Assembly: GCA_965238005.1 (NCBI GenBank)
Contig: OZ250165.1
Span: 4,256,001 to 4,320,000 of the forward strand
From: Longimicrobiales bacterium
GTDB taxonomy: Bacteria; Gemmatimonadota; Gemmatimonadetes; Longimicrobiales; Gaopeijiaceae
Length of the DNA stretch: 64,000 nt
Direction of reading: 5' to 3'
Part shown: positions 1 to 64,000 of the stretch, one piece after another
Position numbering within the stretch: position 1 is the stretch's first letter
How the letters are laid out: each line of letters begins with the position of its first letter
Notes under the pieces: generated by a model
Databases searched by the model: none
Told to the model about the DNA's origin: nothing
What the model saw: the letters and a program-made list of their open reading frames with translations, nothing else
Made by a program: the position numbers and the translations under genes

Positions 1-1622
1 CATGCAGTGGCCACCAAGGCGGCCGTGGACAGGGAAAGGACCCATCCGCGGTGAGACAGCGCCCAGCCCAGGATGGGCCGGTACGCCCAGACGGCCGACC
101 GGTTGACCGGATTGCGGTGCTCTGGCCGTATGTGGCCGCGGATCAAGAATCCCATGAAGACCGGGACGGCCGTGATGGAGAGAAGCGCCGCGGCCGCCAT
201 CGAAAAGGTCTTGGTTAGAGCGAGCGGTCTGAAGAGACGACCCTCCTCCGCCTGCAAGGCGAAGATGGGGACGAACGACAGCGTGATGATCAACAACGAG
301 ACGAAGAGGGCGGGGCCGACCTCACGAGTGGACTGAACGACGACCTCCCAGCGCGGTCGCTCCGGGTGCCGCTCCACGTGCTTATGCATGTTCTCGATCA
401 TGACGATGGCCGCGTCGATCATGGCTCCGATCGCGATGGCAATGCCGCCCAACGACATGATGTTGGCGTTCACGCCCACGGCTCGCGTCCCGGCCAGGGC
501 CAGCACGATCCCGAGCGGGAGAATGGCGATGGCCACCGCGGCGCTGCGCGCGTGTAACAGGAAGATCAGGCAGACGAGCGCCACCACGATCGACTCCTCG
601 ATCAGCGTTCGGGTCAGGGTGGCGGTGGCCCGGCGGATCAGGGAGGAGCGATCGTAGGTCGCGACGATGCTCACTCCGGGTGGCAGCCCCGTCTCGATCT
701 CTTCGATCTTTTCCTTAACGGCGTCGATGACTTGCAGGGCGTTCTCCCCATAGCGCATCACGACCACCCCTCCCACGGCCTCTCCCTGGCCGTTCCACTC
801 CGTGAAGCCGAGCCGCATATCGGGACCGATGGAAACGCGGGCAACGTCTGCGACCCTGACGGGAGTTCCTCTTCGGCCAGCTCCGACGGCCAGATCCGCG
901 ATGTCGCCCACCCCGCGTAGGTACCCGAGTCCACGGACCATGTAGTCGCCTCCGGCCACCTCGACCGTGCGTGCTCCCACATCGGTGTTGGAGGATCGGA
1001 TGGCCCGCACCACCTCATCGGCCGTGACTCCGAAGCCCAGGAGCTTGGCAGGATCCAGGATCACCTGATACTGCCGAACGAACCCGCCCACGCTGGCCAC
1101 CTCGGAGACCCCGGGGACGCTCTGAAGCTCGAATCGGATACGCCAATCCTGTAGAGAACGGAGCTCGTCCAAGCTGTATCCCTCCCCCACCACTGCGTAC
1201 TGGTAAACCCATCCCACTCCGGTAGCGTCCGGACCGAGCTGCGGCCGTACTCCCTCTGGCAAGTCACCCGACGCCGAGTTGAGATACTCGAGCACTCGGC
1301 TTCGGGCCCAGTAGAGGTCGGTCCCCTCGTCGAACAGCACATAAACGAAGGAGAGGCCGAACATGGACTGACCGCGAACGACCTCCGCCTCGGGAACCGC
1401 CAGGAGCGCGGTCACAAGGGGATAGGTGACCTGATCCTCCACCACCTGGGGCGCCTGGCCAGGATACTCCGTAAAGACGATGACCTGCACGTCGGACAGG
1501 TCCGGGATGGCGTCGATCGGTATTGTTCGCACGACCTGGACTCCCGCCGCCAGGATCCCGAATACGCCCAAGAGGACCCACCCACGCCAACGGACGCACG
1601 TCTCGACGATCCAGCCGATCAT
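1..1622 (-). CDS. cusA: CusA/CzcA-family heavy-metal RND efflux permease, N-terminal part (runs off window)
   Basis: ATG at 1622 overlaps the upstream stop (ATGA). Translation MIGWIVETCVRWRGWVLL...IPIDAIPDLSDVQVIVFTEYPGQAPQVVEDQVTYPL is the CusA N-terminal signature. Confidence 0.93.
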   Translation of the reverse strand, partial: MIGWIVETCVRWRGWVLLGVFGILAAGVQVVRTIPIDAIPDLSDVQVIVFTEYPGQAPQVVEDQVTYPLVTALLAVPEAEVVRGQSMFGLSFVYVLFDEGTDLYWARSRVLEYLNSASGDLPEGVRPQLGPDATGVGWVYQYAVVGEGYSLDELRSLQDWRIRFELQSVPGVSEVASVGGFVRQYQVILDPAKLLGFGVTADEVVRAIRSSNTDVGARTVEVAGGDYMVRGLGYLRGVGDIADLAVGAGRRGTPVRVADVARVSIGPDMRLGFTEWNGQGEAVGGVVVMRYGENALQVIDAVKEKIEEIETGLPPGVSIVATYDRSSLIRRATATLTRTLIEESIVVALVCLIFLLHARSAAVAIAILPLGIVLALAGTRAVGVNANIMSLGGIAIAIGAMIDAAIVMIENMHKHVERHPERPRWEVVVQSTREVGPALFVSLLIITLSFVPIFALQAEEGRLFRPLALTKTFSMAAAALLSITAVPVFMGFLIRGHIRPEHRNPVNRSAVWAYRPILGWALSHRGWVLSLSTAALVATA

Positions 1623-2824
1623 CGTGCGCCCTCCCTTCTGTCCGCGCCACTCGTCTCCATTCCATCCATGTCCATGCCGCCCATTTCCATGCCGCCCATG
1701 TCCAATCCCATCCCCATGTCGAGCATGATCCCGGCCAAAGCGGCGGCCAGACTGGACTCCGAGTCGAAGAGGAAGGTCGCGGATGCCACTACGGTGTCTC
1801 CCACCGCGAGTCCGTCCGTGACGAGGAGTGTGGAGTCACCACGCATGCCGACGGTCACCGGAGCTGGAACGATGCCGCCGCCTCTCACCACGAAAGCCAG
1901 GTCTCGATCCCCTGTGGGCAGCACCGCGGTGAGCGGCACGATTGTCCCGCGGGGCGTTCGGGCCCGAATCCGCACGGTCGCGTACATCATGGGCTTGATT
2001 TCGCCGGCCGGGTTGGGCAATTCGATCCGTACCCTCAAAGTGCGAGTGTCTTCTTCGAGCGTTGGATACACCAACGAGACGCGACCCTGGTAGGAGCGCC
2101 CCGGTCGGGCTTCGAGGGTGACCTCGGCCGGCTGGCCGACAGCCACGAGATCCACATCCTGCTCGAAGATCTCGGCCTCGATCCACAGTGTCGAAAGATC
2201 GGCGATCCGGTAGAGATCCTGGCCGGCTTCGATTCGCTCGCCCTCGAGAACGAATTTGTCGAGAATGTGACCCGAGAACGGCGAGAAGATCGTCAGCGTC
2301 TCCCGAACCGCCCCCGTGCGCTCGATCTCGGTGATGAGCGAGTCCGCGATTCCCCAGAGCGCAAGGCGACGGCGAGCTCCGACGACCATCGAGTCAGCGC
2401 CTTGGAGACCTCCCAGTCGAAGGGCCAGAAGCAGCTCCTCCTGGGCGGTGAGCAGATCGGGCGCGTACAGCTCGAAGAGAGGGTCGCCGGTCTGCACGTG
2501 CCGGCCTGTCTCATCGGCGTGGAGCACCTCAATCCAGCCACCCACTCGGGCGTTCACGATGCCGGTTCGCCCCTCGTCGGGCACCACCGTGGCCACCGCC
2601 CGCACCGTTCGGTCCAGTTCGGCCTCCCGAACCACGGCAAAGCTCACTCCGGCCAGAGAAGCTTGGCGTCCCGTGATCCGCATGGGTCTCCCGTCCATCT
2701 GCATGTTCTCCTGGGCGGAGGCGGAGTCCGGGCTCGCGCCTGTTTCAGTCTGGGGAGCTTCGCTCCCGGTACAACCACCCAACAGGAGCACGGTGGTCAG
2801 GGTCGTCGTCGTTGAGCGCATCAT
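1619..2824 (-). CDS. cusB: CusB-type RND periplasmic adaptor subunit (lipoprotein)
   Basis: Lipobox LGGC; motifs GWIEVL..G..V..GDPLFELYAPDLLTAQEE, YPTLEEDTRTLRVR, KPMMYA; Met-rich tail; lies between tolC and cusA. Confidence 0.9.
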   Translation of the reverse strand: MMRSTTTTLTTVLLLGGCTGSEAPQTETGASPDSASAQENMQMDGRPMRITGRQASLAGVSFAVVREAELDRTVRAVATVVPDEGRTGIVNARVGGWIEVLHADETGRHVQTGDPLFELYAPDLLTAQEELLLALRLGGLQGADSMVVGARRRLALWGIADSLITEIERTGAVRETLTIFSPFSGHILDKFVLEGERIEAGQDLYRIADLSTLWIEAEIFEQDVDLVAVGQPAEVTLEARPGRSYQGRVSLVYPTLEEDTRTLRVRIELPNPAGEIKPMMYATVRIRARTPRGTIVPLTAVLPTGDRDLAFVVRGGGIVPAPVTVGMRGDSTLLVTDGLAVGDTVVASATFLFDSESSLAAALAGIMLDMGMGLDMGGMEMGGMDMDGMETSGADRREGAR

Positions 2825-4104
2825 CGGTACCACTCCTCTCCGGTCAGCGCGGCCAGCTCCGCCCGTTGCGTCCCGAAGCGGGACACGACATGAGCGAGAT
2901 CCAACTGGACACGATAGAGTTCGTCCTGGGTTTCGAGTACGTTGGTGAAGTCGACCTCACCCACCCGGTACTGCTGAAGCGCGGAGGCCGTGGCGGCGGT
3001 TGCCAGCGGCACTATCTCGGTGGCGATCTGTTGAGCCCGGAGCTTCGACGCCTCCAGGTCGGCGAGCCGCGTTCGGACTTCGGCGACCAAGAGGACCGAC
3101 AGATCCACATACTCCTCTTCGGCGGCGGTCAGATCCATGACCGCGGCGTGAGCAAGCGGGGTTTGCTTACGACCCGACCAAAGCGGTAAAGGGATGCCGA
3201 CGCGGGCGGTGACGAACGGCTCTCGGCCGCCAAGGCGGATTCCGGTCTGGAGTGAGGTCATGTAGTCCGGCCGTCCGGCGATCTCGAGGACTGTCGCTCG
3301 GCGTGCCGCACGCTCCACCATAGCAGCAGCCACCTGCAGAGATGGATTTCGCAGCGGGGGTCCCAACTGATCGATCACGGGAACATCGAAGGCCCCTGGG
3401 TCCAGGGCCGGGGTACCGGCCACATCGACCAGTAGGAGCCCCTCGGGAGGCTCGCCCTCTCCCCCCAGTAGGGCTCGGGCCGTCTCGCGGGCGCCGGTTA
3501 CCTCCGCCTCCAGGTCGCGGAGCTCCTCCGAGAGCCTTGCGCGGCGGAGCCGGGCCCGCAAAGCGTCGGTCTGAGGGGCCGCCCCGCTCTGGTACCGAGC
3601 GTCCGTTACGACGACTGCCTGGGCGGCCAGTCCGGCCCGGCCCCGCCACAGCTCCACGGCGGTTTGTGCGAAAGCGAGGCGGTAATAGGCTCTTGCCGCC
3701 TCGGCGGCGAGCCGGGCCTCACGGTCGCCAACCCGGCTGGCGGCCAAGGTGCTGTCCGCCTGGGCCACGGAGGTAGCAGCGCTCCGCTTGCCGCGTGCCG
3801 GGAACGTCTGCGCGAAGCCGATCCCGATCTGGGTCATCGCTTCCGCGTCGAAATCGAAGGAGGGGGCCGGGAGCGACGTGACCCCGAGCGAAAGCGTCGG
3901 ATCGGGAAGAGCGCCGGCCGGACCGATACGGTGCCTTGCCGCCCCCAGGGTGGCACGGCGAGCGCTCAAGCTCGGGTTTTCCTCCAGCACCTTTGCGACA
4001 TAGGTCCTGAGACCCGGCGCATCGAGCGTCGAAGTCTGGGCTGTCACTACCGCCGGCCAGAACAACGGGACCGTGGCGGCAGCTAGATACCTGGCATACG
4101 TCAC
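2821..4104 (-). CDS. TolC-family outer-membrane efflux protein
   Basis: Signal peptide, NPSL...AGALPDP motif, repeated helical OEP pattern; SD GGGGAG upstream of GTG. Confidence 0.88.
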   Translation of the reverse strand: MTYARYLAAATVPLFWPAVVTAQTSTLDAPGLRTYVAKVLEENPSLSARRATLGAARHRIGPAGALPDPTLSLGVTSLPAPSFDFDAEAMTQIGIGFAQTFPARGKRSAATSVAQADSTLAASRVGDREARLAAEAARAYYRLAFAQTAVELWRGRAGLAAQAVVVTDARYQSGAAPQTDALRARLRRARLSEELRDLEAEVTGARETARALLGGEGEPPEGLLLVDVAGTPALDPGAFDVPVIDQLGPPLRNPSLQVAAAMVERAARRATVLEIAGRPDYMTSLQTGIRLGGREPFVTARVGIPLPLWSGRKQTPLAHAAVMDLTAAEEEYVDLSVLLVAEVRTRLADLEASKLRAQQIATEIVPLATAATASALQQYRVGEVDFTNVLETQDELYRVQLDLAHVVSRFGTQRAELAALTGEEWYR

Positions 4105-4199
4105 TGTGATGTGACTCCCCCGCGCAGCCCTTGGCCGCGCGCTCGTAGGTTAGGCGCGGGACACTCCCGCGCTATACGCCTCGTCTTCGGAGAGGGGAG

Positions 4200-4565
4200 C
4201 TACGCTCTGGGAGGTCTCTCGAGGAGAGTGGGGTATTCCAGGGGTGGGTCGGACGGTCCGGTGACTGAAGCCACCATGCGCCTTTGAGGTTCGGGTGGGA
4301 TCTGGAAAGAGGAGGCCGCCGGGCCGGCGTGCGGTACCCCGCATCCGTCCATGGAACAGCACTCTATCGACGAAGCGGCCGGCTGTAGAACCGTATTCCC
4401 GGCATCGGCCATCATGCCCATTTCGTGGACGTCCATCCCCATCCGGCCTAGGACCGTACAGATTCCCGGCCCTGAATAGGGTAGGACCATAGCCGCCAGA
4501 ATGAGCAGGGCGAAGGGCCTTGATCGAGAATGCCGTTGCTTCGCGATGGGGTGGATGCCTTCCAT
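4200..4565 (-). CDS. Small DUF2946/CutF/CruR-like leader protein (signal, Met/Cys-rich, Pro-rich C-terminus)
   Basis: Hydrophobic N-terminus, MGMDVHEMGMM, CCSMDGCG, ends LLERPPRA; directly upstream of the tolC-cusBA operon. Confidence 0.6.
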   Translation of the reverse strand: MEGIHPIAKQRHSRSRPFALLILAAMVLPYSGPGICTVLGRMGMDVHEMGMMADAGNTVLQPAASSIECCSMDGCGVPHAGPAASSFQIPPEPQRRMVASVTGPSDPPLEYPTLLERPPRA

Positions 4566-4679
4566 AATGTGCACAACACCGCACGGCGGGTGGGTGTTCC
4601 GGGCTTGCCCTCCGACATCGAGGGCAACCTTTCGTGTCTGAGCGATTGTCTTGGCGGGCAAACTCCACATCTCCAAATC

Positions 4680-5450
4680 CTACGTCTTGATTTTGTAGCC
4701 GCGTTTGAACAACCGAACGTTCACACCGAAAAGAAACGCTCCGAGAATGAAGACGAGGGCCATGCTGAAAGGGACGTTGACATCAGAGACGCCCAGAAGC
4801 CCATACCGCATCCCGTTAATCATGAAAAGCAGGGGGTTCAAGACGGAGACAGTCTTGAGGAGGTCTGGGAGCATGTGGATGGAGTAAAACACCCCACCCA
4901 AGAAGGTGAGAGGAGTGAGCACAAAGCTGGAAAAGGTTTCCACGTGGTCGAACGTCTCCGCCCAGAGTCCCATCATCAACCCAATAGAGGAGAAAACCAG
5001 GGACACGAAGAACATGAAGTACACGAACACGAAAACGTTGGCCATTCCGACGGGAATAAAGAGGAACGAGACTAGCAGGGTAAGGATCCCCACGACGAAT
5101 CCTCTCATTACGCCCCCCAAAGTGAGCGCCAGTACCATTTCGAAATAAGAAAGGGGGGCAGTCAGTAATTCGGTGATATTGTTGAAGAACTTGGATATGA
5201 GTAGGGATAGGGAGGAATTGAAGTAGGAGTTCGTGATCACACTCATCATGATCAAGCCTGGGATCAGGAACTCTATGTACGACAGTCCATTTACCTCCGG
5301 AATCTGCGAACCGATGAACTTGCCGAACACGATGATATAGAGAACTGAGGAGATCACCGGCGCAACAATGGTCTGCGTGGTGGATTTGGTGAACTTCTTG
5401 GTTTCTCGGCCCAGCAGAGTCGCGAATCCCCTATAATTCGCCACGACCAA
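4680..5450 (-). CDS. ABC-2 type transporter permease (YadH-like)
   Basis: QTIVAPVISSVLYIIVFG, YIEFLIPGLIMM, LTPLTFLGGVFYSI, NPLLFMINGMRYG. Confidence 0.9.
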   Translation of the reverse strand: MVVANYRGFATLLGRETKKFTKSTTQTIVAPVISSVLYIIVFGKFIGSQIPEVNGLSYIEFLIPGLIMMSVITNSYFNSSLSLLISKFFNNITELLTAPLSYFEMVLALTLGGVMRGFVVGILTLLVSFLFIPVGMANVFVFVYFMFFVSLVFSSIGLMMGLWAETFDHVETFSSFVLTPLTFLGGVFYSIHMLPDLLKTVSVLNPLLFMINGMRYGLLGVSDVNVPFSMALVFILGAFLFGVNVRLFKRGYKIKT

Positions 5451-6357
5451 TCTCCGTTAAGTCGATAAAGATGTCCTCCAGGTTGGACCTGGTCACTTCC
5501 TCCCTTTTTACCTCGAGTCCCGCTTTCTCGACATCGCGCAGTATTTCTGCCTTGCTGGCGTGCTCCTCACAGACGATTCGGATCTTGTTGTCATCCAGCA
5601 GGAACGCTTTGTATTTCGCGAGCGGTTGAGGGATGGCTTCTATCGGTTTTGTGAGCGTGATATCCAAGCTGGTCTTGTGTAGCTGCTCAAGCAGATTGTC
5701 CTTGTCATCAAGCGCAATGATGTGTCCGTGGTTGATGATGCCGATTCTCTTGGCTAATCGCTCCGCCTCCTCGATGTAGTGGGTCGTGAGCAGGATAGTG
5801 GTGCCTTGCTTGTTCAACTCCTGCATATGACGCCAAAGGCTGCGCCGCAGCTCCACATCGACACCAGCGGTAGGCTCATCAAGAATGAGGAGTTGGGGAT
5901 TGTGTACGAGGGCTCTTGCGATGAGCAGGCGTCTCTTCATCCCACCAGATAACTCTCTGACGTGCACTTCCCGTTTGGAGGCAAGATCAAACTGGTCCAG
6001 TAGCTCATCCACCCGTTTGTTCGCTTCACGGCGCCGTATGCCGAAGTATCAAGCATAAAACCGCAGAATCTCAGCCACAGTGAAGTAGTCGTCAAAATTG
6101 AACTCTTGTGGCACGAGACCAATTAATTGCCTGGCTTCCCGGTACTCCCCGACGACATCCTTCCCGAAGACCTTGACTTCCCCGTCTTCATAGGTGGTAA
6201 GGCCAGCGAGGATATTGATCGTCGTGCTTTTGCCGGCTCCGTTCGGTCCCAGGAACCCAAAAAACTCCCCGCCCTTCACCTCCATGGAGAAGTTGTCCAA
6301 CGCCCGCACGTCTCCGTAGGACTTGGTCAGTTTCCTGATGGATATTGCAGGTTCCAT
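5431..6357 (-). pseudogene. ABC transporter ATP-binding protein (YadG-like) with one in-frame TGA at 6049-6051
   Basis: Walker A GPNGAGKST, signature LSGGMKRR and LDEP are all in one frame; reads FYA*YFGIRRREA where Gly (AGYFG) is expected. Confidence 0.85.
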
Positions 6358-6389
6358 AGGCAAAGTGGCTCATCGTGAGTCACGGTGTC

Positions 6390-8192
6390 CTACCCCGCGC
6401 AGCACGACAGCTTCGCTACATCCTTGTCGAACGCCTGCGCCGCAAGCTTGATTCCCTCGGACAGCGTGAGGTAGGGATGGAACACCGATGTGAGGTTCTC
6501 GATTGTGAGTCCGAACTGGACGGCGAGGGCCAGCTCGGTAATCATCTCGCCCGCCTCGGAAGCCAGGATATGCGCTCCGACGATCTTCCGTGTGTTCGCG
6601 TCGGCCACGAGCTTGACGAAACCACGCGTGTCGCGCGCCGCAAGCGAGCGCGGCACATGCTCCAGCGGTAACTCTGCGGTCACTGGCTCCCTTCCCTGGA
6701 ACCCGATCTCCTCTTCCGTGAACCCGACCGACGCCACCGCTGGATCCGTGAACGTGACCTTGGGCAATGCTGTGAGATCGAACGGCACGGTATCGCCTGT
6801 GAGCGCGTTCTCGGCGGCTATCTTCCCGCCTAACGCCGCGACGTAGACGAACATTGGCTCACCCGTGACGTCACCGGCCGCGTAGATGTCAGGATTCGCG
6901 GTCTGAAGGTATTCGTTCACGGCGATCTCGCCCTTCTCCCCCAGGGTCACACCGACCTCATCGAGTCCGAACCCCTCGGTGTTGGCGCGCCGGCCCGTGG
7001 CCACCAAGAGCTGCTCGGCCATCAAGGTGCTGGCGCCGCCGTCCTCGCTGAAGTGTACCGTGTAACCCTCGTTCCGCTCGACTCGCTCGATCGTCACTCC
7101 CGGGTGGATTTGCATTCCCTCGGCTGCCAGATACTCGGCCAGCGCGTTCCCTATTGCCGCATCCTCGGCAGGGACGATCCGCGGCAACGCCTCGAGTACC
7201 GTGACCTGCACGCCGAGTCGCAAGAACATCTGGGCCAGCTCGAGCCCGACCGCGCTGGCTCCGATCACGATCAGCGAGGACGGCAGCGTTTCCAGAGCCA
7301 TGGCTGAGGTGCTGTCCAGATATCCCGCCTCCGCGAGCCCCGGTATCGGCGCCGCCCAGGGGGATGCCCCGGTGGTGATGACAAGCTTTCCAGCGGTGAC
7401 CTGGCGCCCGTCAGCCAGGGTGATGGATGTGCCGGAGGTCACCGTTGCCCGTTGCTCGAACAGGGTCACCGCCTCGTACGACTGCAACACGTCGCGATAC
7501 TTCGTCTCACGCATTCCGGTGACCAGTGCGTCTTTGTGATCCCGCACAACTGGCCAATCCGGCTGGCCGTCCGTGGCGGCAATGCCCTGGAACGGGTGAT
7601 GGGTGCGGCGGTGGTTCGCTTCGGCCGCGCGGATCAAGGTCTTTGACGGCACGCACCCCACGTTCACACAGGTGCCCCCCAAGGTACCCAGCTCGGCCAT
7701 CGCCACCCGGGCGCCCAGCTCCGCACCCTTGATCGCGGCGCCGAAGCCCGCCGACCCACCGCCGACGATCACGAGATCGAAGTCACCGTCTCCCCGCGAG
7801 ATTGGCGTGATCGCACCGCGATCCGACCCTGCCCGGATGAAATCACCAACCCCCTCCATCGCCTCGGTGCCCTTTAAGCGCTTGATGTAGTAATCAGGGG
7901 CCTTCAGGAACACTTCTCGGCAATACGGACAACCGCAATAGGGGACTTCCTCTCCGGCGTACTCGAACGTGAAGGTCAACTCTGGTGTTTTTTCCGCTAA
8001 GCAGGTCGGGCATACCACCAGATCCTTGATGCGTCGGACGTGTTGCTCGGGGTCAGGGGCGAACTCGTCGGCGCAATCCTGGCAACAGAAATAGTGTTCG
8101 GTGCCGTCGTGACTGTATGTAGCCGCCTTCTCTTTGCTGATTCCCAGTCTGACCAGGGAACAGCCGCAGTAGGAGCAAATGAGCGTTTTCAT
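6390..8192 (-). CDS. merA: Mercuric reductase with N-terminal tandem TRASH/YHS domains
   Basis: GGGSAG FAD site, GGTCVNVGCVPSK redox centre, HPYLT, C-terminal KLSCCAG; N-terminal CSYCG..YFCCQDC..CPTC..YCGCPYC. Confidence 0.93.
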   Translation of the reverse strand: MKTLICSYCGCSLVRLGISKEKAATYSHDGTEHYFCCQDCADEFAPDPEQHVRRIKDLVVCPTCLAEKTPELTFTFEYAGEEVPYCGCPYCREVFLKAPDYYIKRLKGTEAMEGVGDFIRAGSDRGAITPISRGDGDFDLVIVGGGSAGFGAAIKGAELGARVAMAELGTLGGTCVNVGCVPSKTLIRAAEANHRRTHHPFQGIAATDGQPDWPVVRDHKDALVTGMRETKYRDVLQSYEAVTLFEQRATVTSGTSITLADGRQVTAGKLVITTGASPWAAPIPGLAEAGYLDSTSAMALETLPSSLIVIGASAVGLELAQMFLRLGVQVTVLEALPRIVPAEDAAIGNALAEYLAAEGMQIHPGVTIERVERNEGYTVHFSEDGGASTLMAEQLLVATGRRANTEGFGLDEVGVTLGEKGEIAVNEYLQTANPDIYAAGDVTGEPMFVYVAALGGKIAAENALTGDTVPFDLTALPKVTFTDPAVASVGFTEEEIGFQGREPVTAELPLEHVPRSLAARDTRGFVKLVADANTRKIVGAHILASEAGEMITELALAVQFGLTIENLTSVFHPYLTLSEGIKLAAQAFDKDVAKLSCCAG

Positions 8193-8291
8193 GCTTCACC
8201 TCGATTAGATGCGTGGCCAATGCGACCAGGCCGATCAGGACCCTTCGCCCGGAGCTCCTGGCTCCGGCTCGGGCCTGAGCGGGCAGGGCGG

Positions 8292-8633
8292 CTAATCGAA
8301 TTCGTCCAGCCCCGTCACCGGGAGGCTATCGCCAAGCCCCCATGGAAGGAAGAAGCTCAGGCTCAGTGCGTTTCCTGCCGGGAGGTTGCGCCCGGAGATC
8401 GGGACCCTAGCCCCAAGCTCGAGGAACCCTGATCCGATCGGCATGCCCAGGGTCGGAAACACTTCGAGCATGCTCCTGCGAGCGGACGTGAGGGCGCCGG
8501 AGATCCCGTGCGGGACGGTACAGCTCCCCTGAGCGAGGAGGCCCGACGGGGACAAGAGGGCGGGCAGCAGCAAGCAGCCAAGGGCCGCCGTGGTCGCCCT
8601 AGTCGTGACGATGCTCTGCGTCCTCGGCGTCAT
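8292..8633 (-). pseudogene. Probable internally deleted secreted/outer-membrane protein
   Basis: Signal-like LGCLLLPALLSPSGLLAQ joined directly to a barrel C-terminus-like LELGARVPISGRNLPAG. Confidence 0.35.
8599..8624 (+). repeat. 26-bp direct repeat, copy 1 (ctagtcgtgacgatgctctgcgtcct)
   Basis: 25/26 identical to 13552-13577. Confidence 0.8.
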
Positions 8634-9069
8634 GATCGTGATCGGCACCCGGATCCCCTTCGGCCTGATCCCCATCGCCGGACAGGGCCTGACCCTGAAT
8701 GATCTGCTCGACCGTCGCTTCGAAGCCGGTCATCCGCGTCAGCTCACCGAGAAACTCCTCCGGCGAAGTGACGGAGGCGTCGTATACGACCGAGGCCGCA
8801 CCCGATGGGTACGAGACCCTCGCATCCTCGACTCCCTCCACGCGTCGTAGGGCCACACGGGCCGCTGCGGAGCAACCTACTCAGGTCATCCCCGTCACGG
8901 TGAGGTCGGCGGTCACCAGGTTCGGAATGGTGGCGGTCATCTCCTGGGCCGCCATATCCCCCTCACCCTGGCCGGGCATATCCATGTTCCCGTGAGCGTC
9001 GCTCATCAACTGAGACACGACGAGGACGCCCAGGACCGTGAACGCGCCGGCAAGCTCGAGCTTCTTCAT
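8599..9069 (-). CDS. MerP/CopZ-like HMA-domain metal-binding protein with in-frame UGA (candidate selenocysteine) at 8881-8883
   Basis: ORFs 8881..9069 and 8599..8856 are one frame: signal peptide, then LTVTGMT*VGCSAAARVALRRVEGVEDARVSY..A.VVYD (HMA fold), then a His-rich tail. Confidence 0.8.
8847..8880 (-). promoter_or_regulatory. Candidate bacterial SECIS hairpin just 3' of the UGA
   Basis: GUAG...GGCC-CGUGU-GGCC-CUAC; apical loop with GU starts 21 nt after the UGA; the stems are short. Confidence 0.4.
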
Positions 9070-9088
9070 TTCAAGATCTCTCCGTGGG

Positions 9089-9430
9089 TCAGAGTACCCA
9101 GACCGACCACGTCGGATACGTGCCGAATATCACTGCGATCCCAGTCGCCATCCACAGCAGGCTCCTCATCCATTTCCGCGCTTTGGGATCCGCGCACACC
9201 TTGCCGGGCTCACAGGCCATCTGGTCTTCCCGGTAGAGCATGTAGAATCCGGCCCCGAGCATTACGACCGTCGCGATCAGGAAGTAGGGCCTGAGAGGTT
9301 CGAATCTGGCGGAAAGGCCGGCTCCGGATATACCAACGGTTACGGCGAGGAGGGGGCCGGCGCAGCAGAGGGCGGAGGTGAAGGCCGCCCCGACTCCGCC
9401 GACGGCCGTTAAGATCGTCTTGCCTATCAT
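9089..9430 (-). CDS. merT: MerT-family mercuric transporter
   Basis: SALCCAGPLL, FEPLRPYF, CEPGKVC loop, three TM segments. Confidence 0.88.
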   Translation of the reverse strand: MIGKTILTAVGGVGAAFTSALCCAGPLLAVTVGISGAGLSARFEPLRPYFLIATVVMLGAGFYMLYREDQMACEPGKVCADPKARKWMRSLLWMATGIAVIFGTYPTWSVWVL

Positions 9431-9486
9431 CTATCGAGTTCGCTCCTTCGTGTCAGTCAGCCACCGTGCTTGAGAGCATGGGCTAG

Positions 9487-11089
9487 GAGTCTGCGCCGCA
9501 GAAGCACAGCTGACTGAGCCGAATGGTCATCGAGCCGTCCGCGGCGAGGCGGATCCGGGTGATTGGGAGGTTGAGGACTTGTGTCTGCGACGGATCGGGA
9601 GAGCGGAATGGATGCGTTGGGGGGGGGCAAGAGAGCTACGAGAGCCCTCGCGCCGGCAGATGCGGGTGAACCCTCGTGCAGTCATGCCGCCTGAAGGGTG
9701 TGCAGCCGCTTCACATTGAGTGCCAGGCACACGAGGGTCCACTCGGCCCGGACCTTCTCGAGGCCCCGGAAGCTGAATCGTCGAAAGCCCATCACTTCCT
9801 TGATCCAACCGATGGGCGCCTCGGCCTGCGACTTTCGCCGTGCGTAGCGTCTGCGGCCATCTTCGCTCGCCAGCTTCTCCGCCATGCGGACTTTCGCCGG
9901 ATATTCCTCCTTGTCAACCGTGGGGGCGGCCTTGCCCTCCCGGGCCAGCGCCACATACCCGTCGATGTCTCGCTCTTCCAGTTCCTCGAGATCCCGCTCG
10001 TTGCAATAGCCCGTGTCCGCCAGCACCTGCGCCGGCGTCTCGCCGTACGCTTGCGCCACCGCGTCGACCATGGGCACCAGCTGGCCCTGGTCGCTCGCGT
10101 TGTCCGTCACCTCGGCCCCGACCACCAGCTGGTTCTCCCCCTCCACGACCGTCTGTGCGTTGTAGCACTGCTGGAACCCCTCCGAACTCGTCTTCATGAT
10201 CCGGCTCTCAGGGTCCGTGAAGTTGCTCTGCGCCGCCTCGTCCGGCTCTCCGTACTCCCGCTTGTAGGGCCTGCCGCCCTTCGGGTTGCGCGTCTGCCCC
10301 GGCTTGCGGCCCCGTGCGTCGTCCGCCGCTCTCTGCTCGGCTTCCAGGCGCGCCTTCGCCTCCCGGATCGCCGCCAGCCGGTCCTCGCGCCGCTTGAGCT
10401 CCTCCGGCACCTCGTCTCCGCATGCTTCCTCGCCGTAGCGCTCGTCTTCCGCTTCGTCCACCGCCTCGGCCCTCTCCAACAGCCCCCGGATCTCCGCCTC
10501 CAGCCGAGGCTCCCCGGTCACCATCCGGCCGTAGCTCATCGCCTTGCGCTTGTTCGCGTTCGCCCGAACCTTCGTCCCGTCCACCGACACCCTGCCAAGC
10601 CCCGCCAGCCCCAAGGCCCGCGCGAGCATCACCACCTCCACAAACACCGCCCGGAAATCCCCGAGATGGCGCTTGCGGAACTCGCACAGCGTCCGGTGCT
10701 TCGGGAAGTTCTCCGCCGCCAGCATCCGAAACGCGACATCCTCCTCCAGCTTCCTCGCCATCTTCCGCGACGAGAAGGTGCCCGTCGCATACGCGTAGAT
10801 CAGCACCTTGACCATCATCCGAGGGTCGTACGGCGAGTTGCGCCGCCCGTCCCCCCGGTACCGCCCGTAGAACGCGCTCAGCTCCACCGCGTCCACCAGG
10901 TCGCTCACATGGTGCGCCAAATGACCCTCCGACACCCACTCCCGAAGATCCGGAGGCAGCAACAACATCTGCTCCGGATCGTACGGTCGAAATGTCGTTC
11001 CCATTCACCCCCCTCGGTGATCCGCAAGCCTTCCCAATGCCTTCGCTACCACCAAAGATAGCCGCCGCAGGGTTCTGCGGCGCAGACTC
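9487..11089 (-). mobile_element. IS1182-family insertion sequence with 17-bp terminal IRs and CTAG target duplication
   Basis: gagtctgcgccgcagaa (9487-9503) is the perfect reverse complement of ttctgcggcgcagactc (11073-11089); CTAG at 9483-9486 and 11090-11093. Confidence 0.92.
9682..11004 (-). CDS. IS1182-family DDE transposase
   Basis: YDPRMMVKVLIYAY, SSRKM, VDGTKVRANA, TDPESRIM, ADTGY, EAPIGWIK..GFRRFSFRG. Confidence 0.93.
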   Translation of the reverse strand: MGTTFRPYDPEQMLLLPPDLREWVSEGHLAHHVSDLVDAVELSAFYGRYRGDGRRNSPYDPRMMVKVLIYAYATGTFSSRKMARKLEEDVAFRMLAAENFPKHRTLCEFRKRHLGDFRAVFVEVVMLARALGLAGLGRVSVDGTKVRANANKRKAMSYGRMVTGEPRLEAEIRGLLERAEAVDEAEDERYGEEACGDEVPEELKRREDRLAAIREAKARLEAEQRAADDARGRKPGQTRNPKGGRPYKREYGEPDEAAQSNFTDPESRIMKTSSEGFQQCYNAQTVVEGENQLVVGAEVTDNASDQGQLVPMVDAVAQAYGETPAQVLADTGYCNERDLEELEERDIDGYVALAREGKAAPTVDKEEYPAKVRMAEKLASEDGRRRYARRKSQAEAPIGWIKEVMGFRRFSFRGLEKVRAEWTLVCLALNVKRLHTLQAA

Positions 11090-11926
11090 CTAGCGAATCC
11101 TCGGATTCGGGTATGCCGGCACATCCACCCAGGCACCAATTCCGAAGACACGGCTGAGCCCAATGACCAATCGCACGTTGGCGGCGCCCGCGTCCCATTC
11201 GTCCAAACGGGTCGTGAGTCCCAGGTCGAAGACGCTCACGTTGCTCACCTGGATACGTGTGCCTAGCTCCGCCCACACACGCGTACGGCCGGAGTCAACG
11301 GGAATCTCGGTGTAGAGATCACCCAAGAGGATCCGGCTCCCGAAGCCCATGGGGATGTCGAAGGCGAGGCCGCCCCTCCAGTAGTCATCGTCGTCCATCC
11401 GAGATGCCACCACGTAGCCGCTGTTGGCGTGAAGCCGGAGTCCGCTGGCGAAGCTCCTGGTGAGGATCAGGTCCGCCCCCCAAGCCCAGTCACCACGGGA
11501 CAGATCGCCGCCCACGGGGATCTCGGCGCCAATCTGCACGGCGAACGCCGGCCATGCCCAACTCTCGTGATTGAAGTTGTAGAGGGCATCCACTTCCACG
11601 GCCTCGACCCCGGTCCGTGCCACTCCCGCTTCGTCCTCCGTGGCCGCCTCCAGACCTGCACCGATCTCCAGGTTCCGAAACAGGCCGGTCTCCAACGCTA
11701 AGAGTCCCCGGAGTGCCTTACGCCCGGCTTCCGTCCAAGCGCCCTGCAGGCCCACCTGGAACTCCCATTCCATGTACTTCTTCGGGTACGCGTCGGTGAC
11801 GTGGAGGGGTCGATCGGGATCGAGCGATCGGAAATCCTCCTGTGCCGTCGCATGGCGGGGCGACACCGCGAGTACTGCGACGACAACGAAGAACGACCAG
11901 GGTCGAACCCTCCGCGGGGGCCTCAT
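11090..11926 (-). CDS. Secreted, probable outer-membrane beta-barrel protein
   Basis: Signal peptide ending ATA-QEDFR, alternating beta-strand pattern; ATGA-coupled to the upstream gene. Confidence 0.7.
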   Translation of the reverse strand: MRPPRRVRPWSFFVVVAVLAVSPRHATAQEDFRSLDPDRPLHVTDAYPKKYMEWEFQVGLQGAWTEAGRKALRGLLALETGLFRNLEIGAGLEAATEDEAGVARTGVEAVEVDALYNFNHESWAWPAFAVQIGAEIPVGGDLSRGDWAWGADLILTRSFASGLRLHANSGYVVASRMDDDDYWRGGLAFDIPMGFGSRILLGDLYTEIPVDSGRTRVWAELGTRIQVSNVSVFDLGLTTRLDEWDAGAANVRLVIGLSRVFGIGAWVDVPAYPNPRIR

Positions 11927-12967
11927 CTCCCGCCCGCCTCCGGCCGCAAGGGCATCATGAGCTGGGTCATGGGCACCATCTGGGAATCGGGATGACCCTG
12001 CGGGAGCCACGACCCGTCCGGGAGCTCAGTGGGGACCTGCATAGCGCTCGGTGCCATGACGTGGTCTCCCCCCATCGGCATCCCTGGCGCTACCACGAAA
12101 TCCTGGGTGGCATAAAGCTGATTCCGGAGCATCCGGTCGATCTCGGCCGCCTTTTGCTCCCGGCTGAGATGCTCGTCCACCATGATGTCGTTCGTGACAT
12201 CGTGCATCATGTGGAGGTTGTCGAAGATATGGGCCGCAGCCGGGAACATCTGCGAGAACCGGGGGGCTACCTCTGCCGTCAAGGGCATGTAGTCGGGCGG
12301 ATTCACGAGCACCGAATCCACGAAGAGCGCGATGACCCGGTCAAGCTCTCGGGCCTGAGCTTCGGGGGTGGGCTCCATGAGCGCTTCGTACACGGCCGCG
12401 TGATGCCAGTGATACGACCACAGGATCCCATTGATGCCGGGATACTTCCGGGGGAAGGTCCCGGCCCACGCTCCTCCGCCCAGCATCCAGCGGTGACCGT
12501 ATCCCCGAGTGGAGTACGCCGCGCCGGGGGTCGCCAAGTAATACGCTATGGCCCGCTCCCCCGCCGCCTGCTTTTCCGTCACGTCGGGGTCGGTGAGGAT
12601 GTCGTAGAGCTGGCTGTGGAGGTGATGGGTCCAGTCCATGCTGCGTCCGGTCGGATAGGCGATCTTCGTCCACTGGGGAGCGATGAGCTCGGCAGGCGGC
12701 TCGAACTTGGGCGGATCGATGACCAACCGTCGAATGCGCGCCTCCAACTCCCCGAACGCCTCCGTTGCGTCCTCACCCTTCGTGAGCGCCACCTCGTAGA
12801 TCCCGAAGTGGGCGACGTGAGCGGCGTAAAACGATCGCGCCGCCCTCGTGTGGGTGTCGTAGAACGCGAAGTTGTAGCTCGCCGGGAGGTAGAACTGGCT
12901 GTTACGGGGGGTCACACCCGTGCAGGATGCCATCGTCACGGCAAGGATATAGACAGGAGTACCGCAA
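11923..12967 (-). CDS. His/Met-rich putative metal-binding lipoprotein (apparent frameshift in signal peptide)
   Basis: HVAH, WTHHLH, YHWHH and LHMMHD motifs; open frame 11923..12939; the SD-linked TTG at 12967 is out of frame. Confidence 0.7.
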
Positions 12968-12973
12968 GATTGT

Positions 12974-13031
12974 CTCCTCGTTCAGGTTGGGTTCGAGAAA
13001 GTCGCTTCGAACTCTCAGCCCAAACGAGGAG
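12974..13031 (-). promoter_or_regulatory. SD-sequestering hairpin spanning the leader's PPR codons and the next gene's SD
   Basis: CUCCUCGUU (13023-13031) is complementary to AACGAGGAG (12974-12982); inner stem GUUCGA/UCGAAC. Confidence 0.65.
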
Positions 13032-13380
13032 GGGGAGTCGCGGTCTCCGCCTCGGGTGGCGCTGTGTCATCGAGGTACGCCACTAGAGCGGTCAAGACGG
13101 ACTCGATCGGCTCATCAGGCCGGTCGACGGTAGCCACGACGGCCGCTCCACAGACCGCCATGGCGCACGTGTCCGCGTGCCTCGGCCCCGACGGGTCCGA
13201 GTGGTCACCATGCTCGGAGGGACCCTCTTCTGCTGCTGGCGGTGTCGTCCAGGGCACCGGGTGTCCCATGCTGGTCTGTGACCGCGGCTCTGCGTGTACC
13301 GAGTGAACCGCACAAACGGCCTGGCTGAGCACTGCTCCAACGTAGAAGACCAGAGCGAGTGATGCGGTGGGCTTGACCAT
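13015..13380 (-). CDS. Small DUF2946/CutF/CruR-like leader protein
   Basis: Signal peptide, CAVH, HGDH, HADTCAMAVC, ends ETATPPPRLG. Confidence 0.65.
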   Translation of the reverse strand: MVKPTASLALVFYVGAVLSQAVCAVHSVHAEPRSQTSMGHPVPWTTPPAAEEGPSEHGDHSDPSGPRHADTCAMAVCGAAVVATVDRPDEPIESVLTALVAYLDDTAPPEAETATPPPRLG

Positions 13381-13424
13381 CGGTGCGGTATCGAGCTCCA
13401 GGGCGGGTCGATGAATGCCACGGC

Positions 13425-13486
13425 ACGTGCTGAGTTTACGGTTCTGCTACATACCACCATGCGTCGCCAAAGTCTGAGCTGCAAGG
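13425..13486 (+). repeat. 62-bp dispersed direct repeat, copy 1
   Basis: 57/62 identical to 40369-40430. Confidence 0.9.
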
Positions 13487-13551
13487 CGTCCCGCCTTGAT
13501 CCCACCGCGCCCCGGCCCTCTTGGTGGCTCGCAAACTTCGGAAACGGAACA

Positions 13552-13577
13552 CTAGTCGTGACGATGCTCTGAGTCCT
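13552..13577 (+). repeat. 26-bp direct repeat, copy 2
   Basis: ctagtcgtgacgatgctctgagtcct; 25/26 identical to 8599-8624. Confidence 0.8.
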
Positions 13578-13609
13578 GGAACGGAATAGACGCCACGTGC
13601 CGCCATCAT

Positions 13610-13722
13610 CGAGATGACCTCCTCGACGAATGGATCGCGGATTGGCCGACCTGGTCGACTTCGACGTCTACCCGGTGATCTCCTCGAAACAAGCGCAGGA
13701 AAGGATTGAGGACGAGCTCTGA
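13610..13722 (+). pseudogene. C-terminal remnant of a DUF3303-like protein
   Basis: DLLDEWIADW / DLVDFDVYPVISSKQAQERI with one frameshift. Confidence 0.45.
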
Positions 13723-13843
13723 AATCCACGGCAGAAGCGTCGTGGTTGCCACGCCGGGGACGTCTGACCAGCTTCCGTTTCTCACTCCCGCCACCAGTGG
13801 ACCGTCCACCCACCGCTGAACCCGAGCCAGGAGTCCAGAGATC

Positions 13844-15382
13844 GTGCCCACGCGACGCCCTTCCCGCCTCCACCGATCGGTGCCTTTTCGCTTCTATCGA
13901 GCAGCCCTGGTCACCAGCGCCATGGCGGCCGCCGTCCTCGCCTCGGCCGTTCCGGCCTCCGCACAGTTCGAGGCGGCCCGGGCTCGCATCCAGCGCGCTC
14001 TGGTCGAGGGTGGCGTACCGTCGATCGCTGTCGCTGTGGCTCGGGACGGGCGTATCATCTGGGAAGAGGGATTCGGGTGGGCCGATCGGGAGAGCCGGAT
14101 CCCGGCCACCGAACACACCATGTACTCGCTGGCCTCGATCTCGAAGCCGATCACCACTACCGGGCTGATGGTGCTCGTCGAGCGGGGCGAGATCGATCTG
14201 GACCGACCGATCAACGACTACCTCGGCGCCGCGAAGGTGAATGGCCGGGCGTTCGATGTATCCCAGGCCACGGTCCGCCGCGTAGCGAACCACTCGGCGG
14301 GGCTCCCGCTCCACTTCCAGTTCTTCTACCGGGATGAGCCCTACCGACGACCCGCGATGGACGAGACCATCCGCAGGTACGCCAACCTCATCACCGCACC
14401 CGGGGAGCGTTGGTACTACTCCAACCTCGGCTTCGGCATTCTCGACTACCTGCTTGAGCGCGGCTCAGGGAAGAGCTACCCCGACTTCATGAGGGAGGAG
14501 GTGTTCACGCCGCTGGGGCTGACGCGCATGTCGGTCCACATCGGCCCAGGTCACGATGACCACACGGCCACCCGATATGCTCTCGACGACACGCCCATCC
14601 CGTTCTACGACTTCGATCACCCCGGGGGCTCCGCCGTGTTCTCGAGCGCCCACGACCTCGTGCGCTTCGGGATGTTCCACCTGAAGAACCACCTTCCGGA
14701 CCAGAAGCCGATTCTGTCGGACGCAGCCATCGACGAGATGGCCCGGGGATCCGCAGAGACGACCCGGAACGGGTGGTACGGAGTCGGGTGGCAGATCAAC
14801 GAAACGAACAAGGGCGGCCGGACCGTGCATCACGGCGGGGGCATGGACGGCGTCAGCACACGGTTGGTCATGGTTCCGGAGGGGAACGTGGCCATGGCCA
14901 TCCTGAGCAACGCGGCCAATCCGTGGATCGGCCGGATCGAGCGAGACATCCTGCACGAGCTGTTCCCTGAGTGGTTCGATGCACCCGAGGAGCCGTCGGC
15001 CCCGACACCCGAAGAGCCGACGACCAGCCCGGACTTCAACCCCATGCCCGACCTGACGGGAGACTGGGTCGGATCGGTGGACACCTACGAGGGAGAGCGG
15101 AAGCTCGTGTTGAGCGTGCACGCCAACGGAGCGATGTACGCTCGCCTCGATGATCAGCCCTGGGCGCTCGTGAACGGGATCCGCTTCGAGGACGGCGCCC
15201 TGCAGGGATCGTTCGCGGGTGACATCGGCACCGAGGACGTGAATCGCATGCCGTACGATCTGCTGCTCGACCTGAAGCACCGAGGGAACGTCCTCAACGG
15301 TGGGCTGGTCGGTCGGTCACGGATGACGCCCAAGCGGAGCGGACACGGGTTGACCCACTGGGTGGAGCTCCGGCGGCGGTAG
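13844..15382 (+). CDS. Serine hydrolase, beta-lactamase (class C/AmpC-like) family
   Basis: Signal peptide, SISK (SxxK), YYSN, HGGG. Confidence 0.9.
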   Translation: MPTRRPSRLHRSVPFRFYRAALVTSAMAAAVLASAVPASAQFEAARARIQRALVEGGVPSIAVAVARDGRIIWEEGFGWADRESRIPATEHTMYSLASISKPITTTGLMVLVERGEIDLDRPINDYLGAAKVNGRAFDVSQATVRRVANHSAGLPLHFQFFYRDEPYRRPAMDETIRRYANLITAPGERWYYSNLGFGILDYLLERGSGKSYPDFMREEVFTPLGLTRMSVHIGPGHDDHTATRYALDDTPIPFYDFDHPGGSAVFSSAHDLVRFGMFHLKNHLPDQKPILSDAAIDEMARGSAETTRNGWYGVGWQINETNKGGRTVHHGGGMDGVSTRLVMVPEGNVAMAILSNAANPWIGRIERDILHELFPEWFDAPEEPSAPTPEEPTTSPDFNPMPDLTGDWVGSVDTYEGERKLVLSVHANGAMYARLDDQPWALVNGIRFEDGALQGSFAGDIGTEDVNRMPYDLLLDLKHRGNVLNGGLVGRSRMTPKRSGHGLTHWVELRRR

Positions 15383-15737
15383 CCACCGGGAGAACGGTCA
15401 ACAAAAGACGCGGTACCGCGCGCTTAGTATGCCTTCCTGAAGATAAGCCGTATCTCCTCGGCCTGAGGCCACCGGCTCAAGCGATCAGTGTGGTCCTACT
15501 CGACGGCATTAGGCCTGCCTACCGCGAAATGCCAAGACTGCGTACCGCATCACGGTCCTCCCGAACCGGTTGGAGTCGATGGTGGAGATCCAGCGAGCGC
15601 GGAGAGAGAGCTTCCAGGAGTTCACCGAAGCCTCTTCGTACGTCCGGAGCCCTCGCCGATTTCGGTCGGTGAGGGCTCCGGGCTCTCCCCGTCTCGGGCT
15701 CTCGCTGTCGCGGCGCGGGAGGAGGCCACCGTGGGCG

Positions 15738-16112
15738 TCAGGCGTCCAGTGGCTCCACTTCGATGCTCACCCTCCGTGCATCGAACGCCATGCGGCCGGC
15801 GATGTGCCTGGAGTACTCGATGGGCTCGACGTACGCCCACACGAGATCCTCCTCGGCCCCGGCATCGCCCGAGTACGTCCAGTACGACGCATCCCCCTTG
15901 ATGGGGCAGTGCGTTCGGGTCTCGGTCGGCCTGAGCTTGTCCACGGCTACGTCTTCCTGCGGGAAGTAATAGACGGGATCGAGAATCTTGCCGTGTGCGG
16001 ACTCCTTGAGGACGATCGCGCGCTCCGAGCGAGCGACGATCTCGTCGCCCACCCGGACCGTCACGCTCGCCTGCGGTCGTCCCAACTGGTGGAAATGGTC
16101 AGAGTCACTCAT
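15738..16112 (-). CDS. DUF427-domain protein
   Basis: PVYYFP.EDV, THCPIKGDASYW, WAY..P. Confidence 0.85.
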   Translation of the reverse strand: MSDSDHFHQLGRPQASVTVRVGDEIVARSERAIVLKESAHGKILDPVYYFPQEDVAVDKLRPTETRTHCPIKGDASYWTYSGDAGAEEDLVWAYVEPIEYSRHIAGRMAFDARRVSIEVEPLDA

Positions 16113-16116
16113 GGGA

Positions 16117-16617
16117 TTACTCCTTTGCCTGGGCCGCGGCCGTTGGCCGTGGCTTCCGGCTCACGACCTCGCCGGTCTGGAGGTGCGTTTCGAGGCCCTC
16201 GAGGACACGCCCGAGGATCTTGCTGAATTGGCCGACCATGACGGCCTTCCCCATGAGCCATCCAAGGGGACCGAACTTGGGCTTGAAGGACATATCGAAG
16301 CCCACACGACTCCGGGTCTCGTCCAGCGGCTCGACGCTGAGACGCGCGACGGCCCGCTTGAGCGGGAACTTTCCCGGATCGACGATCTCCACTTCGTACC
16401 CACGGTCGGGCTCGTAGGCCGTGATCTTCTCACGGATCGAGTCGCCGTTGTCGAAGTGGCACACCCTCTCGGCGCCGAGGCCGGAGCCGATTCCGTTGGT
16501 GATGGGTGACGTCTCCACCAGCGGATGGTAGCGTGACACGCTACCGAAGTCGTCGAGGATTGCCCACACGGCATCGGCCGGCCGGTCGATCACTCGATCT
16601 ACGTGTACGTGATGCAT
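16117..16617 (-). CDS. SRPBCC/polyketide cyclase family protein
   Basis: IDRPADAVW..L.DF....YHP, GLGAERVC. Confidence 0.85.
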   Translation of the reverse strand: MHHVHVDRVIDRPADAVWAILDDFGSVSRYHPLVETSPITNGIGSGLGAERVCHFDNGDSIREKITAYEPDRGYEVEIVDPGKFPLKRAVARLSVEPLDETRSRVGFDMSFKPKFGPLGWLMGKAVMVGQFSKILGRVLEGLETHLQTGEVVSRKPRPTAAAQAKE

Positions 16618-16636
16618 GGCTTATCTCCTCTTGGGA

Positions 16637-17389
16637 TTAGATTTGAGTCATTCCGCCGTCGACGACGAGCTCGTGACCGAGCACGAACGACGACTCGGGG
16701 CTGGAGAGGAAGAGCACAGCGTTGGCAACCTCATCGGCGGCTCCGAAGCGCTTCAGCGGAACCTGCTCGGTGAAAGCCGCAGCCATCTCCTTTTGTGCCT
16801 CCGGGGGGAGACCCAGACGTTCGTAGATGGGCGTCTCGATGGGGCCGGGGCTCACGGCGTTCACGCGAATCCCGCGCTCGACGAGCTCGGCCGAAAAGGT
16901 CCTGGCCAGTGATCGGAGCGCGGCCTTGCTCGCAGCGTACACGCTCATGGTCGGGTTACCGAGCTGGTTCGCGATCGAGGTGTTGAGCACGATCGTGCCT
17001 CCGTCGTTCATGAGGGGCAGTGCCTTTTGCACGGTGAAGTAGGCTCCCTTCACGTTCACGGCGAAGAGTTGGTCGAAGTGCTCCTCGTCCACCGCTTCGA
17101 GCGGCCGCATTTGGGCCACACCCGCGTTCACGAACAGGAGGTCGATCGAGCCGAGCTCGCGCTCGACGGTCTCGTAGAGACGGTCGATGTCCTGAAGGTT
17201 CTGCACGTCGCCGGCGACGCCGATGGCCGCGTCGCCCAACTCGGCGACGGCAGCTTCGAGGGTCGTCGGGTCTCTGCCCAGGATCGCCACCTTCGCTCCC
17301 TCGCTCACGAAGCGCCGAGCCGACGCGAGGCCGATCCCGCTGTTGCCACCCGTGATCACAGCCACTTTTCCTGCCAGTCTTCTACTCAT
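16637..17389 (-). CDS. SDR-family oxidoreductase
   Basis: TGGNSGIG, NAG, YAASK, VNAVSPG. Confidence 0.93.
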   Translation of the reverse strand: MSRRLAGKVAVITGGNSGIGLASARRFVSEGAKVAILGRDPTTLEAAVAELGDAAIGVAGDVQNLQDIDRLYETVERELGSIDLLFVNAGVAQMRPLEAVDEEHFDQLFAVNVKGAYFTVQKALPLMNDGGTIVLNTSIANQLGNPTMSVYAASKAALRSLARTFSAELVERGIRVNAVSPGPIETPIYERLGLPPEAQKEMAAAFTEQVPLKRFGAADEVANAVLFLSSPESSFVLGHELVVDGGMTQI

Positions 17390-17447
17390 TGTCTTGTCAT
17401 CCTTTATGGAAAGATCGATCTACAATAGATCAAATAAAACAAACATC

Positions 17448-18029
17448 CTACTCCAACAACATACGTGCGGACGCCACCGCGTCGCGCTGAAAGGACCCCG
17501 TGGGATCGAGCTTGCCCACCGTGGACAGGCCCTGTCCCAGGGTCGTGAAGAGCCGGGCCAGGGTCCGGGGATCGCGCCCCGCTGCAAGCTCCCCATCGGC
17601 TCGCGCCTTCTCGAGTGCATAGGTAAAGGCGTCTTCCATCTCGCCCAGCATCTGTCCGAGCTCGGCGGAAAACCGAGTGTCACGCATTCCGAACTCGGCG
17701 ATCGAGTTGGCCATCAGACACCCTCGTTGCGCCATCTGCGCGTCCGCCGTGCCCCAGCTATCGAGGATCGTCCTGACGTTCTGGAGCCCGGAGCCCGATC
17801 CTCGCAACATCTCTACCATCGGCTGCAACCGCGCTTTCCGGTAGTGTCGAAGGGCCTCGATGAAAAGGGACTCCTTGTCGCCGAAGGTGTTGTAGAGGCT
17901 CTGTCTACCCACGCCCATGTGCGAGCATAGGTCGGCCACTCCGGTCGCCTCGTACCCCTGCAACCAGAAAAGCTGCATGGCTTTGTCGAGCGCGTCGTCA
18001 CGCTCGAACTCTCTGGGTCTGCCTATCAT
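17448..18029 (-). CDS. TetR/NemR-like transcriptional regulator
   Basis: GRPREF..., GYEATGVADL..MGVGRQSLYNTFGDK, GCLM. Confidence 0.92.
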   Translation of the reverse strand: MIGRPREFERDDALDKAMQLFWLQGYEATGVADLCSHMGVGRQSLYNTFGDKESLFIEALRHYRKARLQPMVEMLRGSGSGLQNVRTILDSWGTADAQMAQRGCLMANSIAEFGMRDTRFSAELGQMLGEMEDAFTYALEKARADGELAAGRDPRTLARLFTTLGQGLSTVGKLDPTGSFQRDAVASARMLLE

Positions 18030-18035
18030 GAGGGG

Positions 18036-18063
18036 AAGATATAGTTTATGACCGATCTGTCAA
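18036..18063 (-). promoter_or_regulatory. sigma70 promoter (TTGACA-16-TATCTT) overlapping the operator-like palindrome tgaccgatctgtca; probably leaderless
   Basis: -35 at 18058-18063, -10 at 18036-18041, ATG 6 nt further; related box at 17407-17422. Confidence 0.55.
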
Positions 18064-18228
18064 GAAGTAGATGAGATGTGCGACGAGACATGGCCGTTTT
18101 CAGCGGGCCAGGATCGAGGTCCTGCCCCAACTCTCCATCGAGCCCAGCGTCTCGTTCAACTGGGTCGATCTGCTTAGATGGCACGCCCCCCTGAGTCTAC
18201 GATTCGCCAACGTGGGCCAGCCCCATGG

Positions 18229-19116
18229 CTACCAGTTCCAAACGAAGTTCACCAAGGGGAGGGCCACGTCTAGGGAGCCATCCACAAACGGCAAGAGCAG
18301 GCCGAGGTCTGCCGAGAGGCGCTCACCAAAGAACCGGGGACCAAACGAGAGTAGCACGTCTCCACTGGGAAGCAGGTAGTTCTCCGTTATGAACTTGGTC
18401 CGCCGCCCCACCCGGGTCTCACCCCCAAGCATGATGGCCGGGTTGTCGGCGAGATCGCCGTCGACCCAGCCATAGCCCAGCCCGAGACTGATCGCGCTGT
18501 CGGGGCCGCCACTCGTGACGACTCCGTACAAGATCCCCGCACTACCGTCTCCCCCAATCGTGCTGAATGCAAGCACACCGACCGCCAAGTCTGTCCGGGC
18601 GTTGCTCGCGAGGCACAGCTTCGGCGCGAACCAGAAGATCCGCTCTCCTTCGTCTCCTCCGAAAAATAGAGGCGTGCCACCGGACAGGATCAGCCGGTCG
18701 GTCACACCAAAGCTGAGAAACGGCATGACCAGCTCGAAGACCGAGAAGTAACCTCCTCCAGCTGGCAGAGTTCGAGCGGTAGGCCCGAAGAAAAGACGCG
18801 TACGGTTCGGATCGGCGCGCCAGAATGCGCCCTGCCGTACCCGTGCGCGGGCGATAGACAAACTCCGTACGTCGGCGTGTGGGACTTGGATCTCGATTCC
18901 CGCCACGAGCCGGAACGTGGCCGGGTCTGAGGCGTCCAAGACACGCCCAAAGAAAACGCTACCATCGCTCAGCACTAGTTCCTGAACCTGCCCTTCCGCA
19001 GGGACCTGGATGTTCACGACTTGGGCCTCGAGAGGGAGCGAAAGCAGTGCCCCGGCCAGCGACGAAGTCACCAGGATGGTGCGCAGTCTCCTCTCGCCCC
19101 CTGGGCGATCGGCCAT
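18229..19116 (-). CDS. Hypothetical secreted, possible outer-membrane protein
   Basis: Signal peptide ending LEA-Q, DPNRTRLFFGPTARTL, terminal aromatic FVWNW. Confidence 0.65.
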   Translation of the reverse strand: MADRPGGERRLRTILVTSSLAGALLSLPLEAQVVNIQVPAEGQVQELVLSDGSVFFGRVLDASDPATFRLVAGIEIQVPHADVRSLSIARARVRQGAFWRADPNRTRLFFGPTARTLPAGGGYFSVFELVMPFLSFGVTDRLILSGGTPLFFGGDEGERIFWFAPKLCLASNARTDLAVGVLAFSTIGGDGSAGILYGVVTSGGPDSAISLGLGYGWVDGDLADNPAIMLGGETRVGRRTKFITENYLLPSGDVLLSFGPRFFGERLSADLGLLLPFVDGSLDVALPLVNFVWNW

Positions 19117-19288
19117 GACTTTCCTCGGCCTTAGCTCAGGGCTCACCGGGGGGAGATCTCGGACTCGACGAGGTGGTGACCTGGGGCTTGGTGGCGGCGA
19201 GCCTTGCGGACCTTTCGCGTCTAGCCGTGAGGCGCTTGATGATGCGAGGAGCATATAATGGCCGACACAGCGAAGCACACGAGCACCA

Positions 19289-22200
19289 TCATTCTCTTTG
19301 TGTTGAGGCGCGACGGGGAGGCGAAACGGTCGGCACGCGCGGCGGCCAGAGGCTTTCAGCGTTCAGCTCCTCGTAGAGGGACGGCAGCTCCGACTGAATC
19401 AGGCCGTTGAGCACCTCCACGAGCTCGGTCCCCTCCTCGAAGGCCCAATCGAGGGCCCGACGCTCGTCGGGACGAGGTGCCCCTTCGTATTCCCTGATGT
19501 CGCCACCCAGGTGAGGTATAGGGTCGATGCTGCCCTGAACATCACGGGCTTCGTCCTGGATCTCCTCCAACTGGTCGGCCAACTCCTTCAGGCGATCGCC
19601 CAGGCCCTCGGGCACGGGATCATCCTGCCTCTTGGCCAGTGTGCCCTGGACCTCATCGAGCTGCTCCTTGAGCCGGCGGGCGGCCTTCTCGGACGCATCC
19701 ATGGCCCTCTGGAGGTCCCGAATGGTGAGCAGGGCGTCATGGCGAGCCCGCCTGTCGGCGTCGGAGACGGCTATCTCCGGGTCAGGCCCCACGACGATAT
19801 TGCCGGTGAGGCGCAGGGGCTGGTCGGAGCCCGAGCCACCGACTCCCCCGGAGCCACCGCGACGGACCGTCACCTGCACAGAGTAGTCCCCCGGCAGCAC
19901 CGGAGGGCCGCTGGGTATCCCGGCGTAGCCGAAGGTCTGCCCCTCCTCCGGCTCGAAGGGCGGCTCCATCAGAAGATCCCAGGTGACGCGGTTGATGCCC
20001 CGCTTCCCGGACCCCTCCAGCTTCCGAACCTGCTCGCCGCTGGCATCCCGGATGCTGATCTCCACCTCATCCGCCGCCTCCCGGAGGTAGTAGGTGATCC
20101 GGGCACCGTAGTCTGGGTTGGGGGCAAAGAACTGACCCCTGCCGAACCAACCCTGTGGGCTGTTCATATGGAACAGTCGGGCAGGTTGCCCAGGTAGCAG
20201 CTGTCCGTCGCTGCCCAGCACCTCCTCTGTGAGGGCCTCCAGGGGCCCGATGTCGTCGAGGATCCAGATGCTGCGCCCATGGGTGCCGACGATCAGGTCG
20301 TTGTCCCGGGGGTGGATCACCAGATCGTCCACCGGCACCGGGGGCAGATTGTTGTTCAGCGACGCCCAGCTCTCTCCCCGATCGATCGATACATGCACCC
20401 CCTTCTCGTGACCCACGAATAGTAAGTTCGGGTTCCGGTGATGCTCCTGGATGACGTTCACCGAGGTCTCCTCCGGCAGCCCGTTCGTCAACGACCGCCA
20501 CATCCGGCCGTAGTTGTCCGACACGTACACGTAGGGCTTGTAGTCGTCGTTGGCATGGCCATCGAAGGTGGCGTACACGCGCCCCGGAGCATGAGCCGAG
20601 ACAACCATCCCGCTCACATAGGTGAACGGAGGAAGGCCGGGGATGTCGGTGATGTTGGTCCAGTTCGCCCCTCCATCCCGGGTCAGGTGCACCTGACCAT
20701 CGTCACTGCCGGTGTAGAGTACCTCCGGTTCCAGTGGCGACTCACTGACGGTCGTGAGGTTGCCGTAGGAGGAGACCCCGTCGTGACGGGAGAGGGCTTC
20801 GTCGGTGACCTTTCGACCCATTATCTCCAGCTCGTCCCGGTCGATGGCGCTGGTCAGATCCGGGCTGATCTCCTCCCAGGTGACCCCACGATCGGTGGAC
20901 CGGTGAACATGGTTCGAGCCCACGTAGATCGTCGCCGGATCACGGGTCGACATGACGATGGGGGTATTCCAGTTCCAGCGGTATCCGTCGTCGTCATCCT
21001 CGGGCTTGGCCTTGGGCATCGGTCGGAGCTGCTGACGATGCATGGTGGTGAGATCGAGCCGGTAGATCCGTCCTCCCTGCCATTCCAGGAACAGAATCGT
21101 ATGGTCGTTGGGATCGATCTCGGCGTTGAAGCCGTCGCCACCGCCCACGTTGTAGACATCGTGGTTGGTGATGCCGTCGCGGCTGCGGGTGGCGGACGGG
21201 ACGCACCAGGAGCCGTTGTCCTGGAGGCCGCCGCAGACGTAATACGGATCCCGCATGTCGACGCCGATCTCGTAGAACTGGCCGATGGGAAGGTTGTCGA
21301 TGAACCTCCAGGTTTCTCCTCGATCCCAAGACATCATCACGCCGCCGTCGTTGCCCAAAAGCTGGCGGTTGGAGTTTCGCGGGTCGATCCACAACGCGTG
21401 GTTGTCCGGATGAACGCCTCCGCCACCAAAGGCGTGACCTTCGATCCATGTACTCCACAGTGGGGCGGTGAAGGTTCGGCCACCGTCGTCGGAGACGTGA
21501 AGGCGCTGGCCGAGCACGTAGACACGGTCAGGGTCGTTGGGGTCGACGCGGATCTGGCTGTAGTACGAGGGCCTGGGGTTGAGGGTGTTGACCTGCTCCC
21601 AGCTCTCCCCACGATCGGTGCTGCGAAACACGCCACCCTTCAGCTCGCTCTCCGGCCGCGGCGGAGCACCGAATCCTCCCCGAGGATCGGCCTCCACGAT
21701 CGCGTACACCAGCCGCGGATCCTTCGGATAGATCGCCAGGCCGATCCGACCCATCTCCCCCTCGGGCAGACCCTCGGTGAGCTCCTCCCAGCTCTCGCCG
21801 CCGTCCACGGTGCGGTACAGGCCACTGCCCGGCCCCCCACCGGCAAAACCCCAGTTGCTCCGCTGGCGCTGATACATCGCCGCAAGCAGGGTCTTCGGAT
21901 CCAGCGGATCCATCACCAGATCGACGGCCCCAGTGTGCTGATCCACGTACAGCACCTTCTCCCAGCTCTCACCCCCGTCCGTAGTCCGGTACACCCCACG
22001 CTCCTCGTTCGGACCCCACAGATGCCCCACCGCAGCCACATACACCACGTCGGGGTTGGTCGGGTGGATCACGATCCGCCCCACGTGCCGGGTCTCCTTC
22101 AACCCCACGTGCTGCCAGCTCCGGGCGCCGTCGACCGACACGTACACCCCGTCCCCCCAGGGCGAGCTCTGCCGGTTGTTCGCCTCCCCGGTGCCCACCC

Positions 22201-22606
22201 ACACGATGTTGGGGTTGGAGGGAGCTACCGCCACATCGCCGATCGACAGCAACCCGTCGACCTCATCGAACACCGGCTCCCAGGTGGTCCCCTCGTTGCT
22301 CGAGGCCCACAGTCCGCCGCTGGCGGTGGCGGCGTAGATGACGTCCGGGGCTTCCGGCCTCAGGGCCACAGCGAAATCCACCGTCCGGCCCCCATGGTTG
22401 GCGGGGCCGATGCTGCGCCATTTCAATCCGGCGAAGAGGGTGTCGTCCAGCTCCGATCGCCCCTGGGCAAGCGTTGCCAGAACGCTTGAGTCACCGAGGG
22501 CGGCCGGCCCCGGGTCACCGCTGGCAGCCGGCACCGGGACGGCAAGGCCGGAGCTGCCTGCGAACACAACAGCCAAGAGTATGACGGTCACTCCGTGGGG
22601 TTTCAT
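19289..22606 (-). CDS. VPS10/BNR-repeat beta-propeller glycosyl hydrolase-like protein
   Basis: WRSIGPA..GGR, multiple SxDxGxTW Asp-boxes, GGLQDNG, THGRS. Confidence 0.9.
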   Translation of the reverse strand: MKPHGVTVILLAVVFAGSSGLAVPVPAASGDPGPAALGDSSVLATLAQGRSELDDTLFAGLKWRSIGPANHGGRTVDFAVALRPEAPDVIYAATASGGLWASSNEGTTWEPVFDEVDGLLSIGDVAVAPSNPNIVWVGTGEANNRQSSPWGDGVYVSVDGARSWQHVGLKETRHVGRIVIHPTNPDVVYVAAVGHLWGPNEERGVYRTTDGGESWEKVLYVDQHTGAVDLVMDPLDPKTLLAAMYQRQRSNWGFAGGGPGSGLYRTVDGGESWEELTEGLPEGEMGRIGLAIYPKDPRLVYAIVEADPRGGFGAPPRPESELKGGVFRSTDRGESWEQVNTLNPRPSYYSQIRVDPNDPDRVYVLGQRLHVSDDGGRTFTAPLWSTWIEGHAFGGGGVHPDNHALWIDPRNSNRQLLGNDGGVMMSWDRGETWRFIDNLPIGQFYEIGVDMRDPYYVCGGLQDNGSWCVPSATRSRDGITNHDVYNVGGGDGFNAEIDPNDHTILFLEWQGGRIYRLDLTTMHRQQLRPMPKAKPEDDDDGYRWNWNTPIVMSTRDPATIYVGSNHVHRSTDRGVTWEEISPDLTSAIDRDELEIMGRKVTDEALSRHDGVSSYGNLTTVSESPLEPEVLYTGSDDGQVHLTRDGGANWTNITDIPGLPPFTYVSGMVVSAHAPGRVYATFDGHANDDYKPYVYVSDNYGRMWRSLTNGLPEETSVNVIQEHHRNPNLLFVGHEKGVHVSIDRGESWASLNNNLPPVPVDDLVIHPRDNDLIVGTHGRSIWILDDIGPLEALTEEVLGSDGQLLPGQPARLFHMNSPQGWFGRGQFFAPNPDYGARITYYLREAADEVEISIRDASGEQVRKLEGSGKRGINRVTWDLLMEPPFEPEEGQTFGYAGIPSGPPVLPGDYSVQVTVRRGGSGGVGGSGSDQPLRLTGNIVVGPDPEIAVSDADRRARHDALLTIRDLQRAMDASEKAARRLKEQLDEVQGTLAKRQDDPVPEGLGDRLKELADQLEEIQDEARDVQGSIDPIPHLGGDIREYEGAPRPDERRALDWAFEEGTELVEVLNGLIQSELPSLYEELNAESLWPPRVPTVSPPRRASTQRE

Positions 22607-22721
22607 GGGGGCCTCCCTGGATGATCCGACGGCGTAGCGATGATGCGAACCCTAACCGCCATGCCGAACCCGCCACAAGCGGGCGTTCGTCGTGAACAAA
22701 GTCTTCTTGGACACAAACCCT

Positions 22722-22754
22722 CGTACGTATATTCACGATATAAAGATACGTACG
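22722..22754. promoter_or_regulatory. AT-rich inverted repeat in a divergent intergenic region
   Basis: cgtacgtat-N15-atacgtacg, perfect 9-bp arms. Confidence 0.45.
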
Positions 22755-22897
22755 GTTCGAGAGCAATAGACCGAGCGAAGTGCCCAAGCATCAATCCCGT
22801 GGTAGCTTTGACCCATGTCTGATTCCCCGGAGCCGGTATCGTCCAGCCCCTTCAGGCGCCCGCCCGGTCCTCGGAATCCCCTGAACCGGCGGCGTAG

Positions 22898-24745
22898 GTG
22901 ACGGTTCGGCCGCGGGATACCACTTTCGACCAGGCGAGGCCGACGCTGCCCTCGTGGCGCGCGGCCTTGGTCCTAGGGGCATTGGCAGCCCTGCCTGTCC
23001 TCTATTTCCGGGTCCGACTCCCTGCTGCGACCGACCTCGCGCTCCACCTCGCGATGGCGGGACAGTTCGCGCGTGGCGTTGCGGAGGGGCATTGGTACCC
23101 CCGCTGGTATGGCGACTTCAACCTGGGGTGGGGTGGGCCGACGGGCTACTTCTACCCGCCCGCCTTATCTGCGCTGACCGCATTTTTCTCGTGGATTGCG
23201 GGCGGGCGATTGATGGCGGGACTGACAGTGGCCTTGGGGGTCTTCTCGTTCCTCGGTGCATGTGGGGTCTACACCTTGGCCCGGGCGCTCCAGGCGGGCC
23301 GTTACGCATGGCTCGCGGTCGGTCTTTGGCTCATTACGCCCTTCAGGGCCTTCGAGCTCTACTCGTCCGGACTGTTGTCTTGCCTGGCAGGCGGCGGTCT
23401 GGCCGCGTGGGTATTGGTTGCGCTTCACCGGTTGGAGGTGGCCCCACCCTCGGAGAGGGCGCGTGCCGTATCGTTCTTCGCCCTCGCCTATGGATTGCTG
23501 GCTCTCACAAATCTCCCGTACGTGGTCATGGCAACTTATCTCGTGGCGGCTTGGGTGGTGATTCGTAGCGCGTTGCGCGAGGAGTTGAGTGGCTCCCTCC
23601 AGATCGTCGTGGCCGGCGTGCTCGGCGCTGCCGTCGCTGGGGTCTACCTGCTACCGATGCTTGTACATCTTCCCCAGATGTTCGTACCCCAGACCGTGAA
23701 TGCCGAGTGGTGGCGCCTCAACTTCCTGTTCGACAGCGACGCGTGGATGATGCCGCGGCTTAGGCGGACGCTCGAGGACGCAGCACTCCTGCCCGCGAGT
23801 GGACTCGTCATGAGCCTCGCAATTCTGGGGGTCCTACGGAGATCGGGTCCCGTCGAACGGATCGGCGCCTCCGCTGGGCCCGACGTCATGGAGACGGAAC
23901 CCTCCCCGGACCCGCGGCGCGCCGCCTCGAGCGGGGTCCGACTGCTGGCTACGTTCGGCGTCCTTTCCCTCGTCCTGACGACCCCATTGTCGACGGTGTT
24001 CTGGGCGACACTGCCGGTCCTACACGAGACCCTTTTACCGTGGCGTTTTCTGGAAGTGGTGGCGGTTTCCTGGGCCGTGCTGACGGGCGTCGCGATACGG
24101 GCCGTGGTGTCGAGCGCGATCGACGCCCGGTCTTCTCCGGGCCGCGCAAGCGATTTGGCCGTTCTGGTGCTCGCCGGTGGCCTCGTCGTCGTCGGTGTAC
24201 TCACCCGTGTATCATTCGGCTCGATTGCGCGGATGACCCCGGTCGTCGAAGCATTCCACTCCGGAGAGCTCTCGGGTGAAGCCCTCGCTCGGACCTTCCA
24301 CGCCCGTCAGTCTTTTTTCTTGCCGAGCACCGGGGTCGATCCCACGACGCTCCCGGATCAGCCTCCGGTGCTTCCGTTGACGGCTGGATGCCACGTTTCA
24401 CTGGAGGCCTGGGACCAGGCGGAGCGCCTCTTCACGGTCGAGAGCGACGGACCCTGCGAGGTGGCGCTCCGAACCTACCACTTTCCGGGATGGAAAGCCG
24501 AGAGTGCCACGGAGAATGGCACGCGTCCGGTCGGGGTGAGACCGGACGCGGACGGCGGTCGCCTTCTGGTCTCGGTACCGGAGGGTGAGTCGCGCATCCG
24601 CGTCTGGTTCGCGAGTGGGGGGCCGACGGTGCTGGGGGCCGTGCTCAGCGTCGCCGCGTTGACGGTCTGCGTCGGGTTGGGTCGCCGCCCTGCCTCCGGT
24701 CGCGGCCGGCGCACGGAGATTGGGCCGGATCCTTGCACCCCGTAG
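22898..24745 (+). CDS. GT-C fold / 'PTPS-related' polytopic membrane protein
   Basis: DLALH...G.WYPRW...N.GWGGP..FYPP, many TMs, LPWRFL, YHFPGW. Confidence 0.75.
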   Translation: MTVRPRDTTFDQARPTLPSWRAALVLGALAALPVLYFRVRLPAATDLALHLAMAGQFARGVAEGHWYPRWYGDFNLGWGGPTGYFYPPALSALTAFFSWIAGGRLMAGLTVALGVFSFLGACGVYTLARALQAGRYAWLAVGLWLITPFRAFELYSSGLLSCLAGGGLAAWVLVALHRLEVAPPSERARAVSFFALAYGLLALTNLPYVVMATYLVAAWVVIRSALREELSGSLQIVVAGVLGAAVAGVYLLPMLVHLPQMFVPQTVNAEWWRLNFLFDSDAWMMPRLRRTLEDAALLPASGLVMSLAILGVLRRSGPVERIGASAGPDVMETEPSPDPRRAASSGVRLLATFGVLSLVLTTPLSTVFWATLPVLHETLLPWRFLEVVAVSWAVLTGVAIRAVVSSAIDARSSPGRASDLAVLVLAGGLVVVGVLTRVSFGSIARMTPVVEAFHSGELSGEALARTFHARQSFFLPSTGVDPTTLPDQPPVLPLTAGCHVSLEAWDQAERLFTVESDGPCEVALRTYHFPGWKAESATENGTRPVGVRPDADGGRLLVSVPEGESRIRVWFASGGPTVLGAVLSVAALTVCVGLGRRPASGRGRRTEIGPDPCTP

Positions 24746-24783
24746 GGCTTTTGACTTGCCCTTGTATTGCAATCGTTTCCCAG

Positions 24784-24827
24784 TGAGCCGGGTGAGTCTC
24801 GAACCCACGACCTACGGATAAAAGTCC
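24784..24827 (-). repeat. Degenerate 3' half of tRNA-Lys (att scar)
   Basis: GGACTTTT-ATCCGTAGGTCGTGGGTTCGAGACTCACCCGGCTCA; no 5' half. Confidence 0.7.
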
Positions 24828-24858
24828 CATCCGCTCCGGACCCCAGGCCAGACGCGAT

Positions 24859-25041
24859 TCAGAAGTGCCAGAAAAGCGAAACCTTGAGGCGCGCGTCGAG
24901 CTCTTCATCGTTGATCGGAACGCTGACGCCGATGCCGATGAACAGCGGCGACTCCGGGAGCGGAGCCACCTTCGCTCCCGGCGAGACCGCAACCACTCCC
25001 TCTCCAGCCTCTTCGCCGCTCAGACCGATTATGCCATTCAA
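24859..25041 (-). pseudogene. C-terminal remnant of an outer-membrane transporter-like protein
   Basis: VAVSPGAKV..LFIGIGVSVPI...VSLFWHF; no N-terminus. Confidence 0.4.
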
Positions 25042-25344
25042 CGGGCGGTTGCATGAAAGCTTTTCATCGTCCGACCTCCTTCTATGAAGCTTTAGGTACT
25101 GGCCGGTGGGTCTTCGACGCCACCTTGTTAGCCAGAACGTGTTCGTAGGTTAGTGCGCGCAATCTCCAAGATCCTACAGATTGTTCTGTGAGTAGTGCGT
25201 CGACGCCGGTGAACCGCCTGATCCAGGGAACGGGTGCATAGGGTCCCGTATTCTCCCCATGAAAGAGAGGCGCTTGCACTGGGCATCCCGTGTTACAGCG
25301 CAGGTGCCCTCCTGCGGCGCGGTTGACGTGATGGGAGACTAGCG

Positions 25345-26088
25345 ATGGCGGAGGAGGCGACACAGGGCATCCTGCTAGTGTCCGATATCAGCGGCTACAC
25401 GGACTTCGTCCGCCAGCACGCCCGTTCGGCCGGCCACGCTCGGCAGATCACGGTGCACTTCCTCAAGGCGATCGTTGCCGCGTCGAGTCCGCCGCTTTCG
25501 GTGGCAGAGCTGGAAGGCGACGCGGTGTTCTTCTACGCCCTCGGGTCGGAAGAGGAGCTGCCCGAGTTGGCCAGGCAGGTGAAGGACCAGATCCCGAGGC
25601 TCTTCCGAGCTTTTGCAAAGGAGATGGCGGTTCTGAGCTCAGGGCCAAAGTGTAGCTGCCACGCCTGTGCGGGCATCGGAGACCTGCGCCTCAAGCAGGT
25701 AGTCCACACAGGCGAGGTAGCCGTGGACAAGATCGGTCGCTTCGAGAAGCTGTTCGGACTCGACGTCATCATCGTCCACCGAATGCTGAAGAACTCGGTG
25801 CCGGAGAGGGAGTACCTGATGGTGTCCGAGTCCGCGTTCTCCAACTTCGGCGATTTTTTTGGCCTCGAGCCGGAGCGACGCGTGGTGGAGCTGGAGGGGA
25901 TCGGAGAGCTCCGGACGATGGTGTTCTTTGCGGAGCAGCTGGCGTTGGTGCAGGAGGAGCTCGACAACGAGGAAGGACCGATTCCGGACCCCTCTCTCGC
26001 TCAAATACTTCGCTGGAAGCTCGCCCTCCTGGTCCGCACCCTCCTCGACATGGTCACACGGCGAAGCCCGCCGGGCGAAGCGCGTTGA
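25345..26088 (+). CDS. DUF2652 / nucleotidyl-cyclase-like protein
   Basis: LVSDISGYT, ELEGDAV, CSCHAC, LKQVVHTGE, LFGLDVIIVHRMLKN. Confidence 0.8.
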   Translation: MAEEATQGILLVSDISGYTDFVRQHARSAGHARQITVHFLKAIVAASSPPLSVAELEGDAVFFYALGSEEELPELARQVKDQIPRLFRAFAKEMAVLSSGPKCSCHACAGIGDLRLKQVVHTGEVAVDKIGRFEKLFGLDVIIVHRMLKNSVPEREYLMVSESAFSNFGDFFGLEPERRVVELEGIGELRTMVFFAEQLALVQEELDNEEGPIPDPSLAQILRWKLALLVRTLLDMVTRRSPPGEAR

Positions 26089-26094
26089 CTGGAG

Positions 26095-26676
26095 CTATAA
26101 CAGAGCAAAGATGGGTTCCCGAACTCCCTTGACGCCCCACGAAATGCAGACCAACAGCCACGCGATCGCCAACGCACCGTGGAACGCCCGATTGTTGCTG
26201 CGGATCCCGATGGCAAACGCGACGGTAAACACCACGAGAGAAACTAGGTGGAGCGGTACCCAGCCAGAGCCGAGCGCCTGCTGCTCCAGCGCGGCGTCTG
26301 TAAAATCGACCGCCTGAAACACCAGGCATACCATGAAGAACCGGGGTCGATTCGCCTCGAAGTGAACGCGGAAGTCGATGATCTCCGCACCTCTCACTGG
26401 GTAGAGCAGTCCGCTCATGAGATACAGGACCACGGAGTACGCTACGAGGTTCAGGAAGTGGAGAAGCGTCCACTCTTGGATGGCAGTGAGGCTGAAGTTG
26501 AACCACCAGACCAGGAGCGTCGTAACGAATACGTTGGCCGTCCATACGGCATGGATCCAATCCATTCGTTCGCGGATCCTCGTGTCCAGGATCAGCGAGA
26601 CGCCGCTGAGGAGGTGAACGACAGCGAGGCCAAGTATCACTGAGACGAAGACGGTCAGATACTCGTATGGATCCAT
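26095..26676 (-). CDS. Hypothetical membrane protein
   Basis: YEYLTVFVSVILGLA, WIHAVW, multiple TMs. Confidence 0.75.
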   Translation of the reverse strand: MDPYEYLTVFVSVILGLAVVHLLSGVSLILDTRIRERMDWIHAVWTANVFVTTLLVWWFNFSLTAIQEWTLLHFLNLVAYSVVLYLMSGLLYPVRGAEIIDFRVHFEANRPRFFMVCLVFQAVDFTDAALEQQALGSGWVPLHLVSLVVFTVAFAIGIRSNNRAFHGALAIAWLLVCISWGVKGVREPIFALL

Positions 26677-27219
26677 TATCAGCTAGTCCGGGGGTTGCCG
26701 TCCTCGGCGAAACGTCGATTCGAGTGATCGGTCCCGTTGACGGCCGGGGACCCGGGACTCTCCTCGCAAGCCAATACGACGGCCAGCAACCAAGCGACCA
26801 GCGATCGCGGCTTAGGACGGAGTCGTCGAACTTCCATGCCAAGAGGAATGCATCACAGTCGCGTGTTCCGTTCCACGCTGTGGACGACACGTTGCACTCC
26901 TATTTCGGTGACTCGGAGAGCGTGGGATGTGCGATCATCGCGTCCCGCAGCGTGGTCCAGGGCAGCCCGCTCGCGTCGAGTCGCTCATGCTCGCTCATGC
27001 TCCCCCCCATCGGTATCCGATCTGTTATGCAACGGGCGAAAGTAAACGGGGCCGGACCGCGGATGTGGCCCGCCCCCGTCGACCTGTGCGCCGTTCGTGT
27101 CGGAAGCCGGTGGATCGGTCTCCGGCAGCGCGACGCGGTGCCCTACCGATCCATTTGCGGCGGAGTCTGCACCCCATCAGGCTTCTCCAGAAGTTTCCGT
27201 TGGAGAAGTGCAGAGGGAT

Positions 27220-28353
27220 TCACTCGTTAGGCTCGTAGGCGCAGAACGGGTCGGACTCCATTAGTGAACCCGTCGTCGCATAGGCTCGGGCACGGGAGCC
27301 GCCGCATGACCAGCGGTACTCGCAGCGCCCACACTTCCCCTGAAGGGCGTCCATGTCCCTCAATCCGGCCAGCTCGGGTGCGTTCCGATAGATCTCCGTC
27401 AGGGACTTCTCGCGCACGTTTGCGAGGAGCGGATGGGGCAGGAATCCCGCCGGGAAGACGTTGCCCTGGTGAGAGACGAAGATGACCCCGTTTCCGTCGC
27501 GCATGCCGAAGGAAAGGCGCTTGCCCATCTTGGCGATCTCCTCTTCGCTCATTCCCTCCGCGAGCTTGCGCTGGATGTGATAGCGCCGGTAGTGGGGAGC
27601 CTCCACAGTGGCGATGTGGAATGGGGCCTCCTGAGCGGTGTCGTAGGCCCACTCGAAAAGCTCCTCGATCTGTTCCGCGCTGGGCATGCCGAGGGTCAAC
27701 CCACGACCGACGGGCACCAGGAGGAAGAGACTCCAGCGCCGCACCGGTGGGGAGGCATAGGCCTTGAGGAACTCGTACATGTCCGGAAGATGGGCGATGG
27801 TGCCGGCGGTGACCGTCGTGTTGATCTGCACAAGCATGCGCGCCTCGCGGGCATACGCCAGAGCGTCCATGGAGTGGGCGAAGGTGCCCTGGACTCCCCG
27901 GAAGGCATCGTGGAGCTCTGCGGTCGGCCCGTCGAGGCTGACCCCCATGGCGGCCACGCCGAGCTCCTTGAAGCGGTGGACCGCCTCCTGCGTCACGGTT
28001 GGGGTCGTGGAGGGGGTGATGGCCACGGGGACCTTGATCTCGCGAGCGTAGGCGATCAGATCGAAAAGATCGGGGCGCTTCATGGGATCTCCACCCGTGA
28101 GGATCACCATGCTTCCCAACTGCTTGATCTCCTCCAGCAGGGCCTTTCCCTCCTCCAACGTCAACTCGAGGGGATCCCGATCTTGGATGGCGTTGGCTCG
28201 GCAGTGCTTGCACGCCAGGTCGCACGCGATTGTGGTCTCCCAATACACGTTCCGGGGGGCATGGTCATAGACGTACCCCGGGAAGCGCGAACCCACTAAA
28301 GATGCCTTGGGGGCGGGACCCGGATGAGCCAACGAGGGGGATGAGGGAGGCAC
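27220..28353 (-). CDS. Radical SAM/SPASM protein (NirJ/Ahb-like, TIGR04053-like)
   Basis: YWETTIACDLACKHC, TGGDP, GKCGRCEYRWSCGGSRARAY, DPFC. Confidence 0.88.
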   Translation of the reverse strand: MPPSSPSLAHPGPAPKASLVGSRFPGYVYDHAPRNVYWETTIACDLACKHCRANAIQDRDPLELTLEEGKALLEEIKQLGSMVILTGGDPMKRPDLFDLIAYAREIKVPVAITPSTTPTVTQEAVHRFKELGVAAMGVSLDGPTAELHDAFRGVQGTFAHSMDALAYAREARMLVQINTTVTAGTIAHLPDMYEFLKAYASPPVRRWSLFLLVPVGRGLTLGMPSAEQIEELFEWAYDTAQEAPFHIATVEAPHYRRYHIQRKLAEGMSEEEIAKMGKRLSFGMRDGNGVIFVSHQGNVFPAGFLPHPLLANVREKSLTEIYRNAPELAGLRDMDALQGKCGRCEYRWSCGGSRARAYATTGSLMESDPFCAYEPNE

Positions 28354-28394
28354 GTGCGTCTCCAGTCCGCGGATCCCGACGCGAGGCCGGCTCG

Positions 28395-29594
28395 TCAGAA
28401 GACGACGCTCGTCATCAGATAGGTGAACGTGTAGTGCCCGGCGTCACGGCCGATCTCGGCCAGGCCACGGCGTCCCCATACATGCGACAATCCGCCGGTC
28501 AGCCGCAGCGCGGAGTTGGATCCATAGGCGAGCGTAACATCGACCTCCTCGGCCAACCTTGCCGTGCCGAGCCCATTCCCCTCCGCCAGACGGAAGGCGT
28601 GGAGATCTGCCCCGATGCTCGTCCCGGCGGGACCGTCGAGGCTCCATTTCAGCGCGAGGTCCCGCAGGCCCCTTCCCCCTGTGTCCCGGGGGATGTTCAG
28701 GAACAGGTCGGCGAAGCCGTAAAACTTGTGGTTCGTGGCGAAGAGGGTCTCGAAGGTTCGCACGGTGCCGTCATCGGGGGCGGCGTCCCCCGACAGGTGG
28801 TCGTACCAGAGTGACAGATCGCCGAGCGGCTGTGGCAGTGCATGTCCCAGGCGCACCCCGAACATCCAGCCGCGCACCCGCTCGCCGGATCGCCGACCGA
28901 GCTGTGCCGCGCCTTCGACGCGATACGCCAGCGCCCCAAGACGCCCGTGGGCGCGCAGACCGGAAGTCCACTGCCGTGTGTCAGCGGGACGCGACCGCGA
29001 GAAGAACCCGAACGTATCCAGGCTGTGGCTCCTCCTGGATGCGACGGCGTAGACCCCGAGGAGAGCCGAGTCCTCCCCCTCGTCGACGGCTTCTTCGGTC
29101 AGTTGGGCTCGAAACACGTCGATGGTGAGAGCAGGGATCCGAAGCGTAGTCCGGATCGCATCGAAAGAGCGGCCCTGCTGTGTCCACCCCACAGCACCCA
29201 TCAGCCGCTCACCCCCGAAAGAGATCTCCTGCCTTCCGATGCGGGCCGACCATCGCTTCCTCAGGGTCACGTCGAAGAACCCTTGATGGAGGTCCAGGTT
29301 GTCGGCGCTGTAGTCGGCCAGAGTGCTCTGCTCCTCCCCCCATGTCCGCACGTCCTGGAACTCGGCGATAATCCTGACGGGGGGTTTCGGACGGGCTTCG
29401 ACCCTGATCCGGAGGCGCATCGTCGTCAGTTCGTACGACGGCCGGACAGGTGCGGTGTGCATCTCGAAACGCGGCCGGATCTGACCGCTGACCGAGACCT
29501 CTTGACCGGCCATCCCGGGCGGGAGGACGGCCAATAGCAGGCCGAGCAGCGAAGCTCGCCAGAGCGACGCTGAGTAACGCCCTGGAGTCCTCAA
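28395..29594 (-). CDS. Alginate-export-family outer-membrane porin
   Basis: [48 protein letters not shown]. Confidence 0.85.
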
Positions 29595-30649
29595 CTATCT
29601 GGGTCCGTATCGAAGACGATGGGCCGAGCCTCGCCGACGACGTTGAGCATCCCCAGTGCACCCTTGTCGAAGGCCCGGAAGATCGCGTGATCGACCAGAA
29701 GGTACGTGCCAGGCACGTCAGCCCGGAACTCGGCGATCGCGGCGCCGCCCGGCGGCACCAGCGTCGTCTGGATGTTATGCGTGACGGCGGTGCCCGCCTC
29801 GGCATAGACGTTGTCGAAGATCTCGCCGATGACGTGGAAGCTGGACACCAGGTTCGGGCCGCCGTTCCCGACGAACAGACGTACCGTCTCGCCCACGTTG
29901 ACCGTGAGGGCCATGTCATCCGTGAGCGATCCCACGGCGCCGTTGAACACCACGTAGGTCGGGTTCTCGGCCAGGGCCTTGTCGTAGCTGAAGGGCTGGT
30001 GGCCCTGGGCGCCGAAGGTGCCCTGCGTGTAGAACTCGCCCTGCATCACGTAGAACTCGTTGTCGACCGGGGGCAGTCCCTCTTCGGGCTCTACCAGGAT
30101 CATCCCGTACATCCCGTTGGCGATGTGCATGCCCACGGGGGCCGTGGCGCAGTGGTAGATGTAGAGGGCGGGGTTCAGAGCCGTGAAGGTGAAGACGGTC
30201 TCCTGACCGGGGCCGGTGAGGGTGGCCTTGGCGCCTCCGCCGGGGCCGGTGACGGCGTGCAGGTCGATGTTGTGGGGGACCATGCTGGATTCATGATTCT
30301 TCAGGTGGAACTCGACGAGGTCTCCCTCTCGCACTCGGATGAATTTGCCCGGAACCGATCCACCGAAGGTCCAGAACGTGTACTCGACGCCGTCGGCGAG
30401 CCGGCCCTTCGCCTCCACCGTCTTCAGCTCGACCACCACTCGCGTCGGGTAGTTCCGGGTAATCGGTGGAGGAACCATGGGAGGGCGGGTAAGGACCGCG
30501 GTCTCGACACCGGTGACCGGTCCGGGGTCGTGAACCGGAATGTGGGCATCGTCTATTACTCCCGCCGGCTCGGAGGCCGCGAGAAACCCGATGAGGACCA
30601 GCGAAACCACCGATCCCACGAGCGTGGCGTGCTTCGTCAGCTCTTTCAT
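29591..30649 (-). CDS. nirK: Copper-containing nitrite reductase
   Basis: [44 protein letters not shown]. Confidence 0.95.
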
Positions 30650-30746
30650 TGACTCTCAGTCTGCGTTGGAGGTTCGTGCTTTCCTCCAAAGTTCGGCGAG
30701 ACCGGAGTCCGGCGCTGTCAGGAGTAGGGCCAGGGGAGGTGTGGGA

Positions 30747-30797
30747 AGAAGCCGGATATGTGGTCGGGAGAAGCCGGATGTGTGGTCGGGAGAAGCC
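30747..30797. repeat. 22-bp tandem repeat (2.3 copies) upstream of nirK
   Basis: agaagccggat(a/g)tgtggtcggg x2 plus agaagcc. Confidence 0.8.
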
Positions 30798-30827
30798 CTA
30801 CAGTGCCCATACAGCAGCCGGGACGAC

Positions 30828-31481
30828 TTACGGCGCTTTGAGCAGCCCCACTCGCAACGCGAAACGGACCAGCTCGGAACGATGCGTCAGGCCCAGCTTC
30901 TGCATGATCCGGCTCCTATAGGTGTCGACGGTCTTCGGGCTGATGAAGAGCTTCTTCCCGATCTCGGTCGAGCTGAACCCCTCCGCTGTCAGCGCAAGGA
31001 CCTCCTGCTCGCGTGAGCTCAGGTCGTGGAGACCCACGTCGTCGTCGGCTTCCGCCTGTTTGTAGCGCCGCAGCAGCAGCGTAGTAGCCTTCGGAGGCAG
31101 GAACACCTGGCCCCTGGCAACGACCTTGATCGCCTCCGTAAGGTCTGTATCGGCGCTGGTCTTGGTCATGTATCCGCTCCCGCCCGCGTCGACTACCGGA
31201 ACGAGGTACTCCTCCTCGGCGTGCACAGTGAGCACGAGCACCTTGGTGTCGAGCCCTAAAGCGACGATCCGTCGGGTCGCCTCCAGCCCGTTCGAGTCAG
31301 GCATCGATAGGTCCATGACAACGACGTCTGGTTTGAGCTCACGGGCGCGATCTACGGCCTCGTCACCCGTGGATGCCTCCCCGACCACCGTGATCCGACC
31401 GTCTGCCTCGAGGAGGGCCTTAATACCGGCCCGAAACATGGCATGGTCATCGGCGAGGAGAACCCTAATGCCTTCAGCCAT
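30828..31481 (-). CDS. NarL/NreC-family response regulator
   Basis: LADDH, VVMDLSMP, LuxR HTH LSSREQEV...ISPKTVDTYR. Confidence 0.93.
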   Translation of the reverse strand: MAEGIRVLLADDHAMFRAGIKALLEADGRITVVGEASTGDEAVDRARELKPDVVVMDLSMPDSNGLEATRRIVALGLDTKVLVLTVHAEEEYLVPVVDAGGSGYMTKTSADTDLTEAIKVVARGQVFLPPKATTLLLRRYKQAEADDDVGLHDLSSREQEVLALTAEGFSSTEIGKKLFISPKTVDTYRSRIMQKLGLTHRSELVRFALRVGLLKAP

Positions 31482-31485
31482 AGCG

Positions 31486-32556
31486 CTAACCGGCTTCCGC
31501 CTTCGGGAGGTCGATGCGGATCCGGGTTCCCTCCCCGGGGGCGGTCTCGATCGTTAGGCGACCTCCTATCATGGTCGCGCGCTCTCGCATTCCCAATAGG
31601 CCGAGCCCCCCTCGCCCGTCGGCACTCCCTTCGAGGTCGAAGCCCTTTCCAGAGTCCGATACCTCGGCAAAGACGGATCCGTCGTCGACGCCCAGTGTCA
31701 GGCGGGCATCCGGGACGTCGGCATGTCTCATAACGTTCAACAGCGCTTCCTGAACGACTCGGTAAATCACTAGACGCTCGTTGGAGCCGAGAAACGGATC
31801 AACGAGCCCGACCTCCGCCTCGACATCGAACCCGGTCCCCTCGCGGAGACCTCTCAAGTGGGACTGAAGCGCAGCGGCGAGTCCGACGTCGCCGAGTTCG
31901 GGGGGCCGAAGTCCACGAGCGATGCGCTTTACGCCCTCGGCCGTTTCCACGATCTCTTCGCGGATCTCCCTGAGCAGAGATCTCCGGCTCTCCGCGTCTG
32001 GTTCCTCAGCGAGCAGGTGCACTCGAAGGATCGAGGCGGCGAGACGCTGCGCAGTGTCGTCGTGTAGCTCGCGAGCGATCCGTCGGCGCTCGTCTTCTGT
32101 GGCCTGGAGCACGCCCTCCGAGAAGTCCTGAAGACGCTTTCTCTCGGACACGTCGCGCACGGAGCAAATCACTCGTGCGTCGCCATCCGCCGATGTCCAG
32201 GGGCTGAGGCTGATCTCGACGGGGAATCGCGATCCATCCTGACGCCGACCGCTGAGGTCAAGTCCTGCACCCATCGGGCGGATGTGGGGGCTGGCCGTGA
32301 AGCCACGCCGATGGTGTTCGTGCGCTGGCCGCTGGGCCTCCGGCACGAGCATCTCCACGGACTGACCTAGTAGGTCTTCACGCGGCCAGCCGAATAGAGC
32401 CTCGACCTGCGGGTTCAGGTCGCGGATCACACCCTCCGAATCGACAACCAGGCAGCCATCGGGCGACGCCTCGAAGATCGCTCGGTATTCCTCTGCCGAC
32501 AGCACCGGAGCCGACGTACCTCCTTTCTCATCCGAACTTGGGGGGAAACCCCCCAC
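31486..32556 (-). CDS. PAS-domain HisKA_3 sensor kinase
   Basis: PAS (FGW...LLGQSVEMLVP), ERRRIARELHD, QEALLNV, DSGKGF, GLGLLGMRER. Confidence 0.92.
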   Translation of the reverse strand: MGGFPPSSDEKGGTSAPVLSAEEYRAIFEASPDGCLVVDSEGVIRDLNPQVEALFGWPREDLLGQSVEMLVPEAQRPAHEHHRRGFTASPHIRPMGAGLDLSGRRQDGSRFPVEISLSPWTSADGDARVICSVRDVSERKRLQDFSEGVLQATEDERRRIARELHDDTAQRLAASILRVHLLAEEPDAESRRSLLREIREEIVETAEGVKRIARGLRPPELGDVGLAAALQSHLRGLREGTGFDVEAEVGLVDPFLGSNERLVIYRVVQEALLNVMRHADVPDARLTLGVDDGSVFAEVSDSGKGFDLEGSADGRGGLGLLGMRERATMIGGRLTIETAPGEGTRIRIDLPKAEAG

Positions 32557-32764
32557 AGCCCTAGAGTCCCATTCCCCACCGTGGCGCCCGCAAAGTCCCT
32601 GACAGCGCAGGAAGTCTGCCTAGCAAAGAATATAGGCAAGCCGAGCTGGGCCACAGTGGCTCGTCGCTCGCCCGACGTCCAATGCAACCCAACAGTCAGC
32701 GACTTCGAGCAAGGAAGGTCAAATGCTGTCAGAGCAAATGGAGGGCTCGAAGACGATCCCGCCG

Positions 32765-32929
32765 ATGTCCACGACCAGCGCAACAGTTGCCTCACTGGCC
32801 CAGTCGCCATACGCGAAGAAGTTCCTCGGCGTACCACTGTTCTGGAAGATCCTGCTTGGCAACCTCGTGGTCGCGGGCTCGGGGATCGTCGCCGGATCCT
32901 TGCTCACGCAGGGCACGTTGGGCGGCTGA
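32765..32929 (+). pseudogene. N-terminal remnant of a membrane sensor kinase
   Basis: LGVPLFWKILLGNLVV, then an early stop. Confidence 0.4.
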
Positions 32930-33173
32930 CAACAGCCTCACAACCGATTGCCCTTTGATAGGGTCCACGCCACATCGCCGCGAACCTGGGGCTCGATCGC
33001 ATGGAATTCGGAACGATGTGGCGCCCGATCCACGGCTCAACTCTGTCGACCGATCGGTTCCCACCGATCGTCTGAAGCAGGAAGAGCCTGTCACCAAGGG
33101 GGCCGAAACGAGACCCCTCCTCCCGGGTCGGCCACCACGGGGAACCGCAGCTCGCCCGTATGCTCACATTTGT

Positions 33174-35738
33174 CTACATCTCTGCGCCCCGCAGCCGCAA
33201 CGCGTTACCGATGACCGACACCGAGCTCAGGCTCATGGCCGCGGCCGCGATGATGGGGCTCAGCAAGATGCCGAACACCGGGTAGAGCACTCCGGCCGCG
33301 ATGGGAACTCCGACGCTGTTGTAGATGAAAGCGAAAAAGAGGTTCTGCCGAATATTACGCATCGTGGCACGGCTCAAACGCCTCGCCCGGACGATCCCTC
33401 GGAGGTCGCCTCGGACGAGCGTGACCCCTGCGCTTTCCATCGCCACATCCGTGCCCGTCCCCATTGCGATGCCGACCTGGGCCTGAGCCAGGGCCGGGGC
33501 GTCGTTGATCCCGTCACCCGCCATGGCGACGACTTTCCCCTCAGCCTGGAGTCGTTTGACGATCTCGGCTTTCTCCTGTGGAAGCACCTCGGCGGCGATC
33601 TCGTCGATGCCAAGCTTGTATCCGACTACCCGGGCCGTCGTCTTACTGTCGCCCGTGATCATGACGACCTGAACTCCCTCCTCGTGGAGTCTCTCGATCG
33701 CGTCAGGCGTCGTCTCCTTGATCGGGTCCGCCACTCCAACGAGGCCCGCGGGCTGGCCATCGACAGCGACGAACATCACCGTCTGGCCATCTCGCCTCAT
33801 GGTCTCCGCACGCTCGACCAGATCCCCCAGTGGCACCTCGAGATCCTCCATCAACGCCAGGTTGCCGAGCCCGACCGAACGGCCCTCCACCCGGCCCTGC
33901 ACACCCTTGCCCGTGACAGACTCGAAGTCCGTGCTGTCACGGAGCGCGGCCCCTCGCTCGATCGCGCCCTCCACAATGGCCTCGGCGAGCGGATGTTCGC
34001 TTCCTCGCTCCAGACTGCCCGCGAAACTGAGAAGCTGCTCGTCGGTGAAGGCTGCGGCCGGGGCCACGGTCACCAGCTTGGGTTTCCCGAGGGTGAGGGT
34101 TCCGGTCTTGTCGACGATAAGCGTGTCGACCTTTCGCAACACCTCGATGGCTTCCGCGTTCTTGAACAGGACGCCCATGGACGCTCCCTTGCCGGTCGCG
34201 ACCATGATGGACATTGGCGTGGCAAGGCCCAAAGCGCAGGGACACGCGATGATCAGGACCGCCACCGCGTTGATGAGCGCGTAGGCCATGGCGGGCTCGG
34301 GACCCACCAGGGCCCAGACGATGAACGTGATGATGGCGATCAACACGACGGCTGGAACGAAGTAGGACGCCACAAGGTCCGCGAGCTTCTGGATGGGCGC
34401 CCGGCTCCGCTGCGCCTCGGCCACCATCTGAACGATCTGCGAAAGCAGAGTCTCGGCGCCCACCCGATCCGCCCGCATGATCAGCGATCCCGTGCCGTTC
34501 ACTGTCGCTCCGATGACCTTGTCGCCCACACCCTTTTCGACGGGTATCGGCTCCCCCGTGAGCATGGCTTCGTCCACCGAGCTCGATCCCTCGACGACGG
34601 TGCCGTCCACGGGCACCTTCTCCCCCGGGCGGATTCTGAGTCGGTCTCCCGGTTGTACCAAGTCGAGGGGAACGTCCTCCTCACTACCGTCATCGTTGAG
34701 TCTTCTCGCCGTCTTGGGCGCCAAACCCAGCAGAGCCTTGATCGCCGCGCTCGTCTGTCCCCGGGCCTTCAGCTCCAGAACCTGCCCCAGGAGAACGAGG
34801 GTGACGATCACGGCAGCCGCCTCGAAGTACACGCCCACCTCGCCGGCTTCGTTACGGAAAGACGCCGGGAAGAGGTCAGGCATGAGTGACGCCACGAGGC
34901 TGAAGACGTAGGCGACACCCACACCGAGTCCGATGAGGGTGAACATGTTGAGGTTGCGTGTGACCACGGACTGCCACCCGCGAACGAAAAAGGGCCACCC
35001 ACCCCAGAGGATGACCGGCGTGCTCAGGAGCAGCTCCGCCCACGCGAGCGTGCCGGACTCGAACCACCTGAGGAGTGGGCTCCCCCCTGGCAGATAGACC
35101 CCCATGGCGATGGCAAGGACCGAGATGCTCAAGGCCGCGCTGACCCAGAAGCGCCGTGTCATGTCCACCAACTCCGGGTTCTCCTCTTCGTCCAGCGTGA
35201 CCATGCGGGGCTCGAGGCCCATCCCGCAGATCGGGCAGCTTCCAGGCTCGTCGCGGACGATCTCCGGGTGCATGGGACACACGTATTCGGTACGCGACGC
35301 CGGGGCCGCGACGATCTCCGGTTCTAGGGACATTCCGCACTTCGGGCATGAGCCCGGGCCCTCCTGACGAACCTCCGGGTGCATGGGACAGGTGTGGATC
35401 GAGGCGATCGTCTTGTGCCCCTCCGGTACGGCTTCCTCCGGAGCTCCCTCCAGGTAGCGCGCAGGGTGCTCTTGGAACTTGGTCACACACCCACGCGAGC
35501 AGAACAGGAATTCGGTGTCATCGTGAACCGTTCGATGGGGAGTGTCCGCCGCAACGCTCATACCGCAGACGGGATCCTCGAGTTGGGTGACCTCGGCGCC
35601 AGGTTCTTGCTCCTGAGGCACCTCATGTGAATGGTCGTGCGGCGGTATAGCCTTTGATGGAGTCCCGTCGGGGGAATCTCCCACCATTCCACCGTGGTCG
35701 TGACCGCTGTGGTCGTCGCCCTCGCGGTCGTGCGTCAT
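33174..35738 (-). CDS. copA: Cu(I)-translocating P1B-type ATPase with His-rich, YHS and two CPMHP N-terminal domains
   Basis: DPVCGM..FCS..C, CPMHP x2, [36 protein letters not shown]. Confidence 0.93.
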
Positions 35739-36172
35739 GTCATCTCTCCTGCGCAAGTCGAATTCTCACCCTACCCCTCGAACCGTCGCCAGTCCAGCAT
35801 GTCGCCAGGCAGGTGCCATGCGGGGTCGGGAAGTGGAGCACCCCGCTGCCCTCCGGTCATTTCATGGGTTCCGATCGAGTCCTGGGGTGCTGATGGGACT
35901 GCTGAGCCCCGACCGACGGAGTCCAGAGCAGCAGCGCCGCCGAGAGGATCAAGGCCTGGTTGAACATTGCAAGCACTCCTGATCTAAGGGTCGCCGAAGG
36001 TCGGTCCATCCGCGAGAATGGCTCGTCGGCCTCCGTCATTCGCGTGTCACGCAGTCAGCATAGCGGGCTGGCAATGAAGGCTGCGTGAACTTGCCGTGAA
36101 GGTGTCTTCACGTCGGCTCGGCACTCCCGTCATCATTCGTATGATGGATTGGACGGGCGGCTCGCAGTGTCG

Positions 36173-36790
36173 TCAAAGATCCGAGGGGTGTAGGGCCTTC
36201 TCGGTCGTCGCCAGGAAACCCAGCGCGGGATCCTTGAACTGGGCGTGCCTCAGCAGCTCCCAATGGTCACGTAAGTAGCTCTGCAAGAAGTGGATGACGT
36301 GATCCAGCATGATCTGCTGGAAACGTGGGTTCCTGAGGCCCCCTCTTGTCGACCCGAAGGCCACCAATCGGATCTGATGGCCCGACTCGGAGATGGCCGT
36401 TCCGGTTTTTAGGAGCTCTTTTACGATGTGACTCGTTTCCTGGGGCGGACAACACCCGAATCGGGAGAGCGCGGCCTCCAGTACCGAACGTCGCCGGCCG
36501 CTTCGGTTGAACTCCGCGACGCCCTCCTTGACCTCACCGATGATCATGTCGGCCTTATCGTGCGGGCATCCGAGTTCCGGAGCGGGCTCGAACCGCTCGA
36601 CCGCCTTGCTCACGCCCGGGCTTCCGGGCACCAACCGGCCGGCGTGGGGGAATCGAAAAGCGAGGATGTCGAGGTCCGTTGCGGCCCGATACTGATCCGG
36701 GCCCATGGCCTCGACGATCGGGTACTCCGATACCGTGAAGTACCCGTTGACTCTCAGATAAGCTTGGACGAGCGCGACGGCATTATCCAC
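36173..36790 (-). CDS. Conserved hypothetical protein, possible PD-(D/E)XK fold
   Basis: AYLRVNGYFT..E, TDLDILA, DMIIGEVKEG; SD GGAG before GTG. Confidence 0.7.
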   Translation of the reverse strand: MDNAVALVQAYLRVNGYFTVSEYPIVEAMGPDQYRAATDLDILAFRFPHAGRLVPGSPGVSKAVERFEPAPELGCPHDKADMIIGEVKEGVAEFNRSGRRRSVLEAALSRFGCCPPQETSHIVKELLKTGTAISESGHQIRLVAFGSTRGGLRNPRFQQIMLDHVIHFLQSYLRDHWELLRHAQFKDPALGFLATTEKALHPSDL

Positions 36791-36825
36791 AGCCAGCTCC
36801 AATCCCGATGTCGGAAGTCAACAGC

Positions 36826-37104
36826 TTACCGTGATTCTCTCAGTACACGGAGAGTCTCGGCAAACTGCTCCTCGCTGATCTCACCCCGTGCGAACCGCTG
36901 TCGAAGAGCCTCCTCGGCACTCTCTCGCGTCGCCTCTTCGCGGTGGGTCGCCCCCCGCTCGGCAAACGTGATCCAGAAGCCCCAGATGAGCACGAGTAGG
37001 GTTCCGACGACGAAGATCCACCAGGCCCAGTGCATTCCCATAAGAAGGCCACCTTCATGCCAAGAGTAAGGCATCTGGGCCAGGGCGGCGTACTTGGCGT
37101 TCAT
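36826..37104 (-). CDS. SHOCT-domain membrane protein
   Basis: MGMHWAWW TM, AEEALRQRFARGEISEEQF. Confidence 0.85.
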   Translation of the reverse strand: MNAKYAALAQMPYSWHEGGLLMGMHWAWWIFVVGTLLVLIWGFWITFAERGATHREEATRESAEEALRQRFARGEISEEQFAETLRVLRESR

Positions 37105-37387
37105 GATCAACTCTCCTTTTAGAGGAGGGCCAAATGGTCCTCGTCTCCAGTGCGGATATTCACGATGCGGACCACGTCTGTGACAGCGACGACACCATCC
37201 CCGCGATGGCCGGGGGACATCAGTCTCCTATGGTCTCGTGTGGCTCCTTGTTGCCCTCGGGTTCGTGGTCGCGGGCATCGCCTCCTGGGCAAGACAACAC
37301 TGGTGGCAGCCGCTTTCCCTCGGACTCGTGGTAGTCTCGCTCGTTCTGTGCCTCGTCGGGAAGACTTCCTGGGCCCGTTTCAGCAAC

Positions 37388-40015
37388 TCAAGCGGTCTGA
37401 AGGGAGCCCTCGGAAGCGCTCTCCAACACACGCTCGAACGCCAGCTTTCCGCCGTCGGACGGCACCGAAACCCTGATCGTTGAACCCTCGGGCACTTCCT
37501 CGTCCAACAGGTACAGGGCCAGGGGATCCTGGACATCCCGCTGGATGGCCCGTTTCAGGGGTCGAGCTCCGAAGGCCGGATCGTACCCCTCCCGGGCCAG
37601 GAAGTCCTTCGCCTCGTCCGTGATGGTCAGTTCCACTCCCAGATCTCCCGCCAGACCCTCCACGCGCCGGAGCTGTAGGTCCACGATGGACCGGAGATCG
37701 CCCTCGGTCAGAGGTGTGTACACAATCACGTCGTCCACGCGGTTCAGGAACTCGGGACGGAAATGACCACGGAGGACCTCCATCACCACCGCCTCCGTGG
37801 CGTCCCAGTCTTCGGATTCGACCCCCTCGAGGATCATCTGGCTGCCGAGGTTCGAGGTCATGATGATGATCGTGTTGCGGAAGTCCACCGTCCGACCCTG
37901 CGAGTCGGTGAGACGCCCGTCGTCGAGGATCTGGAGCAGCACGTTGAAGACGTCCGGGTGCGCCTTCTCGATCTCGTCGAAGAGGATCACGGCGTGCGGT
38001 CTGCGACGGATCGCCTCGGTGAGCTGTCCCCCCTCCTCGAAGCCGACGTACCCCGGAGGCGCGCCGATGAGGCGTGCAACGGCGTGCTTCTCCATGTACT
38101 CGGACATGTCCAGGCGGACCATGGCGCGCTCGTCGTCGAAGAGGAACTCGGCCAGCGCGCGCGCCGTCTCGGTCTTCCCCACGCCCGTCGGCCCGAGGAA
38201 GATGAAGGACCCGATGGGCCGGTCCGGGTCCTGAAGCCCGGTCCGGGCCCGCCGAACGGCGTTCGATACCGTCCCGAGGGCCTCGGGCTGTCCGATGACC
38301 CTCGCACCCAGGAGCTGCTCGAGGTGGCGGAGCCTCTCCCGCTCGGCCTCCATGAGCCTGGAAACCGGAATGCCCGTCCACTCGGACACGACTTCGGCGA
38401 TATCGTCGGCGCCCACGTCTTCCTTCAGATACTTGCCCTCGCCCTGTAGCTCGGCCAGGCGCTCCTCCGCGACGACCACGGCCTGCTCGGTTCCAGGAAT
38501 CTCAGAGTACTGGACCTCCGCCGCCCGCTCCAGGTCCCCGGTGCGGGTGGCCCGCTCGGCCTCGATTCGGAGCTCTTCCAGCCGTTCCTTCAGTCCCTGG
38601 AGCCGCTGGATGGCCTCCTTCTCGGACTGCCAGCGGGCCTTCATCCCGGCGCCCCGCTCCTTCAGGTCGGACAACACCGCTTCGATGCCGCTCAGCCGGT
38701 CCTTGGCGCCGCTCTCCGTCTCACCGGCCAACGCCTGTTTCTCAATCTCCAGCTGCGTGATGCGCCGCTCCACCTCATCGATCTCTTCGGGCATGGAGTC
38801 GATCTCGATGCGCAGACGGCTTCCTGCCTCATCCATGAGGTCGATGGCTTTGTCCGGGAGGAATCGCCCGCCGATGTACCGGTCCGACAGCTTCGCCGCT
38901 GCGACTATGGCGTTGTCGGTGATGCGTACCCCGTGGTGGACTTCGTAGCGCTCCTTGAGGCCCCTCAGGATGGCTACCGTGTCTTCCACCGACGGAGGAG
39001 CCACGAAGACCGGCTGAAAGCGCCTCTCCAGCGCCGGGTCCTTCTCCACGTGCTTGCGGTACTCGTCCAGGGTTGTAGCGCCGACCACTTTCAGCTCACC
39101 TCGGGCCAGAGCGGGCTTGAGCATGTTCCCTGCGTCTACCGCCCCTTCCGCGGCCCCTGCCCCCACGATGGTGTGGAGCTCGTCGATGAAGATGACGAAG
39201 CGACCCTCTCCCTCGATGATCTCCTTCAGAACCGCCTTCATCCTCTCTTCGAACTCGCCCCGGTATTTGGCACCTGCGAGCATGGCGGAGATATCGAGAG
39301 CCAGCAGCCTCTTGTCGGCAAGGGACGTTGGCACGTCCCCGGCCACGATGCGCTGGGCAAGACCTTCGGCGATGGCCGTCTTACCAACGCCCGGCTCTCC
39401 GATGAGGACCGGATTGTTCTTGGTTCGCCTGCCCAGGACCTTCATCACTCGGCGAATCTCCTCGTCGCGGCCTATGACGGGGTCGAGGCGTCCCTCGCGT
39501 GCCAGGGCCGTCAGATCCCTGCTGTACCGCTCTAGGGCCCTGTACTTGTCCTCGGGATTCTGGTCGGTTACACGATGGGAGCCCCTCACCGAAGCCAGAG
39601 CCCCGAGAACCCGCTCCTGGGTGGCGCCGACCTCCCTGAGAATCCGCCCGGCATCGCCCTTCTCCTCGGTCAGCCCAAGGAGGAGATGCTCCGTGGAGAC
39701 GTACTCGTCCCCCAGGGCACGGGCTTGGGCGTCGGACTCGTCCAGGGCTCGGTTCAGGTCTCGGGCCACGGTCGGGTCCGCCCCGCCGGAGACCCGGGGA
39801 CGGGCCTCCAGAACCTTTGTCACGCGCTCCTCCACGAGAGGTACCGGCGCCCCGATCTTGAGTAGGACAGGTGTGACGATCCCCTCCTCCTGGTGGAGAA
39901 GCGCCTCCAGAAGATGCACGCCCTCGATCTCGGGAGTGCCTCGGCGGCGTGCGCCGGCCGCCGCCTCCTGGATGGCTTCGCCGGCCTTCACCGTCAGTCT
40001 ATCGAAGCTCAGCAT
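37388..40015 (-). CDS. clpB: ATP-dependent chaperone ClpB
   Basis: [16 protein letters not shown], middle coiled-coil domain, GARPLKR. Confidence 0.96.
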
Positions 40016-40233
40016 TGGCATCCCTTCCGTGGCTGATATCTGCCATTATGGCAGGCGCAAGCTGGTCCGGGTGTCGCTCCTAACACACACCCCGGCCAAT
40101 CCGGCTGGAGACCGCACTCCAGCGAGTGGTTCCACCCCCGGATGATTCAAGATCCGGGCCACCGGACCTTCTCTTCCTCGTCAAAGCGATCGTCTGCCAG
40201 CTTCTCGGCCTCGATGGTGGACGGATAGGCGAA

Positions 40234-40372
40234 TCAAGATGTCGCGCTGTCCGCCGAGTCGAAGCGTCCTTCTCTCGGGTAGCGATTGAGCTTGCGGTAC
40301 AGAGTCCGACGAATGATGCCCAGCAGTTCGGCGGCGGAGCCCTGGTTCCAGCGTGTACGCTCCAGAGTACGT
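40234..40372 (-). pseudogene. C-terminal Fis-HTH remnant of a sigma54-type regulator
   Basis: VRTLERTRWNQGSAAELLGIIRRTLYRKL; cut at the 62-bp repeat. Confidence 0.7.
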
Positions 40373-40430
40373 ACTGAGTTTACGGTTCTGCTACACGCCA
40401 CCATGCGTCGCCAAGCTCTGAGCTGCAAGG
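40369..40430 (+). repeat. 62-bp dispersed direct repeat, copy 2
   Basis: 57/62 identical to 13425-13486. Confidence 0.9.
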
Positions 40431-40599
40431 AGAGCCGTGCAGGGCCTAGCGCTTCCTGCTCAACCGCCGCACATCCCGGCGCGCCGCAGCCGCGCGCAGG
40501 GGTCGCCGACCTTGCCGTCGGCCCACCGTCAGCTTATCGAAGTGGGGCGCCAAGGGGGTGCCCCACCAGGACTTCGAGCCGCCCAGAGGGTCCGCTGCC

Positions 40600-41142
40600 A
40601 TGGGGAAAGATCTCGTCCGGATCAGTCGTTTCCTGAGCCTGGTGCTCCGGCATGATCCGGGCCGGATCGGGCTCGAGGTCGACCGGGAGGGCTGGGCTTC
40701 GGTGGCCGACCTCGTTGAGCGCTCACGCCTGGCCGGCTTGGATCTGACCATCGAGCTCGTTCGGGAAGTCGTCGCCACCAGCGACAAGCGCCGCTTCTCG
40801 CTGAGCGAAGACGGCTCGTCGATCCGCGCTAACCAGGGGCACTCAATTCCGGTGGATCTGGGCCTCTCACCTGTGGAGCCGCCGCCGGAGCTGTTCCACG
40901 GCACGGTCCCTCGATTCCTCGAGTCCATTAGAGCCAAGGGGCTCGTTCCCGGCAGCCGCCAGCGCGTCCATCTGTCGCCGGACGCCGAGACGGCGGCTCG
41001 GGTGGGGAGGCGTCGGGGGGAGCCTGTCGTGCTACGGATCGACGCGGCGGCCCTGGCCGCCCGCGGACAGGACTTCTTCGTGTCCGCGAACGGCGTCTGG
41101 CTCACGGCCGCGGTTCCTGCCGAGTTTATCCGGTTTCCGTAG
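40600..41142 (+). CDS. kptA: RNA 2'-phosphotransferase (Tpt1/KptA)
   Basis: SRFLSLVLRH, DKRRF, IRANQGHS, LFHGT, VHLS, NGVWL. Confidence 0.93.
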   Translation: MGKDLVRISRFLSLVLRHDPGRIGLEVDREGWASVADLVERSRLAGLDLTIELVREVVATSDKRRFSLSEDGSSIRANQGHSIPVDLGLSPVEPPPELFHGTVPRFLESIRAKGLVPGSRQRVHLSPDAETAARVGRRRGEPVVLRIDAAALAARGQDFFVSANGVWLTAAVPAEFIRFP

Positions 41143-42443
41143 TTTCAGGAGTTAGGCACTTCTTCCGGTACTTCGTGACCAGGACGAGATGGTAGTGAGG
41201 GCTGTGGTGCGCATGAGCGGATCGCTCCAGGGCTTGCATGCCGATCCTGTTTGTAACGCATTGCTCGAGCAGTGGCGCAGTGCCTGGCGGCACCAGCGGC
41301 GGCGGCACCTGTCCTATACGGATCAGTGCCAAGAAATCACCCAGCTGAGAGGTGAGGCCCCTTCTGGCAGAAGTTCAATGCCCAGTCGATGCAGGTCACC
41401 GCGAAGCGCGTTGATGGGGCCTTCAAGTCATTCTTTCGGCGCCTGAGGCAGGGTGAGAAGGCGGGGTTCCCTCGGTACAAATCGCTGAGTCGCTTCACCG
41501 GGGGGATACAAGACGCACGGGGATGGCTGGCGCTTCACGCCTGATACCGATCACCGGCACCGGATCCGAAACGGCACGCTCCGGATCAGTGGGATCGGGG
41601 AGATGCGCGCCCGCGGCAGGATGCGTACCTATGGCATCCCGAAGACCTGCGAGATCGTCCAGGAAGACGGACGCTGGTATGCGTCGATCACGCTCCTGTG
41701 CTTCCCCGGGCGGGAGACCACCAACCAGACCGCAGGCCTAGACTGGGGAGTCTCGACCTTCGCCACGGTGGCCACGGCCCATGGCGGTGTAGCCCAGATC
41801 CAGAAGCCCAGACTGCTCCGGTCCGCAGAAGAGGCACTGGCCCAGGCGCAGCAGGTCCTTGCCCGCAAAACGAAGGGATCGAGGAACCGAAACAGAGCCC
41901 GTCGCAAGGCGGCCCGGCTGCACCGGAAGGTCCGGAACCAGCGCCTGGGCTTCCTGCATCAGGTGACCGCCCATCTCGTTCACCACTTCGGCTTTCTGGC
42001 CACGGAAGAGTTGGCGGTGGCGAACATGACGAAGTCAGCCCGGGGCACTGAGGAGGCTCCGGGCACGAATGTCCGGCAGAAGGCCGGACTGAACAAGTCC
42101 ATCCTGGACACCGCACCGGGAATGTTCCTCTCGATGCTTCGGTACAAAGCGGAAGAAGCTGGTGCCGAACTCGTGGAGGTGCCCACGCGGTCCTTGAAAC
42201 CCACGCAGCGTTGCGCACGGTGTTGGGAGACGACGAAGAAGTCGCTTTCCCAGCGCATCCATCACTGCGCACACTGTGGGTTCACCTTGGATCGCGATTG
42301 GAATGCAGCCCTGGTTGCGCTGATTCATGCCCTCAGAGGCGACGGCCGGGAACCGGCCGCATGTGTCCGTCTCCCCGCGTCAGGGGCGGGGTGGCACGAA
42401 ACTCCATGTCGAGCGGCCTAGCCGCTTACATGGAGTGGTTCAT
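41143..42443 (+). mobile_element. Decayed IS200/IS605-family element (tnpA remnant, frameshifted tnpB, right-end hairpin)
   Basis: Minus-strand YHLVLVTKYRKK; plus-strand TnpB; hairpin actccatgt..gagcggc-cta-gccgctt..acatggagt followed by ggttcat. Confidence 0.85.
41225..42421 (+). pseudogene. tnpB: TnpB RNA-guided endonuclease, 5'-truncated and frameshifted
   Basis: GFPRYK, RuvC GLDWG / ATEEL / DRDWNAA, Zn finger CARC..CAHC; frameshifts near 41360 and 41500. Confidence 0.85.
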
Positions 42444-44464
42444 TGCGTCACGGCCCGCGGCCGCTCCCACTTCTTGAACCACTTCCTCAGGTATAGCTGC
42501 GTCCGGAGGAAGTTCGAGGGGGTCGAGCTCGTGCCGTGCCACTCGTTCTTGTACCGCACCATGAGCGCGGGGACGTCCAAGACCCTGAGCGCCTGATAGA
42601 ACTCCTCGGTCTGCGGCATGGGCGTCCGGAGATCGCCCTCGCCCGTCATGAGCATGGTGGGGGTCGTGACGTTGCCCACGTACATGAGCGGGGAACGCCG
42701 CAGGTGCTCCGAGGGGTCGTCCCAGGGGTACTCCTCGAAGTTGCGGTACCAGCTCGCCCCGTCGGTGGTCCCCACGAACGACAGCCAGTTGGTCACCGGG
42801 CAGTTCGCCGAAGCGGCGGCGAAGCGATCCGTATGGCCCACGACCCACGAGGTCAGGACTCCACCGCCGGAGCATCCGTAGACGAACATGTTGTCCTCGT
42901 CTATGTACCCCTCGGCGATGACCTCGTCCACGCCGGCCATGAGGTCGTCGAAGTCCTGTCCGGGATAGGCGTTCTTGATGGCGTTGCCGAACTCGCTCCC
43001 GTATCCGGAGCTCCCCCGCGGGTTCGTGTACAGCACCACGTAACCGTTCGCGGCGTGGTTTTGCCAAGCAAAGTTGAAGCCCACGTTGTACATGCCGTGG
43101 GGCCCCCCGTGGATCGAGAGGATCAGAGGATATTTCTGTGAGGGGTCGAAGTTCGGCGGCTTTATGATCCATCCCTGGATGTCGTAGTCGCCCACCGACT
43201 TGTACCAGATCTCTTCCACGTCGCCCAGCGTGACGCCCACGAGGACGTCGCTGTTCACATGTGTGAGGAGACGCCTCACGCCCGGGTTTCTCAGGTCGAA
43301 GCTCACGATGTCCGGGGGCTCGTGATAACTGCTCACGGTGCCCACGGCCGTCCCGCCCTTGTCGATGGACGACACGGAGAGCATGTGGCTCCCGTCGGTG
43401 ATCGCGCGGGGCTCACCGTCGAGGGGCACGAACCAGAGGTTCCGCGTCCCACGCATGCTCGCGTTGAAGTAGACGCCACTGCCGTCGGCGGCCCAGGTGA
43501 CGCTACCCAGCCTGCGGCCCAGCTCTCCGGCCAGGCGGCGCGGGCTAGAGCCGTCGGCATTCATGACGTAGAGCCCGGTCTCACGGTATGTGTCTTCGTG
43601 GAAGTCCACGCCCTGGTAGGCGATGAGGCGACCGTCCGGCGAAGGCACCGGGCTCTGGTCCGGGCCGTGTCGCGTGGTGAGCGGGCTGATCACGCCGCTG
43701 GCGACGTCCACCTCGTAGATCTCGGACTCACGCCAAACGTACTCAGCCTTCTCCACCCTCAGCGAGCTGAACAACAGGCTCGCGCCGTCGGACATCCACT
43801 CGGGTGCGCTGTGATTCCAGTCACCGTCCGAGAGCTGCCGCGGCGTGCCCCCTTCGGCGGGGACGACGAAGACGTGCGTATAGCCGTCGTCGATGTATCC
43901 TCGGCGGTCACGCCGGTACTGGAGGCGCTCCACCACCTTGGGACCTTCCGTCCACTCCGCGCTTTCGGGCGGGTCCAGCAGATCGTCCGTCCATTCGCTG
44001 TCGGGGGACTCGACCGTCATGGTGAAGGCGATCTGGGTTCCGTCCGGGGACCACCTCAGGTTGCCCGGTGAGCGGTCGACGCGGGTGATCTGGGTGGTGG
44101 CCGCCTCGGCGTCCATCCAACGGACGAAGATCTGCGCGTCCCCGGCGTCGCTTTCGTCCGTGAAGGCGATGCGGGAGCCGTCGGGTGACCACGTAGGCGC
44201 CGAGCCATCTACCAGGAAGCGGTTCCTCGTGCCGTCGGCGTTCATGATCCAAACGGACGAGCGGCGCCGATCCTTCATCTTGTCCACCCACGCCCGGGTG
44301 TAGACGATCTGGCTGCCGTCGGGGGAGATCTGCGGGCCGCTCACCCACTCCCAATCGAGGTACGTCTCCAGGCTCAGCGTCCCCTCGGGTGCCTGGGCAC
44401 CTGAGGCGGCGGGCAGAAGGAGAGAGACGGCGAGCAGGGCGAACGTGCGGCCTCTGGTGAGCAT
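42440..44464 (-). CDS. S9-family (dipeptidyl aminopeptidase/acylaminoacyl) peptidase
   Basis: Signal peptide, PD40 repeats WSPDG, IHGGP, GCSGGG, D.RTP, EWHG. Confidence 0.93.
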   Translation of the reverse strand: MLTRGRTFALLAVSLLLPAASGAQAPEGTLSLETYLDWEWVSGPQISPDGSQIVYTRAWVDKMKDRRRSSVWIMNADGTRNRFLVDGSAPTWSPDGSRIAFTDESDAGDAQIFVRWMDAEAATTQITRVDRSPGNLRWSPDGTQIAFTMTVESPDSEWTDDLLDPPESAEWTEGPKVVERLQYRRDRRGYIDDGYTHVFVVPAEGGTPRQLSDGDWNHSAPEWMSDGASLLFSSLRVEKAEYVWRESEIYEVDVASGVISPLTTRHGPDQSPVPSPDGRLIAYQGVDFHEDTYRETGLYVMNADGSSPRRLAGELGRRLGSVTWAADGSGVYFNASMRGTRNLWFVPLDGEPRAITDGSHMLSVSSIDKGGTAVGTVSSYHEPPDIVSFDLRNPGVRRLLTHVNSDVLVGVTLGDVEEIWYKSVGDYDIQGWIIKPPNFDPSQKYPLILSIHGGPHGMYNVGFNFAWQNHAANGYVVLYTNPRGSSGYGSEFGNAIKNAYPGQDFDDLMAGVDEVIAEGYIDEDNMFVYGCSGGGVLTSWVVGHTDRFAAASANCPVTNWLSFVGTTDGASWYRNFEEYPWDDPSEHLRRSPLMYVGNVTTPTMLMTGEGDLRTPMPQTEEFYQALRVLDVPALMVRYKNEWHGTSSTPSNFLRTQLYLRKWFKKWERPRAVTQ

Positions 44465-44558
44465 GAAGGCCTCCTGGTTGTTGGTGCGGACCACACTGCG
44501 GGCGGCAAGAGGGCTTGCCGCAGGCCCGGGAAGGCAAGATAGGGGTCGGCCGCTTCTG

Positions 44559-45053
44559 CTACCAGTTCTCCGGGGACAGTGCCGGAGCGTTGCGGGGTGG
44601 GGTCCAAAAGAACGGCAGCAAGGTCACCAGGCTTCCGTTGGCGATCCCCTCACCGGGGCTCAGCCAGGCCAGGAAGGCGACATGCAGGCACATGACCACG
44701 ACCAGAAGGATCACCTCTGACGGGCTCGGGAAGAACGCGAAATCGAAGAAGCCGGTGGCGGTGGGTACCATGGGCTCCGAGCAGCTCGGACAGGTGTCGG
44801 GCATGGGCAGCAGCGCATCACGCAACCAGAGCCCGACACTGAGGAGGATGAGAGTCAGGGCGAGCTCTCCGATGAAACCCACAGGCCAGTGCCACCATCG
44901 GGCCTCGAGGATCACTCCGTGGGCTCCCGAGATGAAGACGAGGCCGCCAGCGGCCAGCCATATGAAGAACAGGAGGGACGTCGGGGTCACGCGGGACCAG
45001 AGGTCTCCGCAGCTGACGCACGCCCGTTCCACGTAGGAGCCGGAGAAGATCAT
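44559..45053 (-). CDS. Hypothetical membrane protein with two CxxC motifs
   Basis: CVSCG, CPSCS, hydrophobic segments. Confidence 0.5.
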   Translation of the reverse strand: MIFSGSYVERACVSCGDLWSRVTPTSLLFFIWLAAGGLVFISGAHGVILEARWWHWPVGFIGELALTLILLSVGLWLRDALLPMPDTCPSCSEPMVPTATGFFDFAFFPSPSEVILLVVVMCLHVAFLAWLSPGEGIANGSLVTLLPFFWTPPRNAPALSPENW

Positions 45054-45059
45054 ACGGGG

Positions 45060-45726
45060 CTACTCCCAGTCCGCCACGAGGCGTTTCTCGGCCACTTCGA
45101 GGGCGTCGGCCATGCTCATGTCGAGGGCCCGGAGCCGGTGATCCTCGGCGAGGCACTCGAACATCTCGTCATGGAACGCCAGCAGGTAGTGGCGAGTGTC
45201 CTTCCACCGTGCGGGGTCGAAGCCCCTGTGCACGCTCTGGATGCGTATCTCCTGGGCGAGCCACATGGAGTTGGCGACGACGTAGGCGCCGTATCCCCCG
45301 AATCCCTTTCCCGTCAAAGGATGGCCGCCGAACACCTCGTCGTTGGGACCGCCGAACTTGAAGGCGTAGCACCTGACCAACTCCACGAGTGCGATCTGTC
45401 CCGGCGTGTCGACACCGACGACCTTCACGTACGTCCCATCCCATCCGGGATCCGGCTCAGCGATGTGGTAGAGCAGGAGCGTCATGCGCCCCGAGGAGAG
45501 GACGTGGGGCAGGGGTGCTCCGTTGTCCCAGGGCATCTTCCATTCGATCTCCAACGCGGCCTCCTCGCCGTTTGGCTTGCGCCAGATCCCGCTCGGCCCG
45601 CAGGAGCGCCGCGTGTGCGTCGAGGTAGTCCTTCCAATTGGATGGACCGGAGCCCTCCTGACTGCGCTGCAACGCTTCGTCGACGAGAAGCTTCGCCCTC
45701 GTCAATCGGCGCTCGTATCCGCTCAT
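45060..45726 (-). pseudogene. Conserved hypothetical protein (GPNDE..HP..FHD..FEC family), frameshifted near 45570
   Basis: MSGYERR...AERDLAQAK continues in another frame as GEEAALEIEW...FGGPNDE..GHPL..NSMW..FHDEMFEC. Confidence 0.6.
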
Positions 45727-46207
45727 ATCTTGGTTACTGCTCCCATCCCGCCGTGCCCTGAAAAGGCGTGTCCGGCTCAAGGCGTGGACCCCTATGTGGT
45801 CAAACCCCGTGCCACGGCGCCTTGGAAGCGGTCTGGAAAGCGCGTGACGTGCCGCGGCGCTGGGCGTTGGTGGGACGCCACGGACGGGACGAGGGCGCGC
45901 CGACGACGAGGCCGGAAGTCGGTCTTGTCGGTGTTTTGCGCGACGTCTGGCACTTTACTGGATGGTGACGGTCTTGGCGGAGCTGCTGCTCGGAGCTCTT
46001 CCCCCGACGCTGAGTGGGTCACCTACACTCTGGTCCCCAGGGTCGAGGAGGGGGGCCGGAATCTCGAACTGGATGAGCGACTATGGGACGGCGGATGTGC
46101 CCCGGACCAAAGAGACCGGGTTTCTTCGGGACGCCGTGGACCGAGGAGGGTAGGGAACGGCTCCTGAAACAGTCCACGGGCCATCAGCCTCCGTGGGGGG
46201 TAGCGGC

Positions 46208-47047
46208 TCAAGCCATCCGGGATCGCACCGTGAGATAGGCGAGCCCCGAAGAGAGGTCGGGATGCGAGGCGTCCCCAAGGTTCGGTGAAAGGGACCCGAG
46301 TAGTTCGGCAAGCGCGGTCGTGGCGTAGGAGAACCCTGTCCGGTGAGGGGATCCTGGTGGCACGACCAGCCGGACGCCGCGAAGCCTCATGTCCACCAGA
46401 CGTCGATCGAAGTGCGCATTGTGGAAGCGGGCTTCGCACTCCTTCACGACATTGAAAATGCCGAACGGTCCGGCCAGGTCCTGGGGCAACGCCGACACGT
46501 CGGTGACGCCGTTGACGATTGAGATCCTGCGCAGTCCCTCGTCCGAGGGCAGGTAAAGGTCGAGAAAGGCCGAGAAGTCAGACGCGCCCTCTTCGGCGCC
46601 GAGATTCGGAGTGCGGCGGCGTAGGCGTCCTCTGCTCGACAACTGAGCGGATATGGAGGTTCCGGTCCGCTGCGCTTGTCCTTCTGATGGGTGGGGGCGA
46701 CCGAATACTGCGATGGCTGGAGTGTCGTAGGCGACCATCCGTTCGGAGCCATTCCCGTCGATGCACAGACCGTCGTCCTCGAAGGCGACCGAGACCGCGG
46801 GACTCTGAGGGGGAATGTCGACGAGGTCGCTGCTCTCCACCACGACCGTCCTGAGCCCGGCCTCCGTGAGAGCGGCGGCGGTCTCCTCCAGGGCGGCCCG
46901 GTCCTCCTGAGCGAACCATATCTCGGGCACCTTGTAGGCGGCCTTCATCCGCACCTCGGCCGCAGTGAGGTGGAAGTGCGGCGCTGCTGAGATCGGATCC
47001 ACTTCGTTGTGGGGAGGATCTGATACGAGGAGTGACCGAGGATCCAT
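46208..47047 (-). CDS. Hypothetical protein
   Basis: 279-aa ORF with protein-like composition. Confidence 0.6.
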   Translation of the reverse strand: MDPRSLLVSDPPHNEVDPISAAPHFHLTAAEVRMKAAYKVPEIWFAQEDRAALEETAAALTEAGLRTVVVESSDLVDIPPQSPAVSVAFEDDGLCIDGNGSERMVAYDTPAIAVFGRPHPSEGQAQRTGTSISAQLSSRGRLRRRTPNLGAEEGASDFSAFLDLYLPSDEGLRRISIVNGVTDVSALPQDLAGPFGIFNVVKECEARFHNAHFDRRLVDMRLRGVRLVVPPGSPHRTGFSYATTALAELLGSLSPNLGDASHPDLSSGLAYLTVRSRMA

Positions 47048-47141
47048 GTTTTCAAGCTATGTCGCCGGTCGCACACCCGCCACGAAAAAGAGGGCAGCGC
47101 TGGGAAGGTCCGAATTGGTTCCTCGCGTCTTCGCGCGCGGG

Positions 47142-49022
47142 CTATCGATGGTTGACGCTACGCACAGCACCTATTCGGCGAACTTCGCCTACTAAGCCAT
47201 TCTTTGATTCGGTCTTGCCGCCTAAAACGTGTCTTTCGCCGCCTTTCGTCTCGGACAGCCATTTGCTCGCCGATTTCGAGGTCCTAGAGCGGAATCCCTT
47301 GGACGATATCCGCACCACGGACTCGATCACCTCCGTCTTTCGATGAGGACGGTGACGGCGGAGCTGAGTTCCCGGGAGAGCAGCCTGGGCCGCCCCCGCC
47401 CGCCTCAGGCGTTCCTCTACGTCGCTCAACGCTTCCGGATCGTGTCCGCCGGCGCGCAGGACGCGCTCGTACGAGCGCATCCACTCGACGCTGCGGTACT
47501 GCCTCTCCTCGAGCAGCTCCTTCAGGAGCGCGCCCGCCCGCTCCAGCTCGGCGCGCTCGCCGTAGAGCGTGGCCAGCCAGTACCGCGGATAGTCCGACCA
47601 CCCCGTTCGCGAGCGCCCGGGCTCCCTCGGGATCAGATACTCGAGCTGCTCGATGCGCTCGTCGAGACTCAGGTCGATCGTAGGAGTGAGGATGTCGCCC
47701 TGGCGCCCGACGTACGCGTAAAACACGTCGAGCGCGCTCGCGATGGAGGCGGCGTGAATGTGCCGTGACCACACATCATCGGCGGTAGCCCGCTCTGCCG
47801 CCCGGCGGTATTCGCGTACCGCGTCGGCGCAGGCCCGGGGGGCGTCCGGGCCGTCGTCGTCGCGCCCGGCGTACGGGCACGAATGGATCTCGGACAGCGA
47901 CCGGGCCAGGTAGAAGGCCTACCGCGCCTCGTTCGGATCGACGGTCGCGGCGCTCCGGATCAGGTCGATGCCCTCAGGATCGTGACGCACGACGGCTTTG
48001 ATCAGACCCAGCTCCGCGAGCACCTGCGGGGTGTCGGGCGACGCGGCGAGTGCCGCCTCGAGCAGCGGGATCGCCTCGGCGACGCGCGGTCCGCTGGTCT
48101 TGAGCAAGAGCGCTTCCTCGAGCAGCAGGCCCGGGTCGCCCTGGAGCCCAGCGTCCAGGATCAGCAGCCGGTGGACGAGCGCGTACGCGCCCTCGATGGC
48201 CGAATCAGGAATGGCGGCGAAACCCTCGTAGTCTCCCCGCAGACCCACGTCGGGAAATCCGCCGTGACCGAACGCCTGAAGGAGCAGCTTCTGCGTCGTC
48301 GCCGAGACGAGCCGCCGAAGGGCCCCCGTGTGCTCGGTATCCGCATCGAGCGCCCTCCGGTATTCGGCGATGGCCGGATCGTAGGCCTCGTCGGCGGCGA
48401 AGCGGTCGCCCCCGTCGATGTGGGCCGCCACCCGGGCGCGAACCTCGCGGCCGGTCCGTATCGAGGCCGCTCCGAAGTACAGCCCGAGCGCCACCGCGGC
48501 GACGGCGATCGCCGCGAACCCCAGGCGCCGCAGGGTCGAGCGCCTGGCCGGTCGCACTGGCTCGGCGCCCGCCGACTCGAGTGCCTCGATCAGCCGGTCG
48601 ACGTCGGCGTGAAACCGCCCGTCGGAGATCTCGATGGCCTGGTGGCGGAACAGCGGCGCGAGCTCGGCCGGCACATCGCCGGGCTCGGGAATGCCCGCGC
48701 CGCCCACCAGCACGGGCAGCAGGGTGACGCCCCGGTCCAGCGCCGTTACGACCTCGAGTCGTACGAAGTCGTTCGGCTGCTCCAGCTTCCGTCGGCCCTG
48801 CCCGTCCTTGAAGTCGGCCCAATCGGGGCCGACGAGCACGACGAGTGCGCCGCAGTTCTCCAGTGCCTTCCGCAGGGCCCGGGCGAAGTCCTGCCCCGGG
48901 TCGATGTCGTCCACGTCCATGAAGACGCGGTCCGGCCCGAAGTGGTGACTCAGGCGATCGTACACCCGCCCCGCGTCCGCGCGGCTATCGCCGCGGCGGT
49001 AGCTGATGAAGATGTCGAACAT
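47142..49022 (-). pseudogene. TIR-domain + TM + TPR protein with in-frame TAG at 47919-47921
   Basis: FDIFISYRR.D...VFMDVDDI.PG.DF...DFVRLEV; TPR DPNEAR*AFYLARSL continues in frame into 47142..47774. Confidence 0.8.
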
Positions 49023-49169
49023 GGTCCGCAAAAATGCCGGTCCCGGTGGGGATAGGCAAAGGGAACATCACGGCGGAAAAGTCCATGCCGCCTGCTACCG
49101 GTGCTGGTGTGCTACTGCCCCTATTCGAACGCCTGTAGGGGACAGCCTGAGGAAAGCGGAAACATATTC

Positions 49170-50450
49170 CTATTGAGAGGTCGACCGTAGTCGGTCGGAT
49201 TCCACGAATGAACCGTCGAGGGCACCGAGGGAGGGAACCCCGTGCAGCTGCATCGCGATCCGTAACTCTGTCTGCAGAATCTCGAGCACCTTCTCGACGC
49301 CTTCCTGGCCAAACGCCGCCATGCCCCAGATGTATGGACGGCCGATACAGATGGCGTCAGCTCCGAGTGCCATGGCTTTCAGGATATCGGTACCGCGTCG
49401 AAACCCCCCATCGATAAGGATGGGTATGCGGCCGCGCACGGCGTTCACGACTTCGGGAAGGCTTTCGATCGTGCTCCGGCCGCTGGCGTCGGCCCGCCCA
49501 CCGTGATTGGAGACGATGATGCCGTCGGCCCCGTACTGCACGCACCGCTCGGCGTCATCGTCCCGCATGATGCCTTTGACGAGCACATTGAGGTCCGTGG
49601 TGTCCTTGAGACGGCGCACGAAATGCCAGGTCATGGTTGGAGTATCGAAATTTACGCGCTGCATGTCGAGCCCGTCGAACATCGGTTTCCGGGCGAGCCA
49701 TCCGGTAGGGAAGCTCATCGGGTCGTCGTCGGCCGGCGCGTCGTCATGGCATGCGCTGCAGTCGCGCGTATCGATCCGGGCGTACCGGGTCGCAGTTTCC
49801 CGGTTGCTCCCTACCGGCAAGTCGACCGTCAACACGATCGCTTCGCACCCCGCACCCTCGGCCCGGCGGATCAACGCCTCCGTCACCTCCCAGCTCGACG
49901 TCGCGTACAGCTGGTACCAGGCCGGCCGTTCGCGGGCGGCGTTGACGTCCTCGACGGACGTGGTCGTGACGGTGGACAGGATCTGGTGGTGGCCCCGGGC
50001 GCTCGATGCGCGCGCGGCCGCCAGTTCGCCTTCGAGGTGAAACGCCTTCTGGCTGCCGACCGGTGACAACACAATCGGCGTATCCCATCGCTGACCGAGC
50101 AACTCGATGCTCATGTCGATCCGGGAGACGTCGACCAGGCGCCGGGGCCGGAGATTGAAACGTTCGAATCCGTCGCGGTTGGCCCGGAGCGTTTCGTCGC
50201 CATCGACGCCGGTGGCGAGATATCCGTAGTGAGCCGGGGGGAGGGCGGCCTGCGCCGCCGCCTGGAAGTCCAGCACGTTGATCGCGTCACCGGCCGACGC
50301 GAGTCGAGATGTCAGGTCAGGAAGGAGTTCGGATCCGGACGTCTCGTCACGTGATGGTTCGCAGCCAGGCAAACCGAGCAGGGGTAACAGGGGGCTGCCC
50401 GCGAGGAAACGCAGGAACGATCGTCGGTTTGGGTTGACGGAATCCGACAT
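49170..50450 (-). CDS. FMN-dependent alpha-hydroxy-acid oxidase with Tat signal
   Basis: NRRSFLR, WYQLY, LTVD, VKG, SNHGGR, DGGFRRGTD. Confidence 0.92.
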   Translation of the reverse strand: MSDSVNPNRRSFLRFLAGSPLLPLLGLPGCEPSRDETSGSELLPDLTSRLASAGDAINVLDFQAAAQAALPPAHYGYLATGVDGDETLRANRDGFERFNLRPRRLVDVSRIDMSIELLGQRWDTPIVLSPVGSQKAFHLEGELAAARASSARGHHQILSTVTTTSVEDVNAARERPAWYQLYATSSWEVTEALIRRAEGAGCEAIVLTVDLPVGSNRETATRYARIDTRDCSACHDDAPADDDPMSFPTGWLARKPMFDGLDMQRVNFDTPTMTWHFVRRLKDTTDLNVLVKGIMRDDDAERCVQYGADGIIVSNHGGRADASGRSTIESLPEVVNAVRGRIPILIDGGFRRGTDILKAMALGADAICIGRPYIWGMAAFGQEGVEKVLEILQTELRIAMQLHGVPSLGALDGSFVESDRLRSTSQ

Positions 50451-50910
50451 GTGGTCCTCCGGAATCGGTGGCGCGGTATCATATCGTTTGGTCCACTGAT
50501 ACACTAGCACCAGCCGGGCGCCGGACGTCACTCATGACCGCACAACCAAGACCATGAGCCCCCAGGGGACCCGCGGTTCGTCTAGGTAGCGGAGGAGGGA
50601 CTCGACGCCGAAGCGAGCGAGCGCGCCCCCGGCGCGCGACCCGAAGCGAGCGCCAGCACCAGCGACCGCTCTTGTGTCGCACCCGGTGTGAACCCGGAGG
50701 TTTAGTTGAAGTCGTGATTCAATGTGTGCGGGCCACATCCGCGAACGAACTTGTTCTTATAGTGTGCCACGGATGATCATCGACTTCACCGCTATGGGTG
50801 ATGATGAGGTTGGGCGATGGCTGGACTGATGCGAAGCCGCTAGTTGCCCACCCGTTCCGCCATCCGCCAGGCCCGCCTCCGAGCCCCGGTCGGCTCGCCC
50901 CTTCGCCCCC

Positions 50911-52125
50911 TTACGCTGCCTCGGAGCCGTGTTCGCCGGCGGCGATCACGCCCGCATCGGCAAGCACAGGGCCGAACACGTCCACCGCACTTCGCATGTC
51001 GTCGATCGTGCTGATTGAGATGCGGGCCCACTCGTCTTGGTAGGGCGGAAAGTTGCGCCCCACCCGGATGTTCCGATCGGCGCAGGCAGTCCTGAAAGCG
51101 TCCGCCGGCATGCCTGTCCTCGCAAAAATGAAGTTCGTCTGCGAGCCCGTGGCATCGAGATTTCGGGCCTTGAACCAGTCGATGGTGAACTGGCGGGCCT
51201 CTGTGTTCCGCTCGCTCTCGGCGTAGATACGATCCGGGTCCTGGATCGAGGCCGTCGCGCCGAGCAGCGACGGGATGTTGAGGCTCAGCCCGTAGTGCCA
51301 GGTGCGCATCTTGCGGATGGCGTCCGGATGCGCCACGACCCAGCCGATGCGCATGCCCGCCATGCCGTGCGCCTTGGAGAAGGTACGGGCAACGATGACC
51401 CGGGCTTCCTTGACCGCGCGCGGAATCTGCGTCTCGTGCTGCGGGTTGGTCACGTAGTCGTGGTAGGCCTCGTCGACCATGATCATCGCGTCGGTCTCAC
51501 TGAGCACACGCTCGATGAGCGTCCCCACCGCGTCGGCGTCATGCAGCGTGGCAGTGGGATTGTTGGGATTGTTCAGGAAGACCATCCCCGCGCCCCTGGC
51601 CGCGTCGGCCATGGCGTCGAGGTTGATCATCATGTTGTCGTCGAGCGGCAGCGCCTCCACCGGATGACCGATGAGCTGGGCGTAACCGGGCGCTTCCTCG
51701 TACGACGGGGCTGCCGTTACCAGGGGCCTCGTCGGCGAGGTGAAGACCTGCGTCGCCGTGCGAAGGAGCTGCGTCGATCCGTTCCCGATCATCACGTAAT
51801 CGGTCTGGACGTCGTTCATCTTGGCGATCGTCGTCGCCAGCTCCCTGTTGGCCTCGAAGGGGTATCGGCCGGCCCTGGGACCACTGGCGAGCGCGTCGTT
51901 CATCGCCCTCTGGACGCGGTCACCTGGACCGAGCGGGTTTTCGTTGTTGTGCAGGAGCATGGGGCGCTCCTGCAGGGGAAGCGCCAATGACGCGGCGCGC
52001 GCCCATGCGCGTGAGCCGTCGAACGACATGATGGCGGCGGCGGTGGTGCCGATCCCGACGCTCTTAACGAACGACCGGCGAGAGACGTTCATCGGGCCAT
52101 CCTGGACCTTCTCGTGGGCCTTCAT
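50911..52125 (-). CDS. HisC-like class I/II PLP aminotransferase with Tat signal
   Basis: SRRSFVK, NENPLG, NPNNPT, DEAY, RTFSKAHGMAGMRIG. Confidence 0.9.
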   Translation of the reverse strand: MKAHEKVQDGPMNVSRRSFVKSVGIGTTAAAIMSFDGSRAWARAASLALPLQERPMLLHNNENPLGPGDRVQRAMNDALASGPRAGRYPFEANRELATTIAKMNDVQTDYVMIGNGSTQLLRTATQVFTSPTRPLVTAAPSYEEAPGYAQLIGHPVEALPLDDNMMINLDAMADAARGAGMVFLNNPNNPTATLHDADAVGTLIERVLSETDAMIMVDEAYHDYVTNPQHETQIPRAVKEARVIVARTFSKAHGMAGMRIGWVVAHPDAIRKMRTWHYGLSLNIPSLLGATASIQDPDRIYAESERNTEARQFTIDWFKARNLDATGSQTNFIFARTGMPADAFRTACADRNIRVGRNFPPYQDEWARISISTIDDMRSAVDVFGPVLADAGVIAAGEHGSEAA

Positions 52126-53288
52126 GCCAGCACCTCCTCGAATACCTCAACCGCACCCTGCATCTCTGCCAACGTGCCAATGCTGATGCGGGCGTGCGAC
52201 TTCTCCATCGGTGGGAAGTCACGCCCGACGGACACTCCGTGCTGGCGACAGGCAGAGCGGAAGTCCGCCGCCGGGCTGCCCAGCTCGACGAAGATGAAGT
52301 TCGTCTGCGAGTCGTAGAGGTCATAGCCCTTACGGGTGAAGAAATCGACCGTAAGCTTCTTCGCCTCGCTGTTCCGGGCCTGCTCGCTCTGCGCGAAGCC
52401 CTGCTCCTGCAGTGCGGCATACGCCCCACCGACGCCCGGCGTGTTCGTGTTGAAGGTCAGAGAGTAGCGTCGCAGCGTCGCGATGACATCGCTGTGTCCA
52501 ACGCCGTAGCCGATGCGCATGCCTGCCATCCCAAAGCACTTCGAGAACGTGCGGCTGACGAACACGTTCGGCGTCTCAAGGGCCATCTCGATCGCCGACT
52601 CGTAGTCGGGGTGGGTCACATACTCGTGGTACGCCTCGTCGAAGTGGATCACGGTGTTCGGCGAGGCCCGCCGGACCGTGTTCACGAAGGAGCGCACGTC
52701 CGAGGCCGTGTGCACCGTGCTCGTAGGGTTGTTCGGGTTGCAGACGAAGATCAACGAGGGGCCCCGCGCTGCGGATGCCATCGCTTCGAGGTCGAGCTTT
52801 CCGCTGACCCGGAAGATCGGAATCGCCCTCACGTCGGCACCCAGGAAGCGGGCCACCCGTGAAGGCTGAAGGTACGAAGGAGTCCCGGTTACCAGAGGAC
52901 GGTATTTTTTGGTGAACGCGTGCGCGGCGTTCTTCAGAATCTCACCCGAGCCCGCCCCCAGCACGATGTTGTTCGGTTCGCAGCCGTGCTTCTCGGCGAG
53001 CGCGTTGGTCAGGTCACGCATGCTGGGCTGGGCATTCGTAGGATAGCGACCAGCCTCTTCGAAGGACTCGCGAACCGCCGCTACGGCCCCATCTGGAGGC
53101 CCCAGAGGGTTCTCATTGCTAGAGATACGGATCTCGCCCTCTTGTGGCGACGGAATCGGTCCGAACTCACCGGCCAATGGCCCGAGTTCCTCGACGAGCG
53201 CCTCGCGCCCTCGGGCGGTAATGAGCGGCACGCTCGGTGCGCCCGGCCAAGCTTCGAGCCCGAACAGGGCTCTACGGGAGAGCGACAT
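52122..53288 (-). CDS. HisC-like class I/II PLP aminotransferase (Tat-like N-terminus)
   Basis: SRRALF, SSNENPLG, NPNNPT, DEAY, RTFSKCFGMAGMRIG. Confidence 0.9.
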   Translation of the reverse strand: MSLSRRALFGLEAWPGAPSVPLITARGREALVEELGPLAGEFGPIPSPQEGEIRISSNENPLGPPDGAVAAVRESFEEAGRYPTNAQPSMRDLTNALAEKHGCEPNNIVLGAGSGEILKNAAHAFTKKYRPLVTGTPSYLQPSRVARFLGADVRAIPIFRVSGKLDLEAMASAARGPSLIFVCNPNNPTSTVHTASDVRSFVNTVRRASPNTVIHFDEAYHEYVTHPDYESAIEMALETPNVFVSRTFSKCFGMAGMRIGYGVGHSDVIATLRRYSLTFNTNTPGVGGAYAALQEQGFAQSEQARNSEAKKLTVDFFTRKGYDLYDSQTNFIFVELGSPAADFRSACRQHGVSVGRDFPPMEKSHARISIGTLAEMQGAVEVFEEVLA

Positions 53289-53453
53289 GGGCCCCTCCTC
53301 GCTAGGGATGCTACATGTGCCGACGGCCTTCGCTCACCCATTGTATGCGCTCGACTTCCCTCAGTCTAGACTCGTGCTTCCGTCGTCTACTTCTGCCGGT
53401 TTCGGCCGTGGTCCTCCGATCTGACGAGAGGTCGCGTCGGGACTCGGTGAGGC

Positions 53454-54923
53454 TCAGCGGCCGGCCGCCACATGTACCCGAATCACACCGACACCGTTCT
53501 CGATACTGATCTCCGTCCCGTACGGCTCGGAGAGCCGCTGGAGTGTCTCCAAAATCTGCTGTGCCCTCTCCGGATGGGCCATGCGCGGTACGCCGCGGTG
53601 CGCCCCCCGCATCTCGTAGCCGAGCTCCACCGGGTACAGCCGGATCTCGGCCACTCCGTTCCCCTCGTAAAGGCTGTGAGCGACCACGCTCTCGTACCAG
53701 ATCGGGTCGTCGAACCGCCTATCGAGCCAGCGCCGCAGGAACTCGCCGTCGGTCATCTCGTTGAAGTCCACGTTGAAGTTTTGGTAGAGGTCCCGGCTCA
53801 ACGGCGATTGGAGCTCGATCTGGAAGAAGAAGTTGCCGAGGCTGTAAAAGATTGGCCTTCCCTCGTAGATCTCGATTCCTCGCAGCTGGTGCGGCCCGGT
53901 CCCGACGAACTGGTCCGCTCCGGCGTCGATCGTCTTGCGAGCCAACTCCTCGAGAAACTCCGGAGGCCTGTCGCTCCAGTTACCGGGGTCGTGCGCGTGG
54001 ATCGTTGCGATGACGAAGTCGGAGTCCCGCTTCGCGCCGCGGATCCCGTGCAGGATCTCCCGGAGGTCGACTTCGTTCATCTCGTATTCCCAACCGCGAC
54101 GGTCCCCGACCTTGTACCTCACCCCGAAAAGGGAGAGCTCGTCATCCTGCTCGGCCTCCGGCACCCGGACCGCGGGTCCGGCGGGCCCCTCGGGCTGCTC
54201 ATCCCGGATCCTGCGAAGCTGTCCGAGCTCCTCCAGTGTTACGAAATAGTAGGGGGTGGTCCTGAGAGCGCTGAGCCCCGGCCGGCCACGCATTTGCCCG
54301 AGCGGATCCAGCGCTGGGGCCATGGCCGTGAAGCTCGAGGCCATGGAGACCAAGGCGACTCGACCCTTGGGAGTCTCCAGGTAACGTCCCGCCCGGGCCG
54401 CAGCCAGGGTCTCACCCGCCCCGGCGTGGACGATGCCGGCTTCTTACAGGATCCTGCTTGTCTCGCGCAGGCCTTCGATCCCCCAGTCGGTCGTGTGGTT
54501 GTTGGCCCGGGCCATGATGTCGAACCCGACGGATTTCAGGTCGTGCACGGCTTGGGGAACGACTCTGAGCCTCAGGCCACCGTACAGAGGCGCCGGGTAG
54601 CCGTGGAAGACGTCCAAGTCGATCGCGGAGTTCTCGAAATTACCGAAGGCGAGGTCGGACTCATGCAGCAGGCGGGCCACGCGCAGGAACCGGGAATCAC
54701 CGATGTCGGAGATGGGTGCGGAGATGATGACATCCCCTACGGACGCCACGGTGAAACCGTCCTCGACGCCCATCTCGAGCGCCCTGGCCGAATCCGGGTC
54801 GGGGGGAAGCTGAGCAGCCGACGGTGCAGACGCGACGACGGCAATGGCGAGAGCGCATGCCGCTGCGAGTAAGGTCTCGTAGGGCTGCCGGCCAAGCGCG
54901 GGGAAGAAAGAGGGAACCATCAT
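53454..54923 (-). pseudogene. CapA/PgsA-family metallophosphoesterase with in-frame TAA at 54444-54446
   Basis: VGDVI, GNFE, ANNHTTDWG; SRIL*EAGIVHAGAG stays in frame; IHAH, GPHQLRGIEIY, YSLGNF. Confidence 0.85.
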
Positions 54924-55379
54924 CGCCGAATCTCCATGGTTGACAGCATCGCTACGGCTCACCGGCTGGGCCACCGGAATCCGTCGAGCCGGCCCGGTCG
55001 GCGGGGCCGACGCCGCAGCTGAGACCACTAATCCATTGACATTCTACAATTCCGCTGTCCTACACGCATCGCTCCGCTACTGACGAAACGACGCCCCCTG
55101 TCGGGCAACGCAACTGGACCCATTTGGAGCAACTGCCTTCGGTGACGACTCCCGGAGCGGGAGTTCACGCGGGAGGCCGCGACGTTCGCTTTCCGGAGGC
55201 GCGCCCGTGCCGTCCAGGATGTAGACGTTGGTGATGAGGACGGAGTCGGTGGACTGCGTGCACGTCGTGAGCGCGAGCAGCGCGACGGCCGCCAGGAACT
55301 ATCGCGGCTCATCCCGCCTCAGGGGCAGACCGGGAGCGATCAGCTCACCAATGCGGCAATCGCGAATGCTCAGTCCGCT

Positions 55380-56255
55380 TCACGAACACGACGGCACGTG
55401 CGGCTCGCGGTCGTGCCCTTCGTATCCCGGGTGACCGTAGCCCAGGTAGACCGTGTTGATGGCAGTGTCCTCCCCGGCAGGGAACCCGAACCACCTCTCG
55501 TGGAGGCCCGCCAGCGTGCCGTCCAGCTTCATGCACTCGAGTGCATTCTCGACTTCTTTCCGGAGCTCGACGTCGTCCGGATGGAAGACGAGTCCGAACT
55601 TGCCGGCGATCGGGAGGTTGTAGGCGACGGTAACGATCCCCAACTGGCCGGCCGTGTGGGCAGCCGCGGGTAGATCGGACAGGTTCGCGAACGCGCGCCG
55701 GTTGATCACGGCACTCACCCCGTCGCCACTCCCCTGGTACCGCTGAACGGAGAAGCCAAGCCAGGCCTCGTTGATGCTCGCCCACGTGTCGGACACGGTT
55801 CCGAGCCCCACCGTCAGGATCTTGCCACGCAGGTCCGTGACGTCCCGTAGCTCCGCACCCTGGAACACGAGGAAGCCCAATCCGGTGTCCATGTAGCCTT
55901 CGGAAAAGAGCACGCGGCGTGCTCGATCGGGCGTGATGTTGGTGGGCGCCACGATCATCTCGAAGGCTCTGGCGAGCAGCGCGTCGAAGATGACGGAGAA
56001 GTCCCTGATGACCAGCTTCGTGCCGGACCGTCCGATTCGCTTGGCGATCTCCGATGCCAGATCAAGGGAGAAGCCCTCGTATCCGCCGATCGGGTTCTCC
56101 GTCGTGAACGGTGGATTCCCGACGCCGGACCCGATGAGCAGGGGCCCCGAGCGGTCTTGCCCGCCGAGGGGCGCTCCTACCAAAAGGATCCCGAGGAGCA
56201 GACAAGCCGTCCCCGCGCCATACCAAGGCGGAGTTGCACGATTGTTCCGACTCAT
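55380..56255 (-). CDS. Polar amino-acid ABC substrate-binding protein (orphan)
   Basis: PPF, GFSLDLA, ITPDRAR...FSEGY, DGTL..LHERWF. Confidence 0.85.
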   Translation of the reverse strand: MSRNNRATPPWYGAGTACLLLGILLVGAPLGGQDRSGPLLIGSGVGNPPFTTENPIGGYEGFSLDLASEIAKRIGRSGTKLVIRDFSVIFDALLARAFEMIVAPTNITPDRARRVLFSEGYMDTGLGFLVFQGAELRDVTDLRGKILTVGLGTVSDTWASINEAWLGFSVQRYQGSGDGVSAVINRRAFANLSDLPAAAHTAGQLGIVTVAYNLPIAGKFGLVFHPDDVELRKEVENALECMKLDGTLAGLHERWFGFPAGEDTAINTVYLGYGHPGYEGHDREPHVPSCS

Positions 56256-56976
56256 GGGAGGAGCCTCCATCCGAGGTCAGTTGGTCGAACTCTGTAACTT
56301 TCTCCCCTCGGTCCGCCGCCGTCAAGCGAGGGTCGAGCCCCGCGCAACGGCTAGCGGCGACCAGCAGGACGGGGGGGCCGAACGCACGTAGGTGTCAGGA
56401 AACACCCTCCCATCCCTATAATGACAAATTGAGCTCTTAATCACTTGGTACATCTACCCGTGGGAGCGGACTCGGGCTGGCCACCGTGGGGCGAATCGTG
56501 CGTCGCCACGGCGGACGAGCGTGGGCCGAGGGTACCCCAGGTCAGGGGGCGATATTCCGTTTCACCCTTGAACCTAATCGATAGACGCGCGCCGGGGATC
56601 ATCCGGGATGTGACACCGAAGAGAATCGCCCCCGCAATAAAGCCTGGCGTTTCGCCTTGAAGAAGGGCTTCTTCGGGGGATGAATCCACCAGCTAATCCA
56701 GGGCGTCGGAAACAGACATCGAAGCTGACCGTCGTGGAGTTGCCGACGGCGGGAGAAGTTTTCGACACTTGGACCGCCCATCCGGAGGTTTCGCCCTGTA
56801 CCGGCGTGTAAGACGGGACTGTCTATTGATCCGGCCGGCCCGACTAGCGGAAGTTGGTGCTCCGCAACAAGATAGAGGGCGAGTGCGCCGCTACCGGTGC
56901 TAAGAGGCGCTTCCCCAAGAGCTGACTGGCCCAGGGGTCACCACCGCACGCTTCCCGCACGCATTAACATATCTGC

Positions 56977-58683
56977 ATGAAGACCATCGCCTCCCATCTG
57001 GCCACGCTGGTCACGGGGGAAACCAAACTACGCTGGCAGCTTGCGCCGTTCGTAAAATACATGGTCCTCCTGGTCGCGGTCGTTTTGCTCTACGGCTGGC
57101 TGTTCCAAGCGATCATGGCGGGGGAGGGTCAGGACCACTCGTGGTTCACGGGAGTCTATTGGGCGCTCACCGTGATGAGCACGCTCGGCTTCGGTGATAT
57201 CACGTTCGAAAGCGACCTGGGCCGCGCGTTCAGCACCCTCGTGCTGCTGACCGGCATGCTGCTGCTCCTCATCATCCTCCCGTTTCTCTTCATCCGAGTT
57301 GTGTACGCCCCGTGGCTCGAGCAGCGGAGCCGCGGCCGCATCCGCTCGCTGCAGTTGGTGCCGGAAGGTCTCGCGGGTCACGTGCTGATTTGCGCCAACG
57401 ATCCAATTGCGCCCGGGCTCATCCGCCGCCTTCAACTGGCGGACGTGCCGGTTTATGTGATCGAGCCCGACGCCGACCTTGCGATGCACATGCAGGATGT
57501 CGGCACGCCGGTCTTCATGGGCGAAATCGACTCCGTCGAGACCTACCGAGCCGCCCGCGCGGCGCAGGCTCGCCTCGTCCTGGCCAACGCGTCGGACACG
57601 GTCAACTCCAACATTGTCCTCACCGTACGCGAGCTGTCCGAATCGGTGCCGGTCGTTGCGCTGGCCGAAGTGGAAGACTCGATCGATGTGCTGGAGCTCA
57701 GCGGCGCCACACACGTGCTGCCCCTCACGCACCAACTCGGCGAGCACCTCGCCAATCGGGTGAGCTCGGGGACGACGCATGCCAACCTGATCGGCAAGTT
57801 CCATGACCTGCTGCTCGCCGAGTTCCCAGTGCACAACACGCCGTTCCAGGGCCGGACCATCCGGGACACACGGTTGCGCGAGTTTACCGGGGTCACAATC
57901 GTCGGGGTGTGGGAGCGTGGGCGGTTCCTGCCCGCGAGGCCGGATCTCGAGCTGTCGTCGCTCACCGTGCCGGTCGCCATCGGCACGTCCGAGCAGATCG
58001 CGGCGCTGGACGAAGTGCTCGCGATATACGACGCCAATCCGAATCCGGTGCTCATCCTCGGCGGTGGCAAGGTGGGGCGGGCCGCCGCTGCGGCCCTCAA
58101 GCGGCGGAAGATCCCCGTGCATATGGTGGAACGGAACCCGGAACTGGAGCCGCAAATCGCGAGCATTCCCGACCGGTTGTTTCTAGGCGACGCCGCCGAC
58201 CGGCGCATACTTGACGCGGCGGGGATTGCCGAGACACCGTGCGTCCTGCTCACGACGCACGACGATGCGATGAACGTCTACCTGACGGTGTACTGCCGGC
58301 GGCTCAATCCCGACGCGCGTATCCTCACCCGGGTCACGCACGAGCGGAACGTCGAGGCCATCCAGCGCGCCGGCGCCGACTTCGTCTTGAGCTACGCGTC
58401 ATTAGGGGTGCAGACGGTATACTCGATCGTGCAGGGACGGGAGCTCATCGTGCTGGGCGAGGGCGTTGATCTCTTCTACGTGCCGCTCCCGCCGTCGCTC
58501 GCCGACAAGACGCTCGCCGACGCGGGGATCGGCGCGCGCACCGGCCTGAACGTGATCGGCGTCCAGAAGGACGGGCAGATCGTCACGAATCTGCCGCCCG
58601 ACCAGCGGCTAGTTAAGGGCTCGACGCTCGTCGCCCTGGGCAGCGCGGAGCAGTGGGAGCGCTTCAGCGCCGTCTACCACTAG
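56977..58683 (+). CDS. Potassium channel with TrkA-N/TrkA-C (RCK) domains
   Basis: Pore MSTLGFGDI, GGGKVG, two RCK pairs. Confidence 0.9.
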   Translation: MKTIASHLATLVTGETKLRWQLAPFVKYMVLLVAVVLLYGWLFQAIMAGEGQDHSWFTGVYWALTVMSTLGFGDITFESDLGRAFSTLVLLTGMLLLLIILPFLFIRVVYAPWLEQRSRGRIRSLQLVPEGLAGHVLICANDPIAPGLIRRLQLADVPVYVIEPDADLAMHMQDVGTPVFMGEIDSVETYRAARAAQARLVLANASDTVNSNIVLTVRELSESVPVVALAEVEDSIDVLELSGATHVLPLTHQLGEHLANRVSSGTTHANLIGKFHDLLLAEFPVHNTPFQGRTIRDTRLREFTGVTIVGVWERGRFLPARPDLELSSLTVPVAIGTSEQIAALDEVLAIYDANPNPVLILGGGKVGRAAAAALKRRKIPVHMVERNPELEPQIASIPDRLFLGDAADRRILDAAGIAETPCVLLTTHDDAMNVYLTVYCRRLNPDARILTRVTHERNVEAIQRAGADFVLSYASLGVQTVYSIVQGRELIVLGEGVDLFYVPLPPSLADKTLADAGIGARTGLNVIGVQKDGQIVTNLPPDQRLVKGSTLVALGSAEQWERFSAVYH

Positions 58684-58838
58684 TCGCAGGGCGAGGGCGG
58701 CAGTCAGGGGGAAGAGGCCGGTTGGGAAGATCGAGGTAGGTGGGATGGAGCGGAGAAGCGTGGAGGCAAGGGCCTGGAGAAAGATGCGCAGGACGACGAT
58801 GGTGATGGTTGGATTAGCCGGTGCTTGGCATCTCGCCG

Positions 58839-61406
58839 TCACAGTCGCGATGTCGGGAACTCCTCATTGTAGCGCGCGACCGCGTCCGTGGTCCCACAAA
58901 TGTAGAGCGCGTCGTCGGATGAGAGCCGGAATGAAGCCGGGAAGTCCATAGCGACCTGGCCGCCTCGCTCCACCGCCACGATCGTGCAGCCTGTGCGCTC
59001 GCGAATTCGCTCCGCCACCGGGTTCTTCCCGGCGAGCCACCCTGCGCCTACCCGTACGAGCTTAATGCGGGGCTGCAGGGACACCATCTCTCCCAGGACG
59101 TGGTATGCGAGGAGTTGTCCAGCGACCTGACCCACCGAGAGAGCGTAGTCCACGCCGGCACGCTGGACACGCGCCACGTTCTCGGCCAGGGAGACGCCGG
59201 CGATGATCGGGAGGTCCGGAGCGTAGTCGCGGAGGACGGCACCCGCGAGGACCGTGGCGCTGTCCGTGTCGAGGGCGAGTACGGCGACCCGGGCCCCGGC
59301 CAGGGGCACACGCTCGAGCACGTCGCGGTCGATGATGTCACCCACGACGTGGACACCCGGACGCTCCACCGGATCGACGACGCACACTTCCTCGTCCACG
59401 GCGGTGAGAATCTCCGCGAGCTTCCGCCCGATGTCCCCGAAACCGATCACCACGATCGTCCCCTCCTGAGTGATGGGCCGGGCCAACTCGCTGAGCTTCT
59501 CGATGCTCTCCGGAGTTCCCGCGATGACGAGGATCGTGCCGGGGCGGATGGTCTCGTCCGCGGCCGGCGGCGGTTGCAGTGCGGCGTCCCGCCACTGGCC
59601 GACGACGTTGGCCCCAGTGCGGGTGCGAAGCCCGACTTTGGCGAGCGTGGTATCGGCCAGTGGGCTGGCATCGTGGACCCGTAGCTCCGCCACCTCGAGG
59701 AGCCTGCTCAGTGGCCGGACTCCCGTGACCCGAGGGGTGATCCTGGCGCTGGCTCGGGAGCTCAGGACGGCGGCGAGCACGTGGGTAGGGGCGAACGTGA
59801 CGTTGACCCCAGCCAGCAGCATCGGGGCGCGTCGGCGAGGGTCCTCGATCATCGCGACGATCGGGCCTTCGTACCCCACCTCGCGGGCGCTGAGCGCGAG
59901 CAGCGCGTTGGCATCGTCCTCACCATTCAGGACCAGGGCACGGGCGCGGGCCAGTGGTCGGAGGTCCAACTCCTGTTCCGCCAGTCTGGCATGCACCACC
60001 TGTTGCCCGAGTCCGTAGAGGCGGCGCGCCGCCGCTTCGTCCTCCTCGATCACCAGGCAAGGCATGCCTCGTCGCTCGAGCTCGCCCAGCAGGGAGTCCA
60101 CCTCCGGGCCGTATCCGTAGACCACCACACCGCCGTCGACGTTCGGTAGCGCGAAGGGCAGCCGTCCCTCGAAGGGCTCCACTAGCGGAGGAGCGCTGAA
60201 CTTATCCGGAAGCAGTACGCCGAGGGCGCCCCCCTCGAGGCGCGCCGTCCTGCCCTCGAGCAGCACCGAGCAGCCCTTCAGCGCGAGCGGCGTGAACAGG
60301 TTCAGAACGAACATGGTGAAGATCAGCACCGAGAAGATGGACGGGTCGATGGCGCCCTGGGCCAGAGCCAGCGCGGCGAGGATCATCGCCAACTCGGCAC
60401 GCCCGCACATGCCCACGCCCACGGTAAGGGCTTCCCGCGCCGGCAACCCCATGCGCAGCGCCATGCTCCCCGCACTCGCGATCTGACCGACGATCACCGC
60501 CGCGGTGAGCAGCATCAGGAACGCCACGCCCGAAGGGCTGATGTCGAACGTGATGGAGAAGCCCAACGACATGAAGAAGATCGGTCCGAGGAACGAGTAG
60601 GCGATCCCGTAGGAGCGATCCGCCACGACGCGGACCAGGTTCGGGTGCGCCACCTTCTCCTCGAAGAACAAGCCGGCCAGATAGGCCCCCAGGATCATGT
60701 GGAGCCCAATGGCCTCGGCGAAGAGGCCCGCGGCGATGGCCACGAGCAGCACGAAGGTGAAGCCTTTGCCTCCCTCGCTTCGGAAAGGCAGTGTGAAGCG
60801 CGGGTACGCGAACCGACCGAGTAGCACGGCCAGGCCGAAGAAGGCCACTACCTTCGCCAGCGTGACGGCGATGTCCAGGGGCCCGAACGACCCGCCCGAC
60901 AGCACTCCGACTACGAGGCCGAAGAACACGAGGGTCAGCAGGTCGTCGATCACGCAGCTAGCGACGATGACCCGGGCCACGCGCGTATCTGCGAGCCCCA
61001 CGTCCTTGAGGGTCTTCAACGTGATCACCACCGCGGTGGCGGTCATGGTGAGACCGACGAACGTGGCACCTACCGGATCTAGTCCGAACGCCGTCGCCAC
61101 GCCGAAGCTGACGACGAACGGAACGATCGCACCCACCAGGGCAACCCCGAGAGAGCGCTTCAGCGCATCGAAGAATTCGGTGGGCTGGGTCTCCACCCCG
61201 GCGTGGAACATGAGGAAGAAGATCCCGATATCGGCCAGGAGCGTGATCGCCTCACTGGGCTCGATGAGGCCGAAGACAGCCGGTCCCACCAGCACCCCGA
61301 CGATGAGCTCGCCCATGATCGTGGGCAGCCCTAGCGGGCGCAGGGTGACCGCGACCAGCCAGATGCCGGCCAGGAGGATCAGCAGATCGAGGGCGACGTC
61401 ATGCAT
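58839..61406 (-). CDS. CPA2 cation:proton antiporter fused to tandem RCK (TrkA-N/C) domains
   Basis: PTIMGEL..GVLVGP, VIDDL, GAYLAG, PIFF, GMCGRAE; then GYG/GFG RCK domains. Confidence 0.88.
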   Translation of the reverse strand: MHDVALDLLILLAGIWLVAVTLRPLGLPTIMGELIVGVLVGPAVFGLIEPSEAITLLADIGIFFLMFHAGVETQPTEFFDALKRSLGVALVGAIVPFVVSFGVATAFGLDPVGATFVGLTMTATAVVITLKTLKDVGLADTRVARVIVASCVIDDLLTLVFFGLVVGVLSGGSFGPLDIAVTLAKVVAFFGLAVLLGRFAYPRFTLPFRSEGGKGFTFVLLVAIAAGLFAEAIGLHMILGAYLAGLFFEEKVAHPNLVRVVADRSYGIAYSFLGPIFFMSLGFSITFDISPSGVAFLMLLTAAVIVGQIASAGSMALRMGLPAREALTVGVGMCGRAELAMILAALALAQGAIDPSIFSVLIFTMFVLNLFTPLALKGCSVLLEGRTARLEGGALGVLLPDKFSAPPLVEPFEGRLPFALPNVDGGVVVYGYGPEVDSLLGELERRGMPCLVIEEDEAAARRLYGLGQQVVHARLAEQELDLRPLARARALVLNGEDDANALLALSAREVGYEGPIVAMIEDPRRRAPMLLAGVNVTFAPTHVLAAVLSSRASARITPRVTGVRPLSRLLEVAELRVHDASPLADTTLAKVGLRTRTGANVVGQWRDAALQPPPAADETIRPGTILVIAGTPESIEKLSELARPITQEGTIVVIGFGDIGRKLAEILTAVDEEVCVVDPVERPGVHVVGDIIDRDVLERVPLAGARVAVLALDTDSATVLAGAVLRDYAPDLPIIAGVSLAENVARVQRAGVDYALSVGQVAGQLLAYHVLGEMVSLQPRIKLVRVGAGWLAGKNPVAERIRERTGCTIVAVERGGQVAMDFPASFRLSSDDALYICGTTDAVARYNEEFPTSRL

Positions 61407-61527
61407 GCGGCGAATCTAGCACAGGGGTGCTCGCCGGCTACGGCGACATCCGCCAAGTCGAGGCGAGCCACGGTCTAGTGGGTGCTCATGGCGACCAGCG
61501 GCCCTGCGGGGATTACACTTGGCACAG

Positions 61528-61573
61528 TGAGCCTGGGTAGACTCGAACTACCGACCTACGGATCAAGAGTCCG
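61528..61573 (-). repeat. 3' half of tRNA-Lys(CTT)-like sequence (att scar)
   Basis: CGGACTCTTGATCCGTAGGTCGGTAGTTCGAGTCTACCCAGGCTCA; T-stem GGTAG/CTACC; no 5' half. Confidence 0.75.
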
Positions 61574-61755
61574 ACCGCAGTACATACGCGTGGTACCCCG
61601 AGGTATCCTGAGCTACGGGAGAGACACCGGACCCCGAAGGTTTCCGGCCCTACTTCTAGTCCGCAGCCCGTGACGGGAAGTACGCACCCACACCGTGCGA
61701 GGGCATCCGCTATCGTTGCGGGCATAAAGGCCAAAGATCTGGCGAGGACGCCCAC

Positions 61756-63222
61756 ATGAAAATCCTGATGAGCCTCGTGTTCTATCCCCGGGGAGGGAGT
61801 GCCCAGGTCGCCCGCTATTTGTCGCGTGCACTGATCGAGCTGGGCCACGACCTGCACTTGGTCACCGGCACGCTGCGCGACGGTGACCCGCAACACGACG
61901 CCGAAGTATTCTTCGGAGAGATCCCTCTCACTTTGGTCGATTATACCGACGCTTGGCACGGGTTCGAACGGGGTGAGAATCCGATTTCCGACCAGTGGCC
62001 GGTCCCGTTCCACCCGAGTTACGAAGACAAGCCCGGTGTACCGGATCGCGTCTTCTCCCAACTCAACGAGGGCGCCTACTCAGCGTTGCGGGAGTGTTGG
62101 ACCGGAGTGTTCCAACGTGTGAAGGAGCACTTCGAGCCTGATCTTCTTCACTTGCACCATCTCACGTACGCACATCTTGCCGCAGCGCATGTATTTCCCG
62201 ATGTGCCTAAGCTGACGCAGCTCCACGGGACCGAGATAAAGATGCTGGAACAGCTCGATGAGGCGACGGATGAGCCGGGTGGCGAGGCTTCAGGTGGCGA
62301 GTCGGACCATGTCGGGCGCGGAATCCTCACCGACGCGGTCTCCGTTACGGACCACTTCGCGGCCATCAGCCAGGACGTTCGCGAGCGAGGGATGGTACGC
62401 TTGCACCTGGACGAGGAGGACATCACCACGATCCCGAATGGCGTGGACACGACGTTGTTCCGACCGTTGAATTGGTCCGCCGATGAAAAGTGGGATTTTC
62501 TGCAGAAGATTTTGGTGGAAGAGCCCCGGGGCTGGGCTGCGGGCGGTGCCCCGGGAAGCGTGCACTACGACCGGACCGACACGAAACGGCTGAGGGACGA
62601 GTCGGGCGCGTTGAAGCCTTTGGCGATTTTCGTGGGGCGATTTCTCGACTTCAAACGTGTCCCGCTGTTACTCCGTGCCGTCTCGCGAGTCAATCGGTCC
62701 TCGGAACGCGACGGTGACCCCTCCTTCAACTTGCTGGTGTGGGGCGGAATGCCCGGCGAATGGGAAGGCGAGCACCCCCACACGGTCGCCCGTTCCCTCG
62801 ACTTGGCGAATGTGTTTTTCTGCGGATGGTTGCCGCACGATGTTCTATCTCGAGGACTGAACCTCGCGGACGTCTTTGTAGCCCCGTCCTTCAACGAGCC
62901 GTTTGGCCAAGTGTACCTCGAAGCGATGGCTGCGGGGGTTCCAGTGATCGCGACGCGAAGCGGAGGGCCGCTCGGCTTCGTGGTCGACACGGGAGCCGGT
63001 GCGAACGGATGGCTGTGCGAGGTGGACGACTTGGAATCCTTGGCGACGACGCTCCGCCACGCCGTCACGGATGAATTGGAACGCAAGCGTCGAGGCGTAA
63101 ATGCACTGGCACTGGTCCGGGGCCGGTACGACTGGAAAGAGATCGCCTGCCGGTACGTCGAACTCTACGGTGCCGTGAGAGACGTCGGCGGCGACGGTCC
63201 GGCTGATACGATCATTGGTTGA
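61756..63222 (+). CDS. Glycosyltransferase family 4
   Basis: YPRGGS, HLHH, HGTE, IPNGVD, FVGR...KR, EPFGQVYLEAMA. Confidence 0.9.
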   Translation: MKILMSLVFYPRGGSAQVARYLSRALIELGHDLHLVTGTLRDGDPQHDAEVFFGEIPLTLVDYTDAWHGFERGENPISDQWPVPFHPSYEDKPGVPDRVFSQLNEGAYSALRECWTGVFQRVKEHFEPDLLHLHHLTYAHLAAAHVFPDVPKLTQLHGTEIKMLEQLDEATDEPGGEASGGESDHVGRGILTDAVSVTDHFAAISQDVRERGMVRLHLDEEDITTIPNGVDTTLFRPLNWSADEKWDFLQKILVEEPRGWAAGGAPGSVHYDRTDTKRLRDESGALKPLAIFVGRFLDFKRVPLLLRAVSRVNRSSERDGDPSFNLLVWGGMPGEWEGEHPHTVARSLDLANVFFCGWLPHDVLSRGLNLADVFVAPSFNEPFGQVYLEAMAAGVPVIATRSGGPLGFVVDTGAGANGWLCEVDDLESLATTLRHAVTDELERKRRGVNALALVRGRYDWKEIACRYVELYGAVRDVGGDGPADTIIG

Positions 63223-63323
63223 GCCGCCCTCCCGTGCCCACCAGTTCCCGACAAGTAACCCGAGTTTTTGGGGTCCCACATGGGGTCCCGAGGCCCCATT
63301 TTCCGCCCCTAACTGACCGACAC

Positions 63324-63364
63324 AAAAAAGCCCGGAAGCCCAGATAACTCTTGGACTCCCGGCC
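63324..63364 (-). terminator. Intrinsic terminator after the tRNA fragment
   Basis: CCGGGAGTCCA...TGGGCTTCCGG stem followed by a T6 run. Confidence 0.6.
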
Positions 63365-63366
63365 AG

Positions 63367-63412
63367 TACCCCGCCAGGGACTCGAACCCCGAACCTACTG
63401 ATTAAGAGTTAG
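63367..63412 (-). repeat. 3' half of tRNA-Lys(CTT) (att core)
   Basis: CTAACTCTTAATCAGTAGGTTCGGGGTTCGAGTCCCTGGCGGGGTA. Confidence 0.8.
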
Positions 63413-63562
63413 ATAGCAGTATATACGCAGAGTGTTCGTGAGGTGGCCTAAGTTGTGTCGAGTTAGGGCGTTAGGGAGTCGACTGGTCTTTTGAGTGTTG
63501 CTGAGCTTTCACCAGTTACGGGGAGTTTGGGGTCCCGGTTGGGGTCCCAACGCTGTGGTCTT

Positions 63563-64000
63563 TCAGGAACGGACTCTCCCCCCCGAACCCCCGTCACCAC
63601 CAATTCGTCGCGCGCTCGCGTAGCAGGACACGTACATGAGGCACCGCTCCCGCAGCTCGTATTCCGCAGCGGTCACTTCGTCCGGATGGCCATGGGCAAG
63701 TTCGTAGGGGATCACTCCGCGTTGTACGCCAGCCAGAAGTACCCGAGAGAACTCGAGCCCTTTCATCCGATGCATGGTGGAAAGTCGAATCCCTATCCCA
63801 CCGGCCTCCAGACCTTCCTCTTCCTCGACGCGCGTGACCTCGAGTCCATCACCTCGGAGGAGCGGCTCGTAACGGTCGTCGAGAAGTTTGTTCGTGCGGG
63901 CCGCCACGCAAATGGTCGAATCGCGAACACCGGAATCGATCCAGTTTTTCACGCGAGAGAGAATGAATGAGGCCTCATTGGCCTCACTCTTGAAGTTGGT
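63563..64000 (-). pseudogene. UvrD/SF1 helicase C-terminal part, frameshifted, partial
   Basis: LSTMHRMKGLEF, ERCLMYV; TRARDELVVT and GESPFL each in shifted frames. Confidence 0.75.

Follow-up and report, generated by a model that had tools for sequence, protein, structure and literature searches.

A probable mosaic metal-resistance island with a putative selenocysteine MerP-like protein and a csoR stub at an IS1182 boundary

Canonical mercury-resistance operons have the order merR-merT-merP-merA. In the part of the survey PMC3466566 available to us, merR accompanies 195 of 272 mer operons and arsR 22 of 272, operons without a regulator occur in Aquificae, stand-alone TRASH domains are listed for five archaeal mer operons and no bacterial one, and a CsoR-type regulator is not among the tabulated regulators. 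HMA proteins with selenocysteine (Sec) are already catalogued, as 'putative mercuric reductase' (NF041115, UxxU), as the GOS 'Mercuric transport protein MerP' and as a MerT/CopZ fusion (NF045683); we did not find their placement in merT-merP-merA operons described in the literature. Among upstream ORFs (uORFs) of the DUF2946 type, such as CutF of Rhodobacter and CruR of Bordetella, CutF ends in PEPEGPPPRL, and the commonest neighbours are outer-membrane efflux genes. CutF-type stalling leaders act at the ribosome-binding site of the following gene (PMC9973294).

We analysed a 64,000-nucleotide stretch of the genome of a Longimicrobiales bacterium (the window; negative positions lie before its first letter). 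A preliminary description had reported a co-oriented run of metal-resistance genes in 1..13380, and this gene order was confirmed, with all genes on the minus strand:

13015..13380, minus strand: leader 1, a CutF/CruR (DUF2946)-like uORF with a hydrophobic N-terminus, CxxxxC and a PPPRLG end
11923..12967, minus strand: His/Met-rich lipoprotein not assigned to a known family, with 194 homologues (E<=1e-10)
11090..11926, minus strand: predicted outer-membrane barrel whose C-terminus is intact and whose stop codon falls within the IS target CTAG
9483..11093, minus strand: IS1182-family element of 1611 bp with CTAG at each end
9457..9486, minus strand: 3' stub of a csoR/rcnR-family repressor (last nine codons, LAHALKHGG, and stop), recognised by orthologue comparison
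9089..9430, minus strand: merT, 69.4 bits on PF02411 (cut-off 32.9), with Cys22/23 and Cys73/79
8599..9069, minus strand: MerP-like HMA protein with an N-terminal hydrophobic segment, a putative U63-x-x-C66 and an acidic His tail
8851..8863, minus strand: SECIS-like hairpin GGCC-(5 nt)-GGCC, +21..+33 from the UGA
8292..8600, minus strand: remnant of a barrel-type transporter gene, 44-49% identical over 45-58 aa to two other places in the genome
6390..8192, minus strand: mercuric reductase gene merA, encoding at the N-terminus a tandem TRASH/YHS domain with 11 Cys instead of the HMA-type NmerA
4680..6357, minus strand: ABC-2 ATPase and permease, 52% GC against 63-67% for the neighbours
4200..4562, minus strand: leader 2, a CutF-like uORF with a hydrophobic segment, CCxxxGC and an ERPPRA end
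1..4104, minus strand: tolC-cusB-cusA heavy-metal RND pump, cusA extending to -1473

An Atlas search returned unnamed clusters only (<0.9).

The same description proposed that this run may be one supercluster under leader-peptide control. Synteny does not support one conserved, co-regulated cluster: the complete order was found in none of the loci examined. The barrel gene is paired with the lipoprotein gene in 19 of 19 other loci, with merT next in none, and no barrel gene leads into merT in 26 other barrel loci. Clustering of mer and copper modules does occur: merT and a tolC homologue stand together in 20 of 121 loci; one locus (L141) has a 91% lipoprotein homologue 2.2 kb downstream of Sec-merP, and in another (L092) the same ABC pair comes after TRASH-merA. 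Copper and mercury genes are patched together in this cluster, its mercury part having lost its repressor to an IS, and the region is probably a mosaic metal-resistance island of separately mobile modules, its mer part formerly csoR-led and cut by IS1182. We regard as very improbable the alternative of one evolved, co-transcribed Hg/Cu super-operon run by leader peptides with no transcription factor. The co-orientation and short gaps, the predicted sequestering of a ribosome-binding site by leader 1 and the precedent of the Aquificae operons (PMC3466566) speak for it, but synteny largely refutes it, two internal genes are broken, a gene remnant lies mid-cluster, a csoR stub sits at the barrel-merT junction, and the reach of a CutF-type leader is the next gene's ribosome-binding site (PMC9973294).

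With the IS discounted, 52 nt separate the barrel stop from the merT ATG, in agreement with the ~55 bp first estimated, but this spacer holds the csoR stub and is not intergenic. Intact csoR orthologues, ending in LAHALRHSG or LAHALRHGG before the stop, lie upstream of merT in L079 and L085, the nearest two loci in which a regulator is retained, both inside the window's own merT clade (support 99/96). In six-frame translation of the host genome, which has 43 full and two partial IS1182 copies, the stub is the only match to LAHAL[KR]H. Elsewhere in this genome we found a 32-35% paralogue but no csoR orthologue, and the missing 5' part was searched for beside the other IS copies and not found. 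Positions 8381-9486 recur without difference on a contig from another study, which has a further 510 nt not listed on the window. These comparisons indicate that an IS bounds the junction and that csoR is cut there, and that the regulator in the window's sub-lineage was CsoR-like, not MerR, and has since been lost. The absence of a regulator, previously read as design, would thus be secondary here, in contrast to the regulator-less mer operons of Aquificae and to the ArsR-led ones.

On the mosaic reading, a csoR-type repressor and its promoter would once have headed the mer module, and an IS1182-bounded deletion or rearrangement would have taken both away and placed the barrel gene upstream of merT, so that merT would now be driven by read-through from the IS or the upstream operon, or be poorly expressed. 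A consensus scan found no sigma-70 promoter ahead of merT on the minus strand; with every gene in one orientation and no clear promoter found before merT, read-through co-transcription is possible in the host genome. One weak promoter match before merT in a separate scan was not accepted as evidence.

The preliminary description also stated that the window lacks merR and cueR. No merR-family gene lies inside it, but a metal-type merR, the only one of the host genome, was found at -1887..-1492, 1.5 kb outside the window and convergent to cusA (102 on TIGR02051, cut-off 150.85). Its operator dyads lie at -4860, -2023 and -1942, at copA genes only, and none was detected within 1..14000, where the best score ranks 944th genome-wide. 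The idea that this regulator governs the mer or cus genes was therefore rejected; it probably controls copA and its neighbours. An ordinary Hg-type merR and its operator often precede this merT-Sec-merP-merA module in relatives. The Hg-MerR operator pattern, present at 7 of 8 relative loci, has no match in the host genome, and the pairing of an Hg-type merR with an operator at merT, by which a MerR-controlled mer operon was defined, was not found here.

The mer module is read as merT, Sec-merP, a gene remnant and TRASH2-merA. It shares with the canonical operon a MerT with all four Cys retained, an exported HMA protein and the MerA signature residues, as well as the Hg-type merR and operator of its relatives, and differs from it in the UxxC MerP, the tandem TRASH MerA and the csoR, now lost, of its sub-lineage. 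The HMA gene has an in-frame TGA at 8881-8883, in place of the first Cys of the HMA motif (GMT-U-VG-C), and the UxxC form occurs in 21 of 29 genomic merT loci. The domain downstream of the UGA is open and conserved in 39 distinct loci. All four hairpin pairs are present in 39/39 UGA loci versus 5/15 Cys loci, with two A-U compensatory cases, and synonymous positions are fixed within the hairpin; the single-sequence stability of the hairpin is not above that of shuffles (z 0.4-0.95). A search for the Sec machinery, suggested in the preliminary description, retrieved selA, selB and selD above cut-off and tRNA-Sec from the host genome. Across genomes, selA is present in 19 of 21 with the UGA and in 2 of 6 with Cys; the two UGA genomes in which it was not found are 88% and 95% complete. 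The gene thus combines the genomic features expected of a bacterial selenoprotein, namely a UGA aligned with the Cys of homologues, a kept downstream frame, the machinery and a candidate SECIS, and the UGA very likely encodes Sec. It is very improbable that the HMA gene is dead and the UGA an ordinary stop or pseudogene lesion: other genes nearby are damaged, but the recurrence of the UGA at one and the same Cys in all 39 loci, the conserved downstream sequence, the kept hairpin and the distribution of selA argue against it. The Sec chaperone proposed earlier is likewise supported by the conserved UxxC, the hairpin and the machinery.

The protein scores below the curated cut-offs (NF041115, 63.5 vs 95 bits; TIGR02052, 39.1 vs 92.55 bits) and, judged from its sequence, is MerP-like by position and fold, not a family member by score. 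With the known Sec-HMA proteins it shares the HMA fold and a probable Sec at GMT-U; it differs in its UxxC motif, its N-terminal hydrophobic segment, scores below the NF041115 and NF045683 cut-offs, and its placement in the merT-merP-merA operons of many genomes in one order. We make no claim for a single origin of Sec, as the MerT tree, built on few columns and with 24 open forks, needs 4-5 changes.

CsoR is classically a Cu(I) sensor, and the merT-Sec-HMA pair, with CsoR, might serve mainly copper or general soft-metal uptake or buffering and be joined to merA only in a subset of genomes. In L160, the genomic locus nearest to this one, HMA and barrel genes follow merT-merP and no merA occurs within 13 kb, and 9/21 genomic UxxC loci have neither merA nor merR within 1.5 kb, so the pair may also serve other metals. 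Nevertheless, we consider a mainly non-mercury role rather unlikely, because merA lies within 1.5 kb in 10/21 of these loci and a merR-family gene upstream in 7/21, the regulators read among these end in CPIL, as in the Hg type, and have the Hg-type operator, and MerT keeps its four Cys. We infer that this is a true mercury-reduction module with a probable Sec-bearing Hg-binding protein and an unusual reductase N-terminus.

MerA scores 550.7 bits on TIGR02053 (cut-off 454.45) and has C175/C180, C597/C598, Y232 and the Tyr of FHPYLT 23 residues before the Cys pair, matching the membership features given in PMC3466566 (TIGR02053, redox Cys pair, C-terminal Cys-Cys, equivalents of Tyr264 and Tyr605). 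An HMA-type NmerA, common but not obligatory, gave no HMA match on this protein; residues 21-52 match YHS instead (repeat 1, 34.2 vs 30.3 bits). The CxxC...FCCxxC pattern that marks TRASH/YHS occurs twice, with Cys invariant in both repeats, and the predicted structure is a two-repeat TRASH-like model. Weak fold matches were obtained for residues 2-58 with 1fyz (Z 4.6, rmsd 3.3 over 54) and for residues 53-114 with the 62-residue 60S ribosomal chain 7qiw_Y, which we take to be eL24 (Z 3.9, rmsd 3.6 over 53). The proposed TRASH-MerA is thus borne out by the YHS match, the two Cys repeats and the TIGR02053 score. Like MerH of the archaeal mer operons of Sulfolobus, it links a TRASH-type Cys domain to MerA, but here two repeats are fused to a bacterial MerA. 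There are 18 tandem fusions, and stand-alone TRASH copies adjoin merB. The merP-merA gap of 406 nt contains the transporter-gene remnant, and the ABC ATPase gene is split by an in-frame TGA (6049-6051; GGA in an 88%-identical homologue). Of the earlier idea of a mer system with uptake, delivery and regulation all swapped, the Sec chaperone and the TRASH-MerA stand, whereas the single system and the swapped-in leader regulation do not.

Both leaders have the features of CutF-like uORFs (export signal, judged by eye; Cys/His motif; C-terminal Pro-rich motif; <150 aa), and by sequence look like CutF/CruR-class metal-sensing uORFs. The likeness to CutF and CruR consists of the export-type N-terminus, a Cys motif ~40 residues before the C-terminal Pro run and a predicted stem-loop over the next ribosome-binding site; the differences are Cys spacings of CxxxxC and CCxxxGC, an uncharacterised lipoprotein gene behind leader 1, and matches below the Pfam cut-off (PF11162, DUF2946: leader 1, E=0.21, 12.8 bits vs gathering score 23.7; the Pfam search with leader 2 gave no match). 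The last codons of leader 1 are predicted to pair with the next gene's ribosome-binding site (hairpin z=-5.4), an arrangement seen also in G011, and folding with a stalled ribosome raised the unpaired probability of that site from 0.0 to 0.1-0.35 in both. Leader 2 has 42-52% orthologues upstream of tolC in G662, G665 and G016; a stem-loop switch there is unsupported, folding having given no consistent opening in four loci. The two leaders noticed earlier fit a known type, but they head lipoprotein-barrel and tolC-cusBA, not merT, and their supposed control of the mer genes is not supported. These would be two probable copper modules, each with a CutF-like stalling leader at its head.

The lipoprotein has 10 invariant His among 72 aligned, and its structure model (pLDDT 91) gave no Foldseek match at E<=0.001, the best having Z 5.3 and rmsd 4.8 over 130, which is not proof of a new fold. 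In this assembly its likely TTG start (12967) is one base out of frame relative to the 96% homologue P0221, and a one-base-shorter allele has a depth of 14.4 of 27.9 in run X1. Because both indicate one extra base, a 19-nt signal-peptide deletion, deduced from L141, was discarded. The barrel matches Phenol_MetA_deg weakly (E=0.023).

In the mer module, an exported or anchored MerP would bind Hg(II) by a selenolate-thiolate pair and hand it to Cys22/23 of MerT, from which it would cross to Cys73/79; the tandem TRASH domain would then transfer it to Cys597/598 and on to the Cys175/Cys180 centre, where it would be reduced to Hg(0). Mercury binds selenolates far tighter than thiolates, so Sec as the first ligand of MerP raises the question of release to MerT, for which natural Sec/Cys MerP pairs are available for comparison.

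The case illustrates that an operon can appear regulator-less because of a window edge and an IS. For a ~125-residue unnamed family, found beside merB as well, the TRASH2-MerA fusion suggests a candidate role. Genes with this UGA are likely annotated as truncated, concealing merP from marine genome surveys. Tentatively, a marine lineage may possess true Sec-MerP mer operons, some with tandem-TRASH MerA and some under an Hg(II)-sensing CsoR-family repressor, in which selenium would scavenge trace Hg yet release it to the MerT thiols. If true, such a repressor would be a third class of mer regulator beside MerR and ArsR.

The metal-gene run in the window had been described as a MerR-less, leader-controlled mercury/copper supercluster. 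Its listed genes do form one co-oriented run on the minus strand, from leader 1, the lipoprotein and the barrel through merT, Sec-merP, merA, the ABC pair and leader 2 to tolC-cusBA, with the expected family matches. An insertion sequence separates the barrel gene from merT:

Window 9483-11093: IS1182, with CTAG at both ends.

The single-contig 4.84-Mb genome (G000), in which the window occupies C1:4256001-4320000, carries 43 full and 2 partial copies of IS1182, and since CTAG lies at both ends of every full copy, the matching ends cannot show that the flanks were once neighbours. Discounting the element leaves a short gap, as claimed (52 nt up to the merT start), but the gap is a cut csoR repressor gene rather than a true spacer, starting with codons for LAHALKHGG and a stop. 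Among the 9 closest merT loci of relatives (80-87%), which form one supported clade with the window merT (99/96), an intact gene of PF02583 (CsoR/RcnR) immediately precedes merT in L079 and L085, ending in LAHALRHSG-stop in the former and LAHALRHGG-stop in the latter. L050 and L084 keep the same csoR 3' stub without the gene body and without any IS, indicating that csoR loss recurs in this clade; the remaining five have neither gene nor stub. In locus L083, only an operator-like dyad is kept upstream of merT. LAHAL[KR]H has a single match in the six-frame translation of G000, at the window spacer, and no orthologous csoR was found elsewhere in the genome. One contig from another study (sequencing run X2) is identical over window 8381-9486 and continues for 510 further nt, no piece of which is among the matches listed on the window; this contig fits an IS-free allele with a different upstream gene. 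Separately, an orphan stretch between two IS elements (G000:C1:1255652-1255722), with no gene behind it, is 81% identical to the L079 csoR promoter/operator.

The mer genes here are indeed without MerR, although the reason is not the one proposed: a csoR-type repressor was probably lost. A PF13411 search of the genome gave four genes of the MerR type. The top-scoring one occupies window -1887..-1492, with 19 nt between it and the cusA end, and is divergent from a P1B ATPase gene. An operator matrix built from the two dyads in its own promoter located one more site, at -4860 (27 bits, against 16 for the runner-up in the genome), and none in window 1..14000 (best score 4.1, rank 944 genome-wide), indicating that this merR governs the copA genes, not merT. 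The Hg-MerR operator pattern matched in 7/8 relative loci tested and nowhere in G000. The island extends leftwards at window -7525..-1492 (L018) with a merR-family regulator, P1B ATPase, barrel transporter, permease and HMA protein, a part conserved at 64-89% in L020, L092 and L170.

The barrel gene was matched in 34/400 other genomes of the class. In the best 19 other barrel loci, the lipoprotein always precedes the barrel and merT never lies downstream within 1.5 kb; across all loci compared, merT was also present in 1/26 with a barrel match, where the barrel is a 30% paralogue oriented away. merT was matched in 49/400 other genomes of the order, a tally that counts G468, whose sequence itself was left out of the analysis. 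The upstream gene at the best 29 genomic merT loci was merR-family in 11, merA in 4, csoR in 1, an HMA gene in 1 and unrecognised in 10 (2 too short), and at the best 80 of 312 metagenome loci merR in 49, csoR in 4, another metal gene in 3 and unrecognised in 11 (13 too short). Partial links exist: L092 has the same ABC pair after TRASH-merA, L141 has the lipoprotein gene downstream of merP, and the relative G662 holds the same modules in a different order (leader 2-tolC-cusBA convergent on merR-merT-Sec-merP-merA, then a copA block). The whole order recurred in none of the other loci compared. With this and the csoR stub at merT, a new regulator-less Hg/Cu supercluster, for all its co-oriented genes, is highly improbable, and the region is probably a mosaic island, with a mer module that has lost its repressor, one of the csoR type.

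The cluster also contains decayed genes. A transporter-gene remnant sits between merP and merA, the ABC ATPase gene has TGA where L092 has GGA, and the lipoprotein start is out of frame by one base relative to its homologue P0221 (96%); run X1, which may be where the window sequence came from, has an allele one base shorter at window 12949 (depth 14.4 of 27.9), and a run X4 contig matches the window at the lipoprotein start. A dispersed repeat of ~70 bp lies at window 13487-13555 (roughly 70 genome matches, 87-98% identity), and two tRNA arrays of ~17 genes each lie at G000:C1:1035994-1037821 and 4451264-4453598.

The C-terminus of leader 1, PPPRLG, is near the PPPRL end of CutF (10.1101/2025.02.05.636593, available portion). 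Its final codons pair with the lipoprotein ribosome-binding site (z -5.4), as in the relative G011, and masking a ribosome footprint on leader 1 partly opened that site in a folding test. A conserved leader 2 precedes tolC in three genomes; its site did not open in the same test. In the accessible text of PMC9973294 and PMC9426467, the most frequent known setting of CutF-like ORFs is ahead of an outer-membrane efflux gene. Leader-peptide control of the mer genes, as had been suggested, is not expected, since the CutF mechanism acts on the ribosome-binding site of the next gene. The leader-lipoprotein-barrel module (window 11090-13380) is widespread and frequently neighbours copper genes. Its lipoprotein combines 10 invariant His with many Met, and the confident helical model of the protein gave no clear match in the PDB; the lipoprotein is a candidate new copper-handling family.

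The candidate Sec chaperone held up as a very likely selenoprotein. With TGA taken as U, the reading frame yields 156 residues that include a hydrophobic N-terminus and the motif GMTUVGC, and selA, selB, selD and tRNA-Sec are all in G000. The motif at 29 genomic merT loci was UxxC in 21, CxxC in 3, absent in 2 and cut in 3. After removal of duplicates and rows without a following AR/AG, a four-pair hairpin at +21..+33 was present in 39/39 UGA versus 5/15 Cys sequences, counts from related sequences that do not amount to a statistical test. In the UGA hairpins, third codon positions are almost fixed, with two G-C to A-U swaps. selA was detected in 19/21 UGA versus 2/6 Cys genomes. Of the 21 UxxC loci, 10 had merA no more than 1.5 kb away, 7 had an upstream gene of the merR family, and 9 had neither. 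In the portions available, the literature includes two sequences of a Sec 'Mercuric transport protein MerP' in a GOS table (PMC2398784), a catalogued HMA family with GMTUAAU, 'putative mercuric reductase' (PMC13188914; PMC12013277), and a mention of Sec-MerT (10.1101/2022.07.06.499078). No description of a UxxC MerP inside merT-merP-merA operons was found in the accessible literature, including PMC1976440 and PMC13326102; BSepDB and bioRxiv supplements may already contain such proteins.

TRASH-MerA is likewise real: MerA has every signature residue and two N-terminal YHS/TRASH-type repeats (residues 1-120, pLDDT 86), each weakly matching such folds. MerA fusions account for 18/20 long homologues of the domain, under record names of Gemmatimonadota, Bacteroidota and Desulfobacterota. 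There are 325 matches of 66-210 residues (most ~125 among the matches listed), and some could be pieces of fusions truncated at contig ends. Within the phylum sample, the domain is uncommon, with a match in 1/400 other genomes. merT is present in 3/6 distinct fusion loci; merR-merT-Sec-merP lies upstream of the fusion in L020, and in L021 the fusion stands behind the copA regulator. The same uncharacterised membrane protein adjoins TRASH-merA in L020 (8960-9950), L022 and L151; two of these loci also have a small exported protein. On mercury plasmid pMR68, an unannotated stand-alone tandem-TRASH ORF (L177 4727-5086) directly follows the organomercurial lyase gene and is not named in the available part of PMC3737084; in L176 a TRASH-domain fragment follows merB. 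TRASH is reported only from archaeal mer operons in the available part of PMC3466566, whereas the window holds a bacterial MerA fusion, of which we found no report in the accessible literature, including PMC8261052. By analogy, the domain may play an NmerA-like role.

A csoR-family gene lies directly upstream of merT in L014, L063, L079, L085, L094 and L139, followed by merA in L014 and L079, and is a possible third class of mer regulator. As judged from sequence, the durable findings would be lineage-wide Sec-MerP in mer operons, tandem-TRASH MerA and csoR-led merT loci, each of which varies an already known theme.

Follow-up and report, generated by a model that had tools for sequence, protein, structure and literature searches.

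Selenolates bind Hg(II) more tightly than thiolates do and exchange ligands faster, and selenium brings the further advantages of a lower pKa, a softer ligand and easy re-reduction. Selenoproteins of both the HMA type and the MerT type have already been curated or listed. The accessible sections of a 2026 review (PMC13188914) name MerT-family selenoproteins (C/SxxU), a cation ATPase (UxxC) and NF041115, and hold no entry for PF00403, NF045683 or Gemmatimonadota; the accessible part of Haft's preprint likewise mentions MerT-family selenoproteins. Because such proteins stand in those sections of PMC13188914 and in curated models, the gene described here is less new than an earlier, sequence-only reading of this DNA had assumed. 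Two older sources contribute no relative: the GOS "MerP" selenoprotein (PMC2398784, Table and supplementary file 3) is a 33-residue fragment with no HMA motif and so lies outside the present family, and the terms HMA, mercuric and cation-ATPase are absent from Genome Biol 2006 R94 (PMC1794560).

Here we describe a MerP-like gene with an in-frame UGA codon, located in a 64,000-nucleotide stretch of bacterial DNA (the window). The best NCBIfam match of its product is NF041115, "UxxU_metal_bind", in which residues 54-120 align to positions 6-71 of a 74-position profile; the score of 63.5 bits lies below the cut-off of 95, and the motif is UxxC, not UxxU. The MerP equivalog model TIGR02052 gives 39.1 bits against a cut-off of 92.55, and the operon setting is that of MerP, with merT and merA on the same strand and in conserved linkage. 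Against NF045683 (MerT_CopZ_Se), the HMA protein and the neighboring MerT reach 31.5 and 56.8 bits, respectively, where the cut-off is 375. This kind of selenoprotein is already known computationally; the clade to which the window protein belongs escapes the curated models.

A UGA codon at the first metal ligand of an HMA-domain gene

Translated with TGA as U, the gene (Table 1) reads TVTGMT-U-VGC around codon 63, which is the sole internal TGA of the frame. The sequence-only reading had placed the single in-frame stop of 156 codons at the first Cys of the HMA motif and had described an intact HMA fold beyond it. Translation bears out the first point; the second is upheld by the confidence of the HMA-domain model and by the Pfam HMA match (PF00403, residues 56-115, 37.5 bits against a cut-off of 24.8), which spans the TGA. 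In public protein collections, close relatives appear only as C-terminal fragments of 92-102 aa that start just past the UGA, one of them under the name "copper chaperone CopZ". Current annotation truncates the Sec-HMA gene and conceals a putative link of selenium supply to mercury resistance.

Table 1. Coordinates in the window of the gene, its parts and its neighbors, with the homologous Cys-form loci
Feature	Position	Strand	Basis or remarks
Sec-containing MerP-like HMA gene (probable)	8599..9069	minus	156 codons plus TAG stop at 8599-8601; translation, Pfam HMA, orthologues
UGA codon, probably selenocysteine, residue 63, first ligand position of GMT-U-VG-C	8881..8883	minus	Translation; aligned TGA in orthologues
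N-terminal hydrophobic helix, residues 4-25, after MKK	8995..9060	minus	AlphaFold2 helix; hydrophobic segment in all Sec forms
HMA ferredoxin-like domain, beta-alpha-beta-beta-alpha-beta, residues 51-125	8695..8919	minus	pLDDT 96-98
Disordered acidic/His-rich C-terminal tail, residues 126-156, ...DHDHDAEDAEHRHD	8602..8694	minus	pLDDT 55-61
Candidate bacterial SECIS hairpin	8849..8865	minus	Core stem 8860-8863 with 8851-8854 (GGCC/GGCC)
Hairpin loop CGUGU	8855-8859	minus	Outer G-U pair 8865/8849
merT	9089..9430	minus	Directly upstream; Pfam MerT 69.4 bits
merA (mercuric reductase)	6390..8192	minus	Downstream; TIGR02053 550.7 bits, cut-off 454.45
DDE transposase flanking the operon, abutting merT	9682..11004	minus	Pfam DDE_Tnp_1, DDE_Tnp_1_6, DUF772
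Cys-form homologues (GMTCGSC)	loci L051-L065, L068, L069		Same bacterial class

An AlphaFold2 model, built on a 26-row alignment in which U was sent as C, divides the protein into an N-terminal helix, a linker modeled at low confidence, the HMA domain and a C-terminal tail. Residues 4-25 are predicted to serve as a signal anchor or signal peptide. The HMA domain was compared with known structures by Foldseek, which returned 3dxs at a TMt of 0.92 and MerP (1osd) at 0.94 with rmsd values of 0.8-1.1; across PDB HMA domains the model is matched at TMt 0.86-0.94, with the elements in the expected order and the metal loop after beta1. Tails similarly rich in His, Asp and Glu occur in P0002-P0005.

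A second reading frame of 127 aa (8292-8675, minus strand) overlaps the 3' end of the gene. We consider it spurious: it has no Pfam or NCBIfam match, and tblastn found no match to it in 34 related loci. Between the stop of the Sec-HMA gene and the start of merA, a gap of about 400 nt (8193-8598) contains no recognized feature.

UGA-containing and Cys-containing forms make up separate clades

With the read-through protein as query, a GMT-U-xxC homologue at the aligned codon was found in 6 of 41 related genomes. A profile built from six proteins of this kind was then run against 401 sampled genomes of the phylum, and its best full-length matches (E <= 5.6e-33) carried the TGA and the motif in 11 cases out of 11. 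From both searches combined, the full-length orthologues number 15, each from a different genome, and span three families; every one of them has TGA, and not TGC or TGT, at this codon, which settles in favor of the sequence-only reading the point on which homologues could have spoken against it. These proteins, hereafter the Sec forms, retain UxxC in all 15 cases and are 27-46% identical to the window protein. Global reassignment of TGA can be set aside, since a second TGA serves as the stop of 7 of the 15 genes.

Among the 19 loci that follow the Sec forms, 17 are Cys forms (GMTC[GA][SG]C), with TGC or TGT at the ligand codon; the other two (L066 and L067) gave no match in the motif search. 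In a tree of the HMA domain comprising 26 rows, 14 Sec and 12 Cys forms, one branch divides the two with support of 99/96. Because U was entered as C, the Sec or Cys label is not built into the data; six loci with uncertain starts (L047, L052, L055, L059, L060 and L064) were omitted. No TGC or TGT variant was seen within the Sec clade, either among the genomic orthologues or in this tree. The branch leading to the window protein is long and is not adjacent to that of a genome of the same genus (G002).

The two forms differ outside the HMA domain as well. In the Sec forms the hydrophobic N-terminal segment ends in "QIPxHDH" and is followed by a linker rich in His, Met and Asp. Most Cys forms instead end the N-terminal helix with an extra CxxC (for example LCPLC or LCSTC; CxC in one case), which is absent from the Sec forms.

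We also scanned metagenome contigs with the degenerate pattern G-M-T-UGA-x-x-C-A-x-[AT]-A-[RG]. This yielded 56 loci, one of them too short; the other 55 reduce to 45 distinct 54-nt segments, and 43 of these 45 are intact family members with TGA at the aligned codon. We rejected one hit (L169) as a chance match of the pattern. Another (L197) retains GMT-U-TGC-AAAAR and loses the frame after AAAARE, with the 3' arm of the hairpin described below gone; either decay of the copy or a chimeric contig may account for this. Genomic and metagenome sequences together give a Sec-form set of 68, of which 55 are distinct. A corresponding motif scan of genome contigs with Cys codons in the motif recovered generic HMA proteins from many phyla and no Sec forms, the best matches being 44-51% identical over the domain.

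Genome G389 has a further HMA-type reading frame on the minus strand, beyond merT and some 1.5 kb upstream of the Sec-MerP-like gene (L041). An in-frame TGA occupies its first ligand position (GMD-U-SVC), after which the HMA-like frame stays open; this may be a second Sec-HMA paralogue.

The gene is linked to merT in genomes and metagenomes

The linkage seen in the window recurs across the Sec clade. Directly upstream of the gene, merT is found at 13 of the 15 genomic loci, with one further copy at 1.3 kb and one weak match only, and a MerT homologue lies within 400 nt at 51 of the 56 metagenome loci; merA falls inside the 1.5-kb downstream flank at 6 of the 15 genomic loci. Cys-form loci share this setting, with merT nearby in 17/17 and merA in 15/17. 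These associations weigh against the most durable of the alternatives we considered, namely that the gene does encode a selenoprotein and that its role is that of a chaperone for Cu(I) or another soft metal, an organomercurial binder or a redox partner, not the hand-off of Hg(II) to MerT. In favor of this alternative, HMA domains accept several soft metals, the Cu-ATPase domains 3dxs and 6a71 are among the best structural matches, and the protein misses the TIGR02052 threshold for MerP; the His/Met-rich linker and His/Asp tail resemble Cu- or Zn-binding tracts. Set against the tight merT linkage in genomes and metagenomes, the downstream merA genes and the mer setting of the Cys forms, another role is improbable, if the least improbable of the alternatives.

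The flanking transposase and the position of the window protein apart from G002 in the tree suggest that the operon moves horizontally. The N-terminus of the window's merA product (7890-8192, minus strand) consists of Cys-rich, YHS-like modules (CSYCGC…CCQDC, then CPTC…CGCPYC) and has no HMA NmerA domain; Pfam YHS scores 28.0 bits there, under its cut-off of 30.3. At several related loci, merA carries an HMA-type NmerA domain (GMSCSGC, GMTCDHC).

The genome encodes Sec machinery, and a candidate SECIS hairpin follows the UGA

We searched the genome of the window, a single 4.84-Mb contig, for the machinery of selenocysteine insertion. The full set of selA, selB, selC and selD, on which the sequence-only reading depended, is there: tRNA-Sec scored 71.5 bits and was called SeC with anticodon tca by ARAGORN, SelA scored 462.8 bits, the SelB wing domain 49.3 bits inside a 719-aa frame, and SelD 370.9 bits. 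The selD locus (L013, G000:C1:578521-579441) contains one in-frame TGA of its own, which suggests that the selenophosphate synthetase is itself a putative Sec-containing protein.

A short hairpin with a GU-containing loop, which had been proposed to begin 21 nt after the UGA, is present, and the distance fits when the U of UGA is counted as 1. On this numbering, nt 21-24 (GGCC) pair with nt 30-33 (GGCC), core and loop together occupying window positions 8851-8863, while a G-U pair at nt 19/35 closes the stem and a C-C mismatch falls at nt 20/34. Measured from the codon, the stem begins 17-18 nt and the apical loop lies 22-26 nt downstream. The usual apical loop in the description of bSECISearch is said to lie 16-37 nt downstream, with a G in the first loop positions. 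In relatives the hairpin takes a general form in which nt 19-24 pair with nt 30-35, giving a stem of 4-6 bp and a 5-nt loop, CGKGU.

The window's own hairpin folds no better than dinucleotide shuffles (z = -0.27 for a 23-nt piece and +0.49 for a 48-nt piece) and is missing from the MFE structure of the 48-nt piece; the 6-bp hairpin of relatives has z about -2.1. An Rfam scan of 8000-9700 at permissive E-values yielded three chance-level matches, none of them to a SECIS family. When the 48 nt downstream of the codon are folded as a whole, the energies fail to distinguish Sec forms from Cys forms (means of -16.6 and -18.2 kcal/mol, respectively); only the position-specific hairpin tells the two apart. 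Its core stem is fully paired in 15/15 Sec forms against 5/17 Cys forms. Both forms encode a similar peptide here, A-[AT]-A-R-[VLIM]-[AV]-[VL], and since 5 of the 17 Cys forms make the stem too, the conserved A-R-V-A peptide contributes to it.

The signal is clearest at synonymous sites. In the 55 distinct Sec forms, the third-codon columns of the stem (21, 24, 30 and 33) have an entropy of 0.13-0.31 bits against 0.95-1.99 bits at the other 13 third positions, and the same four columns reach 0.98-1.40 bits in the 17 Cys forms. All four core pairs form in 55/55 distinct Sec-form sequences and 94.2% of 330 cells pair, where the metagenome pattern had fixed 5'-arm columns 19 (R), 20, 22 and 23 and left free columns 21 and 24 and the entire 3' arm. 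Covariation is thin, at 3 compensatory cells of 330 (GC to AU twice, CG to UA once), so support comes mostly from invariance, which kinship too can yield among sequences that are related and not independent. On comparison with relatives, not on the window's own fold, we regard the hairpin as a well-supported candidate SECIS.

These data bear on whether the UGA might be recoded to something other than Sec, through near-cognate read-through to Cys or Trp or through regulated termination, in which case a 62-residue membrane peptide would be the main product and the full-length protein would be made only occasionally. The weakness of the window's own hairpin would fit such a scheme, and among the listed runs that contain this stretch none is recorded as RNA. 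Yet the genome has complete Sec machinery, the UGA falls exactly at the metal-ligand Cys and is paired with Cys forms, the synonymous-site freeze at the hairpin is confined to UGA forms and, on the structural model, a 62-residue product would sever the HMA fold after beta1. We judge recoding to anything but Sec to be very unlikely.

Coding constraint continues beyond the UGA

Across the 15 Sec-form genes, mean pairwise differences at the three codon positions are 0.32/0.30/0.58 over the 12 codons before the UGA and 0.34/0.30/0.58 over the 58 codons after it. The correct frame is free of stops for those 58 codons in 15/15 genes, whereas the other two frames contain 0-5 stops. Because coding-type conservation persists 3' of the TGA, decay after a nonsense mutation is excluded. 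The view that an ordinary MerP-like gene suffered a TGC/TGT to TGA mutation within a locally decaying region draws on two features of the neighborhood, the transposase that flanks the operon and an ABC-transporter ATPase gene with an in-frame TGA of its own. The latter agrees with the sequence-only reading, which had reported three other interrupted genes; one, this ATPase with TGA at 6049-6051, was confirmed. Against a pseudogene stand the identical TGA in 15/15 orthologues at 27-46% identity and in 43/45 distinct metagenome hits, the equal codon-position pattern on both sides of an open frame and a Sec clade devoid of TGC/TGT variants, and we hold it to be highly improbable.

The ATPase gene (5431-6363, minus strand; …ILRFYA*YFGIRR…) lies within a low-GC island, where GC content is 49-55% (4500-6500) compared with 61-72% elsewhere in the first 20 kb. 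Its TGA is unlike a Sec codon, since Cys is not expected there, and looks like a nonsense mutation or the mark of a foreign, decaying gene.

We compared assembled contigs at 8881-8883. A contig of the likely source run matches exactly, at a depth of only 2, and a contig from another study's run, at a depth of about 21, is identical over 8806-9046, so that an independent assembly reproduces the TGA on which the sequence-only reading turned. The same run of that other study contains a second contig (X2), diverged by 9%, of whose 18 differences 12 are listed. None of these 12 touches 8881-8883, and this variant probably retains the TGA; a listed difference at 8879 replaces the Val that follows U with Ala. 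For all the low depth of the likely source-run contig, an assembly or sequencing error has a vanishingly small probability given the identical contig of the other study, the same codon in 14 other genomes and dozens of metagenome contigs.

Discussion

We conclude that 8599-9069 is very probably a genuine selenoprotein gene. This is the reading first advanced from the letters of the DNA, and it gains its support from TGA in 15/15 orthologues, from selA, selB, selC and selD, and from the identical TGA in the second-study assembly. With good confidence, we further regard it as the intact MerP-equivalent gene of a merT-merP-merA operon whose UGA codon 63 is decoded as selenocysteine.

A mechanism can be proposed on this basis. 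SelB with Sec-tRNA(Sec) would be recruited by the short hairpin in the coding sequence, and Sec would be inserted at codon 63. The N-terminal helix would anchor or export the protein and thereby place the HMA domain outside the cytoplasm, where a two-coordinate Se-Hg-S site could be formed by Sec63 of the beta1-alpha1 loop and by Cys66, which stands at the N-terminal end of alpha1. Hg(II) captured there would pass to the Cys pair of MerT and on to reduction by MerA. Operon position, together with the predicted topology and fold, points to a selenol-based periplasmic Hg(II) binder that would feed MerT; from gene order only, we infer that MerT and the HMA protein bind each other. A selenium ligand in the first mer protein to meet Hg raises the question of how the metal is released to MerT thiols.

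One selenol and a His-rich tether might even functionally replace the membrane-proximal CxxC pair of most Cys forms and so constitute a distinct design for Hg capture, an idea that we put forward as doubtful. If it holds, these proteins would be a selenium-dependent capture module of higher affinity or faster exchange for Hg(II), perhaps also for organomercurials, and mercury resistance in these probably Gemmatimonadota bacteria would be tied to selenium supply. With 55 distinct sequences, the Sec clade is of fair size; it is tightly linked to merT and offers a clean natural case of a candidate SECIS hairpin inside a conserved peptide, A-A-R-V-A-V, for which the Cys forms are a matched control.

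Comparison with known systems

Like the window protein, NF041115, a family of metal-binding (seleno)proteins, has a small HMA-type domain whose metal motif contains Sec. The window protein differs in having one Sec, not two, and in its N-terminal helix, His-rich linker and acidic tail, and its gene is placed between merT and merA. NF045683 also puts selenium into the Hg-uptake arm of a mer-type system and brings MerT and HMA modules together, as here; in that family the two are fused, whereas here a Cys-only MerT of 113 aa and the HMA protein are the products of separate genes.

With MerP (1osd, 1afi), the window protein shares its modeled fold (1osd TMt 0.94, rmsd 1.1), the position of GMTxxxC and the operon slot after merT, and its export is predicted. 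It departs from MerP in the Sec that probably replaces the first Cys, in an extra tail of 30 residues, and in a hydrophobic helix with a linker of about 25 residues where MerP has a short cleaved signal peptide. The Cys-form homologues have the same HMA core, at 26-35% identity to the window protein over the 12 aligned, and likewise an N-terminal hydrophobic segment. They carry their own Cys ligand and mostly the extra CxxC or CxC, and only the Sec forms have the His-rich "QIPxHDH" linker.
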